IMG/VR virus record: IMGVR_UViG_3300010151_000009
Location: 20,512-84,511 of that record
Reading direction: 5' to 3' (one strand)
Length of the DNA stretch: 64,000 nucleotides
Origin: a virus
Position 1 is the first letter of the stretch. Each line of letters starts with the position of its first letter. This document shows, one piece after another, positions 1-64,000 of this stretch. The notes under the pieces were generated by a model. It was not told the DNA's origin, did not search any database, and saw only the letters and a list, made by a program, of their open reading frames with translations. The position numbers were made by a program, and so were the translations under genes.

Positions 1-885
1 AGCTCCTCCTCCTATAGGTTGTGCCACTCCTCCATCTAATTTAGTACCACCAGTATCATATTCAGTATATTGAGGTTTTACTTGTCCTTGTTCTCCTGTT
101 TGTTGTGGTGCTCCTGCTTGATAATTAGTCATTTTAGGTAATAAACTTCCTTCTCCAGGTATAGTAGGTTTACCTTGAGGAACACTCATATATCCTCCCA
201 TTTGTTGTTTCAAAGGAGGTCTTTTAAATCCTTTATATTTATCTGTTACATCATCATCTTGGAATTGATCATAGATATATTTAGATGCCGCGCCTCCTGC
301 TAACCAAGGCCAAAACTTTTTTAATTTAGTAGTTGTAGGAGCATTAGGTCCAGTTTTAGCTGTACTTCTTTTACCACTTTTTAATTTTTTACCTTTAGTT
401 ACTTTAATCTCTTTATTACCAATATTTTTTACTTTTTCAGGTATTTTTTTAGCTTTATCTTTAGCTGATTTAGCAGTTTCTTTTATAACTTTCTTACTCT
501 TATCATATGTTTTTTTAGCTGCTTTACCTTTTGTTGCAAACCATCCTAATTTAGCTAAAGCTATTCCTTGTCCTGTTCCTGCAGGAACCATTGTACCGGC
601 ATTCATTCCTGTTCTTATAGCATGTTCTTGGGTAGCTTCATCATCTCCTATTAACCAATTATATCCTGTTCTTACAGCAGAAATACCTGTATTTAGTGCA
701 TCAGGAATTATACCTACTACTGGAGTCATTCCTCCTACAGTTAAACCCGTTTGTATATTATCCCAAGTTTCAGTAGTTGATTGCTTTGAACCAGGATTTG
801 ATGCTTGATGCTCTCTCATTGCTCTATAGTTAGGATCGATTAAAAAATCTTTCCCTCCCATTTGATATTTTTTTATTTTTTTCAT
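1..885 (-). CDS. Virion cargo/ejection protein, N-terminal part (runs off left edge); pre-toxin-TG-like hydrophobic hairpin
   Basis: Not in the ORF track; translated by hand from ATG at 885: MKKIKKYQMGGKDFLIDPNY...WDNIQTGLTVGGMTPVVGIIPDALNTGISAVRTG...LKQQMGGY...YDTGG..., open to position 1. Lies downstream of muzzle and cargo genes, as in crAss-like gene order. Confidence 0.75.
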   Translation of the reverse strand, partial: MKKIKKYQMGGKDFLIDPNYRAMREHQASNPGSKQSTTETWDNIQTGLTVGGMTPVVGIIPDALNTGISAVRTGYNWLIGDDEATQEHAIRTGMNAGTMVPAGTGQGIALAKLGWFATKGKAAKKTYDKSKKVIKETAKSAKDKAKKIPEKVKNIGNKEIKVTKGKKLKSGKRSTAKTGPNAPTTTKLKKFWPWLAGGAASKYIYDQFQDDDVTDKYKGFKRPPLKQQMGGYMSVPQGKPTIPGEGSLLPKMTNYQAGAPQQTGEQGQVKPQYTEYDTGGTKLDGGVAQPIGGGA

Positions 886-887
886 AT

Positions 888-2441
888 TTATATATATCTA
901 GGTAATGCTTTATAACCCCCACGTCTAGCTGTAGTATTCCTTCCTAAATCATAACCAGAGTAAGTTTTTTGTTTTAATTCTCCTGATCTAACTAAAGCGC
1001 TTTGTGTAGTAAAATTCTTTTCAAGATTTTCATTATATTCACCAACTTTCTTTGCATATTCTTGTTCTTGTTGTTTCTTCTCTGCTCTTGCTTTCTTTCT
1101 ACCTGTTAATCCTTTTACTACCGCTGCTCCTGCTCCAACAACACCTCCAATAATTGCACCTGCAGCATTTCCTATACCAGGAACAACAGATCCAATCATA
1201 GCTCCATATCCTGCATACTCTCCTGCAGTTCCTAAAATATCACCTGTAGCTTCACCGGCATTCCATGTAGTAGGGTCATTATCATCAGATCCCATACTAA
1301 TACCTTTCCCTACAATATTAGCTGCCATAGCATATGGACTAGGATTAACAGATGATGCAATTAATCCTTTTGTAGCTTCTTTACCTGCTTCAGTAGCTCC
1401 AGCTTTAACAAGTTCTGTTCCAACTTGTTTTGTTCCTTCTTTTACTACCTCTTTAGTTCCTTCTTTTACTACTTCTTTTCCTGCCTCTTTAACTAATTCT
1501 TTACCACCTTCTTTAACAAGTTCTTTTCCTCCTTCCGTAGCAAGTGTTTTAACTCCTTCTTGTGTTGCCAGTTGTGTACCCTTCTGTAAAGCTAACTCTT
1601 GTGCTTTCTTAGTAGCTAAATCAGTTGCTGCTTTACTAGCTACCTCAGTACCTTTCTGTGTAACTAGTTCTGCACCTTTCTTAGCAGCTAATTCTGAACC
1701 TTCTTCAACAGCTACCTTTGATCCTTCTGTAGCTAAAGTTTGAACTCCTTGTTTACCTATTTCTTGTCCAGCTTGTTGTTGTAGTATTTGTGCAGTTTGA
1801 TCGCCTCCAAAAGAAGTTAATGCATCCATTGTGCTACCTTGTCCTGCCTGAACAACTCCTTCACCTATTAATTGGCCTCCTTCTTGTGTAGCTTGTTGAG
1901 TAACCTGATCAGCCAATAATTTAGAAGTCTCGTCTTTTGCTGCCCCAGCTACACTCTCTTTTAAAGCGTCTCCAGTTACTTGTCCAGCTTTTGGGTCAAT
2001 CCATTTACCAGATGATTTAATAATTTCTTTACCCTGTCTTTTAGCCATTTCTTCCGCCCCTTCTTTTATGACTTTAGATCCACTTCCTACCAGACTAGAT
2101 ATTTGCTGGCTTTTAGCATCACGCTGCTGTTGTGATATTAAGAGTTGTTCTTCATTTTCTTTTTTCTTATCTATAAGTTCTTGTACATTTTCAGATGCAT
2201 CAGCTGTTAACTGGTCTTTCTCCGCATCCCATTTTGCTACTCTAGCCGCTTGAATTTCTGGACCTTGTTCTTCATAAACAGTCATAGAAGTAGAACCTCG
2301 TCCTGCATCAGCAATAGTATTCTCATCATACATACCACCACCTTGACCACCTGTTTGATATCTATTACGTACTCCGCCTTTACGTTTCTTTCTTTTGGGC
2401 GCTCCAAAAGGTATCAGTTTTTTATATGTTGTTGTTTTCAT
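888..2441 (-). CDS. Virion cargo/DNA-ejection protein with amphipathic repeats and C-terminal glycine zipper
   Basis: 517 aa; KE(L/V)VKEG(G/T) tandem repeats; GAMIGSVVPGIGNAAGAIIGGVVGAGAAVV glycine zipper; directly follows the muzzle gene, the cargo position in crAss-like phages. Confidence 0.7.
   Translation of the reverse strand: MKTTTYKKLIPFGAPKRKKRKGGVRNRYQTGGQGGGMYDENTIADAGRGSTSMTVYEEQGPEIQAARVAKWDAEKDQLTADASENVQELIDKKKENEEQLLISQQQRDAKSQQISSLVGSGSKVIKEGAEEMAKRQGKEIIKSSGKWIDPKAGQVTGDALKESVAGAAKDETSKLLADQVTQQATQEGGQLIGEGVVQAGQGSTMDALTSFGGDQTAQILQQQAGQEIGKQGVQTLATEGSKVAVEEGSELAAKKGAELVTQKGTEVASKAATDLATKKAQELALQKGTQLATQEGVKTLATEGGKELVKEGGKELVKEAGKEVVKEGTKEVVKEGTKQVGTELVKAGATEAGKEATKGLIASSVNPSPYAMAANIVGKGISMGSDDNDPTTWNAGEATGDILGTAGEYAGYGAMIGSVVPGIGNAAGAIIGGVVGAGAAVVKGLTGRKKARAEKKQQEQEYAKKVGEYNENLEKNFTTQSALVRSGELKQKTYSGYDLGRNTTARRGGYKALPRYI
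1380..1560 (-). repeat. Imperfect 24-bp coding tandem repeat (8-aa units KELVKEGG/KELVKEAG/KEVVKEGT)
   Basis: Visible in translation: EGGKELVKEGGKELVKEAGKEVVKEGTKEVVKEGTKQVGTELVKAG. Confidence 0.8.
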
Positions 2442-2446
2442 GTTTT

Positions 2447-5400
2447 TTATCTATAAAATTTTCTTTGCTCTACCTTTGTAGAATACAAATTTAGTAAATT
2501 ATTTTCAATATTATCATAAATTAAACGAATTCCTATCCATTTATCTATAAATTTTCTTTGTTGGTCCCAAGTTTTATTAAGATTTAGGTATCCTGCTGTA
2601 ACAGTTTTTGTCATACCCGTCTCAGTAAACATAGATTGTGTATTTGAAGTTGTTAAGGTTCCAGTATTAACTTGCCCTATAACATTAAGATTTGGTGATG
2701 TATAATATGCAGCTGTTTGTGTTGTATCTGCACTTAAGTCTCTAAATCTATTAATCTTCCAATGATTTCCTATACGTCTTATATTAACTAAATATTCTAA
2801 TATATCATTTGGCTGTGTACCATCTCCAGAAACCTGGAATGTATTATATAAAAAGAATGATGTCCATCCGTGCTCTAATACTCTTACTCCAGCTTCATTT
2901 TCTACATCACATGTATAGCCTATATTAGCAGTTAATACATCAAAAGTTGAAGTTTCATTATGAATAAATTCAAAAACACAATCATGAAATATTCTTTGTA
3001 AATCACCTCCATTAAAAGTAGCTATATGTCCATGCGCATCTTCTTGATATAGTACTCCTCTTATAATATCACTATTATGTTTCCATATAGCAGTATTACC
3101 ATATGTTGTACCAAATCCATCATTTACAGTTAAAATAACTGGATATTGATCTGTCATAGAATAAAAATCTGTAGAAGTATTAAAATAAATATAAGGTATA
3201 TAAGTATGGAAACTACTCCAAATATTTAATTCTGGATAATAAGATATTGTCCACCCTCCTTTTGTAAAATAAGCTGGATCATCCCAAGAAATTGGAGTCC
3301 AAGGGTTACATGGAGGTGCAGGTGGAGGCATAGCTATACATGGAAAATAAACTTTAAACACGCATTCATCAGCTATCCACGCCACGGCTCCTGCAGGAGG
3401 CGGAGCAGAAGTAATACTTGTACTATCTATCAAAAGCTGTGTAGGGTCTATTTGTCTCTTTGTTAAAATTATTCTTCTATATTTTGGATCCCAAATTGTA
3501 TGTAATCCGGTTCCTGCTATAGGATTATCTAATCCTCCCATACATGCTTCCTGGACTCCAAATTGAGATAAAGTATCAAATGTAGATAAATTATCTTGAA
3601 ACCATTGTTTCATACCTAAATCACTAAGTTCAACAAGTTTATCTCTCATTAAGAATACTTTTCTAGTAGCAGCATTAACAAAGAAGTATCCATGTCTTGT
3701 TGTAATGGCTGCCCATTGAGATTGAGTTCCACCATATCCTCCATCAGTTGAAATAATCTCTGTTGGTTCTTGTTCAAATAAATCTCCACTTCCTAAATAT
3801 GCATCTGATCCATCTCCCATTTGCATAGTTTGTTTTCCCGTTGCTTTAAATAAAGTTTCTTCCATATGGAAGTATAATAAATTATTAAAAGCAGATAACT
3901 TCCACAAGTCTCCTCTATTCTTAGGAAGATCTTTAAATTGATTAGCTAAGAATACTCTATAATTATCTATAATACTAGATGTATCTGCTTTAGCACTTCT
4001 ATGTACTCGAGTAGGAAATTCATCTTGTGTTGTATCTAAAACTGGTAATGGAAAAGCAGGCCTTAAATCATTGTTCTCAGAGTAATTTGAATTATATTTC
4101 ATATTATCTACATGAGTAAAATCATGGTCATCTACTCCAGCACTTATTAACATATTTTTAGCTACAGATCCAGGAAAGTACATACTTTTACTAGATTCTT
4201 CATGTCTAAAATTTATATTATCAGTTCCTTCGGTTATATAATAATGTAAAGCTTTTCTAGGATTTGAAGGACTACTAGCATCACTTGGTTTTATATGAGA
4301 AGCAAACCCGTATCTGCATATATATGTATCTCCGCCATATATATTTTTATCTATTAAAGGCTTATCCCATACACTACTATCTAAAGTTTTCGTACGATAA
4401 TCAGCAGTATTTCCACTAGATCCATTAGATCTATAATATACATCAGTACTAGCTGATCCGCTCCAACCATTATCTAGAGTAGGCTCATCAAAAACAAAAT
4501 TTTCCATGTCATCTCCTAAGCATTCCCATCCTGTCCAAATTAAATTCTGAGTATCAACTGATTTATACAGATCTGTTTTAAAAGCTACAAGATTACCTAT
4601 GTTATAAGCTGATCTAGCTCCAGGGACACCACTAGCATTTATCTCATTAATTGCTAATGAAGGAAATAGTCCAGTATTATGCATATAATCTCCCCATTCA
4701 TTTGGTTGAGGACATCCAGGAGCAGATATTGGTAAGGTTAAATTTTGATTCCATCCTGGTCTGTTATAAGTAGAATCAGCATACATTTCATGTTCATCCG
4801 CAAAGCCAAGAGCTATACAACTTTCTCCAAATTCATTGAATAATTTACCTCCAAACCCTAAAGCTGTACCATTAAATATAGAATCTCCTAATAAATATGT
4901 TTTTGCTTTTTGCCCTAACATTCTAGGATATCTATAAAATCCATTACTACTTCCACCATTTTGTGATCTATAACCGGACTGATATAGAACTCCCGCAAAT
5001 ATAGCTGTATGCATTCGTTGGGGGTAACAATTAAATTGTGCATCCCATCCCCATTCTTCTTTAGGCACTTTCATTTTTGGATCAGTAGACTCATCCTCAA
5101 CTAACTTAGTTTGCATTCTTTTCTCTTGATCTAATCCTGGACCATTAAATGCTATATTCTTAACTCTATAACAATTCTTATAATGTGTTGCTGGAGTAAT
5201 ACTTTCTTTACTTCTTAATAAATAAAAATCATGAAAAGAAAATATCTCATAAGCATAATCACAAGTATTAGGTGGACCTTCACATCCAAATGTATTTGTA
5301 TACCATGTTCCATCCGAATCATCTATGAATTGCAAAGGAGTTGAATACGCCCAAGGAGAAACTGCAGTTGGATCTTTAATCCAAAACTGTTCTGGCAAAT

Positions 5401-8221
5401 CTTGTAAAGTACTATTAATCTGTATTGCATCTGAATTACCTACACCTTCTTGACATATACCTAATTGTTCAAATTTTTGAATCATAGGAATTATAGCACT
5501 TTGTCCTAAAATAGTTCTATTATTATGAGTTCTATCTGCATGATAAATTCTAAATCCTTGAACTTTATCGGCTATACTTCGTGGTATTTTAATATCTCTT
5601 AAAGAGAATCCCAATCGTCTAACTTTATGTGATAATTTTAAATCAGTAAAACAAGCAGCAGGAACTGTAGCAGCTGAAGATAATACACAAAATCGTACTC
5701 TAGTTTCAGGACAATCATTATCTACATCGGCTTCTCCCCAATTTGCTTGTCTAACATCTGAATCAGTATTACCATCACAATGCGCTTCTACCCAAATAGA
5801 TTCTCCTGGTTGTAAATGAAAAGTTCTTCCTGTACATCCTGTATCTCCATTCCATGAATGGCACCCGCTATTATTTGAACTATCCCAATCTAACCAACCA
5901 CTTCCATTTCCTCCAGTACATGATGGAGGTCCCCATGTTACTGTTCCACCTCCGCAATCAGGCCACCTAAAATCATCAGATCCAATACAATCTGTACATT
6001 CTGCTCCTAATACACCTGTACTATTAAATCTGGCACAGCATGGAGAACTAGGATCATTAGTTGTTTTTTGTCTAAGTACAAGAAAATAATCACAAGTTAC
6101 ATCCATTTCTTGATCTGCAGTAAATCTACTTGTACCTCCACCTACCCATAATGCTGCTTGCATTGCTGGATCATTAGCACCATCTGACTGTTCAAAACGC
6201 ATACGCGTCCAATTACCACCATTTGATAATGTATTACAATAGCAACAATTACGATGATAAAATATTAAAACTCCAGTCCAAGCTGGTGTATTTGCTGCCC
6301 CAATACCTTCACTTAATTCTTGTTCACAATAATGATCTGCTTCAATTGCTTTAAAAGCTGAATTCTCATTTGATGGAAAATGATGATGCCTTACCTTTTG
6401 TCCTTGTATAGTGCCTACTGGTAGCATAGTGGTACCAGTAAATGGATTAGTAAAAGAATTTTCATCCCATATTTCATAGTCAGGAGTACTAGGATATCTT
6501 TCCGTAGCATTTTCCCAATAATTCATACCGTTACAATTAGGCCATAATCCTGTAAAACTATATTCAAAAAAGTGAAAGTTTCTAGAGTGTATACTTAAAT
6601 CTCTAAAAGCTTTTGCTGTATTAAAATTATCCGGTTGATCTAATTCTTTCATAGTTGGAGATGCTCCTCCTAAATTATCAATAATATCTCTTCCTGGAAT
6701 ATGATATGCATAAGTCATACTACCATCGGTCAAAATAAAAGCTATATAAAAAGCATATATTTCATCTCTCATATATCCTCTATACTTTTCTGCATTTGGA
6801 ACATATCTATAAGATAATTGATGATCAACAACTTGATTTACACCATTAAATCTATCAACAGTTCTTGATAAAAATCCAGTTTCTAAATTATCAACGGTTA
6901 AATATACTTCATCAAACCCTCGTAAATTTCCACCTCCTGGAGGATCACTTTCCATTAAATAAGTTTCTGGTGCTAATTTTATATTATTAGCATACTTTTG
7001 ATATCCTACATCTTTAGTACCTGTTGTATTTCCTAGATATAATATTCCATCTAATTGCTGTAGTGTTTTAGCTGTATCATAAGCTGTAGTATCTACAATT
7101 ACTTCTTCTACTGCAGCAGACTCAAAAGTTTCATTACCACTAAATATAACTTCCATATAAGGAAGACTATCAGGATATAGAAGACCTCCAGGTGGAGGTA
7201 GAGTTGAAATTTCCATATCTTTTAATTTAAAAGCTTCTACAGCATCTCCCATCTTACGAATAACAACAGGTCTAATATATTTATAATCCTCATTTAAATT
7301 AGTAACTCTCCATACACATGCCTTAGATGTTTGACTTCCCTCTTTCATTCCATCTTTCTTAGTTGTAGGTCTAGTATGATCATACTCATCAACAAGTGAA
7401 ACTGGATTAGAAATGGTTACATAATTTGTAGCATTTAAATCTACATCCACATATGCTAAAGCTAAATGATATACACCTGTTTTAAGGCCACCCCCTTCAA
7501 CAACAGCTGTTTGTCTTCCTGTATATATCCCACTAATAGCATCTTGGTAGTCCCATCTATTAAACGTATGAATATGTGGGATAGGGCCTGAATTAGGAAA
7601 TAAATTAAGTAAATCTATATGTTTATTGTGAGTACTCCATGGTAAAATACCATATATATGCTTTACATTTCCACCAAATGAATTATTTGCTCTTAATTGC
7701 CTATCTATATTTAATGTTCTTGGCGCATTAGTATTATCTGTCCAATAAATAATTAAATCTCCTTTAGCATCTATCTTATAAGTTCCTTCAATTGGGGAGT
7801 CTGTAGTAAATAAAAAATCTCTTCCAGGATAATAAGTTCCAGACACAGTATGTTGAGGATTTAAGACTACAGTATAAGCTTCAGTTGAACTATCCCATAT
7901 ACCTATTTCTGAATCAGGATGAAAAGGAATAAGTAAATCCGTAGGACGTGTATCTACAACAAATAAAATAACTCGTTCAGACGTAACTTCTATAGCTCCA
8001 ATAACTTTATTATTTTGAGATCCAAATATTTGAGCTGGAACAGCAGCTAAATTCGTTGGTGTACCTATATGCCCTGCATAATCAGTTCCTCCTTCATTAC
8101 TAATAGAACCTTCTTTTTCATTTATGATTATATTCTTAGCATGTCTCCAAGTTCCTTGAGGCTGATCTATCTCTCCAGTATCTTTGAAGAGACCTTTTAT
8201 AAATTTTTTATCATCAGCCAT
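2447..8221 (-). CDS. Tail muzzle / stabilization protein (crAss-like; P22 gp10-like)
   Basis: 1924 aa; N-term KGLFKD...WRHAKN...SNEGG, YWTDNTNAPRTLNI, GYMRDEIYAFYI...YHIPGR, VRHHHFP, GGDTYI, WTISY...WSSFHTY motifs typical of crAss muzzle; follows a ring protein. Confidence 0.8.
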   Translation of the reverse strand: MADDKKFIKGLFKDTGEIDQPQGTWRHAKNIIINEKEGSISNEGGTDYAGHIGTPTNLAAVPAQIFGSQNNKVIGAIEVTSERVILFVVDTRPTDLLIPFHPDSEIGIWDSSTEAYTVVLNPQHTVSGTYYPGRDFLFTTDSPIEGTYKIDAKGDLIIYWTDNTNAPRTLNIDRQLRANNSFGGNVKHIYGILPWSTHNKHIDLLNLFPNSGPIPHIHTFNRWDYQDAISGIYTGRQTAVVEGGGLKTGVYHLALAYVDVDLNATNYVTISNPVSLVDEYDHTRPTTKKDGMKEGSQTSKACVWRVTNLNEDYKYIRPVVIRKMGDAVEAFKLKDMEISTLPPPGGLLYPDSLPYMEVIFSGNETFESAAVEEVIVDTTAYDTAKTLQQLDGILYLGNTTGTKDVGYQKYANNIKLAPETYLMESDPPGGGNLRGFDEVYLTVDNLETGFLSRTVDRFNGVNQVVDHQLSYRYVPNAEKYRGYMRDEIYAFYIAFILTDGSMTYAYHIPGRDIIDNLGGASPTMKELDQPDNFNTAKAFRDLSIHSRNFHFFEYSFTGLWPNCNGMNYWENATERYPSTPDYEIWDENSFTNPFTGTTMLPVGTIQGQKVRHHHFPSNENSAFKAIEADHYCEQELSEGIGAANTPAWTGVLIFYHRNCCYCNTLSNGGNWTRMRFEQSDGANDPAMQAALWVGGGTSRFTADQEMDVTCDYFLVLRQKTTNDPSSPCCARFNSTGVLGAECTDCIGSDDFRWPDCGGGTVTWGPPSCTGGNGSGWLDWDSSNNSGCHSWNGDTGCTGRTFHLQPGESIWVEAHCDGNTDSDVRQANWGEADVDNDCPETRVRFCVLSSAATVPAACFTDLKLSHKVRRLGFSLRDIKIPRSIADKVQGFRIYHADRTHNNRTILGQSAIIPMIQKFEQLGICQEGVGNSDAIQINSTLQDLPEQFWIKDPTAVSPWAYSTPLQFIDDSDGTWYTNTFGCEGPPNTCDYAYEIFSFHDFYLLRSKESITPATHYKNCYRVKNIAFNGPGLDQEKRMQTKLVEDESTDPKMKVPKEEWGWDAQFNCYPQRMHTAIFAGVLYQSGYRSQNGGSSNGFYRYPRMLGQKAKTYLLGDSIFNGTALGFGGKLFNEFGESCIALGFADEHEMYADSTYNRPGWNQNLTLPISAPGCPQPNEWGDYMHNTGLFPSLAINEINASGVPGARSAYNIGNLVAFKTDLYKSVDTQNLIWTGWECLGDDMENFVFDEPTLDNGWSGSASTDVYYRSNGSSGNTADYRTKTLDSSVWDKPLIDKNIYGGDTYICRYGFASHIKPSDASSPSNPRKALHYYITEGTDNINFRHEESSKSMYFPGSVAKNMLISAGVDDHDFTHVDNMKYNSNYSENNDLRPAFPLPVLDTTQDEFPTRVHRSAKADTSSIIDNYRVFLANQFKDLPKNRGDLWKLSAFNNLLYFHMEETLFKATGKQTMQMGDGSDAYLGSGDLFEQEPTEIISTDGGYGGTQSQWAAITTRHGYFFVNAATRKVFLMRDKLVELSDLGMKQWFQDNLSTFDTLSQFGVQEACMGGLDNPIAGTGLHTIWDPKYRRIILTKRQIDPTQLLIDSTSITSAPPPAGAVAWIADECVFKVYFPCIAMPPPAPPCNPWTPISWDDPAYFTKGGWTISYYPELNIWSSFHTYIPYIYFNTSTDFYSMTDQYPVILTVNDGFGTTYGNTAIWKHNSDIIRGVLYQEDAHGHIATFNGGDLQRIFHDCVFEFIHNETSTFDVLTANIGYTCDVENEAGVRVLEHGWTSFFLYNTFQVSGDGTQPNDILEYLVNIRRIGNHWKINRFRDLSADTTQTAAYYTSPNLNVIGQVNTGTLTTSNTQSMFTETGMTKTVTAGYLNLNKTWDQQRKFIDKWIGIRLIYDNIENNLLNLYSTKVEQRKFYR

Positions 8222-9105
8222 TATTCTCTATATAAATTTTCTCGTGTATTTAACTGTTCAAAAGCTGTATCATGAGCACTTATATTTGGTACTAATCTAA
8301 CCCATTGATTCATGAATGATTCCATACGATCAATATCTGGATAATTAGCTGCATTTCTAGCCTGAGTACAATAATATTTCCATTGAGTTTCAGCAATCTC
8401 ATAAGTTATACCATTTTTCTTTATATCTGGTTTAGATAATAAAAGTTTTTTGTATATATACCAAAACATAGCCTCTCTGAAACTTATATCATCTGGAACT
8501 AATGGATAACATTCCTCATCTGTAGGAAACGCCATATAACTTAAACAAATTTTTCCTGATTTAAAAGATGTTTTAATATAATCACAGTCTATTATATACG
8601 TATCTTCATACATAGTAGTCTCATTTACACATCCTTCACAATGCATACTTTTATGAAAATTGCTTGCTCCGTATTGCAATGGCTGTAATACGTTAGTACT
8701 ATTAAAATAAATATTTTCTAGTACTACTATTCTCGCATTGATTTCATGTAGTATGGAAGCAGTAGCTGTGTAATCTTGTCCTGCTGCTGTAGCATCTAAA
8801 ATAGCCTGTTGAAGTTCTTTTACTTTAGCAGTAAGAGTATCTAACTCCGTTGAAGTTATAGGAGCTACAGAATCATTAATAGCTACCTGGTTAATATAAT
8901 ATAAATCCTCCGGTAATACCACTTTATGATCTACAACAGTAAGAACACATTGTTTTCTACATAATTGAGTACTAGCCCCAATATGTTCTAACGCCTCACC
9001 TATCCATTCTATTGCATCATAAACCCAGTTATCATCTTCAGGTTTAATATCTCTAAAGACTTTTCTTATTACAGTTTTACACGATGTTGTTTTATATGTA
9101 GCCAT
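8221..9105 (-). CDS. Tail ring / tubular (gatekeeper-like) protein
   Basis: WIGEALEHIG, LPEDLYYI, YIKTSFKSGKICLSY.AFPTDEECYPLVPD motifs; sits between the IHF-like gene and the muzzle. Confidence 0.75.
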   Translation of the reverse strand: MATYKTTSCKTVIRKVFRDIKPEDDNWVYDAIEWIGEALEHIGASTQLCRKQCVLTVVDHKVVLPEDLYYINQVAINDSVAPITSTELDTLTAKVKELQQAILDATAAGQDYTATASILHEINARIVVLENIYFNSTNVLQPLQYGASNFHKSMHCEGCVNETTMYEDTYIIDCDYIKTSFKSGKICLSYMAFPTDEECYPLVPDDISFREAMFWYIYKKLLLSKPDIKKNGITYEIAETQWKYYCTQARNAANYPDIDRMESFMNQWVRLVPNISAHDTAFEQLNTRENLYRE

Positions 9106-9106
9106 T

Positions 9107-9580
9107 TTAATGTTTTTTAAATTTCAAATATGCTAATTCATCTGTTTTCAAAAGATTAATTAATTTTTCTTTATTACCTTTAATTCCTCTTGTAGCATCA
9201 AATCTATATGCAGATTTATTTGGTATTTTACACTTTCCTTTATTCCAATAATATTTACAATAAAACTCATCAGTATAATAAATATGCCATTTAATTCCTG
9301 ACTTAGTAGTCTTACTATAAAGCTCCTTACCTTGATCTAATAATTCCTGCTTATACCTATTACTCTCTCCCCAATCAATTCTAGGAGACCTAGGATCTCT
9401 TTCTCTTCTAGAAATAGATAAAGCAGATAAATTATTTCCCATATAAAAGATTTTTCCTTCTAATATCTGATCTATAATCCATAGATTAAACTCTTGGCAT
9501 AAATCCGTAAATAATCGTTTATCTATAGGTTCATGCTCATCTTGATAAGCTAAATATATTTCAGATAAGTTATGAGTCAT
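9107..9580 (-). CDS. crAss-type IHF/HU-like protein of the tail module
   Basis: FNLWIIDQILEG..F.M...L.I, IDWGES, YCKYYWNK, YRFDATR; conserved position upstream of the ring gene. Confidence 0.6.
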   Translation of the reverse strand: MTHNLSEIYLAYQDEHEPIDKRLFTDLCQEFNLWIIDQILEGKIFYMGNNLSALSISRRERDPRSPRIDWGESNRYKQELLDQGKELYSKTTKSGIKWHIYYTDEFYCKYYWNKGKCKIPNKSAYRFDATRGIKGNKEKLINLLKTDELAYLKFKKH

Positions 9581-10441
9581 CTATTCAAATAAAAGAGGTG
9601 TACCAGGTTCTATAAATCCTCCAGTTCTATATTTGGGCCCATACTTAACACTGTCTGCCCTTTTCTTCGCCTTTTTCGTTTTATCTGATTGCGTTTCTTG
9701 ATTTTTCTTCTTATTATTTTTATTTTTATTTTTAGTTATACTAGTTGGCTTTTTCTCTTTAGGCCTTTGAATACTATCAGGAATTCCATTTTTATCTTTA
9801 TCCCAATCATCATTCTTAGTGGTGTTATCCTTCTTTGTTAATGTATCAGGATAAGACTTCTTCACATCCCATTTACCAGTTTTCTTATAGACTTCATTCT
9901 GTCTTTTAGCTTCTTTGGTATACTCTGCCTCACTCATATTTTTATACGTCTTACTTCTATTTTTATAAGCTTGACTATAAGACTTCTTCTTCGTAGTAGT
10001 TTTCTTAGTATTGTTATCTGTTTTTACAGTATTGTTTGTTGGAGTAGTATCTGTTTTAACAGTTGTATTTGTTGTAGTAGTAGTACTCTTATTATCTTTC
10101 TTATTCTGTAATTCAGTAGTTTTATCTGATGTATACCCTCTCTTATCTGCTTTTATCTTTTTACGTAGAGTTCTTCTTTCTTGTCTATCTTCTTTTTTCA
10201 TTGCTCTCCTACCCTTTCTCCATTCTTTTCTTTTAGTTCGGATAGCCTTTCTACTAGATTTTCTATCTGCCTTTCTTTCATCTTTAGGCATTCTAGATTC
10301 TTCTCCAGCATCATTTATTTTATCCTTTCTTTTTAATCTCCATTCTTTTCTTTTTGAACGGATTGCAGTTCGAGAAGCTTTTCTATCTGCTCTTCTTTCT
10401 TCTCGTTGTGCTTTTCTTAATGTTCTAACTTGATTTGCCAT
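9581..10441 (-). CDS. Highly basic Lys/Arg-rich protein, candidate DNA-condensing core/cargo protein
   Basis: 286 aa; duplicated RKASRTAIRSKRKEWR / RKSSRKAIRTKRKEWR, Thr-rich linker, C-terminal KYRTGGF. Confidence 0.6.
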   Translation of the reverse strand: MANQVRTLRKAQREERRADRKASRTAIRSKRKEWRLKRKDKINDAGEESRMPKDERKADRKSSRKAIRTKRKEWRKGRRAMKKEDRQERRTLRKKIKADKRGYTSDKTTELQNKKDNKSTTTTTNTTVKTDTTPTNNTVKTDNNTKKTTTKKKSYSQAYKNRSKTYKNMSEAEYTKEAKRQNEVYKKTGKWDVKKSYPDTLTKKDNTTKNDDWDKDKNGIPDSIQRPKEKKPTSITKNKNKNNKKKNQETQSDKTKKAKKRADSVKYGPKYRTGGFIEPGTPLLFE

Positions 10442-10460
10442 TGCTTTTTATTTTAAATTA

Positions 10461-11222
10461 TTATTGTTCAGTTTGTTGTTGTGAAGACTTAGGTGTTCCT
10501 CCCACAGTTCTAAGATCTTGAGTTCTATCAGTTAAGATATCACTAAAAGTTCCCGTTAATAAGGCTAATTCACCGCCTACTAATCCTTGATTAATTAAAT
10601 TTACCATATCCCAAGGAATAGGATAATCCGTTATATCATCATCATAACAGATTGATCCATCAACACAATCTGTAAACTCTGATATCTCTTGGGGATTTTG
10701 AAAGACTCCTCTAACATTAATATACTTAAGTCCTTGTGCTCCCCATATAAACATACGATCTCCTAACATATAAGCTTTCATCATATCACTTGTATATTTA
10801 TCAAACCCTAAGAAAGGAATCATATTTGCATTAATAAAAGGAATCTTACCGGTTCCTGATACATCCCCTACATATGTTATAGCTTCCTCAAAATTATAAC
10901 GTACAGTTTTAGGAATTGTTAATTTTGTTCTATAGACACTACATCCAGTTTTAAGAGAGGGCTCATGACAATGCACTGCTACTCCTTTCTGAATATGTTG
11001 TATACAATTATTTGCATCTACTTTCTCTAGTTCTAAACAGCCTAAATTTTGTTCTACATGTCTACTAGTAAATCCATTTCGAGCATGATCTCTTCTAATA
11101 AACATTGCTCTATAATGCTGTATATTAAACTTAATTTGAGGAATAGATATATGTTCATCATGATTAGATCTACCTCCTCGTAAGAGATTTAATAAATTAT
11201 ATGCTAGTTCATTTAATGTCAT
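10461..11222 (-). CDS. Tail ring protein (crAss-like)
   Basis: MTLNELAYNLL...QIKFNIQHYRAMFI...QNLGCLELEKVD...INVRGVFQNP...YPIP pattern; synteny. Confidence 0.65.
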   Translation of the reverse strand: MTLNELAYNLLNLLRGGRSNHDEHISIPQIKFNIQHYRAMFIRRDHARNGFTSRHVEQNLGCLELEKVDANNCIQHIQKGVAVHCHEPSLKTGCSVYRTKLTIPKTVRYNFEEAITYVGDVSGTGKIPFINANMIPFLGFDKYTSDMMKAYMLGDRMFIWGAQGLKYINVRGVFQNPQEISEFTDCVDGSICYDDDITDYPIPWDMVNLINQGLVGGELALLTGTFSDILTDRTQDLRTVGGTPKSSQQQTEQ

Positions 11223-11614
11223 TATTTTTTAACCTTTTCGAACGATCTACCTCCAAAATACGCTCCGATTACAGTTATGAGTACTAGTTGAAGGAGGTCT
11301 GTCCATTTTTCTTCAACGTTAAATGCTATTTCTCCAGCATCAATAAAAATCATTAACACTGTAGAAACAACTAAAAATACAAGAACTGCTGGTCTAACAT
11401 TCTTAGCTAACCAAGAATCAGAATTCATATCAGATTTCCAACGATCTGTTATTGTTTTCTCCATCTCTACTTCATAGTTAGAGATTAGTTCTTTTACTTT
11501 TTGTTCAGCTGCAAGCTTTTCTTCTTTTGATGTAGTTAAATCATCAATAACACCCCCAACTCCTTTAACTAACTCAGTAGCTCCACCTGAAAATATTGTA
11601 CTTAATATACTCAT
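11222..11614 (-). CDS. Holin (3TM/GTA-type)
   Basis: RWKSDMNSDSWLAKNVRP followed by two TM helices and AYFGGRSFEK, the hallmark of this holin family; adjacent to the putative endolysin. Confidence 0.85.
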   Translation of the reverse strand: MSILSTIFSGGATELVKGVGGVIDDLTTSKEEKLAAEQKVKELISNYEVEMEKTITDRWKSDMNSDSWLAKNVRPAVLVFLVVSTVLMIFIDAGEIAFNVEEKWTDLLQLVLITVIGAYFGGRSFEKVKK

Positions 11615-11618
11615 AATT

Positions 11619-12089
11619 TTATTTTTTATCTAAATCTATATAGGTTATTGTTACTTCTTCTCCATCTTCTAAAGCTTTAGCAATTGGCGGATATACTCTC
11701 GCATACGCTTGAGTAGAACTACCAATGAATCCATCCTTTTTAATAATATTACTCGTTTGACTATCACCCAAGAGTAAACAACCTGCAGTATGGTCATCAG
11801 TATTACCACAATGAATGAGAATATACTTAAAATTAGGTACATTACGCACATGAAGAGTGCCCCTATGTACACCAGGAAATCTTTTAACGTATTTTTCATG
11901 TAATCTTCCAACTGTTCTTAAAGTTATTTTATAAGTTCCTTGCGGAATTCTTGTTTCTGTTCTAATTTTCTCTTCTCTATACTCATCTTCTAGAGTATAA
12001 CAAAGAAATTCTATACCATTCGTTACATCAAATAGCAGTCCGCTCGTAGAGTCTTTTTGACTACTAAATCTTAATACTTGTAACTTCAT
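11619..12089 (-). CDS. DUF5675-family putative endolysin (L,D-transpeptidase-like)
   Basis: CYTLED, TRIPQGTY, ILIHCGNTDDHTAGCLLLG motifs; likely start is MKLQVLR at 12089, overlapping the upstream stop (TAATG). Confidence 0.8.
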   Translation of the reverse strand: MKLQVLRFSSQKDSTSGLLFDVTNGIEFLCYTLEDEYREEKIRTETRIPQGTYKITLRTVGRLHEKYVKRFPGVHRGTLHVRNVPNFKYILIHCGNTDDHTAGCLLLGDSQTSNIIKKDGFIGSSTQAYARVYPPIAKALEDGEEVTITYIDLDKK

Positions 12090-12460
12090 TATCCTGCTGT
12101 CCAATAGCCAAACTCAATCTCCGGTGTATTTGCAGATGCTTTAGCAATTAGACTCATTTCCTCTTCATTTAAAGCTGTTTTATAAAAACAGATTTCTCCT
12201 GGTCCTAATAGAGCCATGCCAACAGCGCCATGAAGAATTGTAATAGTATCTGTAGTATCTTTATTTTGAGCATAAAGCCAAGTTGGTTTAGTCATTGCTA
12301 TAGTATGTAAAGTCACTCCTGCAACTGACGTTGCTATTATAGAAGTATTTACTAAAGGACTTTCAACCGTTAAAGTATCTGATACATTAAGACCATATGA
12401 TTCTGTAGTCGAAATATTGATGCTAGTAAGTCTTAGGTTTGGTGTTAATGTTCTTGCCAT
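12089..12460 (-). CDS. Hypothetical beta-rich virion-associated protein
   Basis: 123 aa in the structural operon; WLYAQNKD...LGPGEICF pattern. Confidence 0.5.
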   Translation of the reverse strand: MARTLTPNLRLTSINISTTESYGLNVSDTLTVESPLVNTSIIATSVAGVTLHTIAMTKPTWLYAQNKDTTDTITILHGAVGMALLGPGEICFYKTALNEEEMSLIAKASANTPEIEFGYWTAG

Positions 12461-12492
12461 AATTTCTAATTTATTTATTTATTAATTTATTT

Positions 12493-12870
12493 TTATAAGT
12501 ATTCATTTATAACGGCTTGAACTTCTTTTTTCGTTGCCCCCATCTTAAATCTTAGACAGGCTTCAAATCGTTCAACCTCTTTTCCGTTAAAAACTATTAT
12601 TGTTGGTACATATCGGATATTATATTTAGCTTTTATTTTTGTCAGCATAGCTTCATTAGTTATAAGTATCCTTGTTACTCCACAATTTTGTAAAGAGTCC
12701 AGCCAATTTACACTATTATCTTCGTTCCATCCAGCATTAAATTCTACAACACAAAGGTCTTGTTTACAAAATTTAGTACTCTGTCCAAATGCAGTCCCAC
12801 AAATAACTATAAAAATTATAACTAAAATATATACACAAAATATTCTCCAAGTATCTGTAATTTTATTCAT
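12493..12870 (-). CDS. Thioredoxin-fold protein with N-terminal signal/TM segment, lacking the CxxC active site
   Basis: VVEFNAGWN (WCxxC position reads WNEDN), KYNIRYVPTIIVFNGKEVERF cis-Pro motif; hydrophobic N-terminus ending TAFG. Confidence 0.7.
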   Translation of the reverse strand: MNKITDTWRIFCVYILVIIFIVICGTAFGQSTKFCKQDLCVVEFNAGWNEDNSVNWLDSLQNCGVTRILITNEAMLTKIKAKYNIRYVPTIIVFNGKEVERFEACLRFKMGATKKEVQAVINEYL

Positions 12871-13132
12871 AAAGTTTTTGTTTTATAAGTTTAATATCTT
12901 CTTTCATTTCTATAATATCGTCTTGAGTATTCATAATAGTTTGACGCACTAATTCATCTTTCATGTCAAACTCTATCCTAGTTACATCTTGTACAGGAAG
13001 TTCCTTTGCTTCTGTAATTTCTGCTTGTAAAGTAAAGTACATTGCTGTAATTGCTACTAAGGTTGTTCCTATTGTTATTAAAGTTTCAACACTCAGTATA
13101 AATTTTGTTTTTTTATTAAGTTCTGTTGTCAT
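12863..13132 (-). CDS. Single-TM coiled-coil membrane protein (lysis-cassette associated)
   Basis: One TM helix (LITIGTTLVAITAMYFTL) plus a C-terminal heptad pattern. Confidence 0.5.
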   Translation of the reverse strand: MTTELNKKTKFILSVETLITIGTTLVAITAMYFTLQAEITEAKELPVQDVTRIEFDMKDELVRQTIMNTQDDIIEMKEDIKLIKQKLYE

Positions 13133-13137
13133 GTGTT

Positions 13138-13377
13138 TTATTGTTCTTCTTCTTCAGTCCAGTCTTTACTTTGTAAAATACCAATCATTTCATGATGATT
13201 ATATTCTCTTTTACCATCTAAAAAATTAGGTGTCTCACCGTCAAATTTTACAAAAGTTTCTGAATCATCAAGTGAATATCTTAACGTAGATATTGATGTT
13301 TCATTTACCTGTGTAAAATCAATTGTTCCAACTTCTGAGGAATCTATTATTATATATTTTCTATGTTCGTAATTCAT
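13138..13377 (-). CDS. Small phage protein adjoining the LamG gene
   Basis: 79 aa; IDFTQVNETSISTLRYSLD..TFVKFDGETP pattern; tightly coupled to the upstream gene. Confidence 0.55.
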   Translation of the reverse strand: MNYEHRKYIIIDSSEVGTIDFTQVNETSISTLRYSLDDSETFVKFDGETPNFLDGKREYNHHEMIGILQSKDWTEEEEQ

Positions 13378-13379
13378 TT

Positions 13380-15314
13380 TTATGGTCTATCTGTTGATTT
13401 AAGTATGTCTGGATTATTACTATTTCCAACACTAATGTTATTTTCATTTATAGAATCTGTTAAAATATCACTAGATCCATCAAATGTGTCATCATTAATT
13501 TTGTAATATCCAATTAGTTTATCCGATGATCCTTCTAAGCCTGCTAAATTTACACTACTTCCAGGAGTACCAGAAGGATTAATAGCTTCCATTTCTTCGT
13601 CTGATAAAGTATTATTATAAACACCAATATTAGCAATATGTCCCATATCTCTATAGATATTTACTTTTAATCCTGATTCAGCGTTAAATGCAGTTAGAAA
13701 GTTTTCATCTGCTATAGTTCCAAGATCAGTTCCATTAGCAAAACAAGTCATTGAGCCATTTGTCTTGTCTACAGAAAATGTAAGATGATTCCAAGAAGTC
13801 ATTGATATTGAAGGATTTCCTGTTGTAAATCCAGCATAAAACCAAGTACCCTCTATCCTTATTCTAAGAAATGGATACGTTGAATTTCCATGCATTGTAA
13901 TTTGATTATTATCATCCCACTTCAAAATAGTCCACCATGTATTTCCTACTGCTTGTGCTTTAAACCAAAAAGTAAAAGCAAAATTATGATCGTCTATAGT
14001 CCATAATTCATCACTAAATTCCGGACTTAATACATACCCCCATGCAGCATCTGCAAAATAAGAATGTGTTGAGTATCCTGCTGTAGCAATATTATAAGGA
14101 CCAAATGTTTGAGTTTGTATATCTTCTCCATCTACATTTTTTGTATATAATGTAATATCCTCACCTGCTTCCGCAGGAGTCCATGTATATGTTTCACCAG
14201 TATTTATTAATTCTAACATATCTGCATCTGAATACCAAGTTACTACTGCATTAGCACCTGCTTTAGGTTGAAAGAAAGATGTTTCCTCATCTATATAAAC
14301 AGATGAAGGAATAGTTCCACCTACAAATAAAGGTAATTGACTTGTTGTAATACTTGATACAGAAGTAACTGTAGCATTTATTAAAGTCATATTTAAATCG
14401 TTATCAGCTATTTTATTAGTAATGGTTGTATTTGAATCTACTTCTGTATCTAAATACCAATAATTTGTTGGTTGTATACCAGCAGTTCTTGGATCTACAG
14501 CCATTATTTTTGATTGATTAAGAGTTCCACCAGTAGGCGGATCCTCACCTGCTCTTGCTCCTCCATCATATATATCATTTACTTCTGCTAAACTTAATGC
14601 TCTATCTTTATAAAAAGATAATGATCCAAAAGTAAAATCATCTCCAGTTTGATGTTGGATATATCTTAGATTATGTTCAAGAGTTGCTGGATATATTGTA
14701 TAATCAGATGGTCCTCCTGCATATTGTTGAGAATAGTATGTAACTTCTTTTCCATTTACATATAGTTTAATATCAGTTAAAGTAGTAGAAGTTGTTTTTA
14801 CAATTGTAGCTTTATGCCATCCCCCTACATTTTGTACTCCTGTTAAATGATCAGTTTCAGCATTACCATCTCCCTGTATATAAGCCCATCCTCCAGGACT
14901 ATTGTCATCATACCAAGTAGCAGGATAAAACATCCATACACGTAATTTTATTTTTGCAGTACCTGATACATAAGCTTGAAGATTCATATATCCTTCTGAT
15001 GTATTATTAGATCTTACTTCAAATTGAAAAATTTGATTTCCACTTATTAATCCATTATGTACTCTAAATTCCACATCAAAAGTCCATGCTTGAGTAGGAT
15101 CTTCTAACATATTAAGCATTGCCTGTAAATTAGCTGGTGGTTCTCCTGAACTGTCAGATACCTGAAATCTATCATTAGAACCATCAAGATACATAGATTT
15201 AGTATAAACTTGTCCTCCTGTAGGAGCAGACCATTCCCCTCCTCCTCCTCCTTCTACTATGGGGGCTTTTCTAATCCTCTTAACGGATAAGCTATTTCCA
15301 AATGCTAGTCTCAT
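13380..15314 (-). CDS. Concanavalin A/LamG-domain virion protein (two lectin-like domains), candidate receptor-binding or decoration protein
   Basis: SMYLDGSND, WHKATIV...KLYVNG...RALSLAEVNDIY; second domain FAFTFWFK...WNHLTFS...FANG...IGVYNNTLSDEE. Confidence 0.75.
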   Translation of the reverse strand: MRLAFGNSLSVKRIRKAPIVEGGGGGEWSAPTGGQVYTKSMYLDGSNDRFQVSDSSGEPPANLQAMLNMLEDPTQAWTFDVEFRVHNGLISGNQIFQFEVRSNNTSEGYMNLQAYVSGTAKIKLRVWMFYPATWYDDNSPGGWAYIQGDGNAETDHLTGVQNVGGWHKATIVKTTSTTLTDIKLYVNGKEVTYYSQQYAGGPSDYTIYPATLEHNLRYIQHQTGDDFTFGSLSFYKDRALSLAEVNDIYDGGARAGEDPPTGGTLNQSKIMAVDPRTAGIQPTNYWYLDTEVDSNTTITNKIADNDLNMTLINATVTSVSSITTSQLPLFVGGTIPSSVYIDEETSFFQPKAGANAVVTWYSDADMLELINTGETYTWTPAEAGEDITLYTKNVDGEDIQTQTFGPYNIATAGYSTHSYFADAAWGYVLSPEFSDELWTIDDHNFAFTFWFKAQAVGNTWWTILKWDDNNQITMHGNSTYPFLRIRIEGTWFYAGFTTGNPSISMTSWNHLTFSVDKTNGSMTCFANGTDLGTIADENFLTAFNAESGLKVNIYRDMGHIANIGVYNNTLSDEEMEAINPSGTPGSSVNLAGLEGSSDKLIGYYKINDDTFDGSSDILTDSINENNISVGNSNNPDILKSTDRP

Positions 15315-15316
15315 TT

Positions 15317-15808
15317 TTATCCTGCTTTATAAAGAATTACCGGTCCTCCTGAAGCTATCTCCATTTGTGTTACATCTGCATATATAACAGTTCCAGCGGG
15401 ATAAGTTGTTGCCATTGTTCCAGAACAATTAGTAGCTGCAAATGCTCCAAGTTCTGTTTCATTGATAAACTGTGCAGCATAATATGTTCCTGCTTCAGGT
15501 TCAACAGCTCCTGATGTATGTACTAAAAATCCATGTTTCCCAAAAGATAATTTATCTAAGCTATCTGTTCTAGTTGCCACAGTTGCTACAGAACCAGCAG
15601 TATTTGTATTCTGAGTTGCAGAAGTTGCAGCTGAAGTAGCTATAGCTGTATTCTGGGTTGCTGATGTTGCTGTTGATGTTGCTATTGCGGTAGTTTTTGT
15701 TGCTGTTAAAGCTATGTTAGTATCATCCAATGTAACATCCCCAGTCATTGCTACTTGTTTATCTACTAGTTGTTTTAAGAGTATCTCTCTATCTGTTCGT
15801 GGTTTCAT
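15317..15808 (-). CDS. Small fiber-like virion protein with Thr/Ala repeats
   Basis: TAIATSTATSATQN / TAIATSAATSATQN tandem repeat and a beta-rich C-terminal domain. Confidence 0.55.
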   Translation of the reverse strand: MKPRTDREILLKQLVDKQVAMTGDVTLDDTNIALTATKTTAIATSTATSATQNTAIATSAATSATQNTNTAGSVATVATRTDSLDKLSFGKHGFLVHTSGAVEPEAGTYYAAQFINETELGAFAATNCSGTMATTYPAGTVIYADVTQMEIASGGPVILYKAG

Positions 15809-15813
15809 ACTAT

Positions 15814-16230
15814 TTATTCATTTATTAATAATTTAATACCTGTTAATTGTTTACCTGAAATGTCTTCAGGGAGCACCTCGTGAGGTATTTTTTCAAGGTG
15901 AATTTCTATTTCTTCTGTTAACATTCCATCTACTTTTTCTAGTTGTACCTTTCTCTCATCTACTAACGCTTTATTTTCTTTTTCAAGTTCTTTTACCATG
16001 TCTTGTCCATTTTCTGGATTAGCTTGAGCAATTTCTTGAACTCTGTTAGCAAGTTTCATAAATTCTTCAGAAGGTTTTCCTATCTCTTCAACTTCCTTTA
16101 AAGCAGTTTTAATAATTTGGATATTTTTACTTACAAGTAAACCAAAAGATTTTCCTGGCATTTCTTGAACGTTAAATAATCCATTAATTGTTTCTACTAA
16201 TTCTCTTTTTTGTACATTGATCTTTGTCAT
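15814..16230 (-). CDS. Hypothetical helical protein, possible fiber assembly chaperone
   Basis: 138 aa; SKNIQIIKTALKEVE...EEIEIHLEKI pattern; lies among fiber genes. Confidence 0.4.
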   Translation of the reverse strand: MTKINVQKRELVETINGLFNVQEMPGKSFGLLVSKNIQIIKTALKEVEEIGKPSEEFMKLANRVQEIAQANPENGQDMVKELEKENKALVDERKVQLEKVDGMLTEEIEIHLEKIPHEVLPEDISGKQLTGIKLLINE

Positions 16231-16260
16231 TTTAATTTGATTTTGATTATTAATTATTGT

Positions 16261-16569
16261 CTAAGGTTGGTTTATTGGTAGTGCATTTTCACAATCGTCA
16301 CAGTGCTGATTTACAAAATTAACAAAATAATTATAATATTCGTCCTTTTGTAGCATATTTGTCACTAAATCACATGTATATAAGCACTCTAGGCCATCTT
16401 TAAGTATAAGATACTCAATAAAAAGTATTACCCATGTGTGTAAAGTACTACAATGATCAAGCATGCCTAATTGTATTTTATTTTGATATCGAGTCCCTCT
16501 AACTACTAAACATTGTTTTAGTTTTGCTAGTAAGGCTTGATGTTGTTGTGGTGGTGGTGTCCAAGTCAT
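16261..16569 (-). CDS. Small Cys-containing structural protein (tail-hub-like)
   Basis: 102 aa with several Cys (HCDDCE); synteny after the giant repeat protein. Confidence 0.4.
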   Translation of the reverse strand: MTWTPPPQQHQALLAKLKQCLVVRGTRYQNKIQLGMLDHCSTLHTWVILFIEYLILKDGLECLYTCDLVTNMLQKDEYYNYFVNFVNQHCDDCENALPINQP

Positions 16570-16581
16570 AATTTTAAATTT

Positions 16582-19500
16582 TTAAATTGAATCTGGGTCG
16601 CTTTGACAATGGCTTATATTTAAATAATATCCCATTAATGTCTCAACACAGTTACATGGGCCATCACAACATGGTACCCACGCCATTCTATTACTATCTA
16701 TGTTTCCAGGATCTAAAACGTCTGATATATGTATTGTAGCTATATCAGGTGATCCACTCCAAGGTGATATATTAGCACAAAAAGCTAATCCAGCACCATA
16801 AGTATTCAAAGGATCATCTACATATCCTGCAGTTCCAGATGCTTTTACTAATTTTGCTTTTAAGGCATTTCCTTTAGCAGCACTTAAACTATAAGCATGT
16901 GTAATAGCACCTACAATATAATCTCCCCATGTTATATATGTACCCGGGAAACACGTATTTGAAATAGCTATTATTCTTCTTTTAATTTGGCTAGTTCCTG
17001 AAATAGCATTGTCCTCACAACACTCGTCTGGCCAATTGGTATTACAAGGGTCACAAGTTAATCCTCCGTATGTAGATAAATCTGCCCAAATTCCATGTAA
17101 TGAAACAATTCCATTACATAAGGTTTCTGCATTAGGCCAGCAATTATATGCAGCAAAATCTATTGCATTTTGCAATCCTAAAGTAACCATAGCTCCACAA
17201 TCTTGCCATAATACTAGTGGATTAACTGCACATGTATCTATTGCTGTAGCCGGTACGGGTATACAATCAAATCTAGGACAGTACTCACAACAATCAGGTC
17301 TAAGATCTAAATCTAAATCAGGACATGGAATAGTTGCGGTCGAATCATAGTTTAATGCTTCAGGATCAGTACATCCTTCACCAGGATATATACAACAACA
17401 GTCACATGTAGCTGCCGCGTCATAATTTATTGCTGTTGCATCCATACACCCATAAACACAGTAATCACAACATGGTGGAACTCCTGTAGTGTTTGGAATA
17501 AGTGCTGGTGTAGATCCATCACAATTTGCAGTAGCTGCTGGATTGTAATTAGTAGCTGCTGGATCCATGCAATCACAAAGTGTAAAGTTACTAACTACAA
17601 TTGGAACACAGTGTTCAGCACAAATTGCTTGAGGGAAATTAGCACAAGCATTCCACACTTCATCATGACAAAATTGATATGTATCATTTCCTGTAATAGG
17701 AGCACTATAAGTTGCGGTATATGACCCTGGATTAGGGGGCACAGTATCAACACCACTAGCAATAATAGCTCCGGAACTATTTTCAAATCTCCAAGTTATA
17801 GTTCCTCCACAAGCTGGATTCACGCCATTAGCCATACAATTAAGTCCAGCAAAAATAGTACCATTTGTAACACATCCTCCTGCAATATTTGTCCATGTAG
17901 TTACTCCACATCCACATCCACTTACCGTTGTACAACAAGGATTACAATTCTGATGTAATGACCAATCAGGCGGGTTAGCTGCATTTGTGTTAATAGCAGG
18001 TTGAACTGTATTACACGGTGCAGAATTATAATAATTAGGAGAACTAGAATTACTACAAACATTCACTAGTACATTTTGTTCTCCAGATTCAAAACATTGA
18101 TCTCCTTCAGTATGACCTGTAGAAGGTATTAATTTATAAGCATACCAACCCCAATCTAATCCTGTAAATGTAAATGTTGGAATTGGTAATCCTCCTTGAG
18201 AAGAAATTAATATAGCTCCACCTGAACTCCAATCGTTACCATTTGCAGTAGTAGCATAAAGTTCAATAGTCCATGTTATTGGTGCAAAAGGAATATAATA
18301 AGACGTTACAGCCATTCCAGGAGCATTTCCAACTACTGATAAAGTTCCATCTGCTGGTGCTCCACAATTAGTAGATACCTGAGTGGAAGACGAAGTAGGT
18401 CCACTCGGACCAATTATATGTCCTAAATCATCTGCAGCTCCTACTATTTGAGTATAATCTTCAATCCATCCAGTTGTAGCATCACAATATCTACAATCTA
18501 CAACTGAACTTCCAGTAGCAAATGGATCATAATTTAATGCAAGTGGATCAGTACACCCAGCTGTACATTGACTACATGATAAATCATCACAAACAGCTGC
18601 TGGATCAAAGTTACATACATCATATCCATCTACACAAGGGAATATACATGGATTACCCAAACTATCATTACCATTTATATCTGGATTTGATCCAGGGGTA
18701 GTATCTGTACATCCCATTGGACAACAAGGTCCAGGACATGTGCAAGTTGGACAATACCATGGATTTAATGAATCTTGACATCCTGCAGTACAATTTACAC
18801 AACATGAAATATCTCCATAAGTTCCTGCGAATACATATGCTGTACTACCAGGAGGATTTCCAACGCAGTCACATGTTGCAGTTGCATCATAATTTCCAGG
18901 GAAAGAATAATTAACCCAATCCATACACCCATTCGCACAAGGTTGACAACATGAGTCATATCCAAGATTCATTGGTCCTGAAGTAGCATCTCCAGGTATT
19001 GTTAAAGGATCACCATTACAATCACAGGTTGCTGTTGGATCATAATTTATATATCCAGGAGTTACTGCACATCCTGTATTACAGTACTCACAACAACATC
19101 CATCTGCATTTGTTAAAATAGTTTGACCGCCTACGCATGGGGCTCCAAACGTTCCATCACAAGGACAATCTGCTGTTACATCATAATTAGTTGCTACAGG
19201 ATCCATACATCCATAAGTTGTACAATATAAACAACAATCATTATCATTTACTATATTATAAGGATTAACACTATTACAAGGGCATCCCGCTGAAGCATCA
19301 AAGTTTATAGCAGTTGGGTCAGTACATCCAGGATAAGTACAACATGTAGTTGATGCTCCTCCCATTACTTGATCACAATCCGCGCATGCAGCTGCATCAT
19401 AATTACAAGCTCCAACTAAAGTAGCATGATTCGCATTAACGGTTGTAATATCTGGGCATCCATCTATTAAACAACAAGAACCATCATCACAAGTTGCAGT

Positions 19501-22500
19501 TGGGTCAAAATTAAAAGCTAATGGATCTGTACATCCATAAACACACGGAATACAACAACAATCAGGTCCGGTTTGGCCTAAGACGCATGGAGGCCCGTAT
19601 AAAGCAGCTAATGGATCTGAATCATCACAATGACAAGTAGCAGCAGAGTTATAATTAGAAGCTAATGGATCCATACATCCGTATATACAACAAGCTGGTG
19701 TAGGAGTTCCTACTGTTACTTGCCAAGATGTAGCAAACATTCCTAATGTTCCTGATCCTATAGTTGTAGCTGTATTTACATCTATAAGACTCCAAGCTAA
19801 ATAATTTCCAATAATATCAGGAGGAACTACTAAACAAGTCTCTACAAGATAACAATCATCTTCAGCACAAAATATATCAGCTGAGAATGTAGTAATAGTA
19901 GGATATGCAACACTATTTGAAGTCCAAGTATATGGTCCATATACTGTTCCTGTATTTTGACCTGTAAGAGTAATAGTACAAGTATCCCATGCTAGATCCA
20001 TTCCACTTAAATTATCATCAGATAATACTAATTCAATTTCAGTTTGTCCAGGAGGACACCCACAACAATCATTATCATCTGTCCCATCACATAATGTACA
20101 ACATGGGCAGGTAGCTAGTGGATTATAATTTCCTGCTGTTGGGTCCATACAACCACATACAGGTAAAGTAATAGCTTGTGTATATTCATGATTACATACT
20201 GTTCCGTCTGCATAAGTTACTGTAGCAATCCATTTATATGTACCATCTCCATTAGCAAAGTATGGTGCTCCAGAGTTAAGTAGTGTATTACAATCTTCTA
20301 TAATTGAATGTGTATATGTTGTATTTACCCCACTATCTGTCTGCACATTAGCATTTATAACAGTAAATACAGCAGGAGCAATTTCATATGAAAGTGACCA
20401 TACAACAGTGGTAATAGGAGATGGACCTGGAGTAGGGCAAGTTAACATAACCCACATATCTACTACACATGGACCATTTGTTGCTCCAGTTCCAGAAGTT
20501 AATCCAGTACATTGAGCACAAGGAGTTGGATAAATACAACATCCATCATCATATCCAGGATTAGTAATTGTAAACCCAGCACAATTATCTAATAAGTTTG
20601 TGGCAGGTGTTCCAGGATATAATGATCCAAATCCTCCCATATTATTAATATATGTCATAGGCATAGACCCATCATCTAAACATGCAATACAACTACCATC
20701 ATCTATAGTAGCTCCAGCATTATAATTTGTAGAATTAACATCTGTACACCCATATGTAGCAACACAAACTGAACAATTAGTCGTAGCATGTGTTGCTGCT
20801 ACTGTTGCAGGAACAAGAGCAGGATTAGGTAGTGGTAATCCAGGTCCTGGTAAGGGAAGCATAGAATAATTATATGTATTAGGTAAAACAGGCCATGTAT
20901 CATGACATACCTGTCCCACATATTCCCAGCATGTAAGTGTAGTACCCCATCCACCACCATTAGTATAATATGGCATCATCACTGTTTCTCCCGGAAGAAT
21001 TGAAGCTCCTAATGCAGTTTCGAAAGCATCAAACCAATCTTGATTGTCATCTACAGTTTGAGCTATTGTACTTGCAACAGGAGCAAAGAATTCATTGGAT
21101 CCATTACATGTCTGAAATATATGCCAATAATGACAACAAGAATTCCATCCTACAGCAGTAGTACCTGCAGCTGTACCATCACAGTTATTAGTCCAAACAT
21201 TACTATAATCACCAGCACAAACATCTAAACATCCATTTGTACCATATGTACAAGTTCCATCATCACAATCAGCTGCTGCATTATAGTTAGATGCTAAAGG
21301 GTCTGTACATCCACATACTTCTAAAACTACAGCAGTTATTGGACTACTATAATTACATTTTGTACCGCTAGCACCTCCATAATATAATGAAATATTTACT
21401 TGATAATTTCCGGCTCCATGAATAAACTCATCTATTGAATTAATACAATCATAAGAATATGTTGCACTAATAGGGTCTGTAATAGGGAGTCCTGCAAAAC
21501 TTGTTCCTGCAACTAAAGTATTAGCCCCACCTGGATCAAATCTTAATTCAATATCATAAGTAGCAATTACTCCATTTGTAATTAAATCACATGTAAATAA
21601 AAAGTCATAATCAGTTGGACATGGATTTGATGCATTTGCAGTAAAGGTATTTGTTATAGAAGGAGGATCACAACAAGGATATATACAACAACTTGTATCA
21701 GGACCTCCTAACGTACATAAACAATCAGCATTATAAGATGCACTATAATTAGCTGCAGTTGGATCCATACAGCCTTCATAAAGACAACAAGTATCAACTC
21801 CCCATGTTCCTCCAAGTATATAAGCTGCACTTCCTGGCAGATTATTATTACAATCTGTTGTACAGCCTACACAGGTATTACACGCAGCTGGATCCATACA
21901 TCCTGGTATACACATAAAACAAGAGCCATCATCTATACAAGCCATTGGATCGTAATTACACATCATTGGATCAGTACATCCTAGTGTAGTACAACAAGCA
22001 ATAGTACTATTAAATGAAGATTGATGTAGTACAATTTCAATTAAACTATTTGTACAATTTCCCCAATCAGCAGATCCTATAGTATTACTTATTTGTGCTC
22101 CAGTCGCAGCTCCAGTTATTAATTGATGACAGGTATTTATAAGAGCATCAGTGATAGGTCCAGGTGTAGTAACTGTATGATATACAAACCCTAATGCATT
22201 CGTAGTTCCTATAAGTACATTTCCTCCTCCATTTAGCTCTAGATGTATATCATAACCAGTAACTGGTACACCAAATTGATCTACTACACTTATAGCTAAA
22301 CAATGACAATCTGCACACCCACAAACTCCACTTCCTCCTAATGTATATAAAAAAGGAGTTATAGTATTAACAAAACTAGTTGTTGTTACTCCCACATCAA
22401 AATGTTGTTGAGCTAAATCCCATCCATAATTATCTAAACCACCATATCCTGCATCATGTAGAAGAGCACTTCCACTTCCTCCAGGAACATTATTAACTCC

Positions 22501-25098
22501 TACACAACAAGAGTCAGCATTGTTTTCATCCCAATATGTATTTCTTCTTTGAGGACTTTGAAATGCAGATACTCCACTATATCCTACATTTAAAGCTGTT
22601 CCAAAATTAGTAGGAGAAAACGGTAATTGTGAATAAAAAGCTTGCCATCCCGGATCAACACTTCCTTCAAACCATGTATCTTCAAATATTCTAAATCCAG
22701 GCCCATGCCAAGAACTAAGGTTGGTAGGAAAAGTTAAAAAATCAAAAGGATATAATGCTGAAGCTGTTCCAGGTAGAAAATGACCATCTTTGACAGGTTT
22801 ATTACCACTTCTAATTGCAGCAAATCCATGCATAACTAATGCAGAAAGTAACCATCCATTTCCCATTGGATAGAAAAAACAATTATTTGATTTCCCAGCT
22901 GCATCCCAAGTATTCCAAGCATTTTTATATTTTCTATACATCCCTTGAAATGGTGAATTTGTTGTAAAGTTATTTCTCCATGATGAGAAATTCTCATCTG
23001 AATTATCTTGATTTTTAGGAGTAAGTACAACTGGAGATGCACCTGGATTATTAGTATTAAGCATAAGAGTATCCCAAGCCGGAGCAGTTTTAAAAGCAGC
23101 CGGTCCTACAAACCAAAAAGCACTAAGAATTGTAAAATACCCAAATGCATTATGGACTGCCGCTGGATCCCACACTCTATGCTCATCCATCCAATTAGAA
23201 AGCCATACTGAACTCTCAGCTTCATCAAGAAACATAATAGATACTGGATCATTTACTGCACACATAGTAGTCCAATGTGGCATATTTGCTTCTCCAGCTG
23301 GAGTATTATACCAGCCACGAACAGCAACAGGATATGAAGGAAGAAATCCTCCGGGAGGTGTCCAAGTAGCTGAAATCCAAGAATTAATTTGTTCATAGGG
23401 AACAGTTATAGCTGGTATAACATTATTATACTCATCTCTATCTATACTATGAGTTAATCCATGAGTCCAATTACCACCTGGTGCAGGTGTAGTATCTACC
23501 TCTCTAGACATCTTCATGTACCAATTTTCAATATTATTAGCTACGATCCAAGCTGCTATTTTTATTTCATTATATAAATAACTATTAGTAACATTAGTAT
23601 TTGCTATTCCTGGTAATCCGCTTTGCCAAATAATGCCGGAAGCACCTGCCGATGGACTAGGATCTTCCATTGGATAATTACCTTGTTCTAACCATCTTTC
23701 TCTATTAGTCATTATATGATATTGTTCACCAGCCCATCCAGCAGCTTGTTCAGCGTCTAACCAAGTTTTAACAGTAGAATATGTTTTTATTACTTGAGTT
23801 GTTCCCCAAGATGAAGTATCATACCATATATAAATATCATTACTAGGACCTAATTGTCCTCCCCCACAATTAGGGTTTGCCCAAGGAGGAAATGGAGCAC
23901 CAAATGGATGGTGTGTTCCAGTCACAGTACAGACACCTCTTGTTATAATTTGTACAGATCCAGATTGATTAACATTTGGTACTTGATAAAGAGATACTCC
24001 ATTTGCAGTTATCCAATCATTTACTGAATTACACCACGTCATACCAGGTAAGAATTGCCACCCCTGCCATCCAGCACTATTTAGATTATATTCATAATTT
24101 AATAATGCTGTACCATTACCTAAATGTAATATAATTTCTGGCCATCCGTTCGAAGCATTAGGTTCACAAATTTCATCATAAATGATATCACATTTACCTG
24201 TTTGTGTACACGTATGTTTATACTTATGCTGAACATGCATATGCCATGAAAAGTATCCTTCTCCTACACCATCATTAGCAGGTATCCAATTAAATATTCC
24301 TAATTCATCTTCTAGAACCCTATTATAATCTAACATAGGAGTACTTCCTGCAATAGTTGGAGGTGGTACAGTACTCCACCACATATTACTACCCTGCCCA
24401 TTTACAACTATAGCTTGAAAAGCCTCATGAGTTCCACCGTTTGCAAAAGGATAACCTTTGATAAAAGTATCTAGGTCATCAGTAGTATTTGTAGCAATAT
24501 CAATTAAATTTGTATTTAATGTGCCATTAGGATCCAACATAATATTAAACCATACCATTTTATGTGGTCCTCCATTATCAGCACTATTCCAAAAATGTCC
24601 ACTTTCATAAAAAGAAGATGTTCCATTATTATCACAAGTTTCTTGGCCAGCCCATGCAATAGTTTTTGGATTTGCGCTCCATAAAGCTCCTCCTGCTCCT
24701 ATTTTAGTGTCCCAACTCTCTAGATCATGATAACATCCCCCAATAACCATTTCAACTGGGTAGACAGCAACATGTCCATTTAAAAGATCATCAAACGTTA
24801 ATTCCATGTGCATGATGAATCCAACATCATCTGTGCAATTCAAGCTTTCCATCTTCATTATATAATAACGCTGGTCAGCTAAATTCTGTGCGGAATTTTG
24901 TCTAATATGAGGGCCGTCAAAAGTTACTACTATTGTTGGTTGACTGGCGGGAGCACTCCATGCAATATTAGCATCTGTAGTAAGTATAGACCACGGATCT
25001 AATAATGTAGATGTATCATTAGGTTGGGCTATTATAGCATAAGCAGTGTGATGATCTTGCCTCCATGCGTGTATACTAAATTTAAAAATACCATCCAT
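16582..25098 (-). CDS. Giant cysteine-rich repeat virion protein (putative fiber/spike)
   Basis: 2838 aa; roughly 20 copies of GC(T/M)DPxAxN(Y/F)xxxAxxDDGSC-like repeats interspersed with beta-sandwich-like segments; located in the tail module. Confidence 0.75.
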   Translation of the reverse strand: MDGIFKFSIHAWRQDHHTAYAIIAQPNDTSTLLDPWSILTTDANIAWSAPASQPTIVVTFDGPHIRQNSAQNLADQRYYIMKMESLNCTDDVGFIMHMELTFDDLLNGHVAVYPVEMVIGGCYHDLESWDTKIGAGGALWSANPKTIAWAGQETCDNNGTSSFYESGHFWNSADNGGPHKMVWFNIMLDPNGTLNTNLIDIATNTTDDLDTFIKGYPFANGGTHEAFQAIVVNGQGSNMWWSTVPPPTIAGSTPMLDYNRVLEDELGIFNWIPANDGVGEGYFSWHMHVQHKYKHTCTQTGKCDIIYDEICEPNASNGWPEIILHLGNGTALLNYEYNLNSAGWQGWQFLPGMTWCNSVNDWITANGVSLYQVPNVNQSGSVQIITRGVCTVTGTHHPFGAPFPPWANPNCGGGQLGPSNDIYIWYDTSSWGTTQVIKTYSTVKTWLDAEQAAGWAGEQYHIMTNRERWLEQGNYPMEDPSPSAGASGIIWQSGLPGIANTNVTNSYLYNEIKIAAWIVANNIENWYMKMSREVDTTPAPGGNWTHGLTHSIDRDEYNNVIPAITVPYEQINSWISATWTPPGGFLPSYPVAVRGWYNTPAGEANMPHWTTMCAVNDPVSIMFLDEAESSVWLSNWMDEHRVWDPAAVHNAFGYFTILSAFWFVGPAAFKTAPAWDTLMLNTNNPGASPVVLTPKNQDNSDENFSSWRNNFTTNSPFQGMYRKYKNAWNTWDAAGKSNNCFFYPMGNGWLLSALVMHGFAAIRSGNKPVKDGHFLPGTASALYPFDFLTFPTNLSSWHGPGFRIFEDTWFEGSVDPGWQAFYSQLPFSPTNFGTALNVGYSGVSAFQSPQRRNTYWDENNADSCCVGVNNVPGGSGSALLHDAGYGGLDNYGWDLAQQHFDVGVTTTSFVNTITPFLYTLGGSGVCGCADCHCLAISVVDQFGVPVTGYDIHLELNGGGNVLIGTTNALGFVYHTVTTPGPITDALINTCHQLITGAATGAQISNTIGSADWGNCTNSLIEIVLHQSSFNSTIACCTTLGCTDPMMCNYDPMACIDDGSCFMCIPGCMDPAACNTCVGCTTDCNNNLPGSAAYILGGTWGVDTCCLYEGCMDPTAANYSASYNADCLCTLGGPDTSCCIYPCCDPPSITNTFTANASNPCPTDYDFLFTCDLITNGVIATYDIELRFDPGGANTLVAGTSFAGLPITDPISATYSYDCINSIDEFIHGAGNYQVNISLYYGGASGTKCNYSSPITAVVLEVCGCTDPLASNYNAAADCDDGTCTYGTNGCLDVCAGDYSNVWTNNCDGTAAGTTAVGWNSCCHYWHIFQTCNGSNEFFAPVASTIAQTVDDNQDWFDAFETALGASILPGETVMMPYYTNGGGWGTTLTCWEYVGQVCHDTWPVLPNTYNYSMLPLPGPGLPLPNPALVPATVAATHATTNCSVCVATYGCTDVNSTNYNAGATIDDGSCIACLDDGSMPMTYINNMGGFGSLYPGTPATNLLDNCAGFTITNPGYDDGCCIYPTPCAQCTGLTSGTGATNGPCVVDMWVMLTCPTPGPSPITTVVWSLSYEIAPAVFTVINANVQTDSGVNTTYTHSIIEDCNTLLNSGAPYFANGDGTYKWIATVTYADGTVCNHEYTQAITLPVCGCMDPTAGNYNPLATCPCCTLCDGTDDNDCCGCPPGQTEIELVLSDDNLSGMDLAWDTCTITLTGQNTGTVYGPYTWTSNSVAYPTITTFSADIFCAEDDCYLVETCLVVPPDIIGNYLAWSLIDVNTATTIGSGTLGMFATSWQVTVGTPTPACCIYGCMDPLASNYNSAATCHCDDSDPLAALYGPPCVLGQTGPDCCCIPCVYGCTDPLAFNFDPTATCDDGSCCLIDGCPDITTVNANHATLVGACNYDAAACADCDQVMGGASTTCCTYPGCTDPTAINFDASAGCPCNSVNPYNIVNDNDCCLYCTTYGCMDPVATNYDVTADCPCDGTFGAPCVGGQTILTNADGCCCEYCNTGCAVTPGYINYDPTATCDCNGDPLTIPGDATSGPMNLGYDSCCQPCANGCMDWVNYSFPGNYDATATCDCVGNPPGSTAYVFAGTYGDISCCVNCTAGCQDSLNPWYCPTCTCPGPCCPMGCTDTTPGSNPDINGNDSLGNPCIFPCVDGYDVCNFDPAAVCDDLSCSQCTAGCTDPLALNYDPFATGSSVVDCRYCDATTGWIEDYTQIVGAADDLGHIIGPSGPTSSSTQVSTNCGAPADGTLSVVGNAPGMAVTSYYIPFAPITWTIELYATTANGNDWSSGGAILISSQGGLPIPTFTFTGLDWGWYAYKLIPSTGHTEGDQCFESGEQNVLVNVCSNSSSPNYYNSAPCNTVQPAINTNAANPPDWSLHQNCNPCCTTVSGCGCGVTTWTNIAGGCVTNGTIFAGLNCMANGVNPACGGTITWRFENSSGAIIASGVDTVPPNPGSYTATYSAPITGNDTYQFCHDEVWNACANFPQAICAEHCVPIVVSNFTLCDCMDPAATNYNPAATANCDGSTPALIPNTTGVPPCCDYCVYGCMDATAINYDAAATCDCCCIYPGEGCTDPEALNYDSTATIPCPDLDLDLRPDCCEYCPRFDCIPVPATAIDTCAVNPLVLWQDCGAMVTLGLQNAIDFAAYNCWPNAETLCNGIVSLHGIWADLSTYGGLTCDPCNTNWPDECCEDNAISGTSQIKRRIIAISNTCFPGTYITWGDYIVGAITHAYSLSAAKGNALKAKLVKASGTAGYVDDPLNTYGAGLAFCANISPWSGSPDIATIHISDVLDPGNIDSNRMAWVPCCDGPCNCVETLMGYYLNISHCQSDPDSI

Positions 25099-25110
25099 AG
25101 TAGTTAAATT

Positions 25111-25611
25111 TTAACAATCACATCCGCATGATAAGTCACATATATCTTTTGCTGTATTATATTTATCATAAGCATCTTGTAAATATCCTGTATTATAAGA
25201 CGTTATATCTAATAAACTAGCTGCTCTTTGAGCAGAATTTAAAAGAAGAAAAATTTTCTGAGCTTTTGCTAATGCTTTAGAACATTTAGCACAATTACAA
25301 TCGCATTCAACTAGCTCACGAGTTAATGCGGCTAAACAACAATCTATATCACAATGAACAACAAGACCATTAGCATCTGTTAAAACAGCAGCTACATCCC
25401 ACTGTACTTCAAATACTCCATTACCTCCTAAAGTTACAGTACCAGTTGTAGTATCTCCAGGAGCAGCAAATGTTACAGCTGTAGTTATAGTTGGTATTAC
25501 TCCTGCAAAGTCTTTTATTACAAGGTTGCCAGTTGTACCAGCACCACTACCATCTATTATTGCATAATCTAGGTCTTTACAGTCACCACTGACTACTAAT
25601 GAATCAATCAT
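25111..25611 (-). CDS. Cys-rich tail hub-like protein
   Basis: HCDIDCCL...CDCNCAKC...KIFLLLNSA...ICDLSCGCDC; follows the auxiliary capsid gene as in crAss-like gene order. Confidence 0.55.
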   Translation of the reverse strand: MIDSLVVSGDCKDLDYAIIDGSGAGTTGNLVIKDFAGVIPTITTAVTFAAPGDTTTGTVTLGGNGVFEVQWDVAAVLTDANGLVVHCDIDCCLAALTRELVECDCNCAKCSKALAKAQKIFLLLNSAQRAASLLDITSYNTGYLQDAYDKYNTAKDICDLSCGCDC

Positions 25612-25625
25612 AATGTATAGAATTT

Positions 25626-25667
25626 AAAAAAAAGATTAGTGGGGGTATTTCACCCCCAGTAATCTTT
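25626..25667 (-). terminator. Rho-independent terminator
   Basis: aaagatta-g-tggggg...ccccca-g-taatcttt inverted repeat with an A-run on its left (U-tract on the minus strand). Confidence 0.75.
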
Positions 25668-25678
25668 ATAAGGTTAAT

Positions 25679-26680
25679 TTATATAGTTAAACAAGCAAAG
25701 TTAAGTGAAGTTGCACCTGAACATGCGTTACAAGTTCCATCTCCAAAATAACAATTAAGAATAGTTGCTAAACATCCCATAGCTGTACCATTAGGTGTTC
25801 CTGCAACAATTTCTCTTTCTGCTACTACTATTTCAATTAAATTATCTACACCATTAATACCAGAAGAAGTACTTCCATCTTTTGTAGCTACAATTACAAT
25901 AGTATCCCATCCGTCTTCAGCTGTTATAGCTGTTGCTCCAGTTGAAATTTCTGCTGCAGGAGTTTTAGGTAAAGTACCTGCTCTACTGTAGTCACCATAA
26001 GTTGTACCTCTGATATCTTCTTCAAATTGTCTGATATGGAAACCAGAACCGTATCCTGCATAAGGTTGAGTTGTATATGCACACGTAACTAATCCTCCAT
26101 TAGACCCATCCAAACCTTCAGATGCAGCTGTCCAATTAGAAAGCTCTTCAGCTACACTACCATCAGCTTTAACAGCACCTTTTCCATGTCCTGTAAAAGT
26201 TAATAATCCAGCACCATTATCTGCTACAGTACTAATCCAATGAGGAAGATCCACACTGATCATGTTAAATAATCCTGTTGCTTGTAATGTTGGTGTTAAA
26301 CCAGCTGCTCCACTAAGAGTATATGATTTAAATTCTGGTTCTCCATTAGTTACATTAACTAACTTTAATGTTATATCTGCTGCTACTGTTAAGTTAGCCC
26401 CACCAGTTGCAAAGTCAGCTGTTGCTACCCCTGCTACTTGTAGTACTGCACTTTGTCCAGTATAGTTGATTACATTTCTACCCCAAATCCATGGAGTTAC
26501 GATTTTACCGTTTGCTGCTGAATACATTGCGAAACGTATTTCAGGTGCTTCAACGATCGTATCGTTTGCTGCTAAAGCTGTTGAGCCACTTGCAGATCTT
26601 TTTTCGATGTAGATATTACCAGCTGTAGACGTGTAATGGTCTCCAGCTTGACAATCTCCGTAAATTAAATGTCTTGCCAT
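25679..26680 (-). CDS. Auxiliary capsid (decoration) protein
   Basis: 333 aa, Ala/Gly/Thr-rich; GYGSG..IRQFE...YG.Y.R motif; syntenic position and its own terminator suggest high expression. Confidence 0.55.
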   Translation of the reverse strand: MARHLIYGDCQAGDHYTSTAGNIYIEKRSASGSTALAANDTIVEAPEIRFAMYSAANGKIVTPWIWGRNVINYTGQSAVLQVAGVATADFATGGANLTVAADITLKLVNVTNGEPEFKSYTLSGAAGLTPTLQATGLFNMISVDLPHWISTVADNGAGLLTFTGHGKGAVKADGSVAEELSNWTAASEGLDGSNGGLVTCAYTTQPYAGYGSGFHIRQFEEDIRGTTYGDYSRAGTLPKTPAAEISTGATAITAEDGWDTIVIVATKDGSTSSGINGVDNLIEIVVAEREIVAGTPNGTAMGCLATILNCYFGDGTCNACSGATSLNFACLTI

Positions 26681-26705
26681 TTTCTTTTGTTTTTAAAATT
26701 AATAA

Positions 26706-27887
26706 TTATTCATTCTTACCCACTTCTAATTCATGGGATTTATATCTAGGGTCACTAAACCCTTCTAACAAACTACTAATTGTCATATCCACAAGTGTTT
26801 GATGCATATGGTTAGGCAATTCGCAGCTTTGCTGCAAAGGTAGTGAAATCTCTGCAGGTTCCTTAATATAAAGTATTTTTACTTCATCTATTAAAAATAT
26901 ATCACTCGTATATATATCTAAATACTCGTCTCTAATAGTGTATATAGGTTTTTTGTGTGTTGTTGTATTAAAAGGATCAGATAATGATGCATATATATCA
27001 TCTTGTTGATTAAATGCATTTGGTGCATCTGTCATTAATATATTAGAAGTAGCTGTTCGTTTTTCATTATATGGAACCTCAACTTCTAATGGTAAAGCTC
27101 TAGAATATACAGATGTAGGAGGGGTAGTTGTATCGGTCCCTAAAATCTCAGTTACTGGTAAAATAGCGTTAGGATCTAGATTAAATGTCCATCCTCCAGC
27201 AAATGTTGCTAAATCTATTACTACTATAAATTCACCTGGAAAATTTAATGATTGTCCTGGTACACCTGTCTCCCAAAATATAGATACACCTGCTGCTCCA
27301 GTTCCATTAGCTAAGATATCAGCTTGAATAGTTGCAGCATCATCTACTCCAAATACTAAACTATTAGGATTCAGCCAAATATCTACTACTCCACTAGTAG
27401 TTAAATCAGACGTATTTTCATACAGACTAATTTCATCTACTAATAGATTTCCTGTATTTGTAATAAATTCAAAATAAGGTAATCTATAATAAATTAATGT
27501 TTGTGGAAAGCCCATAGTCCATACTAAATCATTAGTACATGTTGCACTATACGAGATTGAAGATATAGAATTTATTAAAAACATATATTCATCTGGTAAT
27601 TTTGCTGTATCTACATAAAATTGTTTTCCTTTAAGATTTATAGCTTCTTTATATGTACAAGTAACTATTGTTTCCCTAAGTAAACTTCTAATATCATCAA
27701 TTCGTTTTTGACTCTCTTCAAATCCTTTTTGATATACATTATTTTTACCGTAAGATTTATTAATAAGTTTTCCTTGAACTTTATTAAGTTCTAACTCAAT
27801 TTCTTCAGGTAATAACAAATCGGCTTGGAGTGAATTGATTTTATCCACTCCTTGCCGGATTGCTAAATGCATTTCATTTACATTCAT
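26706..27887 (-). CDS. Tail ring protein (crAss-like)
   Basis: MNVNEMH...DKINS...PEEIELELNK, GFEESQKRIDDIRSL, LPDEYMF, YIKEPA...CELPNHMHQTLVDMTI. Confidence 0.7.
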   Translation of the reverse strand: MNVNEMHLAIRQGVDKINSLQADLLLPEEIELELNKVQGKLINKSYGKNNVYQKGFEESQKRIDDIRSLLRETIVTCTYKEAINLKGKQFYVDTAKLPDEYMFLINSISSISYSATCTNDLVWTMGFPQTLIYYRLPYFEFITNTGNLLVDEISLYENTSDLTTSGVVDIWLNPNSLVFGVDDAATIQADILANGTGAAGVSIFWETGVPGQSLNFPGEFIVVIDLATFAGGWTFNLDPNAILPVTEILGTDTTTPPTSVYSRALPLEVEVPYNEKRTATSNILMTDAPNAFNQQDDIYASLSDPFNTTTHKKPIYTIRDEYLDIYTSDIFLIDEVKILYIKEPAEISLPLQQSCELPNHMHQTLVDMTISSLLEGFSDPRYKSHELEVGKNE

Positions 27888-27888
27888 G

Positions 27889-28695
27889 TTATAGTGCTAA
27901 TTCTTTAAGTTTAGCTCTTAAAATTGTTAAAGTTCCAGAATTCTTTTTATTTTTTAAATAAACTACAGTATCTTCCATTGTTTCACCTAATACTTCATCA
28001 ATAAAAATTACTTGATTACCAATTTTTCTTAAAACTCCAGCAGTAACCATTTCTTCAACTTCTGCTTTTACTTCTAAATTTTTATCTATAGCTACTCTAA
28101 TAAACTTTTTAGGTTCTTTATCTTTAAGATCATATAAAGCTGTTTCAACCTGATCATCTGTTAAACGATCTGGATTACTCGCAGACATAAGTCTATAAAC
28201 TCGCCTCATATTTTTTATATTTGACGATACTTTAATAAATTCTTTATCTGCATCTTTTTTCAATTTAACTTGATTGTTTTTAACTTTATCTTCTCTTGTA
28301 TTATCCTGAATGTAAAATCTTTTATTAAAATTTTGATCCATTTCCTCCTTTGTAAGTGATACATGAGGATGTTTTAGAGCAAATCGATATTTAATATAAT
28401 CCATTACATTATTAGGATTGCCATCAGCATCTAAACTGATGTCTAACTCTACTCCTGTAAATCCTACAGGAATTGTAAGTTCTGCCCAGAAATTTTTAGA
28501 ATGTTTTGGCCAATCAACATGATCGGGTGAAACATCTAATATTCCCTGCATAAACTTTTTTTCTTCTTCAGGATTAAATCCTTTTAAAGGTTGTCTATTT
28601 ACATAAACACTACTAAGCTTTGATATTGCTTCAGCTCTTACTGCTTTAGGTAGATGATTTAATACATCTTTCCTTCTGATAAATACTTTTTTCAT
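27889..28695 (-). CDS. Conserved crAss-like protein downstream of MCP
   Basis: ILDVSPDH..W....NFW, PNNVMDYIKYRFALKHPHV; invariant position after MCP. Confidence 0.65.
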   Translation of the reverse strand: MKKVFIRRKDVLNHLPKAVRAEAISKLSSVYVNRQPLKGFNPEEEKKFMQGILDVSPDHVDWPKHSKNFWAELTIPVGFTGVELDISLDADGNPNNVMDYIKYRFALKHPHVSLTKEEMDQNFNKRFYIQDNTREDKVKNNQVKLKKDADKEFIKVSSNIKNMRRVYRLMSASNPDRLTDDQVETALYDLKDKEPKKFIRVAIDKNLEVKAEVEEMVTAGVLRKIGNQVIFIDEVLGETMEDTVVYLKNKKNSGTLTILRAKLKELAL

Positions 28696-28764
28696 AATAA
28701 TAGTTCTTTTAAAGTTTTAATTAAGTGGATGTAAAGAATAACTCTCCGTATAATTATTAATTAA

Positions 28765-28796
28765 AGAAGCGGGGGGATTGCTCCCCCAGCAACTCT
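28765..28796 (-). terminator. Hairpin / probable terminator after MCP
   Basis: gc-gggggg-attg-ctccccc-agc stem about 40 nt after the MCP stop. Confidence 0.55.
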
Positions 28797-28834
28797 AATC
28801 AAAAACCAATATATAGACGCAAATTAATGCCAAC

Positions 28835-30283
28835 TTAAGATGCTGTACAAGTGATGTCTAAAGAGGTATCAAAACGTCTTAACGCGATACCTGCAGTTTT
28901 CAACATATGTACAGACGCACCGTCTACATCAGACGCTCTAGTGGAATTACCATCAAAGCCTCTAGGGATCACCGATCCAGCTACACACCATCTCATAGAC
29001 TCACGACCTTTCTTAGAGATCATTTGAAGGTTATTTTGACCATCATAATTTGATTGATCAACAAATACCATTCTATAAGATTCAAGTGAATAACCTGTAG
29101 TAGGGTGTTTTGCACGAGCTTGTGCAACTGCACCATGATCAAACATAGGAATTTTTACTACATTCACACTATGTCCATCAATATGCTCGTACGAAGTGAA
29201 GTATCCAGACATTCCTAAAGATCTTCCTGATCCCGTGATAAATCTGTTTTCTCCACCTACTTTCCAGCCACCAGCAGCTCCACCGAAGTGGTTTTTAAGA
29301 GCTTCGTCAAATTCACGAGCTCCGCCAGTTCCTGTATACAATGTAACTTGTTTTGCAGAAGCGTCAGTCATACTATAAAATAAATCACCAATAATATTTT
29401 TCAACTTAGTTTCTGTCATAACAGAATAAGTATCTTTATTAACGATTTGTGATAATAGTCCAGGACCTATAATTACAGGCTGGCCATTCTCATCTTTCAT
29501 AGAAGTTAAACCATTAGTATCGTAAGTTTTCTCACCATACCAGTAGTAATTTTCACACTCTTCTTTAAAATCAAGCATATGTAAATATTCTTCATAATCC
29601 ATCCAAAGTTTAGTAGTTTTTCCTCCTTTCGTTGGAAGAGAGAATTCTGCTACATAATCTTTAGCGTTTCCAGACATATGGTAAGATTTTCTAACCGTAG
29701 TTAGTTTGTTTCTTACTTTACCTGGAGTTTCCCAGTTTGAAGCGTTACCTCTTGAGAAGTCCGTTCCAACTGGTGCATACATTTGTGCCCATAGTGCACC
29801 TGAGTCACAATCAACTGTTGGTACAGTTGCTGTAAGTGAAGGATTTACTATTTGACATGTGTATGTCCATTCATTTCCGCCCGCTGCCATTTCTGGTTCT
29901 TTCATAATACGTACTTGTACTCCTGATTGGGAGATTAGTACATATGGAAAGATAAACCATTTGTCAGGGAAGGTTAACTCAAAGGATGCTCCTCCAAGTC
30001 CTATGTTTGCTGCTGCATTTGGCGTAGATACAGGTCTAGTCCTCAATCTGTGTGTTGCCACACGATACTCATATTCCAACCTGTCAATAGACTTAGTGTT
30101 ACCAACGCCTTCAGTTAAGAAAGACAATGGAAAACGTTTGTCGTCTTTTCCAGCTAAATGAGTAATTATTGGTGATAGTTCCGTAGGTTTAGCCAAAAGC
30201 GCATTTGCTAGACTGTTCATATCAGTCATTTGCGTATCGTTGTAAAACGATTTTTGTACGCTGATGTTTGTTCCGTTCGGCAT
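28835..30283 (-). CDS. Major capsid protein (HK97 fold, crAss-like)
   Basis: 482 aa; RNKLTTVRKSYHMSGNA, TKLWMDYEEY, GPGLLSQI, LYTGTGGAREFD, GYFTSY..IDGH.V, HPTTGYSLESYRM. Confidence 0.9.
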   Translation of the reverse strand: MPNGTNISVQKSFYNDTQMTDMNSLANALLAKPTELSPIITHLAGKDDKRFPLSFLTEGVGNTKSIDRLEYEYRVATHRLRTRPVSTPNAAANIGLGGASFELTFPDKWFIFPYVLISQSGVQVRIMKEPEMAAGGNEWTYTCQIVNPSLTATVPTVDCDSGALWAQMYAPVGTDFSRGNASNWETPGKVRNKLTTVRKSYHMSGNAKDYVAEFSLPTKGGKTTKLWMDYEEYLHMLDFKEECENYYWYGEKTYDTNGLTSMKDENGQPVIIGPGLLSQIVNKDTYSVMTETKLKNIIGDLFYSMTDASAKQVTLYTGTGGAREFDEALKNHFGGAAGGWKVGGENRFITGSGRSLGMSGYFTSYEHIDGHSVNVVKIPMFDHGAVAQARAKHPTTGYSLESYRMVFVDQSNYDGQNNLQMISKKGRESMRWCVAGSVIPRGFDGNSTRASDVDGASVHMLKTAGIALRRFDTSLDITCTAS

Positions 30284-30330
30284 TTTCTTAATTATTTATA
30301 GGGTACCTATTTCCCTGTTAAGGTATATTT

Positions 30331-31455
30331 TTAAATACTTAAATCTAGATCATCTATATCAAATTTAGTGCTTCGTCGTTGTCCTGCTTTTGAACTTTTA
30401 GTTCTTGATTCATTCCTAGAAATTCTATCTTTTAACGATCGTACACTTTGTGTTTTAGCTTTCGTATTAATAATGGTATCCAGATCAAATCCTTTAAACA
30501 TTAAATAATCTATAGCTAATTTCACATCCATATCTGCTTCTAAATGATCTACATCTCTTTGCGTATATCCTTCCTTATTTATAGGAGTAGATAAATACGC
30601 ATAGAAATCATTTTTATCTTTTTCTGATACTTTTAATCCTGCAAACTCTCTTGAAGTTTCTATAGTATCTGAGATTCCACTCCAAAATGTTTCTTGTTGT
30701 TGAGCGGTTTCTTGTTGTTTTACTTTTTGTTTTTCTATTAATTGTGCTTTTTCTTCATCTTGATACTTAGCTAAAGCTTTACGTGCAGCTTCTGATCTAT
30801 CACGTAATTTACCAGTATCCTCATAATCTTCAAGCATCTCTTTAATAAATTCAGTTTCATGTCCTTTCATTGCTAAATAATCTCCTAAAATAGCTTTCTG
30901 ACTTCTTGAGTCATTATCTGCTATACTTAAGTTATTATAATCCACATTAGGATCATTCGCATTCATAAATTCCTGAGATTGTCCTCCATTTAATACATAT
31001 TCTAAATGTTGTTTTACCAATGGAAATTTATTTAAAACTGTGTCTATTCTTTCATCTGCCATTTGAGAAGCAATATCTTTAGTCATCTCAATTAGTCCTT
31101 CTGAAGTATCATCATAGTTTGCACCATCTACTTCATAACCTAGATTATCTAAAACTTCATTGATTATACTTTCAGAATCTTCTTCTTCATCTTCTTCAAG
31201 TTCATCTATATGATCATCTTTAGTATCCTCTTCTTTTTCTTCCTCCTCTTCTTGTTCCGGAATTTCAGGATCAATTTCGTCAAGTGTAGGAGAATCTGTA
31301 TCTTGTTCGATGTCATCTAAAACCGGAGTCTCCTCAGTTTTTGTGACTTCTGGTTCTACAGCAATTTCTTCTGTAGATTCCATTGCAACACCTTCTCCTG
31401 ATAATACGTCATCAAAAGTGATATCGTCTAGTTGAATTTTTTCATTTGGGTCCAT
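30331..31455 (-). CDS. Putative scaffolding protein
   Basis: Very acidic N-terminus, helical C-terminus, immediately upstream of MCP. Confidence 0.6.
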   Translation of the reverse strand: MDPNEKIQLDDITFDDVLSGEGVAMESTEEIAVEPEVTKTEETPVLDDIEQDTDSPTLDEIDPEIPEQEEEEEKEEDTKDDHIDELEEDEEEDSESIINEVLDNLGYEVDGANYDDTSEGLIEMTKDIASQMADERIDTVLNKFPLVKQHLEYVLNGGQSQEFMNANDPNVDYNNLSIADNDSRSQKAILGDYLAMKGHETEFIKEMLEDYEDTGKLRDRSEAARKALAKYQDEEKAQLIEKQKVKQQETAQQQETFWSGISDTIETSREFAGLKVSEKDKNDFYAYLSTPINKEGYTQRDVDHLEADMDVKLAIDYLMFKGFDLDTIINTKAKTQSVRSLKDRISRNESRTKSSKAGQRRSTKFDIDDLDLSI

Positions 31456-31476
31456 TATATATATTGTTTTAAGTTA

Positions 31477-31484
31477 CAAAATTA
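31477..31484 (-). promoter_or_regulatory. Bacteroidota-type -7 promoter box (TAATTTTG) for scaffold/MCP
   Basis: Matches TAnnTTTG about 22 nt upstream of the ATG at 31455. Confidence 0.6.
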
Positions 31485-31546
31485 GTTAATTATAGCGTTT
31501 AATTTTTGGTTTTTATTTTTTCTATATGTCTATTATTATATAACAC

Positions 31547-34500
31547 TTACCATGCTAATCTTTGCTTGTATCCACCCGTCTTTTGTATTGATGCAGTTAA
31601 TACAGCATCTTCCTCAGCAGTATAAGGTTGTAGTCGTCTATTAATATAACGATTAATTTGACTAATATATGCTTCTGGATTTTCATCATTACTCAGTTTA
31701 TCACGCGCATGAAGTGCAAACTCTTTACCAAATAATGACTCTAGTCTTCCCCAGTTAGTACCACTAAGATCTGAAGTCTCTCCAAAATAACCTTCACGAA
31801 GTAATTCAAGTTGTGCATCAATACTCATTCCCTCATTCTGTCCAAATTTAAATAATTTACCAGAACCTTGGTTATGAGTTAAAATTGTCATATTACGTAC
31901 ATCTTGTTCTGTTAATCCTAAACTTGGATTATCTGTAGCATATTTACTAAGCACAGCATATCGACGTGCAAATCTATCTATAGTATAAGCTAATGATCTC
32001 GAATCTTGATCATCTATATTAGCATCATTTAAATTATAATAATCAGCTGTACCTTGTGCAGTTCCATCTAATTTTATTTTTAAAATTCCTCTGGATACAG
32101 CTCCTCGGTCACTCTCTTCACCTATAATATTTCTTAGTATTCTTGATTTTGCTATCTTAGTATCAGTTGGTTTATTTAATCCTAAATGTGATTCATGCAT
32201 TGCTGTAGCTAAGACAGCTTCACTTAACCAATTATGATCTATTTCGATTCCTAAATCACTTGTAATTGGAGCAACATTATTTTTTACAAAATTAATATTA
32301 TCATTTAAAATTTCTTTTTCCTTATCTGTATAACCTATTAAAATTTTATTATCTACTTTATTGTTTTTATCACCAATTTCTATAGTATCTACTTTTTCTC
32401 TTTTCTCTGCAAGAAACTCAATGTAAGCATCATTATCATGTTGGATTTCTTCTGACTCATATTGATATTTCCATTGAGGTTTATTTGTTTTTGGAGAGGT
32501 TACCCAAGCAATTCCACCCCCAGTAATATCATTATACGCATCTTCATGCACTATTCCTCCCGCTCCTGTAGCATTAATTTGATGACTAATATAGGGAACT
32601 CCATCTCTAATTTCAGTTACCCATCCTACGTGTGTATTATATGAATCTCCAGTATGTCCATCATAAGCTGCCTCCCATTCTCTTGAATTGTCATATACAA
32701 GGCCAACTACATCTCCAACTTGAAATATTTCTGCTGAAGGTTGATTAGTTTTTCTATGTACTATAGATTTTGTTCTTGCATCATTTGCATTTAAAACATT
32801 ATCAAAATCTGAATGATTATAAATACTAAATTTTTGTACTCCTCCATGATCTATTATATTTTGTTCCATTGTCCAGGCATGTCCACCAACTCCCATTCCC
32901 CAAGCATCGTATCCTTCTCTTTCATATTCATTATTTACATATTCTGCACACCCATCTTCATAACAGAAACTATCTCTGTTTGCAGGATCAAAATATAAGG
33001 ATTGTGTAGTTTGTAATTTATCCATCAATACTTGTTCATAAGCTAATTTTGTCATAGGTCCAAATTTTCCATCTACTCCATCTTTATTTGGTCCATATGA
33101 TCCAAGCATGTCCCCTCGACCAGATGCAATAATTTCTCGTTGTATCTCTTCTACATCTTCTTGATTCATCCTAGTGTATTGTCCAAAATAAGTTTTAACA
33201 ACTTCTGCAGCAGATTCTTTGACTTCTTTTTCTGCACGTATCTGATTGTTCTGTTCGATATTCCTATCATAAGACTCGTACATGTCTTTTACGTTTACAT
33301 CAGTTAAGTTATGATCATAAACTTCAGGTTCTTTTTCATCTTCCACTACTTCTGGTGCATCTTCAGGTTCCTCAACTGTTACTGTAGGTATTATAGGGAC
33401 TTGGGATTGAATTTGATCAGTTGGTAAAGGTTCTATTTGATATAAATCATTATCATAAAATCCTCCATCTTGTTTTTTAGTAGATTTTCTATTATTCCAT
33501 TTCTTCCTTTCTTCATCTTTATATTTTTTAGGTAATTTATCCCAAGAATATTTTACTTTACTCTTATCTTTTAAAGTATAACTAAAAGATTTCTTATGAT
33601 ATTTTCCCCAAAATTCAAATATTTGCTCGTCAGTAGGAGGTTTCTTTCCTTTAACTAATTTATCAAAAGCATCTCGTTGTTGTGTACCATGATAAATTTT
33701 CTCAATTAAAAAGATAGCATCTTGATCTTCTTTATCAAATGTTGAAAAATCTGAAGATGAATTTTGATAATTATCCTTTAATTTATTTACAGAACTATGA
33801 TTTGCTTCTCTAAAATCTATATTACCTTTATTTTCTAAAAACTGTTTAGTAACATTTACTGCAGTATTACCACTTCCGTCTTCAGTATTCTCAAATTGAT
33901 ATGTTCCTCTACCAGGTCCATCAAATGGAACTCTTTTACCATCTACTGTTTTATAAGACACCTGCTTTTGTTCAGGATTATTATATGACTCATGATTACC
34001 AATTGCACTCATAACTGTTCTAACGTAATCCATATTTCGCCCTGTCTTAATTAAGTAATTTTTTGTAATTGTATATAAAGATTCGTGTCCAGCATCGTGA
34101 GTTGCTCTAACTTGAGAAATATATTGATCTGTTTGTGAAGTTGCAGGTTTAATCCCATCTATAACTCCTTGTGGAACTTTAGAATCTCTACCTCCTCCAT
34201 TTTGATACTTTCTTAATCCTCCTTTTTTAAAAGTAGTAAATGGATTTTTACCATCATTTGTAAGTTGTCTTATCTCATCTCCACTTAAGATTCCTTTAGA
34301 TTGTCTTATAGGAATATTTTGTTTCCCTACAATTTGAGTTGTTGTACTAATTCCTGGAGGATGTATAGTATTAGTATTTATCACTCCTCCATGAGGTATC
34401 TTATCAAGACTTTTAATATCCGTGCTTGTATTAAATATCCCCATACTAGGATCATTATGTCCATAATTATCTAACCCACTTATTCTGTCATATATCTGAT

Positions 34501-35770
34501 CATTACTAAGTTTTGAAACATCATCCTCAAATATATTTATTTTTGAAGTATATGCACTTCTGTCAGGGGCTCTACCATATCTAGAATGTGTTTGTCCTGG
34601 AAAATCTCCATAATATACAACATCACTGTTACCACGTACACCACTAAAACCCGCTCGATTTCCTACTCCTCCAGTAGGAGTTGTACCCATAAACTCAGCT
34701 AATTGTTTTGGGTCGCTAGGATCAAATCCATATTTCTCTGCTGCTTTTAGTAATTCCTCATTTCTCATAACGTTACCATTTATATTAACAGTACGATATG
34801 CATTATTTCTTGAAGAATACTCCTTAAGTAAATCTTCTCTAGTAGTTATTTGTTTATATCCAGCATCACTATTTTTAACTATACCTGGTTGGTGTAAATC
34901 AGATAATTGTTTATTTAATTGTGCTTTTTTTCCTCTATCTAGAACATTATAAACTTTTTTACCAACGTTTTTACCCTGTTTAAGAACAGCTCCTCCAGCA
35001 AATGGTACGGCTATACCTGCCATTGAAAGACTTGCGTCACCATAATTACCTCTGTATGTAGATGCCGCAGCACTTAAAAGATCTCCTACTTCTGAAACAA
35101 TTGGAATACCTGTCATACCTATAGCATCTCCCGCTTTAACAGGATCTGTTAAAAACTCTGTTATATCTTCCTTAGCTTGTATCACATGTTTTTTTGTTGC
35201 CTCTTTATCATCAGCTACTTTTACATTTTTTTCCTCGAAAGTCATTGGAGTCCCATCTTTATTATAGTACTTAGAACCTTGAGTTGTACTTACAGTATTA
35301 GAAAGAATTCCTTTATTTTTTGCTGTCTTTGTCGTACCAGTCTTTTCTTCTTCTAAGAATTGGTTAATAAACGCATCCTTATCAAATCCAGCATCTTGAT
35401 ATTTTCTTACACCACCTTTTTGATAGGTACCAGGAGATTCAATAACAGTTCCTTCATCTTCTCCCATAGAAAGATTTTGTATTCCTGGAGGAACAGATTT
35501 ATATGATCTAACTAAATTACCTTGATTGTCAACTTTTTTAATGTCTATAGGTTCAGACATTCCTACAGTATTCATAGGACCTGAAACATTTGGAAATACC
35601 ATACTAGATCCAGGAGGCGCTCCTCTTAAACCTTGCTCTTGCTCTGCTTTAGTTCGAGCAACTTTAGCATTTGCAATCTGCTCTTTTTTAATTAGATCTC
35701 CTATAGATCCTTTATAATCATTAGCAAGAGCTGACTTTAATATCTCAAATTGTTTTTCTAATGCATTCAT
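31547..35770 (-). CDS. Multidomain virion cargo protein: pre-toxin-TG-like module, lysozyme/transglycosylase-like domain, PG-binding domain, CHAP/NlpC amidase, second transglycosylase-like domain
   Basis: GIPIVSEVGDLLSAAASTYRGNYGDASLSMAGIAVPFAG; AIGNHES...GPGRGTYQF; VEEIQ...GVDGKFGPMTKLA; CAEYV...GHAW...GDVV...THVG; AMHES...HNQG...YI. Confidence 0.7.
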   Translation of the reverse strand: MNALEKQFEILKSALANDYKGSIGDLIKKEQIANAKVARTKAEQEQGLRGAPPGSSMVFPNVSGPMNTVGMSEPIDIKKVDNQGNLVRSYKSVPPGIQNLSMGEDEGTVIESPGTYQKGGVRKYQDAGFDKDAFINQFLEEEKTGTTKTAKNKGILSNTVSTTQGSKYYNKDGTPMTFEEKNVKVADDKEATKKHVIQAKEDITEFLTDPVKAGDAIGMTGIPIVSEVGDLLSAAASTYRGNYGDASLSMAGIAVPFAGGAVLKQGKNVGKKVYNVLDRGKKAQLNKQLSDLHQPGIVKNSDAGYKQITTREDLLKEYSSRNNAYRTVNINGNVMRNEELLKAAEKYGFDPSDPKQLAEFMGTTPTGGVGNRAGFSGVRGNSDVVYYGDFPGQTHSRYGRAPDRSAYTSKINIFEDDVSKLSNDQIYDRISGLDNYGHNDPSMGIFNTSTDIKSLDKIPHGGVINTNTIHPPGISTTTQIVGKQNIPIRQSKGILSGDEIRQLTNDGKNPFTTFKKGGLRKYQNGGGRDSKVPQGVIDGIKPATSQTDQYISQVRATHDAGHESLYTITKNYLIKTGRNMDYVRTVMSAIGNHESYNNPEQKQVSYKTVDGKRVPFDGPGRGTYQFENTEDGSGNTAVNVTKQFLENKGNIDFREANHSSVNKLKDNYQNSSSDFSTFDKEDQDAIFLIEKIYHGTQQRDAFDKLVKGKKPPTDEQIFEFWGKYHKKSFSYTLKDKSKVKYSWDKLPKKYKDEERKKWNNRKSTKKQDGGFYDNDLYQIEPLPTDQIQSQVPIIPTVTVEEPEDAPEVVEDEKEPEVYDHNLTDVNVKDMYESYDRNIEQNNQIRAEKEVKESAAEVVKTYFGQYTRMNQEDVEEIQREIIASGRGDMLGSYGPNKDGVDGKFGPMTKLAYEQVLMDKLQTTQSLYFDPANRDSFCYEDGCAEYVNNEYEREGYDAWGMGVGGHAWTMEQNIIDHGGVQKFSIYNHSDFDNVLNANDARTKSIVHRKTNQPSAEIFQVGDVVGLVYDNSREWEAAYDGHTGDSYNTHVGWVTEIRDGVPYISHQINATGAGGIVHEDAYNDITGGGIAWVTSPKTNKPQWKYQYESEEIQHDNDAYIEFLAEKREKVDTIEIGDKNNKVDNKILIGYTDKEKEILNDNINFVKNNVAPITSDLGIEIDHNWLSEAVLATAMHESHLGLNKPTDTKIAKSRILRNIIGEESDRGAVSRGILKIKLDGTAQGTADYYNLNDANIDDQDSRSLAYTIDRFARRYAVLSKYATDNPSLGLTEQDVRNMTILTHNQGSGKLFKFGQNEGMSIDAQLELLREGYFGETSDLSGTNWGRLESLFGKEFALHARDKLSNDENPEAYISQINRYINRRLQPYTAEEDAVLTASIQKTGGYKQRLAW

Positions 35771-38079
35771 TTCTTAGTAGTTCCTGAACTTGGCTTAGGT
35801 TTTGCTTTTGCAATTTTCTCTTTAGACTTAATTTCTTTACCTTTAAGTTTAAGTTCATCCCTTCTAATACTTTCATCTGCTTTATTAGCTCTTTCTTTTT
35901 CATCTGCTTCTTTTACTTTAGTATCAGAATCTTGCAATTTAACTCCTATCTCTTGATCGCCTTGTACAGAATCTAAACTAATTCTAGCATTATTGTCATC
36001 CGCATGAATCATAGCAACTTTAATTTGAGTTTCTCTATCTTTTTGCTTATTCATGTTATCATTCTCTAGAACATCTTTAGCTTGTTCAAGTTTTTGTTGC
36101 TCAATTTCATTTTTAGATTGTTGTTGTTCTTGTTCTAATTGTTGTAACTGTTTCTCTGCAGCAGCTACTTTTGCTTTAATAGATGAGAAGTTTTCAGATT
36201 CTAACATATGAACTATAGTTGAAGACGGAACTCCATTTTGAATCATTGATTGCGATAATTGTTTTATTAGATCTAACTTTTCTTGCTCTTTACCAGAATC
36301 TTTAACAAAAATACCATAATTTGATTCCATATGAGACATGCTATCAATATCTAGAAATTCTTGAGTTCCATCAGGCATCATAAAAGCAGCTTTCTTTCCG
36401 TCAATCCAAGCTTCTTTAGAATAATCTAACATTGCTTGTAAATCTCTTTGTTCCATTCTATTAAACTTTTTAAATAAATCTTCTGTAATATGGGATGATT
36501 GTACAATTGCTTGTTGAGCAACTGCTTTACCTTCATATGGACCTACTGTACCTTGTCTTTGTCTATTAACTCCAGATAATTTTTCCCATTCAACCATAAT
36601 TGACTCTAATAATGCAATATATTGATCAATAGTTTTAATTGACATATCCATTACAGATTGATGTTGAGGATTTAATTGTATTCCTTCTTTATTATAATCT
36701 ACCCAAGCTATTCCTGTACCTTCAACATAATACATAAACTTATCCATATCCCATTTTTTAGGGATCATATTAATATCAAATTGAGCGATAATGTCTTTAC
36801 TTCTTGCAATAGCAAGTTCTAATCTATATTTATAGATATTATATGTTAATTGAAATGGGATCCCGAGAGCTACTAAAGAAATATTTTGAGCGTTTGTATC
36901 TGAATAATGTCTTCCATTTATAGGAAGTTTACATGTAGATTCATTATCTAAAGATTCTCTTTGATTAGCTATAGGATTAATATTAATATACATTCGTCCA
37001 TCAATTCGTGTACCTTCCCAAACTTCATTTACCCACATCCAAGAAATTTTAGCTCCTTGAGCTTTCATTTCTGCAGGCATTCTGAATCCATCTTCTACCT
37101 CTTGTTCTTCCATAGCTCCAGTCAAAGGATCTAAGTAAGATAAAAACCCTACTCTTTTCCTAGATTTCCAATATACATTTATAACCTCTAATAATCTATT
37201 TCTATAAGCATTAGGATCTTTACCTGATGAACTCGCATACATTAAATAAGAGTCTGCTTCTGAATGAGTAGGATTTTCTAAATTTAAAACTTGTTCTTCA
37301 GTTAACCATTCATAATATTGATCAACAACTGTAGACGCATGCATGTATTTTCTAATTAATGCCCAATCTCCATCTTCAACAAACTCTAAATCTGGGTCTA
37401 AATCATAATCTACATCAATTGGATTTAATACGTCTAAGAATGGTTCTCCATTTCTAACTCCTCTATGAGTATAAGTTTCTCCAGCAACTAAAAAATGAAA
37501 CCATGCCTGACTAAATTTATCTTCAGCTTCTTGCTGAGCCATAACATATGTTAAAGCATGTTGTCCTTTAATAGCTCTGTTATCTACATACGAATTCTCA
37601 AATTGATCTGCTATATGTTGAGGTAACTCTATATCATAATTATCAATGCCTGTATCTACTCCTCGAGCATTCATTTGATTAACAAACATTTCTTGCATAC
37701 CTCTCATAATAGCGTCTTGTTTTGACTCTTCTTTAATTGAGATTGCATCTGCATTTTTAACTACAACGGTGAAATTGAGAGGTCTTTTAGACTTTTCTCC
37801 GAGAAGGAGATCAATTATAGGCTTTATAATAGGATAGTTACGCATTCTAGATGGGAAATTACTTCGACTTTTACCATACGGTTTAAGTACGTGCGTATAG
37901 TCTCCCTCATCAATTACACCATTATAGTAATCATATAATCTTTTCAGATTATCTTTATTAGTGGCATATCCAGTACCTTGATTTGAGAGGTCAATATATG
38001 CCTCTACACAAGCTTCTCTCCACTGTTTAGTTTTTTTATTGACAGCTAACCTCTGCCGTGGTATTTTATCATAGCCCAT
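35767..38079 (-). CDS. Portal protein
   Basis: 770 aa; IPRQRL, YDYYNG, NYPIIKPIIDLLLGE, WVNEVWEG, CKLP, LSGVNRQRQG, QSSHITE motifs of the crAss portal. Confidence 0.9.
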   Translation of the reverse strand: MGYDKIPRQRLAVNKKTKQWREACVEAYIDLSNQGTGYATNKDNLKRLYDYYNGVIDEGDYTHVLKPYGKSRSNFPSRMRNYPIIKPIIDLLLGEKSKRPLNFTVVVKNADAISIKEESKQDAIMRGMQEMFVNQMNARGVDTGIDNYDIELPQHIADQFENSYVDNRAIKGQHALTYVMAQQEAEDKFSQAWFHFLVAGETYTHRGVRNGEPFLDVLNPIDVDYDLDPDLEFVEDGDWALIRKYMHASTVVDQYYEWLTEEQVLNLENPTHSEADSYLMYASSSGKDPNAYRNRLLEVINVYWKSRKRVGFLSYLDPLTGAMEEQEVEDGFRMPAEMKAQGAKISWMWVNEVWEGTRIDGRMYININPIANQRESLDNESTCKLPINGRHYSDTNAQNISLVALGIPFQLTYNIYKYRLELAIARSKDIIAQFDINMIPKKWDMDKFMYYVEGTGIAWVDYNKEGIQLNPQHQSVMDMSIKTIDQYIALLESIMVEWEKLSGVNRQRQGTVGPYEGKAVAQQAIVQSSHITEDLFKKFNRMEQRDLQAMLDYSKEAWIDGKKAAFMMPDGTQEFLDIDSMSHMESNYGIFVKDSGKEQEKLDLIKQLSQSMIQNGVPSSTIVHMLESENFSSIKAKVAAAEKQLQQLEQEQQQSKNEIEQQKLEQAKDVLENDNMNKQKDRETQIKVAMIHADDNNARISLDSVQGDQEIGVKLQDSDTKVKEADEKERANKADESIRRDELKLKGKEIKSKEKIAKAKPKPSSGTTKK

Positions 38080-38085
38080 AATCTA

Positions 38086-38093
38086 CAAAAGTA
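38086..38093 (-). promoter_or_regulatory. Bacteroidota-type -7 promoter box (TACTTTTG) for the portal
   Basis: TAnnTTTG ending 6 nt before the portal ATG. Confidence 0.6.
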
Positions 38094-38157
38094 CTTAAAT
38101 TTTTAGTTATTTTTACTTATTAGTCTTATTTATTATTTTATATTATAATATATCACT

Positions 38158-38487
38158 TTAAAGATAATCACATATACTATATAAACTATATTGTAAAGTC
38201 AATTCTTCTCCTTGTTCTATTTTTCTTAATGTTTTTAATTTTTTGTAATCATCATTTTCATCATCTTCTATAAGTTCACAATTAGGAGTTTCAGAATGAT
38301 TAATAAATCCTCCTAATGGCGTACGTATATAATCATGTTGAAAATTTGGATCATATACATGACTTATACCTATAACTACCTCCCCCGGAATATCTTCTGT
38401 AGCGAGAATCCCAGCTCCATGAATTTGTGACGGACCTATTGCTAAGTACTCCGGTAGAGGGTTATAAGGTAATTTCTTTTTTTTCAT
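38158..38487 (-). CDS. SET-domain protein (putative lysine methyltransferase)
   Basis: SQIHGAGILATEDIPG, GGFINHSETPNC, RKIEQGEELTLQY: all canonical SET motifs. Confidence 0.88.
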   Translation of the reverse strand: MKKKKLPYNPLPEYLAIGPSQIHGAGILATEDIPGEVVIGISHVYDPNFQHDYIRTPLGGFINHSETPNCELIEDDENDDYKKLKTLRKIEQGEELTLQYSLYSICDYL

Positions 38488-40451
38488 TAATAATAATTTT
38501 TATTAAACCATTCATTAGAAGCATTATCTTCTAATATATCTTTAACTTCTGCATTATATAATTCTTTAGTATGATACATACCAATCATAAATGCCATTAC
38601 ACGGTCAAAATTGCCTTTATGATTGAATTTAATTAATTCTGTTAAAAATGCAGGATCATAAATCTTATGCAAATTTAGTAATTGTTTTCCATTTTCGTCT
38701 GTTCTTCTTACAGTATTTAACCAGTCTCTAATATAAATCTCTCCTTGACGTTTCCTAGGTTCTGTCATGTGCATACCATATTGACGTTTTACTGTTCTAC
38801 TTCTAAGTTCTTTTTTATCTAACATCTCAAACTCTTCTTGTAATTTATGTAACTTTCTATGTCTTTTAGCGTATGATATAACCTCCCCACGATCATTCTC
38901 AAATCCTATTTTACATCCATAATAATCTGCTAATGTAAATAAATTTCTATTATAATCATCTTGCGTATTAGGTCGTCCTACATAAGATGCTACTATAATA
39001 TCATCAGGCTGAGATAAATTATTAGGTCTTTTTAATACATATGCAGCGCCTAATGATGTGCTATCTGCAGATTGGTTTTGTCCATACGGGTCATGACAAA
39101 TTACATACATATTTAGAGGTACTTGTTGCGCAGAGTTTTTATAAGGAGATTCATATATTACTACAGCTCCTGTAGTATCATCATCTTTCCTATGAGGAAA
39201 TTTTAATACTTGTTTTAAATCTCCATCTGGTTTAAATTTAACATCTCCTTTAGAATTATAATATAAACGTCCAACTGTACCTATAGCCTGTAAATTATTA
39301 GCTTTTATATTATTATATTGTTCTTGTAAAGATGCAACATCAAATAAATTAGCAGTTACTTGTAAAGTAGCCTCTTGAGGTGAAAAAGGGTGCTCCGCTA
39401 TATATTGGTCTAATGATTTTGCATCAGCTGCACCCTTCTTCTTTTCCCTCATTCCTTTCTCATACTCTATAGCTTGTTCTCTTATTGAATTTCCATTCTC
39501 GTCTATAAAGCCATCTAGATTTGTTTGTATAGGAATAAAATATCCACATGTACTCCCCATAGCACCTTCATCCCATATATTCTCATAATTCATACAATCA
39601 TATGCTTCTGGATTATAAAAGATTTCTTCCATTGCCTCAAAATCTGCTCCTTCTGTACCACCTGTTCCAAAAGCTACCATTAATCCTAGTGTTTTAGAAC
39701 CTTGTCTCATTGTTGGCATTGTTACTTCCCATGCTTTTAATAGTCCTGGGAATGAACCCGCTTCTTCAAAGAATACTAACTCCCCTGCTTTACCCCTTAC
39801 TTTATCTGGTGCATCTTTTAATGATACTCCCATTATTTGAGATTTCATCCCCATTTCTATTTCAATTCCATTAACTTTTTTCTTATATCCAGACATCTTA
39901 TTCATTTCCCTATCACGTAATCTTGGTTGAGCCCATGCCGTATGATCATCTATAAAAGATAAAAACTCCCAAGCTTTTGAGAGTAATCCATCACCAATTA
40001 AATATTCTTTTTGGGAGGCAAATACAAAGTTTTTTGAATTCTTTACAAAGAAATAGTTTCTAGCAAGCATGGCTCCAGCTTTATAAGAATATCCTTTACG
40101 CCTTGCTTTAAGAACAATCATATGTTTATTCTCTGCCCTAGCTTTGTCTATCTCATTAAAATATTCCCAATCTCCATCATAAAATCTAGGAAATGTACGT
40201 TCCCGTTTAGATTGAATTGTACCATCTGGAAGTTCTTCATCTACAGCCCTATCAATAGGACAGTAGTTTAAATAAAAATAATGAAAGCCTGTAACATGTA
40301 ATTCATCTACTTTATATCCATACATGCACCGTTCCTTTTCTTCATCCCAATACTCATAATAATCACGAGTTCCAGGAAGAGCATCTGTATAACGACCGGT
40401 CTCTAAAAATCTGACTGCGGCTGGTCTGAGTCTGTCTGTGTCTCTGAGCAT
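38487..40451 (-). CDS. terL: Terminase large subunit
   Basis: LKARRKGYSYK (Walker A), FEEAG (Walker B), GTGG, HDPY nuclease motif, GNFDRVMA. Confidence 0.92.
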   Translation of the reverse strand: MLRDTDRLRPAAVRFLETGRYTDALPGTRDYYEYWDEEKERCMYGYKVDELHVTGFHYFYLNYCPIDRAVDEELPDGTIQSKRERTFPRFYDGDWEYFNEIDKARAENKHMIVLKARRKGYSYKAGAMLARNYFFVKNSKNFVFASQKEYLIGDGLLSKAWEFLSFIDDHTAWAQPRLRDREMNKMSGYKKKVNGIEIEMGMKSQIMGVSLKDAPDKVRGKAGELVFFEEAGSFPGLLKAWEVTMPTMRQGSKTLGLMVAFGTGGTEGADFEAMEEIFYNPEAYDCMNYENIWDEGAMGSTCGYFIPIQTNLDGFIDENGNSIREQAIEYEKGMREKKKGAADAKSLDQYIAEHPFSPQEATLQVTANLFDVASLQEQYNNIKANNLQAIGTVGRLYYNSKGDVKFKPDGDLKQVLKFPHRKDDDTTGAVVIYESPYKNSAQQVPLNMYVICHDPYGQNQSADSTSLGAAYVLKRPNNLSQPDDIIVASYVGRPNTQDDYNRNLFTLADYYGCKIGFENDRGEVISYAKRHRKLHKLQEEFEMLDKKELRSRTVKRQYGMHMTEPRKRQGEIYIRDWLNTVRRTDENGKQLLNLHKIYDPAFLTELIKFNHKGNFDRVMAFMIGMYHTKELYNAEVKDILEDNASNEWFNKNYY

Positions 40452-40702
40452 TTCTTTTTTATTTTAACCAATTCTGCACATTTTTCATATTCTTCGGTAC
40501 TAGTATAATATTCTATTACCATATCTATTATATCTGGAGTTCTCCCATCTTCATGAACAGGATCAAATGGTAAATAAAATTCATCATATTCTTCATCCTC
40601 AAGATCAAAATAGATATCATCTACCGTTTTCTTTCTGGTTATAATATCATAAGCATTGCCCATAGCTTGTTCATATATTTCTAAGTCTTCTAAAAAATCC
40701 AT
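40403..40702 (-). CDS. Small acidic protein with UVR-like C-terminal motif
   Basis: IEYYTSTEEYEKCAELVKIK resembles the UvrB/C helical hairpin. Confidence 0.55.
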   Translation of the reverse strand: MDFLEDLEIYEQAMGNAYDIITRKKTVDDIYFDLEDEEYDEFYLPFDPVHEDGRTPDIIDMVIEYYTSTEEYEKCAELVKIKKKCSETQTDSDQPQSDF

Positions 40703-41217
40703 TACATACTATATTTATTTACTTCTATTCCCCCTCTATTTGTATTAGCGGCTTGTTCTTCTTTTTTAACTATTTCTTCTAATCTACTTAATCCATCAAC
40801 TACTTTCCCCATATTAGATAGATTTGCTATTAAGTCTTTTGCATTAAATATAGGTTTACCATTATCATCCATTAGTGTTAAATCTATATCTCTAAAATAT
40901 TTTTCTAACTTTACTATTGATTCTCTAGCAGCTTTTAACAATCTTACCGCTGAGGTTTCAATAAGTTCATCATATTTATCACATGCACCTAATATTTTTG
41001 ATGATGGAGACCATTTTTTTTCTTCTCCAAAGATACTATTTTTTACTTCAATTACACGTTGATCCCATTCATAAACTGCAAACGGACTATTATTATCAAC
41101 CATAAAATATACAAATGCTAATTCTTTTGTATTGAGTTTTTTAAATTCTTTTATTGTTAATGCATATGCACTTGGCACGGCATTATTATCTTTTAAATAT
41201 ATTAAACTATCAGCCAT
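40702..41217 (-). CDS. Conserved crAss-like protein, candidate terminase small subunit
   Basis: KELAFVYFMVD..SPF, helical C-terminus ending NRGG; upstream of terL. Confidence 0.5.
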   Translation of the reverse strand: MADSLIYLKDNNAVPSAYALTIKEFKKLNTKELAFVYFMVDNNSPFAVYEWDQRVIEVKNSIFGEEKKWSPSSKILGACDKYDELIETSAVRLLKAARESIVKLEKYFRDIDLTLMDDNGKPIFNAKDLIANLSNMGKVVDGLSRLEEIVKKEEQAANTNRGGIEVNKYSM

Positions 41218-41222
41218 TTTTT

Positions 41223-41771
41223 CTAAGATTCTTTTTTAGTTAATCCTCCAGTATAGATATTTTTTAATCTACTATAGTTTTCTTTAAATTCTGTAGTTAT
41301 TATTTTTGCTTTAATTTTATAAGATGGAGCATATAAATATTTTAAAACTGCTAATCTGTGATTTCCATCTTGACATCTCCAAGGGAATTCATCTAGTGAA
41401 GGCGAGCCTTGAGTTACCTTATGTCTTTTTGCAATAAGAAGACTATTAACAATCCCGTCTGTTTCAATACTTTTTTTCATTTTAGTCCAATTATAATTAG
41501 TTACTTTACCCCATTGGTTCCAATCTGTATAGTCTACGACATCATCAAAAGTACCTTTAACGTCTCCAATAGTTACATAGATATAAGGTAATTTAGCATA
41601 TTCTATTTTCACAAAGATATATAATATAGTCTTTAAAATTCCAGAAGGAATAAAAAATTCATGCCAAAATTTTATATAAGCAAACATTCCATATCGTACT
41701 ACATAATTTCGTTGTTCTTTATTATAATGTGTAAAAACAATTCTAAATTTATTTAGGAATTTTCTTATCAT
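41223..41771 (-). CDS. ParB/Srx-like domain protein (paralog A)
   Basis: KMKKSIETDGIVNSLLI...QDGNHRLAVLK. Confidence 0.65.
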   Translation of the reverse strand: MIRKFLNKFRIVFTHYNKEQRNYVVRYGMFAYIKFWHEFFIPSGILKTILYIFVKIEYAKLPYIYVTIGDVKGTFDDVVDYTDWNQWGKVTNYNWTKMKKSIETDGIVNSLLIAKRHKVTQGSPSLDEFPWRCQDGNHRLAVLKYLYAPSYKIKAKIITTEFKENYSRLKNIYTGGLTKKES

Positions 41772-41976
41772 TTTTCTTTTTTAAATGTTTTAATCTACCT
41801 GTTTTAACTGAAAACTTACCAAAATATGGAAGTCTAATACCATCAAAATTTCCTTGTTTCATAATATCTGTTATAAATTTAAATTGATAATTTACAACCT
41901 TAGATACTGTTTGTAAAGGTAAATTATACTTATTAGCTAATTTATATATTATAAATTGCTTATCAATCATCGACAC
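41749..41976 (-). CDS. HU/IHF-like DNA-binding protein
   Basis: LANKYNLP...V...QFKFI....GIRLPYFGKFSVK. Confidence 0.75.
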   Translation of the reverse strand: MSMIDKQFIIYKLANKYNLPLQTVSKVVNYQFKFITDIMKQGNFDGIRLPYFGKFSVKTGRLKHLKKKNDKKIPK

Positions 41977-42457
41977 AGATACAATCTTTTCTTACCCACC
42001 ATTGTGTATCTTTTCCATCCACAGAAGGTTTCAATTCTATCTTTGGAAATACAAAACATAATACTTTATAATCAGAGGGTAAAACTTTTTTAGCTGCTGC
42101 TATTCTATGTAATCCATCTATTATTCTTAATCCATCATCACAATAACCTGTAATTGTATGTTTGATATTAGATGATTTACATAAATGAATAGGCATTACT
42201 ACTCCTTGTTTTTTAATATCTTGTTCTAATTTATCCCAATTATAATTACTATGTCTTCTTGTTACTTTAAATGCACTTAATGGTAATTTTTTAATCTTCA
42301 TTGTTTTCCATTTAAGATTAAAATCTAACCATAATATTCTATACCATTTAAACCAAAAGAATCTTTCATCTTGCTCTATATTATAATAATTTTGAGCTTT
42401 TGTTCTATATGGTTTTCTAAATAGCTCTCTAATTATCCTCAGTATTCGCATCATCAA
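41963..42457 (-). CDS. ParB/Srx-like domain protein (paralog B)
   Basis: KLEQDIKKQGVVMPIHL...IIDGLHRIAAAK. Confidence 0.7.
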   Translation of the reverse strand: MMMRILRIIRELFRKPYRTKAQNYYNIEQDERFFWFKWYRILWLDFNLKWKTMKIKKLPLSAFKVTRRHSNYNWDKLEQDIKKQGVVMPIHLCKSSNIKHTITGYCDDGLRIIDGLHRIAAAKKVLPSDYKVLCFVFPKIELKPSVDGKDTQWWVRKDCICVDD

Positions 42458-43214
42458 TTCTTTTCCAGTCCTTTGTACTTATATGTTTTGGGAAATTACC
42501 ATACCCATCTGCTCTTCGAGGATCTTTTTCAACCCACTCTTTATACTCTTGACTCTGTTTGTGTATCTCTTTAGCTTTATTTTCTTGGGCTGTCTTTTGT
42601 TGCGCTGCTAACCATTTTTCCCCATCAGGTGTTTTTAACCATTCCGCTCTTTTTACTCTAGCTTCTTCATGCTTTGCTTTTTCTTGTTCTGTTTTTGGGG
42701 TTGGATCTTGTTTTGCCCATCGGGTAGGATCATCTGGACAAGTAGTTGTTCTCCATCTAGCTTTAGTTTCTAACATACACCCACAAAGGCCACATCTCAT
42801 TTTTTCTCTCATTAAATGAGGACAAGCATCACATGCTGCTAAACGAGCTTCATAATCTTCTTGTGATACATTTGGAGCTCCTTCTGCAACATATTTAGCT
42901 ACTTCTTTACTAAAGTTTTTAGCCATTTGCCACACACTTGGGGGTTTAATAACTCCTTTTTCTTCAGGATATTCTCCGTCTTTATAATATTCTTCTCCTA
43001 CTTCTCCATCTGTTGCATATGTTGCACCCCCTATATTAACTCTTGTTATACCATCCTCACCTTTTTGTACATCGGCTAATTTGGATTTATCCATACTTTC
43101 CTTAGTAATAGGTTCAAAATTATGAATAACTTTATTTGTTAAATCATATTTTTTTCCTTTTAATAGTTGATCCATAAAATCATCTCCAGGGTTTTTATCT
43201 TTTTTCTTACTCAT
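42429..43214 (-). CDS. Cys-cluster (Zn-binding, DUF6171-like) protein
   Basis: RLAACDACPHL...RCGLCGCML..KA....TCP....W. Confidence 0.65.
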   Translation of the reverse strand: MSKKKDKNPGDDFMDQLLKGKKYDLTNKVIHNFEPITKESMDKSKLADVQKGEDGITRVNIGGATYATDGEVGEEYYKDGEYPEEKGVIKPPSVWQMAKNFSKEVAKYVAEGAPNVSQEDYEARLAACDACPHLMREKMRCGLCGCMLETKARWRTTTCPDDPTRWAKQDPTPKTEQEKAKHEEARVKRAEWLKTPDGEKWLAAQQKTAQENKAKEIHKQSQEYKEWVEKDPRRADGYGNFPKHISTKDWKRIDDANTEDN

Positions 43215-43347
43215 AATAATTTGTTTTTATATTTATTAAATTTCCATTTGGATCTTGTATTATTATTATTTCATATTCTTCAACATCAAAAATGGAAATA
43301 ACTAAATGATCAAATATACTACTTTTTATCGATCGTGACTTCGACAT
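43207..43347 (-). CDS. Small hypothetical protein (46 aa)
   Basis: Translated by hand: MSKSRSIKSSIFDHLVISIFDVEEYEIIIIQDPNGNLINIKTNYYE; fills the gap and overlaps both neighbours. Confidence 0.45.
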   Translation of the reverse strand: MSKSRSIKSSIFDHLVISIFDVEEYEIIIIQDPNGNLINIKTNYYE

Positions 43348-43651
43348 AATCTGTTTCTGGATCTAAAAAAGGATTAAGAATATAATAATTATTTCGTTTT
43401 AATATTACACCTTTATCTTTTAATCTTTTCACATAGTTATTAAGGGTATTATAATCCTTAAGTCCTACTACTGCAGCTACATCTTTTTTATTACCTACAG
43501 AGCAAAAATTAACATCATCTCTTATTGCTTGTATGTCTATGAATGCAGATATTATCTGCAATTCTTTATTAGTTAAATCAAATATCCCATTCCATATCTG
43601 TAGATATTTATAGGTACTATCTATATTAACTGTTATTTTCTTTTTTATCAT
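43319..43651 (-). CDS. Winged-helix protein (RepL/MarR-like)
   Basis: LTNKELQII...KKDVAAVVGL..YNTLNNYVKRLKDKGVI.....YILNP. Confidence 0.65.
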   Translation of the reverse strand: MIKKKITVNIDSTYKYLQIWNGIFDLTNKELQIISAFIDIQAIRDDVNFCSVGNKKDVAAVVGLKDYNTLNNYVKRLKDKGVILKRNNYYILNPFLDPETDYVEVTIDKK

Positions 43652-43847
43652 CTTCTAAAATTTTTATCAAAGCATTTTGATTGTGTAAGGGTCTAGCGTT
43701 TTTCCCTTTATGTTTGTTTTCTGCATAATACTCTGATGGTTTATATATTTGCTTTACTTCTCTAATTTTCCCTTTAGGGGTAAATTTAACTATCCATCTT
43801 GTGTCTAACGGTAAAATTGTACGTTTTATATGACTTAAATATCCCAT
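43626..43847 (-). CDS. Hypothetical protein
   Basis: 73-aa ORF coupled to its neighbours. Confidence 0.55.
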   Translation of the reverse strand: MGYLSHIKRTILPLDTRWIVKFTPKGKIREVKQIYKPSEYYAENKHKGKNARPLHNQNALIKILEDDKKENNS

Positions 43848-44087
43848 TTAATCTTCTTTAAATTTTATTAAAGCTCTACCATTCTCTATAATTATTTCTG
43901 CTGTTGTAGATTGTCTATTAAACTCATCTATGTAAGCCTTCACATCATCTCTAAGACATATATAAGATAAAAAGACTTGCAGTTCTTTAGCAGCTCTTTT
44001 AGTTCTTTCTACAACATTATCTGCGCGTTCTTTCACATCTAGAAGCGCCTGAAAATCCTCTATAGTAATGGATACTGTTCCTTTCAT
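43848..44087 (-). CDS. Hypothetical protein
   Basis: 79-aa ORF coupled to its neighbours. Confidence 0.6.
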   Translation of the reverse strand: MKGTVSITIEDFQALLDVKERADNVVERTKRAAKELQVFLSYICLRDDVKAYIDEFNRQSTTAEIIIENGRALIKFKED

Positions 44088-44088
44088 T

Positions 44089-44625
44089 TTAAGTATATTT
44101 AAAATATTTTATCTCATTTTTATATTTGTCCTTAACTATATTGAATAATTTAGGGGTATAACATTCTTTAATTTTAAGACTACATTCACCAGTAGATCCC
44201 TGTATAGGGAGTATAAATTTAGAAATATCTACCTCTTCACAAAAAGTATTAAAATCTTGTTGTAAATTATCAAAATTAATATACTTATTAACAATAACTT
44301 TATTGTCTATACTGAAATAATCAGTTAAAAGATCTTTGTCCATGCGATCAATATCTGTTCGATTAGTAATAAACTCTTCAAAAGACATTCCTTTATATTC
44401 ACGCTTAAAGAAACACCAATATGATAATAATCTTGACCATGGATTTCTTATAACCCCAAATATTTTATAATTAGAAAATTTTCCCTTCAAATGTTTTTTA
44501 TAAACAGCTATTGAACGATGATTACCTAAATGGTCTGCTAAATACTTATCTAATGCAAGTCTAAGAGTATTAGAAGCAGTTCTAGGAGGAGTTATTAAAA
44601 TAAATTTCTTTTTGTGACTAATCAT
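44089..44625 (-). CDS. Sulfotransferase family 2-like protein
   Basis: MISHKKKFILITPPRTASNT (5'-PSB loop) and VIRNPWSRLLSYW (3'-PB motif), NFDNLQQDF, C-terminal Y..EIKYFKY. Confidence 0.8.
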   Translation of the reverse strand: MISHKKKFILITPPRTASNTLRLALDKYLADHLGNHRSIAVYKKHLKGKFSNYKIFGVIRNPWSRLLSYWCFFKREYKGMSFEEFITNRTDIDRMDKDLLTDYFSIDNKVIVNKYINFDNLQQDFNTFCEEVDISKFILPIQGSTGECSLKIKECYTPKLFNIVKDKYKNEIKYFKYT

Positions 44626-44993
44626 TATCCTCTTTGTTTCATTTGTTTTATCTTCTGACGCATTTTATGGGGCATCTCTGGAGCATTGGGTTTTCCATCT
44701 TCACCACTATGATGTTTTTTCCCTTTCCATTTACCTAGTAATTGATGTTCACCTACTAATAAGTATTTTTTACCATCAATTTCTGTTTTAATAGCCTCTG
44801 TTCTTGGGTCTACCATTACCGTATCTCCAGTCTTAGTGAAAGTACAGTCTTTTCCAATGGCTATTACTTGTAATATATTAGATCGTGCAGCATTTGCTGC
44901 AGCTGTTGTCTCATCTAATATGATCCCTGATTCAGTTTCGTTAATTGTTGGGTCTGGAAGGACAACCCACGATCCATTTGGTTTGAATTTCAT
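44625..44993 (-). CDS. groES: Co-chaperonin GroES-like protein
   Basis: MKFKPNGSWVVL...TESGIIL...VIAIG....KTGDTV....IDGKKYLLVGEHQLLG; carries a basic C-terminal extension. Confidence 0.82.
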   Translation of the reverse strand: MKFKPNGSWVVLPDPTINETESGIILDETTAAANAARSNILQVIAIGKDCTFTKTGDTVMVDPRTEAIKTEIDGKKYLLVGEHQLLGKWKGKKHHSGEDGKPNAPEMPHKMRQKIKQMKQRG

Positions 44994-45014
44994 AATCTAT
45001 ATATTTGTTTGGTA

Positions 45015-45047
45015 CAAAGATATAAATTATTTTTTTATAAATCCAAA
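45015..45047 (-). promoter_or_regulatory. Bacteroidota promoter (-33 TTTG, -7 TATCTTTG) for the groES operon
   Basis: TTTG at 45047-45044, 21-nt spacer, TAnnTTTG at 45022-45015. Confidence 0.65.
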
Positions 45048-45069
45048 TATTATGACGAAAAGTTTATTA

Positions 45070-45326
45070 ACAGTGAGAATTGGATATAACTTTCCCCCTT
45101 GATTTTCTATTTCAAACTTGGATTTCACTCTAACAGTGCTCCTTTTTAAGGGACCCAAGGATAGTAAGACTGATGTTAATTCATCGCACATACCTATGTG
45201 CATTCTACCCTAATTAGAGCTTATACGCTCGTTCTTTTGCAACTACCGGAGAAAACTCTATCTCTATTTGAGACTACAATCCGATGTCTTTTCCCATTTT
45301 TGATTACCGTGGGATGATAATGTTGC
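45070..45326 (-). ncRNA. Candidate structured non-coding RNA (~255 nt)
   Basis: No ORF on the minus strand, GC-richer than flanks, about 10 nested helices with G-U pairs valid only on the minus strand, and an upstream promoter box. Confidence 0.6.
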
Positions 45327-45330
45327 GGTG

Positions 45331-45360
45331 CAAAAATAATAAAAATACTTTAAAAACAAA
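45331..45360 (-). promoter_or_regulatory. Bacteroidota promoter (-33 TTTG, -7 TATTTTTG) driving the candidate ncRNA
   Basis: TTTG at 45360-45357, 18-nt spacer, TAnnTTTG at 45338-45331. Confidence 0.6.
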
Positions 45361-45398
45361 TTATTTCTAAAGTATTTTTACTATTTAAGTGTTTATTT

Positions 45399-45623
45399 TT
45401 ATTTCTGATCTACAAATTTAAATAAAATTAACAATGCTACTAAGCCTACAAAGCCGTTCTCGCCAAAGCAGCTAATAACATCCATTACATTAGCTATTAC
45501 ACTAATTCCAAATACTCCTCCCCCAAAAACAATTTCTGCCATTACTCCAAATGATACCATCACAAGAAATAAGTTAGTCATGTTCTTAAAAAAGTCTGTT
45601 GCATAATTAAATACTGTTTCCAT
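45399..45623 (-). CDS. Small two-TM membrane protein
   Basis: 74 aa, hydrophobic (LVMVSFGVMAEIVFGG; GFVGLVALLILF); preceded by its own TAnnTTTG box at 45654-45661. Confidence 0.65.
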   Translation of the reverse strand: METVFNYATDFFKNMTNLFLVMVSFGVMAEIVFGGGVFGISVIANVMDVISCFGENGFVGLVALLILFKFVDQK

Positions 45624-45810
45624 AAATAAAATAATTTTTAAAGGTTAAGTGGGCAAAAATACAAAAAAAATCTGACAAAAAAATTTTTTTAGGGGAAATC
45701 TGTGAACGTACGGGGGTACTAGGAACAACACCCCACCAAGTAATTAGGGTTTCGAGTACTCCACCCTATTTCATATTCAAAGAATATTAACCAATTTTAT
45801 ACATACAATC

Positions 45811-46161
45811 ATGAGAAAATCTAGTAAACAAAAAGTAGACTATGTAGCGCTTCGTAAGCCCTACATCAACAAGAGATGTCTTGTTGAATCTTGTACCAAA
45901 CATCGTAATCATTCTGATAACAATGGCTACACCTTAACCCTTAGTGTCGAGGGACACGAAGAGTTGATAGAAAATGTCTTTTCCTTTAGCAAGAAAAAGA
46001 AAGGCGATTTCGTTAAGTTTGATCCTCAAACTGCCTCAATCGTTGGCACAACTTCTATTGCTTCGCAAAAGGCGTTGCACCGTGAAACCAAAGGATTATC
46101 ATCCTGTATGGTTTCTGTCGCAACATTAGCAAATGTTACTCCAAAAGACAACCCTAAATAG
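45811..46161 (+). CDS. First gene of the plus arm, hypothetical early protein
   Basis: 116-aa ORF with an A/C-rich leader, followed by a terminator. Confidence 0.6.
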   Translation: MRKSSKQKVDYVALRKPYINKRCLVESCTKHRNHSDNNGYTLTLSVEGHEELIENVFSFSKKKKGDFVKFDPQTASIVGTTSIASQKALHRETKGLSSCMVSVATLANVTPKDNPK

Positions 46162-46175
46162 GGTTGTTTTTTTTT
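46148..46175 (+). terminator. Rho-independent terminator
   Basis: acaacccta-aa-tagggttgt followed by a T-run. Confidence 0.8.
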
Positions 46176-46464
46176 ATTATAGCACAACACCTTAAACTAA
46201 TATCGGTTTAACATGGTTGTGTGTTGAATAAGCCTGAGAGTTTGTAGTTTGTATTCGTATGAACTACAGCTCTCACGTTTATTTCAGCCTCTAAATGTTA
46301 AACAAGTAATACGACATATTACATACTATAACATAAATGAGTAGTTTGATGTAAAATCTAGGTCGTAAGAATAACAACTTAGGTATAGGACGCATACTCT
46401 TATTAACCACTGACCTGTTATCGCTCATTTTATTTATATCCAAAACAATTAAACTCAACAAACA

Positions 46465-46620
46465 ATGAATGAATTAACAAAGCATCTCATTAAAGAGATA
46501 AAACAACGTAATAAGGATAAACAATGGATAAAAGACAATTTCATAACCGTTGATGAATTCTTAAAACCATATAAACTAAAAGAGAAAACTAACCAAAAAA
46601 TGAAAAGATATGGCACATAG
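46465..46620 (+). CDS. Small hypothetical protein (51 aa)
   Basis: Translated by hand: MNELTKHLIKEIKQRNKDKQWIKDNFITVDEFLKPYKLKEKTNQKMKRYGT; A-rich leader; overlaps the next ORF. Confidence 0.5.
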   Translation: MNELTKHLIKEIKQRNKDKQWIKDNFITVDEFLKPYKLKEKTNQKMKRYGT

Positions 46621-46825
46621 ATTTAACTTTAGTAATTGGTATCCAAAATCATTTAATTATGATCCAATGTTATTAGGACACAACACTTATCTGTTACATC
46701 TAGGGTATTTAATAGCTGAAAAGGATAGAACTCAATTTAATAAGAATGTACTTATGCAAGGACATAATTATAACAAACGAGAAATCAATTCCTTTTGGCT
46801 AACTGTTGAAACAATGTCAAAATAA
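46610..46825 (+). CDS. Hypothetical protein
   Basis: 71-aa ORF in the early region. Confidence 0.5.
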   Translation: MAHRFNFSNWYPKSFNYDPMLLGHNTYLLHLGYLIAEKDRTQFNKNVLMQGHNYNKREINSFWLTVETMSK

Positions 46826-46875
46826 ACTATTTAAGTGAGCATTATTATCATAACCATCATTTAATGCACACCAAT

Positions 46876-46912
46876 AAAAGGACTATCATTTAAATATGAT
46901 AGTTCTTTTTTT
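46876..46912 (+). terminator. Rho-independent terminator
   Basis: aaaaggactatcat-ttaaat-atgatagttctttt followed by a T-run. Confidence 0.7.
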
Positions 46913-46962
46913 CACAACAATCAAACACATTAATCATTTAAAACATTTAATAAAACACAATC

Positions 46963-47898
46963 ATGGAAGAAATTACAGTCAACCTCAACACCAACATTCA
47001 AGATTTAATTGCTGCACAAGTAAATAAAATCTTAAGCAAAAGAGCAGATAAATTAATAGGTCAACCTTTACATAAAATGGTAAAAGATGAACTAAATAAA
47101 ATTAAACCTACTAAAATAGTTGTTCCAGATGTAGGAGTAACTGCAACTATAAAAGATAGATTACATAAATCTTTTAAGTCTACATTATTTATATCTAAAA
47201 TATCTAGACAATGTATGTTAATTGGTCCAGCAGGAACAGGTAAAACTACATTAGCATCACAAGTTGCATATGCATTAAAATTACCATTTGCTGCAATATC
47301 TTGTTCAGCAGGTATGAGTGAAGCACATTTAACAGGTAGAATGTTATTTAATGGAGAGTATGTACAATCAGAATTTGTAGATATCTATGAAAATGGAGGA
47401 GTATTTCTCTTTGATGAAATAGATGCTGCTGATCCTAATACATTACTTGTTATTAATAGTGCATTAGCAAATGGATATATGAATTTAGTTAATCGTCCAA
47501 AGAAACCAAAAGCAATTAGACACAAGAATACAATTATAATTGTTAGTGGTAATACATATGGACAAGGTTCTAATCAATATCATGGTAGAAACTATCTTGA
47601 TGCTGCATTTTTAGACAGATTTGCAGTTACAAAAATAGAAGTAAACTATGATGAAGATTTAGAAAGAGAACTATGTTCTGAAAATGAAGAACAATTTCAA
47701 TTAATGAATGAATTTCACCAAATAAGAAAAAGAGTGAAAAGATATGAATTAAATAGAATTGTATCAACAAGAGTTATCGTTGAATCTGTTAGACAATTAA
47801 AAGCAGGTATGAGTCAATATGAAATCTTAAATAGATTTGTAGCAGGATGGACAGAAGATGAAATCAAGAAAGCTAATGTAAATCTTACACAAATATGA
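46963..47898 (+). CDS. MoxR/CbbQ/CobS-like AAA+ ATPase
   Basis: GPAGTGKT (Walker A), FLFDEIDAA (Walker B), SGNTYG, GRNYLDAAFLDRF, STR. Confidence 0.85.
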   Translation: MEEITVNLNTNIQDLIAAQVNKILSKRADKLIGQPLHKMVKDELNKIKPTKIVVPDVGVTATIKDRLHKSFKSTLFISKISRQCMLIGPAGTGKTTLASQVAYALKLPFAAISCSAGMSEAHLTGRMLFNGEYVQSEFVDIYENGGVFLFDEIDAADPNTLLVINSALANGYMNLVNRPKKPKAIRHKNTIIIVSGNTYGQGSNQYHGRNYLDAAFLDRFAVTKIEVNYDEDLERELCSENEEQFQLMNEFHQIRKRVKRYELNRIVSTRVIVESVRQLKAGMSQYEILNRFVAGWTEDEIKKANVNLTQI

Positions 47899-48815
47899 AC
47901 ATACAAGACTTAAGAGAACAACGATATAATACTTGTGATAAACCTGATGGTTTAAAATTTCATAATTATTTATGTAAAAACCAAGAACATGGTAAAAGAT
48001 TAAATGAATTCATCATATTTCAAAGTGTTGAACATTTAATGACTATAGATGATGTAGATCCTGATGGATTGTATTTTAGATATGATAAAGAGAAAAACAA
48101 AAGAGATAATTGGACTTTTGGAAAAACATTAAAATCTCATTATAATACTAAACTTCAATTAGAAAGAGGATTACCATCTAAACATCAAGAAATACTATTA
48201 CAAAATATCAGAACTAAATTAACAGCAATTAAAAATGTTCAAGACAATTTAAGATTATCAACCTTAAAAAGATCAAGAACTAAATTTGATACATCTGGTA
48301 ATGAATTAGATATTAATAGATTGATGTGTGGTTCACCTGAACATTGGTCACAACCAGATAGAAGAAAAGTAGATGATGCAGTTAAATTACATTATCACTT
48401 TGGTCTTGCTTGTGGAAATGATGAAGAAGAATTTGCAAAATTAGCATCATTAACCATAGTTGCAACAGAACTACTACAAAGAATGGGTAAAAGCGTAGAA
48501 ATTATAGCAATACATGCTCTAGAAAGAAGAAATACTTATAGAGAAGGTGTTATATTTACTATTAAAAAAGCTGATGAACCATTAAATGTAACAAAATTAG
48601 CATCTTTAGGATGTCCTGGATTACTAAGACATTACGCATTTAAAGCCATTGCTAATTGTATTGAAGACAATAAAGATGATCAAGGAAATGCCGTTAAACT
48701 ATCAGAATATGATAGAAAACATTTGGGAATCAATTATATGATTGAGAAACAATGGTTAGATGGTAAAGAAAAAACATTCCTTGAAGATTTATTCAAAAAA
48801 GAGACGAGTAAGTAA
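47895..48815 (+). CDS. vWA/CobT-like partner of the AAA+ ATPase
   Basis: GNELDINRLMCGSPEHW, then a beta-alpha vWA-like pattern (ELLQRMGKSVEI, IKKADEPLN, PGLLRH); ATGA overlap with the AAA gene. Confidence 0.6.
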   Translation: MNIQDLREQRYNTCDKPDGLKFHNYLCKNQEHGKRLNEFIIFQSVEHLMTIDDVDPDGLYFRYDKEKNKRDNWTFGKTLKSHYNTKLQLERGLPSKHQEILLQNIRTKLTAIKNVQDNLRLSTLKRSRTKFDTSGNELDINRLMCGSPEHWSQPDRRKVDDAVKLHYHFGLACGNDEEEFAKLASLTIVATELLQRMGKSVEIIAIHALERRNTYREGVIFTIKKADEPLNVTKLASLGCPGLLRHYAFKAIANCIEDNKDDQGNAVKLSEYDRKHLGINYMIEKQWLDGKEKTFLEDLFKKETSK

Positions 48816-48834
48816 TTTACTCGTTTCTTTATTT
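48798..48834 (+). terminator. Hairpin/terminator after the vWA-like gene
   Basis: aaagagacgagtaa-gtaat-ttactcgtttcttt. Confidence 0.65.
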
Positions 48835-48905
48835 CTATTTTTGGAAACATAATATAAGAAGTATAACTTAAATAACTTACAACACAACAACTAACACACA
48901 CAATT

Positions 48906-49103
48906 ATGATATACACAGTAAAAGGATTACACATAAATGTAACTCCAAACACACCCGAAGATCAATTAATAGTATTTAAAATAGCTTGTGAATTAGCTAT
49001 TAAAGAAGAAACTAGTATAAATAAAAAAGAGTTTCTACAATGGATACTTAGTAAAATACAAGAACAATTAAATCAATCAATAATTTTAAACACAAAATCA
49101 TGA
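48906..49103 (+). CDS. Hypothetical protein
   Basis: 65-aa ORF with an A/C-rich leader. Confidence 0.5.
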   Translation: MIYTVKGLHINVTPNTPEDQLIVFKIACELAIKEETSINKKEFLQWILSKIQEQLNQSIILNTKS

Positions 49104-49573
49104 CAAAAACAGAAAAACAATTCAAAGAGTTGTACAACCAAGCTTTAGGAGGATTTAAACACGGAGAAGACAGATTAGATAAATGCTGTGGACTTAGTGA
49201 CGATTTTATAATTAAAGCTGAAAAACATTTAAAAAGAGTTCTCAAATCTAAACAAAAGGAAAAAGACGAACCAATTGAAGGAGTCAAATCAGAATTATAC
49301 CAAGAAGTTCTATATGAATTAGAACCTGAAAATATGATGGAAATATTCTTCATTGGTCATATTCTTGGATGTTTTGAAGCCTGGCAATCTAGACACGCAG
49401 GAAAAGATGATGGATTAGCTATAAATCGTCATAAACAAAGACTATTAGGATTAGCTGTTAAAGCACACTACGCAACTCTAGATATTGCTTTAGAAAAAGG
49501 AGACAACAAGAGAGCTGAAGAGCTACACGAAAATTTTAGGAGACTTTTAGAAAATACTCTTATAGAAAACTAA
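49100..49573 (+). CDS. Hypothetical protein (paralog of 49722..50060)
   Basis: Shares QFKELY..L and SEL.QE.LYE.EP.N..EI...G...G with the downstream gene. Confidence 0.65.
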   Translation: MTKTEKQFKELYNQALGGFKHGEDRLDKCCGLSDDFIIKAEKHLKRVLKSKQKEKDEPIEGVKSELYQEVLYELEPENMMEIFFIGHILGCFEAWQSRHAGKDDGLAINRHKQRLLGLAVKAHYATLDIALEKGDNKRAEELHENFRRLLENTLIEN

Positions 49574-49721
49574 ACTAATGAGGTAAGGCATACTCGTAAA
49601 AAACATTACTTGAACAAGAAAGAACACCAACTGTAAGCTTGTAAAATATTGTTCTTATTATAAAGTACTAATAACTGATGTGTAACGACCACGGTTATAA
49701 GTACTTTATTCTTATTAACTT

Positions 49722-50060
49722 ATGAATACTAACTTAAAATTATCACCTATGAAAGATCAATTTAAAGAACTGTATCATAAATCGCTATCAGAATTTGACC
49801 ATGAAAAATCTGATTTACTTGATGTTATGGGCATCAAACAAGAAAGAGCAGAGTATATTAAATCTAAACTTATCGAAATATTAGATAAAGATGTAGAAAG
49901 AGATAACTCTGAACTCTTACAAGAAGCCTTATATGAAGCAGAACCTCAAAATGTTAAAGAGATTCTACTATTAGGATATATGGTAGGAGTATTAGAACAT
50001 ATTGATCAGTACTCCAATGATAATGATAGCAACTATGATTATCGAAATTTTATTTATTAA
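49722..50060 (+). CDS. Hypothetical protein (paralog of 49100..49573)
   Basis: Same shared motifs as 49100..49573. Confidence 0.65.
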   Translation: MNTNLKLSPMKDQFKELYHKSLSEFDHEKSDLLDVMGIKQERAEYIKSKLIEILDKDVERDNSELLQEALYEAEPQNVKEILLLGYMVGVLEHIDQYSNDNDSNYDYRNFIY

Positions 50061-50081
50061 CCAATTAAACATTATTAAATT

Positions 50082-50672
50082 ATGGAAACAAATCAGTTAA
50101 ACACAGGGTCTTTAGAAGACCTAAAACCAGGACAAACTTTATTAGTTAATGCAAGAGAAGTAAAAAATGGAAAAATCCATTTAGAATTTGCAGAAGTTAT
50201 TAAAAGTGGATCCCAACCAACAAACGTCTTATCATTATTAAATAAATCTGATGAAAGATTCAGTTCAAATGCAAGACGCGCGTGGGTAACTGCAGAACCA
50301 ATTGATGCAACCGAATACTTTGGTGTAGATTTTGGAGAAAGAGCAGAATGGTATATGTCAGACAAAGGAAATATCCTTGACTTGAATATATTAAATCCTA
50401 CAATGAATGGCGAAAGATGTAGATTATTAATCTCTGAAACTACTGAAGCAACAGAATGGCAAAATGCTAATCTAAAAACTGCAGCTAAAAGAAGAGGTAA
50501 AGAAGGAGATTACATAACACATCAAGGTGCATATGTATTTAGTAATACAAGTATCATACTTAGTAAAGAAGAAGATACTTCTGAATTACATACTTTCCTT
50601 CAATCTGATGTTGAAGCAATTCAAGTAGCTCAACCAATCAAAGAGTTAGCAGATATTGACTCAATGATGTAA
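50082..50672 (+). CDS. Conserved hypothetical protein upstream of polA (possible ssDNA-binding fold)
   Basis: 196 aa; RRAWV, AAKRRGKEGDYITHQGAYVF; acidic tail. Confidence 0.55.
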   Translation: METNQLNTGSLEDLKPGQTLLVNAREVKNGKIHLEFAEVIKSGSQPTNVLSLLNKSDERFSSNARRAWVTAEPIDATEYFGVDFGERAEWYMSDKGNILDLNILNPTMNGERCRLLISETTEATEWQNANLKTAAKRRGKEGDYITHQGAYVFSNTSIILSKEEDTSELHTFLQSDVEAIQVAQPIKELADIDSMM

Positions 50673-50833
50673 AAGCACACTTACCTGTGTGAATAAATGT
50701 AAGATGTATATATAATAACTAATTTCATAACGGTTAGTTTATTATATATACTCTTATATTTATCTAAATTTGGGGTCAAGATCTCGATAAAACAGACTCA
50801 GGCGAAGCCGTTAATAAACTAAACTTAATTAAT

Positions 50834-52708
50834 ATGATACATTTTATAGATAAAACTTCAGAATACACAGTAGAAGATGTAGCAGAGTTTTTAGCTAAAA
50901 CCAAACAATCCGTGTTTGGAGTAGATACCGAAACAGAAGGATTAGATTTTACAAAAGATAGACTAATTATGTTTCAAATCGGAAATGAACATGCACAATT
51001 TATAATAGATGCAAGACAAGTCAGTCTAGAGCCTTTAAGAAATATACTTGAAGATAAGAAAGTAATTAAAATATTTCATAATGCTAAATTTGACTATAAA
51101 TTTATCAAACAAAATACTAATATTGTTTGTGAGAATATTTATGATACATATCTTGTAGAATTAATAAATAATTGTGGGAAAGGACTTAAACATAATCTTC
51201 ACGAAGTATGTAAAAGACATTTAAATGTAGAGTTAGATAAAACAAATAGATTAACATTTGTAGATTATGGAGATAAACCATTTACTCAAGGTCAAATAAT
51301 TTATGGAGCTGAAGACATAGAATATTTATGTAAGATCAGAGAAAAACAATTAATTCATACAAAGAAGAATAAACTAGAAGCAGTAGTTGACCTTGAAAAT
51401 GAAGCAACATTAGCCTTTGCAGATATAGAATACAATGGATTAAATTTAAATCAAGACGATTGGATAGAATTAGAAGGAGTAAATACTTTAAAAGCAGAAG
51501 CTTTACTTATTAATTTAGATGAAGAAATAACAGAAGATTCTAGATTAACTAAGTTTATATCTAAATATATACAAGGAGATATATTTACACCTGTAGAAGA
51601 TCTTAGAAAAATAAATGTCAAATGGACATCACCGAAACAAGTGTTAAATGTGTTTCAAACCTTAATACCTAAGTTACAGAATGTTAACAGTAAAGATATG
51701 TATAAATATAGAAACAAGTTTTCAATTATAGATACATATATACAATACAAAGAAGCAATGAAACTATGCACTTCGTATGGTAAATCATTCTTTAATAACT
51801 TAAGTGCAGATAATAAAATTCATACCAATTTTCATCAGATACTCGATACAGGACGGGTAAGCTCTTCCAAACCAAATATGCAGCAGATACCTGCTGACAA
51901 TAAGTTTAGGAATTGCTTTACTGCGCCACAAGGATGGAGTTTTGTCTCAGCTGATTATTCTTCACAAGAATTAAATGTCATAGCTTTTGGCTCGAAAGAT
52001 CCAGTTTGGATAGCAGCTTTGAAGAACGGCGAAGACTTACACTCCACATGTGCTGAATTAGTATACGGTGAGAAATGGTTAACCAGTGCTCAAGATGATT
52101 GCAATTACCTTAAACGTAAAGGTAAGTGCAATTGTCCCGCACATAAAAAACTTAGAACAAATGTTAAAACAATTAATTTTGGTCTTGCTTATGGGATGGG
52201 TCCTAATAAGCTTGCTGATACTCTTAGTATATCATTGGACGAGGCTAAAAAACTTATTAAAAAGTATTTTACTGCGTTCCCTGCGATTCATAGTTTCTTG
52301 GAGAAATTAGGAAACTTTGGTAAAAAGTATGGATATATTAAAACATTTCCTCCTTATAACAGACGCCGGTGGTTTACTACTTGGTATCCAAAAATTTGGA
52401 ATAATAAATCTTCAATGATGGAGCTTGGAAGTATTGAACGTGCATCTAAAAATACACCTATACAAGGTGCATCGGCCGATATGACTAAGCTTGCATTAGT
52501 AATGATGCGTGAACTTATTAAAGATTTAGATTTACCCGTTAAATTAATTATGACTGTACATGATCAAATCGATACAGTATGTAAAAATGATTTTATTGAG
52601 AAATGGTCAGAATTAATGAAGATTACAATGGAACACTCAGCTGAAGTAATTGTTACAAATGGCTTGTTAAAAGCAGAAGTAACAGTAAGTGATTGCTGGG
52701 AAAAATAA
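50834..52708 (+). CDS. polA: DNA polymerase family A with 3'-5' exonuclease
   Basis: Exonuclease: VDTETEGLD, HNAKFD, YGAEDI; polymerase: TGRVSSSKPNMQQIP, ADYSSQEL, KTINFGLAYG, NTPIQGASADMTK, VHDQI. Confidence 0.95.
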   Translation: MIHFIDKTSEYTVEDVAEFLAKTKQSVFGVDTETEGLDFTKDRLIMFQIGNEHAQFIIDARQVSLEPLRNILEDKKVIKIFHNAKFDYKFIKQNTNIVCENIYDTYLVELINNCGKGLKHNLHEVCKRHLNVELDKTNRLTFVDYGDKPFTQGQIIYGAEDIEYLCKIREKQLIHTKKNKLEAVVDLENEATLAFADIEYNGLNLNQDDWIELEGVNTLKAEALLINLDEEITEDSRLTKFISKYIQGDIFTPVEDLRKINVKWTSPKQVLNVFQTLIPKLQNVNSKDMYKYRNKFSIIDTYIQYKEAMKLCTSYGKSFFNNLSADNKIHTNFHQILDTGRVSSSKPNMQQIPADNKFRNCFTAPQGWSFVSADYSSQELNVIAFGSKDPVWIAALKNGEDLHSTCAELVYGEKWLTSAQDDCNYLKRKGKCNCPAHKKLRTNVKTINFGLAYGMGPNKLADTLSISLDEAKKLIKKYFTAFPAIHSFLEKLGNFGKKYGYIKTFPPYNRRRWFTTWYPKIWNNKSSMMELGSIERASKNTPIQGASADMTKLALVMMRELIKDLDLPVKLIMTVHDQIDTVCKNDFIEKWSELMKITMEHSAEVIVTNGLLKAEVTVSDCWEK

Positions 52709-53054
52709 TAACATTAAAATAAATAATATGGATAAGAAATTAGTAGAAGCTTTTGTAGCTGAAATAAAACAAATGAAAATGTTAAATGAAATGTATAAAG
52801 CAAATATCATTGAATTTGATAACTATTTTAAATATAGTGGGAAAACAGAACCACCAAAATTAAAAGTAGAAACTGTTAGTACTACCCCAATGATTTATAA
52901 AGTTAGTAAATACGATCATATGGTTATTGACTATTATTTTAAGAATTCTGACACTAAACTAACAACTATTGCAGAAGACTTAGGAATAAATGTTTCACTA
53001 GTACGTAAAATCTTAAATAATTATTTTGATAATTTAAAACATAATAAAAAATGA
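52689..53054 (+). CDS. Protein with C-terminal HTH
   Basis: LTTIAEDLGINVSLVRKIL; true start probably the MDKK ATG at 52728. Confidence 0.55.
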   Translation: MIAGKNNNIKINNMDKKLVEAFVAEIKQMKMLNEMYKANIIEFDNYFKYSGKTEPPKLKVETVSTTPMIYKVSKYDHMVIDYYFKNSDTKLTTIAEDLGINVSLVRKILNNYFDNLKHNKK

Positions 53055-54226
53055 TAATAACTTTAAAAATGAAAAGTAATGAAGCAAAAACAACAGAACA
53101 AAAAAGAGCGCTTAATTCGTGGGCTCGGAATAAGTTCCGGGGTACTATTATTGCTGGCACTGGTTTTGGGAAATCTAAGTGTGGTATTTTGGCCACTGAT
53201 CATGTGCTCAACAATAATCCTAGCGCTAAAATTCTTATACTAGTACCTACCACTCAATTGCAAGATCAGTGGAAAGATGAATTTCATAAATGGAATTTAT
53301 CTGAATGTCTAGATAACGTTGAACTTTTATGTTATCAGAGTGCATATAAATTGCAAGGTGAGAAGTATGATTTAGTAATATGTGATGAGATACATTTAGG
53401 ATTAAGTACAGAATACCGTAAGTTTTTTCAAAACAATGCGTTTGATAAACTTTTATGTATGACAGCTACTTTACCTGAAGAGCCTGAATATCAACAAAAA
53501 TTACATATATTAGCACCAACTGTTTACAAAATCAGTTTAGATCAATGTGTAGCACTTGGTATTGTATCTCCTTATGAAATATATTGTTTTCCAGTAACTT
53601 TAACTACTCAAGAAAGAGCAGATTATCTTACTATTAACAATAGATTTGTAGCTTGTAAATATGCTTTAGGCGCATTTGATGCATTTAATGAGGCTAAAAG
53701 ATTACTAGGAGATGGAAGCGCAGACCCTGCGGATAAAGCAGTAGCAGCTCAATTTTATAAAGCTATACGAGAGCGTAAAGCAATTGTAGACTTTGCAATA
53801 AATAAAGTTGAGATGTTTAAAAAGTTAGTTCTTACTAATACAGATAAAAGAATACTAGCATTTAGTGGAGCAAATGATTTTACAGATCAATTATGTAAAG
53901 CAGTTACTCCTCTTGCTAAATCTTATCACAGTAAAATAAGTAAGAAAGAACGAGAAAAGTCTTTAGAGTCTTTTAGAGATGGTACAATAAATGTACTATG
54001 CTCAACCAAAGCTTTGAATCAAGGATTGGATGTACCCAATGCTAATTTAGGTATTATATGTGGATTAACAAGTAAATCATTATCCATGATTCAAAGAGTT
54101 GGAAGACTTATTAGATTTGAAGAAGGCAAAACTGGACGTGTATACATTCTTTATGTGAAAGATAGTCAAGAAGAAAAATGGCTTAAGAACTCTGTTAAGG
54201 GTTTAAATAACATAAAATGGATGTAA
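53051..54226 (+). CDS. Superfamily 2 DEAD/H helicase
   Basis: GTGFGKS, DEIH, MTAT, LNQGLDVP, QRVGRLIR. Confidence 0.9.
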   Translation: MIITLKMKSNEAKTTEQKRALNSWARNKFRGTIIAGTGFGKSKCGILATDHVLNNNPSAKILILVPTTQLQDQWKDEFHKWNLSECLDNVELLCYQSAYKLQGEKYDLVICDEIHLGLSTEYRKFFQNNAFDKLLCMTATLPEEPEYQQKLHILAPTVYKISLDQCVALGIVSPYEIYCFPVTLTTQERADYLTINNRFVACKYALGAFDAFNEAKRLLGDGSADPADKAVAAQFYKAIRERKAIVDFAINKVEMFKKLVLTNTDKRILAFSGANDFTDQLCKAVTPLAKSYHSKISKKEREKSLESFRDGTINVLCSTKALNQGLDVPNANLGIICGLTSKSLSMIQRVGRLIRFEEGKTGRVYILYVKDSQEEKWLKNSVKGLNNIKWM

Positions 54227-54267
54227 AAATTAATTAAATAAAAGATTTGTATTATGAAAAAAATTAG

Positions 54268-54275
54268 TATATTTG
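54268..54275 (+). promoter_or_regulatory. Bacteroidota-type -7 box (TATATTTG)
   Basis: TAnnTTTG in the intergenic gap, with TTTG at 54246-54249 upstream. Confidence 0.55.
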
Positions 54276-54315
54276 TACAAATGTTCTGTTCGATTATAAA
54301 ATTTTCTTTTATACT

Positions 54316-54867
54316 ATGAAAGTAGAGATAGATTTTCAACTGCTAATAACAACAGGGATGAGCGCTGATGACTATCTCTACTTATACATAGTCCATAGAA
54401 AAGGATTTAATTATTTAGAGCAACTCAATCTTAAACCAGATTTAGACAGATTACAAGAAGAGGGGTACATTAAGCTCGGTCAAACACCTGCTAATCATAC
54501 AATTAGACAAGAATTTATAGATTTATTTTCTTCTAATTTTGATCAGATGTTTGCTGAGCTTGTTGGTACCTACCCTATGAAAGTAACTTCTCCTGGTCGA
54601 GGAGTCAGAGTTTTACATGCTAAAGATCCAGATGCTAAAGCAAATGAAAAATGTAAAAAAAGATATTATAAAATCGTAAATGATAAGCCTCATATACATA
54701 GACATATTATCAATTGTTTAGATAATCAGCTTAAAGTTGAACGAGATAATCTTGGCTTTTTACAAAATTTAGAAACTTGGATTAATAACTATACTTGGGA
54801 AAAGTATGAAAACTTAGACGAAAATGACACAAGAGAAACTACTCACAGAATCACCCGATCCCTTTAA
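54316..54867 (+). CDS. Putative replication initiator / helicase-loader-type protein
   Basis: N-terminal winged-helix-like part; FAELVGTYP and LETWINNYTWEKY patterns; immediately upstream of dnaB. Confidence 0.55.
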   Translation: MKVEIDFQLLITTGMSADDYLYLYIVHRKGFNYLEQLNLKPDLDRLQEEGYIKLGQTPANHTIRQEFIDLFSSNFDQMFAELVGTYPMKVTSPGRGVRVLHAKDPDAKANEKCKKRYYKIVNDKPHIHRHIINCLDNQLKVERDNLGFLQNLETWINNYTWEKYENLDENDTRETTHRITRSL

Positions 54868-55771
54868 AGACCGTGGATTTAAAAGCATTAATAAAGCTAT
54901 TAGCGCTTCTTTACACCAGGTTTCTGCTGGAATGCAGGGTAAAAGACTCGTATATCCAACTAGTTGGAAACGATTAAACAAGAATCTTCTTGGCGGATTA
55001 CAGCCAGGCAAGATGTATGTAATAGCTGGTAGACCCGGAGTGGGTAAATCAGCATTTAGTAATCAACTAATCTTTGACTTATTAGATAAGAATCAATTTA
55101 AAAAATTACTTGTTTTATATTGGAGTTTTGAAATGCCAGGATATCAACAGATACTCCGTGCAGGCTCAAAAGGATCAGGAAAACAAGTAAGTGAACTACT
55201 TTCAGTAGAACGCAAGTTAGAAAATGAAGCTTATCAAAAATTTAAAGAAGAAGTTCTTAAATACGCTCATTATCCAATTTTCTTTAATAATGTACCTAGA
55301 AATATGGAATTTATTAAAGAAGCTAATGTAGATGTAACTAACAAAAAACCGGATCATACTATTATTAATGTATTTGATCACTCACGTTTGATATTAAGTA
55401 ATAAAGAACAAGAGTTACAAAAACTTAATGATGTAAGTAAAGGATGTATGTGGTTACAATCTAAAATGGGAGTAATAAACATTTTAATATCACAATTAAA
55501 TAGAAACATAGAACAAGAACACAGAGCTAAGGCACAATATCAACCATTACTAACTGATTTATTTGGTGGTGATAGTATTGGCCAAGATGCTCACGTAGTT
55601 ATGATGATACAACGACCTTATGATTTATATGGAATTACAGATCTATATTGTGATGAGGATCCAATAGGATTATTAGCTATACACATTGAAAAGAATAGAG
55701 ACGGTTTACTTGGGATGATACCATTTGAAGCAGACATGTCAACATTCACTATTAACGAACGTAAAAAATAA
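54824..55771 (+). CDS. dnaB: DnaB-like replicative helicase
   Basis: AGRPGVGKS, SFEM, DH, SQLNR, DSIGQDAHVV, KNRDG. Confidence 0.9.
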   Translation: MTQEKLLTESPDPFKDRGFKSINKAISASLHQVSAGMQGKRLVYPTSWKRLNKNLLGGLQPGKMYVIAGRPGVGKSAFSNQLIFDLLDKNQFKKLLVLYWSFEMPGYQQILRAGSKGSGKQVSELLSVERKLENEAYQKFKEEVLKYAHYPIFFNNVPRNMEFIKEANVDVTNKKPDHTIINVFDHSRLILSNKEQELQKLNDVSKGCMWLQSKMGVINILISQLNRNIEQEHRAKAQYQPLLTDLFGGDSIGQDAHVVMMIQRPYDLYGITDLYCDEDPIGLLAIHIEKNRDGLLGMIPFEADMSTFTINERKK

Positions 55772-55776
55772 AAATT

Positions 55777-55986
55777 ATGTCAAAAGAAAGAGCAATAGAA
55801 ATTTGTAAAAATTTAACAGGAACAATTGATAAAATGCCAGATAAGAGAAGTATACTTAGACACAATGAACTCTTAAATCCTAATTCGATTTTTGATAGAG
55901 CGTCAGTAAAGAAATCAACTCTGGTAAATATGAAAAAAAAATTAATAACAAAATATAAATTAACTAAAAAAGAACTAAATGAGTAA
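55777..55986 (+). CDS. Hypothetical protein
   Basis: 69-aa basic ORF. Confidence 0.55.
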   Translation: MSKERAIEICKNLTGTIDKMPDKRSILRHNELLNPNSIFDRASVKKSTLVNMKKKLITKYKLTKKELNE

Positions 55987-56137
55987 AAAGAAAGGTAAAA
56001 CAAATATGAAACTATCACTTTTAAATGAATTAAATACTATAGATAAACGAGTAAAAAGATTTAAAAATGATGAAGAGAAGATATCTCAATTAATGTCTAG
56101 AAGAGACACAATACGAACCAAATTAAAAACCAAATAA
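55979..56137 (+). CDS. Small basic coiled-coil protein (52 aa)
   Basis: Translated by hand: MSKKKGKTNMKLSLLNELNTIDKRVKRFKNDEEKISQLMSRRDTIRTKLKTK; its stop abuts the next ATG. Confidence 0.5.
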   Translation: MSKKKGKTNMKLSLLNELNTIDKRVKRFKNDEEKISQLMSRRDTIRTKLKTK

Positions 56138-56836
56138 ATGGAATTACCAACAATAAAGGTAAAGGCTAGCCGTAAATCGCCTAAGAACATGATATTATAT
56201 GGAGCTCCTAAAATTGGGAAAACTACAGTATTATCACAATTAGATGATTGTTTAATTATTGACTTAGAAGAAGGTTCTGATATGGTTGATGCTTTAAAGG
56301 TTAAAGTAACAAACTTAAAAGAACTTGAAGAAGTTGGTAGAATGATTATTAAGAAGGGAAAACCATATAAATATGTAGCTATTGATACTATATCTAAATT
56401 AGAAGAATGGTGTGAATCATTAGGTAAAGAAATTTATATGAAAACTCCTATGGGTAAAAACTTTGATACTAAGAACCCAGGTATGTCAATTTTATCACTG
56501 CCAAATGGCGCAGGCTATCTTTATTTAAGAATGGCCTATAAAAAATGGATAGACAGATTGAATTTACTAGCGGATCATATTATCTTAGTTGGACACTTAA
56601 AGGATAAGATGCTTGAAAAGAAAGGAAAAGAGGTTGCTGTTAAAGACCTTGATTTAACTGGTAAAATTAAGCAAATTACTTGTGCCAATTCTGATGCTGT
56701 TGGTTATATATATAGAGATGGAGATGAAACTATGGTTTCGTTTGATTCTTTAGATGATATAACTGCTGGTAGTAGATGTGCGCACTTAAAAGGTAAGACC
56801 ATGCCTTTAGAATGGTCAGAAATATTTATTGATTAA
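56138..56836 (+). CDS. AAA_24 / Sak4-like ATPase
   Basis: YGAPKIGKTT, IIDLEEGS, AIDTISKLE, GAGY, LVGH. Confidence 0.8.
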   Translation: MELPTIKVKASRKSPKNMILYGAPKIGKTTVLSQLDDCLIIDLEEGSDMVDALKVKVTNLKELEEVGRMIIKKGKPYKYVAIDTISKLEEWCESLGKEIYMKTPMGKNFDTKNPGMSILSLPNGAGYLYLRMAYKKWIDRLNLLADHIILVGHLKDKMLEKKGKEVAVKDLDLTGKIKQITCANSDAVGYIYRDGDETMVSFDSLDDITAGSRCAHLKGKTMPLEWSEIFID

Positions 56837-56854
56837 CTACTTAAAACTTAAAAA

Positions 56855-57217
56855 ATGATTGAAGTTAGAGAACAAACAAATGGAGAGGCAGTTCCACAAA
56901 CAACGCCACAAAGAATTACTACTACTATGATTTTAGATGATTTAAATAATGGTATTGGTAGAGATGGTATTAAAACAAAATATGGATTAGAAACTTGGGA
57001 AGTAACTCAAATGTTTCAACATCCTACTTTAAAAGGTAAGAAAGCTAAGAAAATTAGAAAATTATCTTTCGAATTTGTAGATGATACAGAAACTGATGCA
57101 TTTGATGAAAATGCTGTAGATCCAAATCAAACTAGTATTCCAGTACCTGAAGAACTAGAAAGTTTTGATGACGATGAAGAAGATGATGATGAAAACGAAT
57201 TTAGTAACCAGTATTAA
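56855..57217 (+). CDS. Hypothetical protein with acidic tail
   Basis: 120 aa; HTH-like N-terminal half, D/E-rich C-terminus. Confidence 0.6.
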   Translation: MIEVREQTNGEAVPQTTPQRITTTMILDDLNNGIGRDGIKTKYGLETWEVTQMFQHPTLKGKKAKKIRKLSFEFVDDTETDAFDENAVDPNQTSIPVPEELESFDDDEEDDDENEFSNQY

Positions 57218-57235
57218 CAATTAAAAACAATAAAA

Positions 57236-58024
57236 ATGGCAATACAAAGTAATGCAAGTACCGAAGAGGTAATGGGATCAGGATTAACTTTATTTTCTGG
57301 TCTAACAAATGCGTCTGTAATAGCAGTGAATCCAACGATGGCTGAATTACATGCGTTAGAAATTAATGTAAAACAGGAACCAAATTATAGTGTAACTATT
57401 GGAAGTGAAGATTATAATAAAGTTGTATTTTGGTTAAAGACTGAAGATACTGCTGTAAGATTAGAAGTATTAATGCAGAATAAAACAAGACTTTCTCAAA
57501 ATGGTAAACATCAATGGATAAATAACATTGGTCAAGCTACTTGGTCAGAAGACTCACCAACATATGATTGGTGGAGAGCTGAAGGACAAAGAAAAGGTTA
57601 TGTAGGTGAAGAAACACTTATTAACTTTACTAAAGCTTGGGCTAATGTAGCTTCTGGAGATGAAGTATCTTTTGAGACTATAGCTAAAATTGCTGCAGGA
57701 GATATAGCAGAAGTTAAAGCATTAGTTTCAGTCTTAAAAGATAACTGTGTTAGAGTACTAGTAGGTGTTAAAGATGATAAATACCAACAAGTATATACTA
57801 AGCATTTTGGTAGAATTAAACCACAAAGAGATGATCTATTTATAAAAGCTTTAAATGATGATTATGGTTCATTTAATGCTGATTTTAATGCTGATCTAGT
57901 GTGGGGTACACATAAACCAACTGCTGAATTAATTACTCCTGATACTATTGGAGAGGATGATGACTGGACAATGCCTGATACTCCTCAAAATGAAAGCAAG
58001 AAAACTGAAGAAGCTCCATTTTAA
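57236..58024 (+). CDS. Putative single-stranded DNA-binding protein (crAss-type)
   Basis: VIAVNPT..EL, acidic tail ending EEAPF; located between the Sak4-like ATPase and primase. Confidence 0.6.
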   Translation: MAIQSNASTEEVMGSGLTLFSGLTNASVIAVNPTMAELHALEINVKQEPNYSVTIGSEDYNKVVFWLKTEDTAVRLEVLMQNKTRLSQNGKHQWINNIGQATWSEDSPTYDWWRAEGQRKGYVGEETLINFTKAWANVASGDEVSFETIAKIAAGDIAEVKALVSVLKDNCVRVLVGVKDDKYQQVYTKHFGRIKPQRDDLFIKALNDDYGSFNADFNADLVWGTHKPTAELITPDTIGEDDDWTMPDTPQNESKKTEEAPF

Positions 58025-59025
58025 TGGCTATTAAGAGCAGGAGCAGTGAAGATCACTTACATACAGATGTCATACTTGGTAAAATTACCGAGTATGACAT
58101 TTTTAAGTATTATTGTCCAAACTTTAAAGAACTAAAGAAACTATTTAAAAGTGATTTACGTGTAGATAAAAAACCTACAGTAACTATTACTCCTTATAAT
58201 GGTCGGTTATTATATAAAGATTTCGCAAATAGTGATCATAGTTTTCATTGTTTTGATTATATAATGATGAAATATTCATGTTCTTTTTTTGATGCTATGC
58301 GAATTATTGATTGTGATTTTAATTTAGGTTTAGGTTCTTCCAAAGACGGAATTAAATTTACTATGGGATATATGGCATATAGACAAAACAAAGTTCCTAA
58401 ATATGAAGAAGCTCCTGCAATAATTAAAAAGAAAGCACGACAATGGTCGAACCAAGATGCGAAATTTTGGGGGAAATATTTGGTTAGTAAGAAAATACTC
58501 ACTAAATTTGCAGTCGAACCAATAAGTCATTTCTGGGTTAATAACAACAGATTTACGTGTAAATCAATTACTTATGCCTTTAAATTCAAAAATCGATATA
58601 AAATCTATTCTCCTTATGATGAGAAAATCAAATGGTTAAGCAATACAAAAAAAACAGATGTACAAGGCTATAACCAATTACCTAAAGTGGGTAAAAAGCT
58701 TATTATCACCTCATCTCTTAAAGATGTTATGTGTTTATATGCCGCTGGCTATAATGCTATTGCATTACAAAGCGAAATGCAAATACCTGATAAGAAGCTA
58801 ATAAGTGAGCTAACAGAACGATTCAATACAATAAACATTTTATACGATAATGATTTTGAGAAGACAAATAACCCGGGTCAAACAATGGCCAAGAAAATTT
58901 GTGACTTATACGGTTTCAAAAACGTCTGCTTGCCTGACAAATTCAAATCTAAGGACCCTTCTGATTTGGTTAGCAAGGTAGGTAGTTTTAATGAACTTAA
59001 AATTATATTAAATGACACGAGATGA
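58024..59025 (+). CDS. DNA primase (TOPRIM)
   Basis: SDLRVDKKPT, YKDFA, IITSSLKDVMCL, LYDND, KDPSD. Confidence 0.85.
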   Translation: MAIKSRSSEDHLHTDVILGKITEYDIFKYYCPNFKELKKLFKSDLRVDKKPTVTITPYNGRLLYKDFANSDHSFHCFDYIMMKYSCSFFDAMRIIDCDFNLGLGSSKDGIKFTMGYMAYRQNKVPKYEEAPAIIKKKARQWSNQDAKFWGKYLVSKKILTKFAVEPISHFWVNNNRFTCKSITYAFKFKNRYKIYSPYDEKIKWLSNTKKTDVQGYNQLPKVGKKLIITSSLKDVMCLYAAGYNAIALQSEMQIPDKKLISELTERFNTINILYDNDFEKTNNPGQTMAKKICDLYGFKNVCLPDKFKSKDPSDLVSKVGSFNELKIILNDTR

Positions 59026-60157
59026 AATTATTGAAAAACTAAGAACACGTAAAGGATTTTTAAAAAAGGGAGCACAATGGTTAGCTGATAAATGGGAAGT
59101 AGATATAGCTGTTATCAAAGAATGTAAAAGAATGGTAACATCAGAAGAATGGGTACAAGAGAGAATGAATAATGACAATGGTCACGAGTTGAGCGAAAGT
59201 CAAGCATTTACTAAACATTTATTAGATAATGGTTTAACTATGGCAGATGTAAAGTCTGTTAAGTTCTGGCAAAATTTTAACGGAGAGCAACGATATAGTA
59301 TAGTAACTCATAATCAATGGCATGAACAGCCGCAGGTTAAAGAAGAGTTACTAAACTATATTAAAACTAACTCTCACAAAGTAAATAAAATTGCTTATAA
59401 AAAATCTAAAGATCCTATTTGTTATGAGATTTCTTTACCAGATATTCATTATGGAAAGATTACTGATGATTCTACAAACGCTGTAGAAGAACATTATATG
59501 AGAGCTATTATGGATTTACATAGAAAAGCAGATGGAGTAAATATAGATAGATTTTTATTACCTGTTGGTAATGATGGTCTTAATTCAGAAGGATATTCAA
59601 GAGCTACAACTAAAGGCACACCTCAACAAGATCATCTTTTATGGAGACAATCTTTTAGAGGATATTGGAATTTAGTTATGAAAGCAATTGATTATTTAGC
59701 ACAATTCGCACCAGTAGATGTTGTAGTAGTACAAGGTAATCATGATTTTGAACGCATGTTTTATGTGGGAGAAGTTTTAGATGCTATGTATTATAAAAAT
59801 AAGAATGTACATATAGATAATAGTTTAGACACACGTAAATATTATGAATATGGAGTTAATATGATTATGTTTACTCACGGCGATAAAGAAAAACCTCAAG
59901 AACTACCTTTATTAATTGCTACAGAACAACCAGAAATGTGGAGTAGATCTAAAGTTAGAGAAGTACATTGTGGACATAAGCATAAAGAACAGCTTAATGA
60001 ATACATGGGAACTAAAGTTAGATTTATACCATCAATATGTGGTAATGATGCTTGGCATAAAACCCAAGGCTATATAGGTACCTTAAGATGTGGACAAGCT
60101 TTTATTTGGAATAAGAGCAGAGGACTAGAAGGTTATTTACAAACTAATATGTTATGA
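59012..60157 (+). CDS. Calcineurin-like metallophosphoesterase
   Basis: DIHYG, GNDG, GNHD, THGD, GHKH motifs. Confidence 0.85.
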   Translation: MTRDEIIEKLRTRKGFLKKGAQWLADKWEVDIAVIKECKRMVTSEEWVQERMNNDNGHELSESQAFTKHLLDNGLTMADVKSVKFWQNFNGEQRYSIVTHNQWHEQPQVKEELLNYIKTNSHKVNKIAYKKSKDPICYEISLPDIHYGKITDDSTNAVEEHYMRAIMDLHRKADGVNIDRFLLPVGNDGLNSEGYSRATTKGTPQQDHLLWRQSFRGYWNLVMKAIDYLAQFAPVDVVVVQGNHDFERMFYVGEVLDAMYYKNKNVHIDNSLDTRKYYEYGVNMIMFTHGDKEKPQELPLLIATEQPEMWSRSKVREVHCGHKHKEQLNEYMGTKVRFIPSICGNDAWHKTQGYIGTLRCGQAFIWNKSRGLEGYLQTNML

Positions 60158-60585
60158 GAAGAAAGTATTCACGCTCAAAAGTAAAGAATGCTAAAAAATC
60201 TACATATAAAGGACATGAGTTTAAATCTAATTTAGAATTACATTGTTATAAAAAATTAGAAGAGGCTAAAGTATCTGTTGAATATGAAAAGACTACTTTT
60301 ACAATATTTGATGGTTTAGTTTATCCGCAAGCATGTTATGAAGGCACAACTAAGAAACTTTACAATAAAGGGTCTAAAATTAGACCTATAACATACACAC
60401 CAGATTTTGTAGATCCTAAAGGTAAATTTATTATCGAAACAAAAGGATATGCAAATGAATCTTTTCCTTTAAGGTGGAAGTTATTTAAAAAACATCTTAA
60501 AGAAAACAATCATCACTATGTGCTATTTATGCCAAGAAATAAAAAGCAAGTAGATGAGGTTGTAGATCTTATCAAACAATTATAG
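60154..60585 (+). CDS. PD-(D/E)XK endonuclease (T7 endonuclease I/DUF1064-like, possible resolvase)
   Basis: FKSNLE, YTPDF, IIETKG. Confidence 0.8.
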   Translation: MRRKYSRSKVKNAKKSTYKGHEFKSNLELHCYKKLEEAKVSVEYEKTTFTIFDGLVYPQACYEGTTKKLYNKGSKIRPITYTPDFVDPKGKFIIETKGYANESFPLRWKLFKKHLKENNHHYVLFMPRNKKQVDEVVDLIKQL

Positions 60586-60668
60586 GTTGAGGGGGGAACT
60601 TAAAAGGTACCTAGCAGTAAATGCTCTGCACCCCCTTCTTCCTTTTTACCAATTAAATACTTAAACAA

Positions 60669-60932
60669 ATGGCAGAATTAGTTAGCCCTTGCTGTGGGGC
60701 AGAATACAGTGATGATCATATACCAGTAAGTACTTGTTGTACAGCAGTGCCTGCAGTATCAGAAACCGATTTATGTTCAAATTGCTTAGAACATACAGAT
60801 TTTTATGAATATGCATGTAATAACTGTGATGAATTCTTCGAAGAACCAGAAGAAGACTATGAATATGATGAAAGAATGAAAGAATCTATTGCGGAAGACC
60901 GTATGGATGAAGCCCGAGATATGGGAGAATAA
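60669..60932 (+). CDS. Small Cys-rich Zn-ribbon protein
   Basis: SPCCGA, STCCTA, CSNCLEH, CNNCDE. Confidence 0.65.
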   Translation: MAELVSPCCGAEYSDDHIPVSTCCTAVPAVSETDLCSNCLEHTDFYEYACNNCDEFFEEPEEDYEYDERMKESIAEDRMDEARDMGE

Positions 60933-60951
60933 TAAACCAATTAAACAAATT

Positions 60952-63711
60952 ATGAGTATAAAAACAATTGACAAGCCAATCCAGGGCTCAGCCGGGGTTG
61001 CTAAGCGCATCAATAAAGGCGCAGAGAAGATGGTCTTTGACATTCTTCAGTCCACACAATATTCTATGCCAATTCAATCTACTGTAAGAGAACTTGTAAC
61101 AAATGCATGTGACTCTCAGCGGGAGAAAGAAATAGCAATAGAAATAATGAGTGGTAGAAAGAAAGTTGAAGACTATTATATTGAACGTCACGGCGCTCAG
61201 TATGAAGATAGTAATTTTGATAAAAACTATTATAATATAAAATATTTACAAGCTGCAAAGCATACTATAAAATTAGTATATGAGCAAAATGAAGGTGTAG
61301 GATATTGTGATAAATTTTCAGTTACTGACTATGGTGTAGGCATAGGGGGACGAAGATTAGAAGGTATATTGGAACTAGGATATTCTACGAAAAGAAATAC
61401 TAGTGAAAATTTTGGAGCCTTTGGTCTTGGTGCTAAAGCTGCGCTATCAACAGGAGTAGATTTTTATACAATTGAAACTGTATATAATGGGATGAGATTT
61501 AAATGTAATTGTTATAATTACAAAACTGATTTCATTATACCAGCATTTAATGTACAAACTGGAAAGCAAAATCCATTTATTACATTTAGTGATGGATCTA
61601 AAGTTCATTATGAACAATTAGGCGCTGATACAGAATTAAATCAAACTACTATTTCATTTGGTGTTAAACGTCACAATAGAAATAAGTTTGAAGAAGCTGT
61701 AGAAGAACAATTATTATATTTTGATAATGTAAATTTCATAATTATAGATAATGAAGATGAAGATCATCCGGACAGAGAAGTTAAATTTCAAGCCGAAGTA
61801 TTATATAATTCTAAGAATCTTATAGTTGCAGATAGCTATATATATAATAAACCACATATTGTACTTGTTAAAGATGAAAATGCTGTAACAGGTATTAATT
61901 ATGGTTATATTGATTTCCGTGAGTTAGAAATGGAATCTATGTATGGATCCGTAGCATTCAAATGTCCTGCCCGCCAAGTTATAACTAACGAGGATGGGAC
62001 AGAAACTGTATTACAAGAAGGTGTAGATGTTACTCCATCTCGTGAGAAAGTTATTTGGAATGAGTCTACTAAGAAGTACATTAAGAGTGTTATCATGGCA
62101 GCTGCACAAGAAGCTAGTGATATGGTTCAAGAAGAATTAGAAGAAACTGATTTCTTAAAATGGGTAGATGCTTGTAGATCTGTTATTACAGGAAATAGTA
62201 GTGAAAATAGAGTTCTTAATAAATTATCTCGAATAATTAATAAAGATGATATTAAACCTAAATATGGTCCTGATAAAAGAATCAAATATGGTCCAGCTAA
62301 TAAACTCTTTGATGGTCTTACTATTATGAAACCTTATGAAGATAGATATTCAGACGACAAAATAAAAAGAGAAGCAATTAAAGACTGGCAAGGATTTGAT
62401 GCTAAACATTTTTATAAAAGAGATGAGGCTTTTTCTAGAGTTAAAGATGTATATTTAATGGAAAAAGATCGAGAAAATGATTATCATAAAAACCATGTTA
62501 CTACTTATACTATTCAAGATTTAGACAGTATATTTAATTCTAAAATAGCGGCAGCTGGAGGTGATGCAAAAGTTAAACTTATTCAAAGAAAAGCTAAACT
62601 TAAAGCTAAACGTGATGCTATACTTAAACTTATTGAAGCATCAGAATGGTATAAATCTTATGATGAAGTTGAGATTCCTGACGAATGGTTGAAAAACTAT
62701 AAAGAGGAAGCAGCTATGGCAGAAGAAAAGTCTAAATTTTCTAATTTAACTGCTGCAGAACGCCGTGATATAGAAAAGAGGATGGTAGCGTACACTGTTA
62801 GATTTGACGATAAAAAAGATGATTATTTTACTATGGATAAGATTGAGCCAAAAGCTAAAGATCTTATGAATAGCAAAAATCGTATTTATTATTGTACTAA
62901 AGCAGATGAAGGCAAAATGAAGCAAGCTGCTTTACTCCTTAAGGAAGTAATGCCTAAACATAATGAAGTTTATACTGATTCTAATGTTTATGTTTATGAT
63001 AAAGAGCATAAAGAGCCTGTTTATTGGTATGAACATCCTCCAGTCAGATTTATGAAATGGGGCAACGAAGAGTATGAAGATTGGGCTAAACCTGTTCAAG
63101 GATGGGATACACCTCAGCTTATACGTGTTAGTCAAAATAAGGTTAAGCATATTACACAAAACCCTAATGTCAAACACATCGATGAATTATTTTTACAATT
63201 AACAACTAATAATGAATACACTATGGATAAATCACTAGTAAAATACTATACAGCATATAAATTAAAAAAGATAAATCAATTTAAATTTATGCAAGGATTA
63301 GGATGTATACACGATGAACTACAAAAAGATTATTGTAAGTTACAAGATATGAGGAATGATAATTATTCTGAATTTAATCATAGACGTGTACAAGATGTAG
63401 CACCAGCTATAACTGACCACATGGAGAAATTATATGAATTTCAGAAATTTTGTAATGAATGTGATGATCCAGACTTAATTCAGGATAAATCTAGAGAATT
63501 ATTTGTATTGTCTGATGTAAGTGACGCGCGTGCTGCAGATTTAGATATATTAGCTAAATATGATAATATAGTTGAATTTGCAGAAGAAGTTAAACCACTT
63601 TTAGATGAACTTGAGGTTCTTAATGACAGGGAATGTAGTATGTCCCCTGAACTTGAGAAAGAAGTTAGAGTTTATTTAAGAGCTAAATCCCGTGAGATAT
63701 GGGACAGTTAA
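60952..63711 (+). CDS. rIIA: rIIA-like protein (GHKL/HATPase N-terminal domain)
   Basis: YSMPIQSTVRELVTNACDS, DYGVGIG, YSTKR, GAFGLGAK, DVTPSREKVIW; likely start MSIKTID at 60952. Confidence 0.8.
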   Translation: MSIKTIDKPIQGSAGVAKRINKGAEKMVFDILQSTQYSMPIQSTVRELVTNACDSQREKEIAIEIMSGRKKVEDYYIERHGAQYEDSNFDKNYYNIKYLQAAKHTIKLVYEQNEGVGYCDKFSVTDYGVGIGGRRLEGILELGYSTKRNTSENFGAFGLGAKAALSTGVDFYTIETVYNGMRFKCNCYNYKTDFIIPAFNVQTGKQNPFITFSDGSKVHYEQLGADTELNQTTISFGVKRHNRNKFEEAVEEQLLYFDNVNFIIIDNEDEDHPDREVKFQAEVLYNSKNLIVADSYIYNKPHIVLVKDENAVTGINYGYIDFRELEMESMYGSVAFKCPARQVITNEDGTETVLQEGVDVTPSREKVIWNESTKKYIKSVIMAAAQEASDMVQEELEETDFLKWVDACRSVITGNSSENRVLNKLSRIINKDDIKPKYGPDKRIKYGPANKLFDGLTIMKPYEDRYSDDKIKREAIKDWQGFDAKHFYKRDEAFSRVKDVYLMEKDRENDYHKNHVTTYTIQDLDSIFNSKIAAAGGDAKVKLIQRKAKLKAKRDAILKLIEASEWYKSYDEVEIPDEWLKNYKEEAAMAEEKSKFSNLTAAERRDIEKRMVAYTVRFDDKKDDYFTMDKIEPKAKDLMNSKNRIYYCTKADEGKMKQAALLLKEVMPKHNEVYTDSNVYVYDKEHKEPVYWYEHPPVRFMKWGNEEYEDWAKPVQGWDTPQLIRVSQNKVKHITQNPNVKHIDELFLQLTTNNEYTMDKSLVKYYTAYKLKKINQFKFMQGLGCIHDELQKDYCKLQDMRNDNYSEFNHRRVQDVAPAITDHMEKLYEFQKFCNECDDPDLIQDKSRELFVLSDVSDARAADLDILAKYDNIVEFAEEVKPLLDELEVLNDRECSMSPELEKEVRVYLRAKSREIWDS

Positions 63712-63986
63712 CAACAAAGTCTATAAGCCCACAACAAACGTGGGCTCGTAGACGTAACTGGGAAAAAAGAACCTTAAGAGGTTTAACAGAAGAGTTGGAA
63801 TTTAGATTATATGCTAGATGGAAAGGGTGCTCTGATGAAAAAGGCAATATTCGAACGCAAACGGCTACTGATCTTGAAATACAACAATTAGAGAAAGCTG
63901 TAAAACTACTTAGTTCTATACTAGAACGATGGTCACATAACTACAGACCAATGAAACAAAATATTAACTTTAAAAAATTCAAATAA
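63699..63986 (+). CDS. Hypothetical protein
   Basis: 95-aa ORF overlapping the rIIA end. Confidence 0.5.
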   Translation: MGQLTTKSISPQQTWARRRNWEKRTLRGLTEELEFRLYARWKGCSDEKGNIRTQTATDLEIQQLEKAVKLLSSILERWSHNYRPMKQNINFKKFK

Positions 63987-64000
63987 ATGATTACAATAAA
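63987..64000 (+). CDS. Start of next gene (possibly rIIB), truncated by the window edge
   Basis: ATG (MITI...) directly after the TAA; rIIB is expected only from synteny. Confidence 0.3.

Follow-up and report, generated by a model that had tools for sequence, protein, structure and literature searches.

A minimal SET-domain gene as an optional cassette between the terminase and portal genes of crAss-type phages

The genome of a marine crAss-like phage carries an intact gene for a stand-alone SET domain of 109 aa at the junction between the genes for the terminase large subunit (terL) and the portal protein. The gene lies at 38158..38487 on the minus strand of the window, by which we mean the whole 64,000-nucleotide stretch analysed here (positions 20,512 to 84,511 of IMG/VR record IMGVR_UViG_3300010151_000009). 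The virus record carrying the window is 84.5 kb long and estimated to be 98% complete. The explanation that we favour, and consider rather likely, is that the gene encodes an active, probably dimeric SAM-dependent lysine methyltransferase, expressed late as part of the terL message from a cassette that is optional and exchangeable. It builds on what is directly observed, namely the gene and its motifs, the predicted fold, purifying selection, the presence or absence of the gene among relatives and its cellular homologues.

The assignment of the intact ORF to the SET domain relies on Pfam, PHROG, motif, alignment and model evidence, and no other domain was found in the protein. Pfam SET (PF00856) matches it with 40.2 bits (cut-off 22.4; E = 5e-10), and the search of the whole virus record with this family returned 34.6 bits for the gene. 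The Pfam alignment covers residues 60–100 only, and this restriction to the C-terminal half would weaken the reading of the protein as a SET enzyme. The match to phrog_28741 (labelled ‘unknown function’) extends over residues 8–107 (E = 3e-24). Along the chain the protein displays a YxPLP motif (8–12), the SAM-binding-type GxG (G24-A-G26), the segment IRTPLGG-FINHSETPN (54–69) containing the (R)FINHSxxPN motif (F61-INHSETPN-69), an acidic loop (about 72–80) and G93-EELTLQY-100, an ELxxxY motif with the catalytic-type tyrosine Y100. The Pfam score and the motifs bear out the preliminary description of a stand-alone 109-aa SET domain with intact GxG, FINHSxxPN and GEELTxxY. We propose that the protein represents a mini-SET family, which would be marked by YxPLP and IRTPLGGFxNHS and devoid of pre- and post-SET domains. 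Searches of NCBIfam and PADLOC gave no match for the protein, and a defence or anti-defence role, considered as a candidate, was rejected on this account.

The family is large. Matches at E ≤ 1e-3 comprise 797 protein clusters (90% identity, similar length), clustering at 50% gives 1096 representatives, and membership, judged from these sequence comparisons, is far beyond chance. The relatives are 97–146 aa long. Aligning the window protein with 78 relatives taken from retrieved loci shows the following residues to be identical in all 79 sequences: Y8, P10-L11-P12, G24, G26, H43, I54-R-T-P-L-G-G-F61, N63, H64, N69, E95, L96 and Y100. The ORF could be extracted at 78 of the 82 loci and was intact in every case (102–122 aa); three of the other four loci are cut by contig ends. 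The preliminary description had named a dN/dS near 1 as the mark of a decaying gene. Nei–Gojobori estimates for 27 genomes with complete terL, SET and portal genes (medians over 350 of 351 pairs) gave 0.145 for SET, 0.086 for terL and 0.188 for portal, and the SET gene is thus under purifying selection. The idea of a non-catalytic or decaying remnant, in which the SET fold would persist as a binding module or the gene as a functionless selfish passenger, can point to the optional presence of the gene among close relatives and to the blank NCBIfam and PADLOC searches. With catalytic motifs invariant across the alignment, a low dN/dS and not one broken ORF among those extracted, we regard it as scarcely credible.

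The predicted structure agrees with the motifs. The AlphaFold2 model, built from a 71-sequence alignment, has a pLDDT of 90.8 and a pTM of 0.79, and a Foldseek search of the PDB returned 214 matches at E ≤ 1e-3; every match listed is a SET lysine methyltransferase. Among small solved proteins the closest analogue, by fold and profile matches alike, is vSET of chlorovirus PBCV-1 (A612L; 1n3j, 3kma), and the reference to vSET made in the preliminary description is upheld. Both proteins are viral, stand-alone and minimal, lacking pre- and post-SET domains, with 119 aa in the solved vSET chain versus 109 aa here. The model superimposes on 3kma_A with TMq 0.68, TMt 0.70 and rmsd 2.9 over 104 columns. 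Nevertheless, only 16% of residues are identical when the two structures are aligned, the profile match to vSET is no closer than that to MLL-type SET domains, and YxPLP and IRTPLGG, marks of the mini-SET family, may set it apart from vSET. In the family-profile search MLL4 scored 7e-11, vSET (1n3j, full length) 3.1e-9 and LegAS4 (5czy) 2.8e-7.

The best sequence and Foldseek matches are to MLL/KMT2-type SET domains (4z4p, 7w67, 6u9n). In the profile alignments GxG (GRG or GLG in MLL), FINHSxxPN (preceded by R or G) and GEELTxxY, with its ELTxxY core (ELTYDY in MLL), line up with the MLL motifs. MLL enzymes differ in having catalytic cores of 150–220 aa, a post-SET module and partner proteins. 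A further difference concerns one position: the HMMER alignment places T/S42-H43, with H43 invariant in the family, where the MLL-type GIYMF motif has its mid-domain tyrosine, and active-site detail in the mini-SET proteins may therefore differ.

The protein is probably a homodimer, as modelled. Prediction of a two-copy complex gave an ipSAE of 0.69 (best control 0.01), contact agreement of at least 82% and partner pLDDT of at least 84; of proteins with known structures, 20 of 30 that form one-chain pairs attain the mark for a dimer pass, compared with 1 of 23 that were solved as single chains. The predicted interface consists of residues 8, 10, 16–18, 41–51 and 54–61. Being formed by family-specific residues, such an interface would explain the invariance of YxPLP and IRTPLGG. 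The vSET enzyme is described as a side-by-side homodimer (10.1101/264291), and since its dimer is solved while that of the phage protein is predicted, the pass may come from likeness to vSET.

The neighbourhood of the gene is that of a packaging module. On its 5′ side lies crAss-type terL (38487..40451, minus strand; phrog_6681, 3.5e-140), which shares about 40% identity with its counterparts in gut crAss-like phages, and on its 3′ side the crAss-type portal gene (35767..38079, minus strand; phrog_6547, 2.7e-122). Read on the minus strand, the terL stop and the SET start form the TAATG noted in the preliminary description (38485..38489), in which TAA (38489..38487) and ATG (38487..38485) have one base in common. 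This overlap suggests translational coupling of SET to terL; in all 45 relatives measured, SET starts 0–1 nt past the terL stop without overlapping it. The spacer between SET and portal is 78 nt long (38080..38157, minus strand), and portal starts 75–98 nt past SET in the measured relatives. A junction comparison of 16 loci shows that the spacer contains, just 3′ of the SET stop, a block (about 38143..38156) that in SET-less relatives lies 3′ of the terL stop. Near its other end, 6 nt upstream of the portal ATG, is a TAnnTTTG box (38086..38093).

No sigma-70 promoter or terminator signal for SET rose above shuffled sequences (15 promoter-like sites versus 17.3 expected), and the one terminator-like site in the scan falls within terL. 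The SET–portal spacer showed no stable fold or hairpin, its folding being no better than that of shuffles (z = +1.4). The gene abuts the terL stop and shows no sign of the promoter and terminator of its own that would make it a classical moron. With these scans blank, the transcription units stay inferred; the placement of the cassette right at the terL stop makes late synthesis from the terL message the most likely mode of SET expression. Among 24 runs none is listed as RNA containing this DNA; contigs of four runs were compared with the window. Those of X15, the one run guessed to be RNA, cover parts of portal and the start of terL and leave SET uncovered, which is uninformative on expression. 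A single low-depth X5 contig bridges 38034 to 38527, dropping 492 nt that include SET; it was placed at 85% likeness and its inner sequence is unknown, so it was not counted. A depth peak with many loose ends at 38287..38403 corresponds to the conserved SET core common to other organisms.

The packaging module does not always include the SET gene. Of the nearest 80 relatives in a terL search (80–90% identical), 46 carry SET, in 31 portal comes straight after terL, and 3 end too early to judge. At the empty sites portal begins about 30–86 nt after terL, and one locus counted among the 31 has it 81 nt past terL (L129). Across the 16 compared loci the flanks of empty and filled sites are identical, the block past the SET stop equalling the block past the terL stop, and the final SET codons resemble the final terL codons. 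The term ‘inserted’, used in the preliminary description for the SET gene, is justified by this clean empty site in the 31 relatives. We propose that SET forms a single-gene accessory cassette fitted precisely behind the terL stop codon and ahead of the conserved spacer that leads to portal, a cassette that would be dispensable and gained, lost or exchanged among lineages, drawn from a family common to marine bacteria and other marine phages.

On a terL tree (FastTree, 89 rows) the SET state requires at least seven changes, five of which are forced by well-supported branches; the rows mix two samplings, one of them chosen for SET, so a fair frequency of the gene comes only from the count in the 80 relatives. 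SET identity is 83.2% within the main clade and 84.0% between the main and the deep clade, while terL identity falls from 87.6% to 75.6%, and the two divergences are weakly correlated (Spearman 0.20). Likewise, from within-main to main–deep comparisons pN stays flat for SET (0.092–0.093) and doubles for terL (0.077 to 0.157). This decoupling of the sequences fits cassette exchange between lineages. Alternatively, with pS at 0.45–0.49, the flat divergence of SET could reflect constraint and saturation rather than exchange.

The same gene occurs at other positions in phage genomes. Among 80 IMG/VR loci found by SET similarity, 70 have terL and/or portal of the window type adjoining in the same order (64 on both sides, 6 cut by contig ends), and 10 have different neighbours. 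Four of these (L079–L082) belong to a different crAss-type lineage, in which terL adjoins portal and SET lies about 0.6–0.8 kb upstream of terL. In three others (L069, L073, L077) SET is the last gene of an operon and faces a gene for a 1458–1665-aa protein, and in two (L075, L076) it follows a gene for an 1800-aa protein and faces a ribonucleotide reductase gene. Four of these five records have a crAss-type terL tens of kb from SET; the fifth is a fragment estimated to be 37% complete. In other marine crAss-like phages the same SET clade occupies at least three other positions, some upstream of terL and some at a distance of over 60 kb from it. The SET tree (a quick method; 100 rows and 120 columns, 2 of 102 rows being dropped for lengths outside 90–159 aa) unites 18 viral rows in one clade (SH-aLRT 98) and resolves no donor.

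In the public phage collection, SET relatives (31–48% identity) were found in 11 records, none of which is named as a crAss-like, Bacteroides, Flavobacterium or Cellulophaga phage, while crAss-type terL is present in 159 records. In cyanomyophage P-RSM6 and the marine virus AG-345-P14, SET lies just upstream of baseplate wedge genes; in P-SSM7 it follows nrdB and in pelagiphage Kolga a Toprim-DnaB primase-helicase gene. Rhodoferax phage P26218 and MW202744 encode SET, with motifs intact, as the C-terminal domain of proteins of 253–291 aa, whose genes are located between those for head closure and DNA ejection. The cyanomyophage and pelagiphage sequences lie outside the crAss-type clade of the SET tree, indicating at least two uptakes by phages. 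The phage contexts of SET are often late or structural, though not in every case.

These contexts bear on the question of the target. The preliminary description had proposed late methylation of lysine-rich virion or DNA-binding proteins or of host proteins, amounting to a possible phage ‘chromatin’ modification system. Its more general form, in which a late SET enzyme would methylate the phage’s own lysine-rich virion, cargo or HU-like proteins, or would itself be packaged and ejected, draws on the late-module position in two crAss-type lineages, the adjacency to baseplate wedge genes in P-RSM6 and AG-345-P14 and the fused forms of P26218 and MW202744 among head-closure and DNA-ejection genes. 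The enzyme is acidic (pI 4.8; median 4.97 in the viral clade) with an acidic loop, and the phage encodes both an HU/IHF-like protein (41749..41976, minus strand; PF00216) and a 286-aa K/R-rich protein (9581..10441; 62 K, 30 R; pI 10.4). An acidic SET enzyme might, as a weak hint, suit basic substrates, with host nucleoid or ribosomal proteins fitting equally; structural-block contexts together with the acidic pI would be as compatible with virion or basic proteins as with host proteins as the target.

Against this stands the distribution of the genes. Where there is enough upstream sequence, all 46 SET-bearing loci and all 19 SET-less ones carry the HU-like gene, which rules the protein out as a fixed partner of SET and leaves the ‘phage chromatin’ reading without support. 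The protein at 9581..10441 is indeed rich in lysine, as the preliminary description had it, and also in arginine; it has no PHROG or Pfam family match, nothing ties it to SET, and both its candidacy as a partner and the claim that it is a methylation substrate were set aside. In the phage contexts examined, no partner gene was seen to accompany the cassette. The 31 SET-less relatives among the best 80 keep the same packaging genes, SET follows the primase-helicase gene in Kolga and nrdB in P-SSM7, and chromosomal homologues sit in metabolic operons. Methylation of the phage’s own proteins consequently seems unlikely to us. From the earlier interpretation, a real, selected minimal SET enzyme in a late-gene position stands; the dedicated chromatin system is not supported, given the absence of HU co-variation, the optional cassette, its other positions and the bacterial homologues.

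Our preferred explanation, an optional lysine methyltransferase, places the target elsewhere. As the cassette is dispensable and its family common in bacteria and other phages, the target is more likely to be a broadly available protein than a dedicated phage chromatin partner; it would be a conserved host protein or any accessible lysine-rich protein. That it is specifically a host protein we suggest tentatively, at a little less than even confidence. The crAss-type terL and portal point to a bacterium as the likely host, so that a histone target is not expected and the H3K27 target of vSET should not be shared by the phage enzyme, a bacterial host having no histones.

Relatives encoded by cellular genomes widen this picture. 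Searches of bacterial and archaeal genomes, one per species, confirmed 256 stretches with the RTPLGGFxNH signature; 80 of them were kept, 50 in conserved non-phage neighbourhoods and the other 30 unclassified. The 80 kept loci retain NH in all cases, ELxxxY in 79 and GxG in 77. Fifteen, mostly from Marinimicrobia, show a divergent CT398/zinc-ribbon gene and then SET, with metK and ahcY behind it in the same orientation, and this position directly upstream of SAM-cycle genes would lend indirect support to SAM use. In SAR11, 10 loci have an aminotransferase gene, an alanine dehydrogenase gene, SET and then a DAO-GCV_T dehydrogenase gene, and 18 have genes for a DAO-GCV_T dehydrogenase, Methyltransf_11 and sometimes a Rieske oxygenase, followed by SET and an M24 peptidase gene. 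Among Flavobacteriaceae three loci read argG-argC-SET-proC-argD and four read DUF5001-SET facing a PQQ dehydrogenase gene. The gene is carried by 15 of 38 Marinimicrobia-family genomes, 13 of 81 sampled SAR11-family genomes and 3 of 101 sampled Flavobacteriaceae genomes, many of them incomplete; cellular copies are patchy and not core.

Such neighbourhoods also invite a metabolic, AMG-like role, in which the enzyme would act on a free amine or a metabolic enzyme, or tune SAM use, and leave nucleoid and virion proteins alone. The 15 loci with metK and ahcY, the 28 SAR11 loci in methyl-amine gene clusters, among genes for dimethylglycine-dehydrogenase-like proteins, Methyltransf_11, Rieske oxygenase, M24 peptidase and alanine dehydrogenase, the 3 Flavobacteriaceae loci within an arg operon (argG-argC-SET-proC-argD), and a relative in which SET is fused to Amidoligase_2 (P0210) agree with it. 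However, gene adjacency is a poor guide to functional linkage where genomes are streamlined, the phage has no gene for a metabolic partner next to SET, and to our knowledge every characterised SET enzyme methylates protein lysines. We judge this role decidedly improbable.

A bolder extension of the lysine methyltransferase reading, which we hold to be doubtful though worth stating, would see an enzyme traded within a marine gene pool, captured by phages at least twice (by crAss-type phages and by the cyanomyophage/pelagiphage group), that methylates a single protein conserved in all bacteria, or perhaps a free amine. If this were true, phages of Bacteroidota, cyanobacteria and SAR11 would use the same reaction for late host reprogramming, and the mini-SET proteins kept in streamlined bacteria, beside metK-ahcY in Marinimicrobia and in SAR11, would belong to the same pool.

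SET enzymes encoded by prokaryotes are not new in themselves. Go1-SET, which acts on MC1-alpha, chlamydial NUE, LegAS4, BtSET and BaSET resemble the mini-SET proteins in this respect; a review that describes BtSET and BaSET also cites the archaeal MC1-alpha and chlamydial work (PMC10117894). In contrast to the mini-SET proteins, the characterised members are larger secreted effectors acting on eukaryotic histones, or an archaeal chromatin enzyme, and none of those named is an enzyme of about 100 aa from free-living marine bacteria or phages. The window protein is a direct, full-length member of phrog_28741, while phrog_34170 holds the fused podovirus form; both are labelled ‘unknown function’. 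UniProt/BFVD already list a ‘SET domain containing protein [uncultured Caudovirales phage]’, and one GenBank phage record names its gene after the vSET structure. SET in tailed phages has therefore been recorded, though uncharacterised. Full-text literature searches yielded no paper on SET in tailed phages, crAss-like phages, cyanophages, SAR11 or Marinimicrobia; two hits, PMC10172136 (‘C2-set domains’) and PMC2938197 (an unrelated table), were false matches. New here are the measurements of selection, the exact empty site, the decoupling from terL and the several positions in crAss-type phages, as well as a dimer prediction that accounts for the family motifs and the chromosomal relatives beside SAM-cycle genes.

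Protein lysine methylation has hardly been studied in the context of phage infection. The mini-SET family is abundant in the ocean and is found both in bacteria and in phages that infect three major groups of marine hosts. At about 100 aa, with a high-confidence prediction and natural relatives with and without SET, it offers an easy entry point. A defined substrate would tell host take-over from virion maturation as the use of lysine methylation by phages, and would also show what role the smallest SET enzymes play in streamlined marine bacteria.

The mini-SET gene of the phage (38158..38487, minus strand) has relatives in cellular genomes, where the stand-alone domain is found in several distinct genetic settings. 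In 15 of the genome loci, it immediately precedes metK and ahcY, with all three genes in one orientation (L166-L171, L173, L177-L180, L182, L185, L188 and L209, with SET at ~3974-4300 in most of them). Three of these 15 contigs are labelled Flammeovirgaceae, Chloroflexota and Flavobacteriales; they may be mis-binned, because the neighbours of their SET genes are ~90% identical to those of Marinimicrobia. In three Flavobacteriaceae loci, a mini-SET of 91-97 aa is part of an arginine operon, in the order argC, SET, proC and then argD (L161, L163 and L187, SET at ~4001-4294). The SAR11 copies (loci L197-L238) reach 123-152 aa due to an insertion of ~15-45 aa at the position of the acidic loop of the phage protein, and are surrounded by genes for dimethylglycine-dehydrogenase-like, Methyltransf_11, Rieske oxygenase and M24 proteins. 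Two copies come from metagenome-assembled contigs labelled Methanobacteriota (L194) and Pelagibacter (L208). In the SET tree, both group with the copies of cyanomyophages and of pelagiphage Kolga at near-zero branch length, and the two contigs are probably phage DNA.

SET domains also occur as parts of larger proteins. Two phage proteins of 253-291 aa that match phrog_34170, gp30 of Rhodoferax phage P26218 (L086:3422-4297) and its counterpart in MW202744 (L087:3548-4309), end in a SET domain that makes up about one third of their length and keeps its motifs intact. Their genes sit between those for head closure/stabilisation and those for DNA ejection, and their SET domains may be virion-borne or ejected. 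Another relative, the 363-aa protein P0210, joins an Amidoligase_2 domain (PF12224) to SET.

Two other proteins of the window are likewise encoded on the minus strand. The first (9581..10441) comprises 286 aa, including 62 Lys and 30 Arg, with a pI of 10.4; it carries RKxxRKAIRxKRKEWR-type repeats, is rich in Thr and Asn in its central part, and matched no family in PHROG or Pfam. The second (42429..43214, 261 aa) contains a Cys-rich stretch and matches DUF6171 slightly below the cut-off (26.1 bits vs 27, E=1.2e-5).

In two marine phages with complete records, the stretch that matches crAss-type terL (G002:C1:8304-10241 and G004:C1:103218-105335) contains one TAG and one TAA in each case; recoding, an intron or a gene split in parts could account for them.

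The spacer upstream of the portal gene (38080..38157) recurs in L105, L113, L089, L107, L111, L117, L122, L128, L133, L138, L146 and L154, and two conserved boxes are present in all 13 junctions of this ~80-nt type. The first is a GTGnTATATnTATAA-like block placed directly after the stop codon of the upstream gene, and the second, TAnnTTTG, lies 6-7 nt 5' of the portal ATG. The junctions of L145, L157 and L152 have a short spacer of ~30-40 nt with neither box. TAnnTTTG resembles the -7 promoter element of Bacteroidota. This likeness would mean that the portal mRNA is near-leaderless and that the host of the phage belongs to Bacteroidota.

Follow-up and report, generated by a model that had tools for sequence, protein, structure and literature searches.

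A conserved structured RNA predicted to head the virion-gene block of a marine crAss-like phage

The window, by which we mean the whole stretch of 64,000 nt of viral DNA analyzed here, belongs on sequence evidence to a marine crAss-like phage, with a large terminase of the ordinary type (TerL, 38487–40451; up to 41.7% identity). In the window, the gene series groES-c6-c7-c1-c2-c3-c4-c5 leads to TerL. A structured RNA lies upstream of, and on the same strand as, groES, c6, c7, c1, c2, c3, c4, and c5 in 75 of 76 distinct loci, the groES-like gene being downstream of it in 75 of the 76, and this agreement in position partly reflects shared ancestry because the phage copies all belong to a single clade in which gene order is conserved. 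The genes upstream of the RNA are mostly oriented the opposite way, and the element lies near a strand switch and a GC-skew minimum at approximately 46 kb. The gene order shows the RNA as the presumptive first transcribed item of a leftward block that runs from groES to the terminase, portal, and virion genes. The groES-like gene matches PHROG 3188 (co-chaperonin GroES, E = 1.1e-11) in addition to a Pfam model, and the features at the head of the block are as follows:

45357–45360, minus strand: −33-like TTTG of the RNA promoter, read directly, 18 nt upstream of the −7 box
45331–45338, minus strand: −7 box TATTTTTG, of the Bacteroidota TAnnTTTG type
45082–45330, minus strand: conserved structured RNA of about 249 nt, delimited by blastn and a covariance model
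45015–45047, minus strand: groES promoter, with TTTG (45047–45044), 21 nt, and TATCTTTG (45022–45015), read directly
44625–44993, minus strand: groES-like co-chaperonin gene, the next gene (Pfam Cpn10, E = 3.5e-5)

The element is 73–87% identical to related viral contigs with sharp edges (blastn, matches of at least 230 nt), its G+C content is 0.39 compared with 0.31 in the surrounding 2 kb, and the covariance model built from it, R1, scores 111–302 bits in 86 of the 86 sources given. The RNA is present in every related contig with enough flank and, as judged from its copies, the element encodes, in a module the size of a gene, an intricately folded RNA of about 250 nt. The original prediction, a structured minus-strand noncoding RNA served by a host-type promoter of its own, is supported by conservation, covariation, and the promoter box; its extent (45326–45070) falls in roughly the same place as the conserved block (about 45330–45082), with slightly different edges, and the 5′ end of the RNA is predicted near 45326–45330. 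Neither a blastn search with 44600–45700 nor a tblastn search with the groES-like protein found any match in 50,697 phage records, so at the sensitivity of these searches no cultured relative carries the element, and R1 found nothing in cr60_1, Fpv2, crAss001, or phi14:2.

Upstream of GCAAC, the sequence reads TTTG, 18 nt, and TATTTTTG, exactly as had been described from the sequence, and CACC lies between TATTTTTG (45338–45331) and GCAAC (45326–45322). We take TATTTTTG to be an instance of the Bacteroidota TAnnTTTG consensus. In the 71 loci whose upstream flank is 75 nt or longer, to which this count is confined, a TAnnTTTG box occurs at exactly the same place in 43, within 30 nt in 18 more, and is absent from 10, whose 5′ ends are misaligned or extended. 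By eye, the position of the TTTG is not uniformly kept in relatives. Host RNA polymerase would start the RNA 4–6 nt past the box.

Comparison of the copies indicates that the RNA is built of ten helices backed by compensatory changes and arranged in two domains. The 5′ domain would be a three-way junction of P1, P2, and P3/P3a, and in the 3′ domain P4 and P5 would flank a conserved internal loop, with P6 (bearing P6a and P6b), P7, and a G-rich tail after them:

45239–45326, minus strand: P1, GCAAC (45326–45322) with GUUGC (45243–45239), closing the 5′ three-way junction
45292–45314, minus strand: P2 hairpin, UCCC (45314–45311) with GGGA (45295–45292), conserved loop GGUAAUCAAAAA
45245–45285, minus strand: P3, AUCGGA (45285–45280) with UCCGGU (45250–45245)
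45260–45274, minus strand: P3a hairpin, GUCUC (45274–45270) with GAGAU (45264–45260), invariant AAAUA loop
45114–45234, minus strand: P4 long-range helix, GAAC (45234–45231) with GUUU (45117–45114)
45128–45219, minus strand: P5 long-range helix, CUCUAAU (45219–45213) with GUUAGAG (45134–45128)
45158–45211, minus strand: P6, AGGGUAG (45211–45205) with CUAUCCU (45164–45158)
45186–45201, minus strand: P6a hairpin, GCAC with GUGC, conserved loop with AGGUA
45172–45185, minus strand: P6b hairpin, GAUG with CAUC, invariant AAUUAA loop
45135–45156, minus strand: P7 hairpin, GGGUCC with GGAGCACU, imperfect
45082–45100, minus strand: 3′ tail, near-invariant AAGGGGGA (45100–45093), then a possible small hairpin

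Two alignments were evaluated: A2, an unfitted MAFFT alignment of 17 sequences, and A3, which holds 70 distinct sequences and is fitted to the model. In A2, 19 of 52 pairs show compensatory change and 98.9% of cells are paired, compared with 37–46% when the partners are slid by 1–3 columns; none of 500 shuffles reached the observed values on four of five measures, and 30 of 500 did so on the fifth (further pair types). The corresponding figures for A3 are 35 compensatory pairs of 52 and 96.4% paired cells. An all-against-all scan of columns placed the ten strongest covarying pairs within the proposed structure without exception. Four pairs (U51-G92, G105-U240, U126-G219, and U190-G214) are G-U in each of the 17 sequences of A2, and they assign the RNA to the minus strand on the same kind of evidence that the original prediction had used. 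Folding of the single sequence, a test that had been proposed, gave no support, with a z-score of −0.88 for the minus strand, where 40 of 200 shuffles did as well, and of −1.76 for the plus strand; the window sequence folds no better than shuffles and the case for the RNA therefore rests on comparison, in which the covariation looked for in relatives was found in ten helices.

Support differs from helix to helix. Compensatory change affects three of five P1 pairs in A2 and all five in A3, and four of five and five of five, respectively, in P3a. P2 and P3 are invariant in A2; in A3, four of four P2 pairs (e.g., UA 41, CG 19, GC 2) and four of six P3 pairs (e.g., CG 41, UA 21, GC 3) are compensatory, and a near-invariant UUUUCUCC (45255–45248) lies in the P3 internal loop. 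For P4, the count is two of four pairs in A2 (GC 10/AU 7 and UA 11/CG 6) and three of four in A3; for P5, which adjoins it, four of seven and six of seven; and the internal loop between them holds one further covarying pair (GC 51, AU 12, GU 4, CG 2). P6 has three of seven compensatory pairs in A2 and five of seven in A3, where 99.8% of its cells are paired and where the closing pair of P6a varies as GC 41, AU 26, UA 1. P6b is the most conserved stretch of the phage copies, with 100% of cells paired and one pair varying as GU 29, GC 27, AU 14 (A3), and two of six P7 pairs are compensatory (e.g., CG 37, UA 24, GC 5 in A3). The loops and junctions AAAUA, AAUUAA, GUAUAA, and AAGGGGGA are very highly conserved. 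In the 3′ tail, the G run is invariant in A2, and the possible hairpin, which ends in UAUAUCC (45088–45082), has 77.6% of cells paired and zero covariation. RNAalifold on our first alignments left P1 out and instead matched UCCC or UCUCC to the 3′ GGGGGA, an alternative we rejected because P1, P2, and P3 each show compensatory changes and the alternative consists of invariant bases only. AAGGGGG was also considered as a Shine-Dalgarno sequence for the downstream ORF and discarded, no start codon being conserved at a suitable distance by eye. Some relatives carry, by eye, an insertion of about 85 nt at P3a.

Of the eleven stems proposed from the single sequence, seven are retained, two lack conservation and give way to P4 and P5, and two are possible but unproven; on the alignments, the earlier fold differs from the supported one in its 3′ half. 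GCAAC/GUUGC (P1), GUCUC/GAGAU (P3a), and AGGGUAG/CUAUCCU (P6) are kept by compensatory change in relatives, GAUG/CAUC is kept as P6b, and CGGA/UCCG extends to the longer P3 pairing. Others survive in altered length: four pairs of UCCCA/UGGGA remain as P2 and the fifth, A-U, is not conserved; GCAC/GUGC, or four conserved pairs of the seven that GCACAUA/UAUGUGC forms in the window, is P6a; and CCUU/AAGG is the tip of the longer conserved hairpin P7. The GAGC/GCUC hairpin is impossible in many relatives and its 3′ half belongs to P5, and AGUGA/UCACU is not conserved, its 3′ arm lying outside the conserved block. For UUUGA/UCAAG and GGA/UCC, pairing is possible in most of the sequences (80.6% of cells paired), with covariation not above shuffles. 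UUUGA overlaps a P4 strand. The RNA was also set against the general riboswitch pattern, in which a conserved aptamer precedes an expression platform built of mutually exclusive pairings: the UUUG/CAAG hairpin, which is without covariation support, shares the 3′ strand of P4, and the two are therefore mutually exclusive.

The RNA was compared with known families using Rfam 15 (riboswitches, ribozymes, 6S, SRP, RNase P, tmRNA, pRNA, EAR, GOLLD/ROOL, and all others), which gave no match in the whole 64-kb window, as had been anticipated, and none at the gathering threshold in ten related loci including the island copies described below. With E values up to 10, region 44900–45500 yielded four chance-level matches (10.7–17.8 bits compared with thresholds of 41–53.5). 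ARAGORN found no tRNA or tmRNA gene in the window, in line with the original prediction. A literature search for a description of this RNA found none; a report on UG27 reverse transcriptases of Crassvirales (PMC9226505) proved unrelated, and the 8,495 candidate structured RNAs of 29–151 nt that Fremin et al. (2023) describe from IMG/VR intergenic regions (PMC10690425) may include pieces of it.

The relationship between the RNA and the genes behind it is central to its interpretation. It had been proposed that the RNA is an independent transcript rather than a leader, on the reasoning that a separate groES promoter makes the RNA unnecessary for expression of the next gene. That promoter is indeed present in the window as predicted. 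Among the 75 loci, all 45 scored as having groES first contain a TAnnTTTG box in the interval from the RNA to groES (47 of 75 once L044 and L144, which were read by eye and both have the box, are added), the groES promoter is 50–90 nt past the RNA in groES-first loci including the window, and the box travels with groES where other ORFs are inserted. In the other direction, a non-groES ORF comes first after the RNA in 28 of 75 related loci, and 26 of these 28 ORFs start 3–53 nt past the RNA with no TAnnTTTG box between, so they must be read from the RNA's promoter. The claim of independence is therefore not established, and the arrangement of promoters and ORFs suggests that the RNA is probably not a purely independent transcript. 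Behind the RNA, the window showed no canonical terminator; in many copies the RNA closes with a small hairpin and a U-rich stretch after it. The downstream block has a mild excess of terminator-like sites (12 compared with 6.3 ± 2.5 in shuffles, both strands), too slight to build on.

Small integrated islands in marine Flavobacteriaceae carry a shorter relative of the RNA at the head of their operon. Of 151 Flavobacteriaceae genomes sampled, R1 matched one (43.7 bits with filters off), and a core model, R2, matched 6 of 41 relatives of that genome at nine loci. A further R1 match (22 bits, genome G002) falls within an ORF of 396 aa and was rejected as a false positive. The island copies are without P6–P7, which explains why an exact scan for the P6a–P6b motif across genomes of 185,579 species gave no match; the P6–P7 subdomain would be a phage-specific addition. 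A 64-aa ORF and an HTH_17 gene come behind the RNA in six of the nine island loci, and the surrounding island includes tRNA-Pro, an integrase, and a ParB-N/methylase gene. ORFs directly follow the RNA with no promoter box between, and all five of the loci with the 64-aa ORF and HTH_17 arrangement that were folded have a hairpin of −12.5 to −19 kcal/mol, with a U run after or at its end, between the RNA and the first ORF. By eye, no exact TAnnTTTG box was seen at the island-copy promoter, and a Pfam scan found no virion genes among the ten ORFs of one island (G141).

CrAss-like phages rank with the most abundant phages known, yet little is understood of how their virion-gene block is controlled. 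The reading we favor, with confidence somewhat short of even, is that the RNA is a cis-acting leader governing read-through into the virion-gene block. The leader, still on its polymerase or sensing a factor, would set whether polymerase continues into the long operon, by antitermination or attenuation as in HK022 put, EAR, and conAn2, and in most phages the second promoter just downstream would provide an independent, unmodified supply of groES transcript. We infer this role from the promoter-proximal position, the box-less downstream ORFs, the island copies at operon heads, and the antiterminator precedent; on the same sequence comparisons, the RNA probably controls how the long virion-gene block is read. 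The hairpins with U runs behind the island copies and the slight excess of terminator-like sites in the downstream block are the only hints that it would carry polymerase through terminators in cis. Several observations speak against a leader: compared with put or EAR, the RNA is much larger and more elaborate; the separate groES promoter in 45 of 75 loci (47 with the two read by eye) makes it dispensable for expression of the next gene; the small hairpin and U-rich stretch that close many copies could simply mark where a stand-alone RNA ends; the island-copy promoter is, by eye, without an exact TAnnTTTG box; and the excess of terminator-like sites is mild.

Lambda offers one parallel: its late leader starts at PR′, ends as a short 6S transcript at tR′, and is read through with Q, and extension of this short leader transcript decides late gene expression. 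Like the RNA described here, it is a short transcript with a promoter at the head of a late/virion operon; it differs in having no conserved ornate fold and in being controlled by a DNA-bound protein, Q, and no Q-like gene was identified in this phage. RNA-based antiterminators are a second parallel and are described as acting only in cis, at operon starts (PMC8191782). Put, EAR, and conAn2 resemble this RNA in being structured, right after a promoter, and at the start of a long mobile-element operon (PMC9378689, PMC8191782), and the position of this RNA between its promoter and the operon served is seen in the upstream box and in the box-less ORFs of the 28 of 75 phage loci and the islands. 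The conAn2 regions, given as 260–600 bp, are similar in size to it (PMC8191782), whereas put and EAR are much smaller; its host phylum, Bacteroidota, differs from theirs, and Rfam 15, which covers only those of them that have Rfam models, reveals no likeness in sequence or fold.

A wider form of the leader reading, which we regard as rather unlikely, is that the RNA represents a new class of polymerase-directed leader in Bacteroidota, in which host RNA polymerase would be reprogrammed by the ornate nascent RNA, with or without a phage factor, to continue through the 45-kb virion-gene block, and the trimmed island copies would let the islands' own operon answer the same signal. If so, the Flavobacteriaceae islands would be candidate satellites of crAss-like phages. 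We know of no description of RNA-based control of transcription elongation in Bacteroidota. Ten covariation-supported helices in about 250 nt make the RNA a strong candidate for a new functional class, and the trimmed island copies give a culturable route to experiments and a hint of a link between the islands and crAss-like phages.

It is possible, on the doubtful side, that the RNA instead acts in trans as a stand-alone stable RNA: transcribed from a promoter of its own and terminated or processed near 45082, it would accumulate during infection and bind a host or phage protein as scaffold or decoy, and the ORFs behind it in some phages would be expressed by incidental read-through. Its own promoter and the separate groES promoter in 45 of 75 loci (47 with the two read by eye) agree with this, as do loops and junctions conserved as strongly as in partner-binding RNAs. 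The possible 3′ hairpin with a U-rich tail in many copies would supply an end, although it is without covariation; the 28 of 75 loci with an ORF directly behind the RNA and no promoter box, and an operon-head position kept in two kinds of element, also argue against a stand-alone role. There is a precedent in phi14:2, which is reported to make two abundant and persistent intergenic ncRNAs (10.1101/2020.03.07.982082) and which is likewise a marine crAss-like phage of Flavobacteriaceae with its ncRNAs in an ORF-free region near a block boundary. Those RNAs, at the g004–g006 junctions, are described there as early and made by the virion polymerase, unlike this RNA with its host-type promoter at the head of the virion-gene block, and they are not detectably homologous: R1 found no match in the phi14:2 genome (NC_021806) at E values up to 1, and its best score with filters off in 1900–7000 (the g004–g006 region) was 8 bits. 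Even if it acted in trans, the molecule would add to the known phage RNAs a new one whose conserved tertiary core merits structure determination.

A catalytic or assembly role, as a self-processing ribozyme or as a packaging or virion-assembly component like phi29 pRNA, appears improbable. The size and the ornate, tightly conserved core would suit such an RNA, as would its place at the head of the block with the terminase and portal, and the invariant P6b loop contains a self-complementary AAUU through which loop–loop contacts might be made; yet no Rfam 15 ribozyme or pRNA model matched even at E values up to 10, the phage has an ordinary large terminase, and the island copies are without P6–P7 in a setting where, among the ten G141 ORFs, there is no virion gene. 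GOLLD and ROOL are, like this RNA, ornate, covariation-supported, and phage-associated, and differ in being two to three times larger, in genomic position, and in that their Rfam models do not match here (10.1101/2024.12.08.627333). A small protein gene, or an element acting at the DNA level (origin of replication, packaging site, or array of operators), can hardly account for the data in place of an RNA fold: the nearby strand switch and GC-skew minimum and a 58-aa ORF (45027–45203) that overlaps the element in the window would fit, but the compensatory changes include strand-specific G-U pairs that are meaningless in duplex DNA, the 58-aa ORF has no family match, none of 64 full-length copies has an ATG ORF of at least 50 aa (median 14.5 aa), and of the 56 indels that set the copies apart from the window sequence, 54 have a length of 1 or 2 nt, not multiples of three.

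Public sequencing runs bear on expression of the RNA, whichever its role. In total, 24 runs (20 labeled RNA; 11 studies) contain only 0.07–0.10 of the sampled words, and Logan contigs were inspected for four of them (X1, X2, X3, and X10). The X2 contig covers only 45655–45690. Those from X1, X3, and X10 are low-depth contigs of relatives over parts of 45170–45326 and are at most a weak hint of expression, DNA carry-over being possible. The X3 contig reaches 46 nt upstream of 45326, whereas the X1 and X10 contigs both begin at approximately 45319–45320, and the X10 contig continues past the RNA.

The minus-strand promoter and the GCAAC that the original prediction had read downstream of it are present in the sequence as claimed, and the locus has the following features:

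45360–45357, minus strand: TTTG of the RNA's promoter, read from the sequence
45338–45331, minus strand: −7 box TATTTTTG of that promoter, 18 nt after TTTG
45326–45322, minus strand: GCAAC, preceded by CACC directly after TATTTTTG
45399–45623: 74-aa open reading frame (ORF) flanking the RNA stretch on the side opposite the groES-like gene
44625–44993: groES-like gene (Pfam Cpn10, E 3.5e-5; PHROG 3188, E 1.1e-11)
45047–45044 and 45022–45015, minus strand: second promoter, for groES, with TTTG, 21 nt and TATCTTTG

We take TAnnTTTG to be the promoter consensus and likewise presume the spacing between the −7 box and the start site. Among the 71 related loci with enough flank, this box lies at the same place upstream of the RNA in 43 and is displaced by at most 30 nt in another 18; the other 10 loci, which have no box there, have extended or misaligned 5′ ends. 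An A+T-rich inverted repeat (45334–45386, approximately 53 nt, 87% complementary) between the 74-aa ORF and the RNA overlaps the −33 region of the RNA's promoter and could be a terminator of the 74-aa ORF or an operator; by eye, its sequence also occurs in three loci (L025, L065, and L119) that share the 74-aa ORF or a similar upstream flank.

The window derives from an 84.5-kb virus record that is estimated to be 98% complete. Using its groES-like protein as a query we found 29 related viral contigs, and BLASTN matched the upstream noncoding stretch in 25 of these, with 73–87% identity for matches of at least 230 nt; the other four end too near groES to contain it. The conserved block is sharp-edged, beginning at the −7 box and ending at UAUAUCC (45082). 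A scan with the most conserved motif identified at least 118 stretches among viral contigs, and an nhmmer profile identified 87 copies of the RNA in 147 loci. A covariance model of the whole RNA (R1) matched all 86 sources given, with 111–302 bits, resulting in 70 distinct sequences; E-values of this model and of R2, a 70-position model of the core around helix P3, are rough. The element is single copy in its own genome, and its copies have a G+C content of 0.36–0.44 versus approximately 0.31 in the surrounding DNA. In eight copies (L023, L026, L028, L029, L100, L143, L145, and L067) an insertion of approximately 85 nt with its own hairpins takes the place of the P3a hairpin; their 5′ end lies further upstream and the RNA is approximately 340 nt long.

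Folded alone, the 257-nt sequence is no better than shuffles, an outcome that by the original prediction's own criterion would speak against the element (z −0.88 on the minus strand, with 40 of 200 shuffles folding equally well; z −1.76 on the plus strand). The comparison of related phage copies, also named there, gave a different picture: ten helices with compensatory changes, written down on an ordinary MAFFT alignment (A2) of 17 nonidentical close copies. In A2, 98.9% of the cells in these helices are standard pairs versus 37–46% after displacing the 3′ partners by one to three columns, and 19 of the 52 pairs have changes on both sides. Of 500 shuffles of A2, none reached the observed values on four of five measures and 30 did so on the remaining one, further pair types. 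The 70 distinct sequences show compensatory change at 35 of the 52 pairs and pairing in 96.4% of cells, although that alignment was made to the model and leans towards it. P2 and P3 are invariant in close copies and change in step in distant ones (P2 from AUCCC/GGGAU to ACCCC/GGGGU or AGCCC/GGGC; P3 from AUCGGA/UCCGGU to GUUGGA/UCCAAC). When all column pairs were scanned without bias, those of the model ranked highest, and the scan added one lone pair in the internal loop between P4 and P5 (GC 51, AU 12, GU 4, CG 2). Several G–U pairs are invariant and fix the strand of the RNA, as had been argued from the single sequence. Seven of the eleven stems proposed originally are retained; GAGC/GCUC and AGUGA/UCACU lack conservation and give way to the long-range helices P4 and P5, while UUUGA/UCAAG and the 3′ GGA/UCC can form but do not covary. 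The comparative evidence outweighs the null result from folding a single sequence.

None of 64 full-length copies contains an ATG ORF of at least 50 aa, and of the 56 indels that distinguish the copies from the window, 54 span 1 or 2 nt; we therefore rejected a coding gene. A search of the window agreed with the earlier view that the RNA is neither tRNA nor tmRNA. The proposed comparison with Rfam 15 yielded no family match in the window, in a permissive scan of 44900–45500, or in ten related loci that included the bacterial copies described below.

The large terminase (38487–40451) shares up to 41.7% identity with the terminases of crAss-like phages, cr60_1 among them (Crassvirales, gut), and 34% with those encoded by Flavobacterium psychrophilum Fpv phages; by these identities the window is assigned to a marine crAss-like phage. 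Among 50,697 phage records, no cultured phage matched either the groES-like gene or the RNA. The RNA is upstream of, and on the same strand as, a series comprising groES and the ORF clusters c6, c7, c1, c2, c3, c4, and c5 in 75 of 76 distinct loci, a constancy that partly reflects shared descent because the phage copies all belong to a single clade in which gene order is conserved. In the window this series continues into the terminase and portal genes. Because the genes upstream of the RNA are mostly in the opposite orientation and the GC skew turns at approximately 46 kb, transcription of the leftward block begins with the RNA. A sulfotransferase-like gene directly after groES (44089–44625; Pfam Sulfotransfer_2 at E 6e-4, which misses the curated threshold) resembles a cargo insertion, since its cluster, c133, is in none of the locus maps among those listed.

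The original prediction held that the RNA is an independent transcript rather than a leader because groES has its own promoter. The observation is borne out: groES comes next after the RNA in 45 of 75 scored loci, including the window (47 if L044 and L144, read by eye, are added), with a median gap of 77 nt that holds a complete second promoter. The conclusion is called into question by 28 other loci in which a different, promoterless ORF directly follows the RNA, ahead of the groES promoter. It starts 3–53 nt after the RNA's end in 26 of these, and in none of the 28 does a TAnnTTTG box intervene; judged by this promoter pattern, the inserted ORFs can hardly be expressed otherwise than from the RNA's promoter. 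The commonest insertion is a family of 62–64-aa ORFs (c9) with paired Cys motifs, seen by eye, just after the RNA in L108, L050, L010, L020, L008, L016, L032, L058, and L021; others are c36 with c44, c63, c53, c48, and c114. In the window no canonical terminator follows the RNA, and covariation does not support its small 3′ hairpin.

Scanning bacterial genomes for the exact motif gave no copy. R1 gave one match in 151 sampled Flavobacteriaceae genomes, which scored 43.7 bits with filters off; a second, weaker match was rejected as lying inside a coding gene. R2 then identified nine loci in 6 of 41 relatives of the matched genome. In alignment, these copies keep P1, P2, P3/P3a, the AAAA joiner, the UAUAAA element, P5, and the AAGGGG tail, with approximately 18–30 nt in place of P6–P7. 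The copy in the first genome occupies one end of an approximately 7-kb stretch that contains a ParB-N/DNA-methylase gene; two tRNA-Pro genes and an integrase flank this stretch on one side, and a partial tRNA-like repeat flanks it on the other. A 64-aa ORF and an HTH_17 gene come after the RNA in six of the nine loci, and a hairpin of −12.5 to −19 kcal/mol with a U run after or at its end separates RNA and ORF in all five loci of this kind that were folded. By this arrangement and that of the phage loci, the same RNA core stands at the head of an operon in two kinds of mobile element. In one locus (L291, G161:C2) the ORF pair occurs twice, approximately 3.2 kb apart, and three genomes (G141, G161, and G174) have two RNA copies each, of two subtypes (65–69 and 37–40 bits).

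A conserved, ornate, promoter-proximal RNA stands at the head of long operons, over a third of the phage loci have promoterless ORFs downstream of it, and in integrated Flavobacteriaceae islands a trimmed copy holds the same position ahead of a terminator-like hairpin. We tentatively favor, with somewhat less than even confidence, a leader that would act in cis on the polymerase making it, or as a sensor, and so determine whether transcription continues into the operon; with its second promoter, groES could be made independently of that decision. Known RNA-based antiterminators, in the available text of two accounts, likewise sit at operon starts and act only in cis (PMC8191782; PMC9378689), and the conAn2 regions resemble this RNA in size (PMC8191782). 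The main alternative, a stand-alone RNA acting in trans, is a serious but rather doubtful possibility: the separate groES promoter and the highly conserved loops suit it, as does the precedent of abundant, persistent noncoding RNAs in the crAss-like phage phi14:2 (bioRxiv 10.1101/2020.03.07.982082), but those RNAs have no detectable homology to this one. A catalytic or assembly role is improbable, and conservation due to a DNA-level element or coding rather than the RNA fold is very improbable.

In 20 runs labelled as RNA, drawn from 11 studies, sequence words of the RNA stretch are present at a low share. Contigs, rather than reads, were compared from four runs, and in three of these, contigs of relatives cover parts of the RNA at low depth. 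Two begin at approximately 45319–45320, a few bases inside the predicted start, one of which runs beyond the 3′ end, while the third reaches upstream of the start. DNA carry-over is possible, and this is at most a weak hint of expression.

We found no description of the RNA in the literature searched; parts of it may be among the 8,495 short candidate structures (29–151 nt) predicted from IMG/VR intergenic regions, as far as the available text of that study goes (Fremin et al. 2023; PMC10690425). The available text on phi14:2 also describes a heavily transcribed gene-poor region of approximately 1.7 kb (bioRxiv 10.1101/2020.03.07.982082), comparable to a stretch of approximately 1.3 kb in the window (45624–46960) that has short ORFs only, coincides with the strand switch and the minimum of the GC skew, and includes a hairpin of 13 bp plus a T run (46143–46172).
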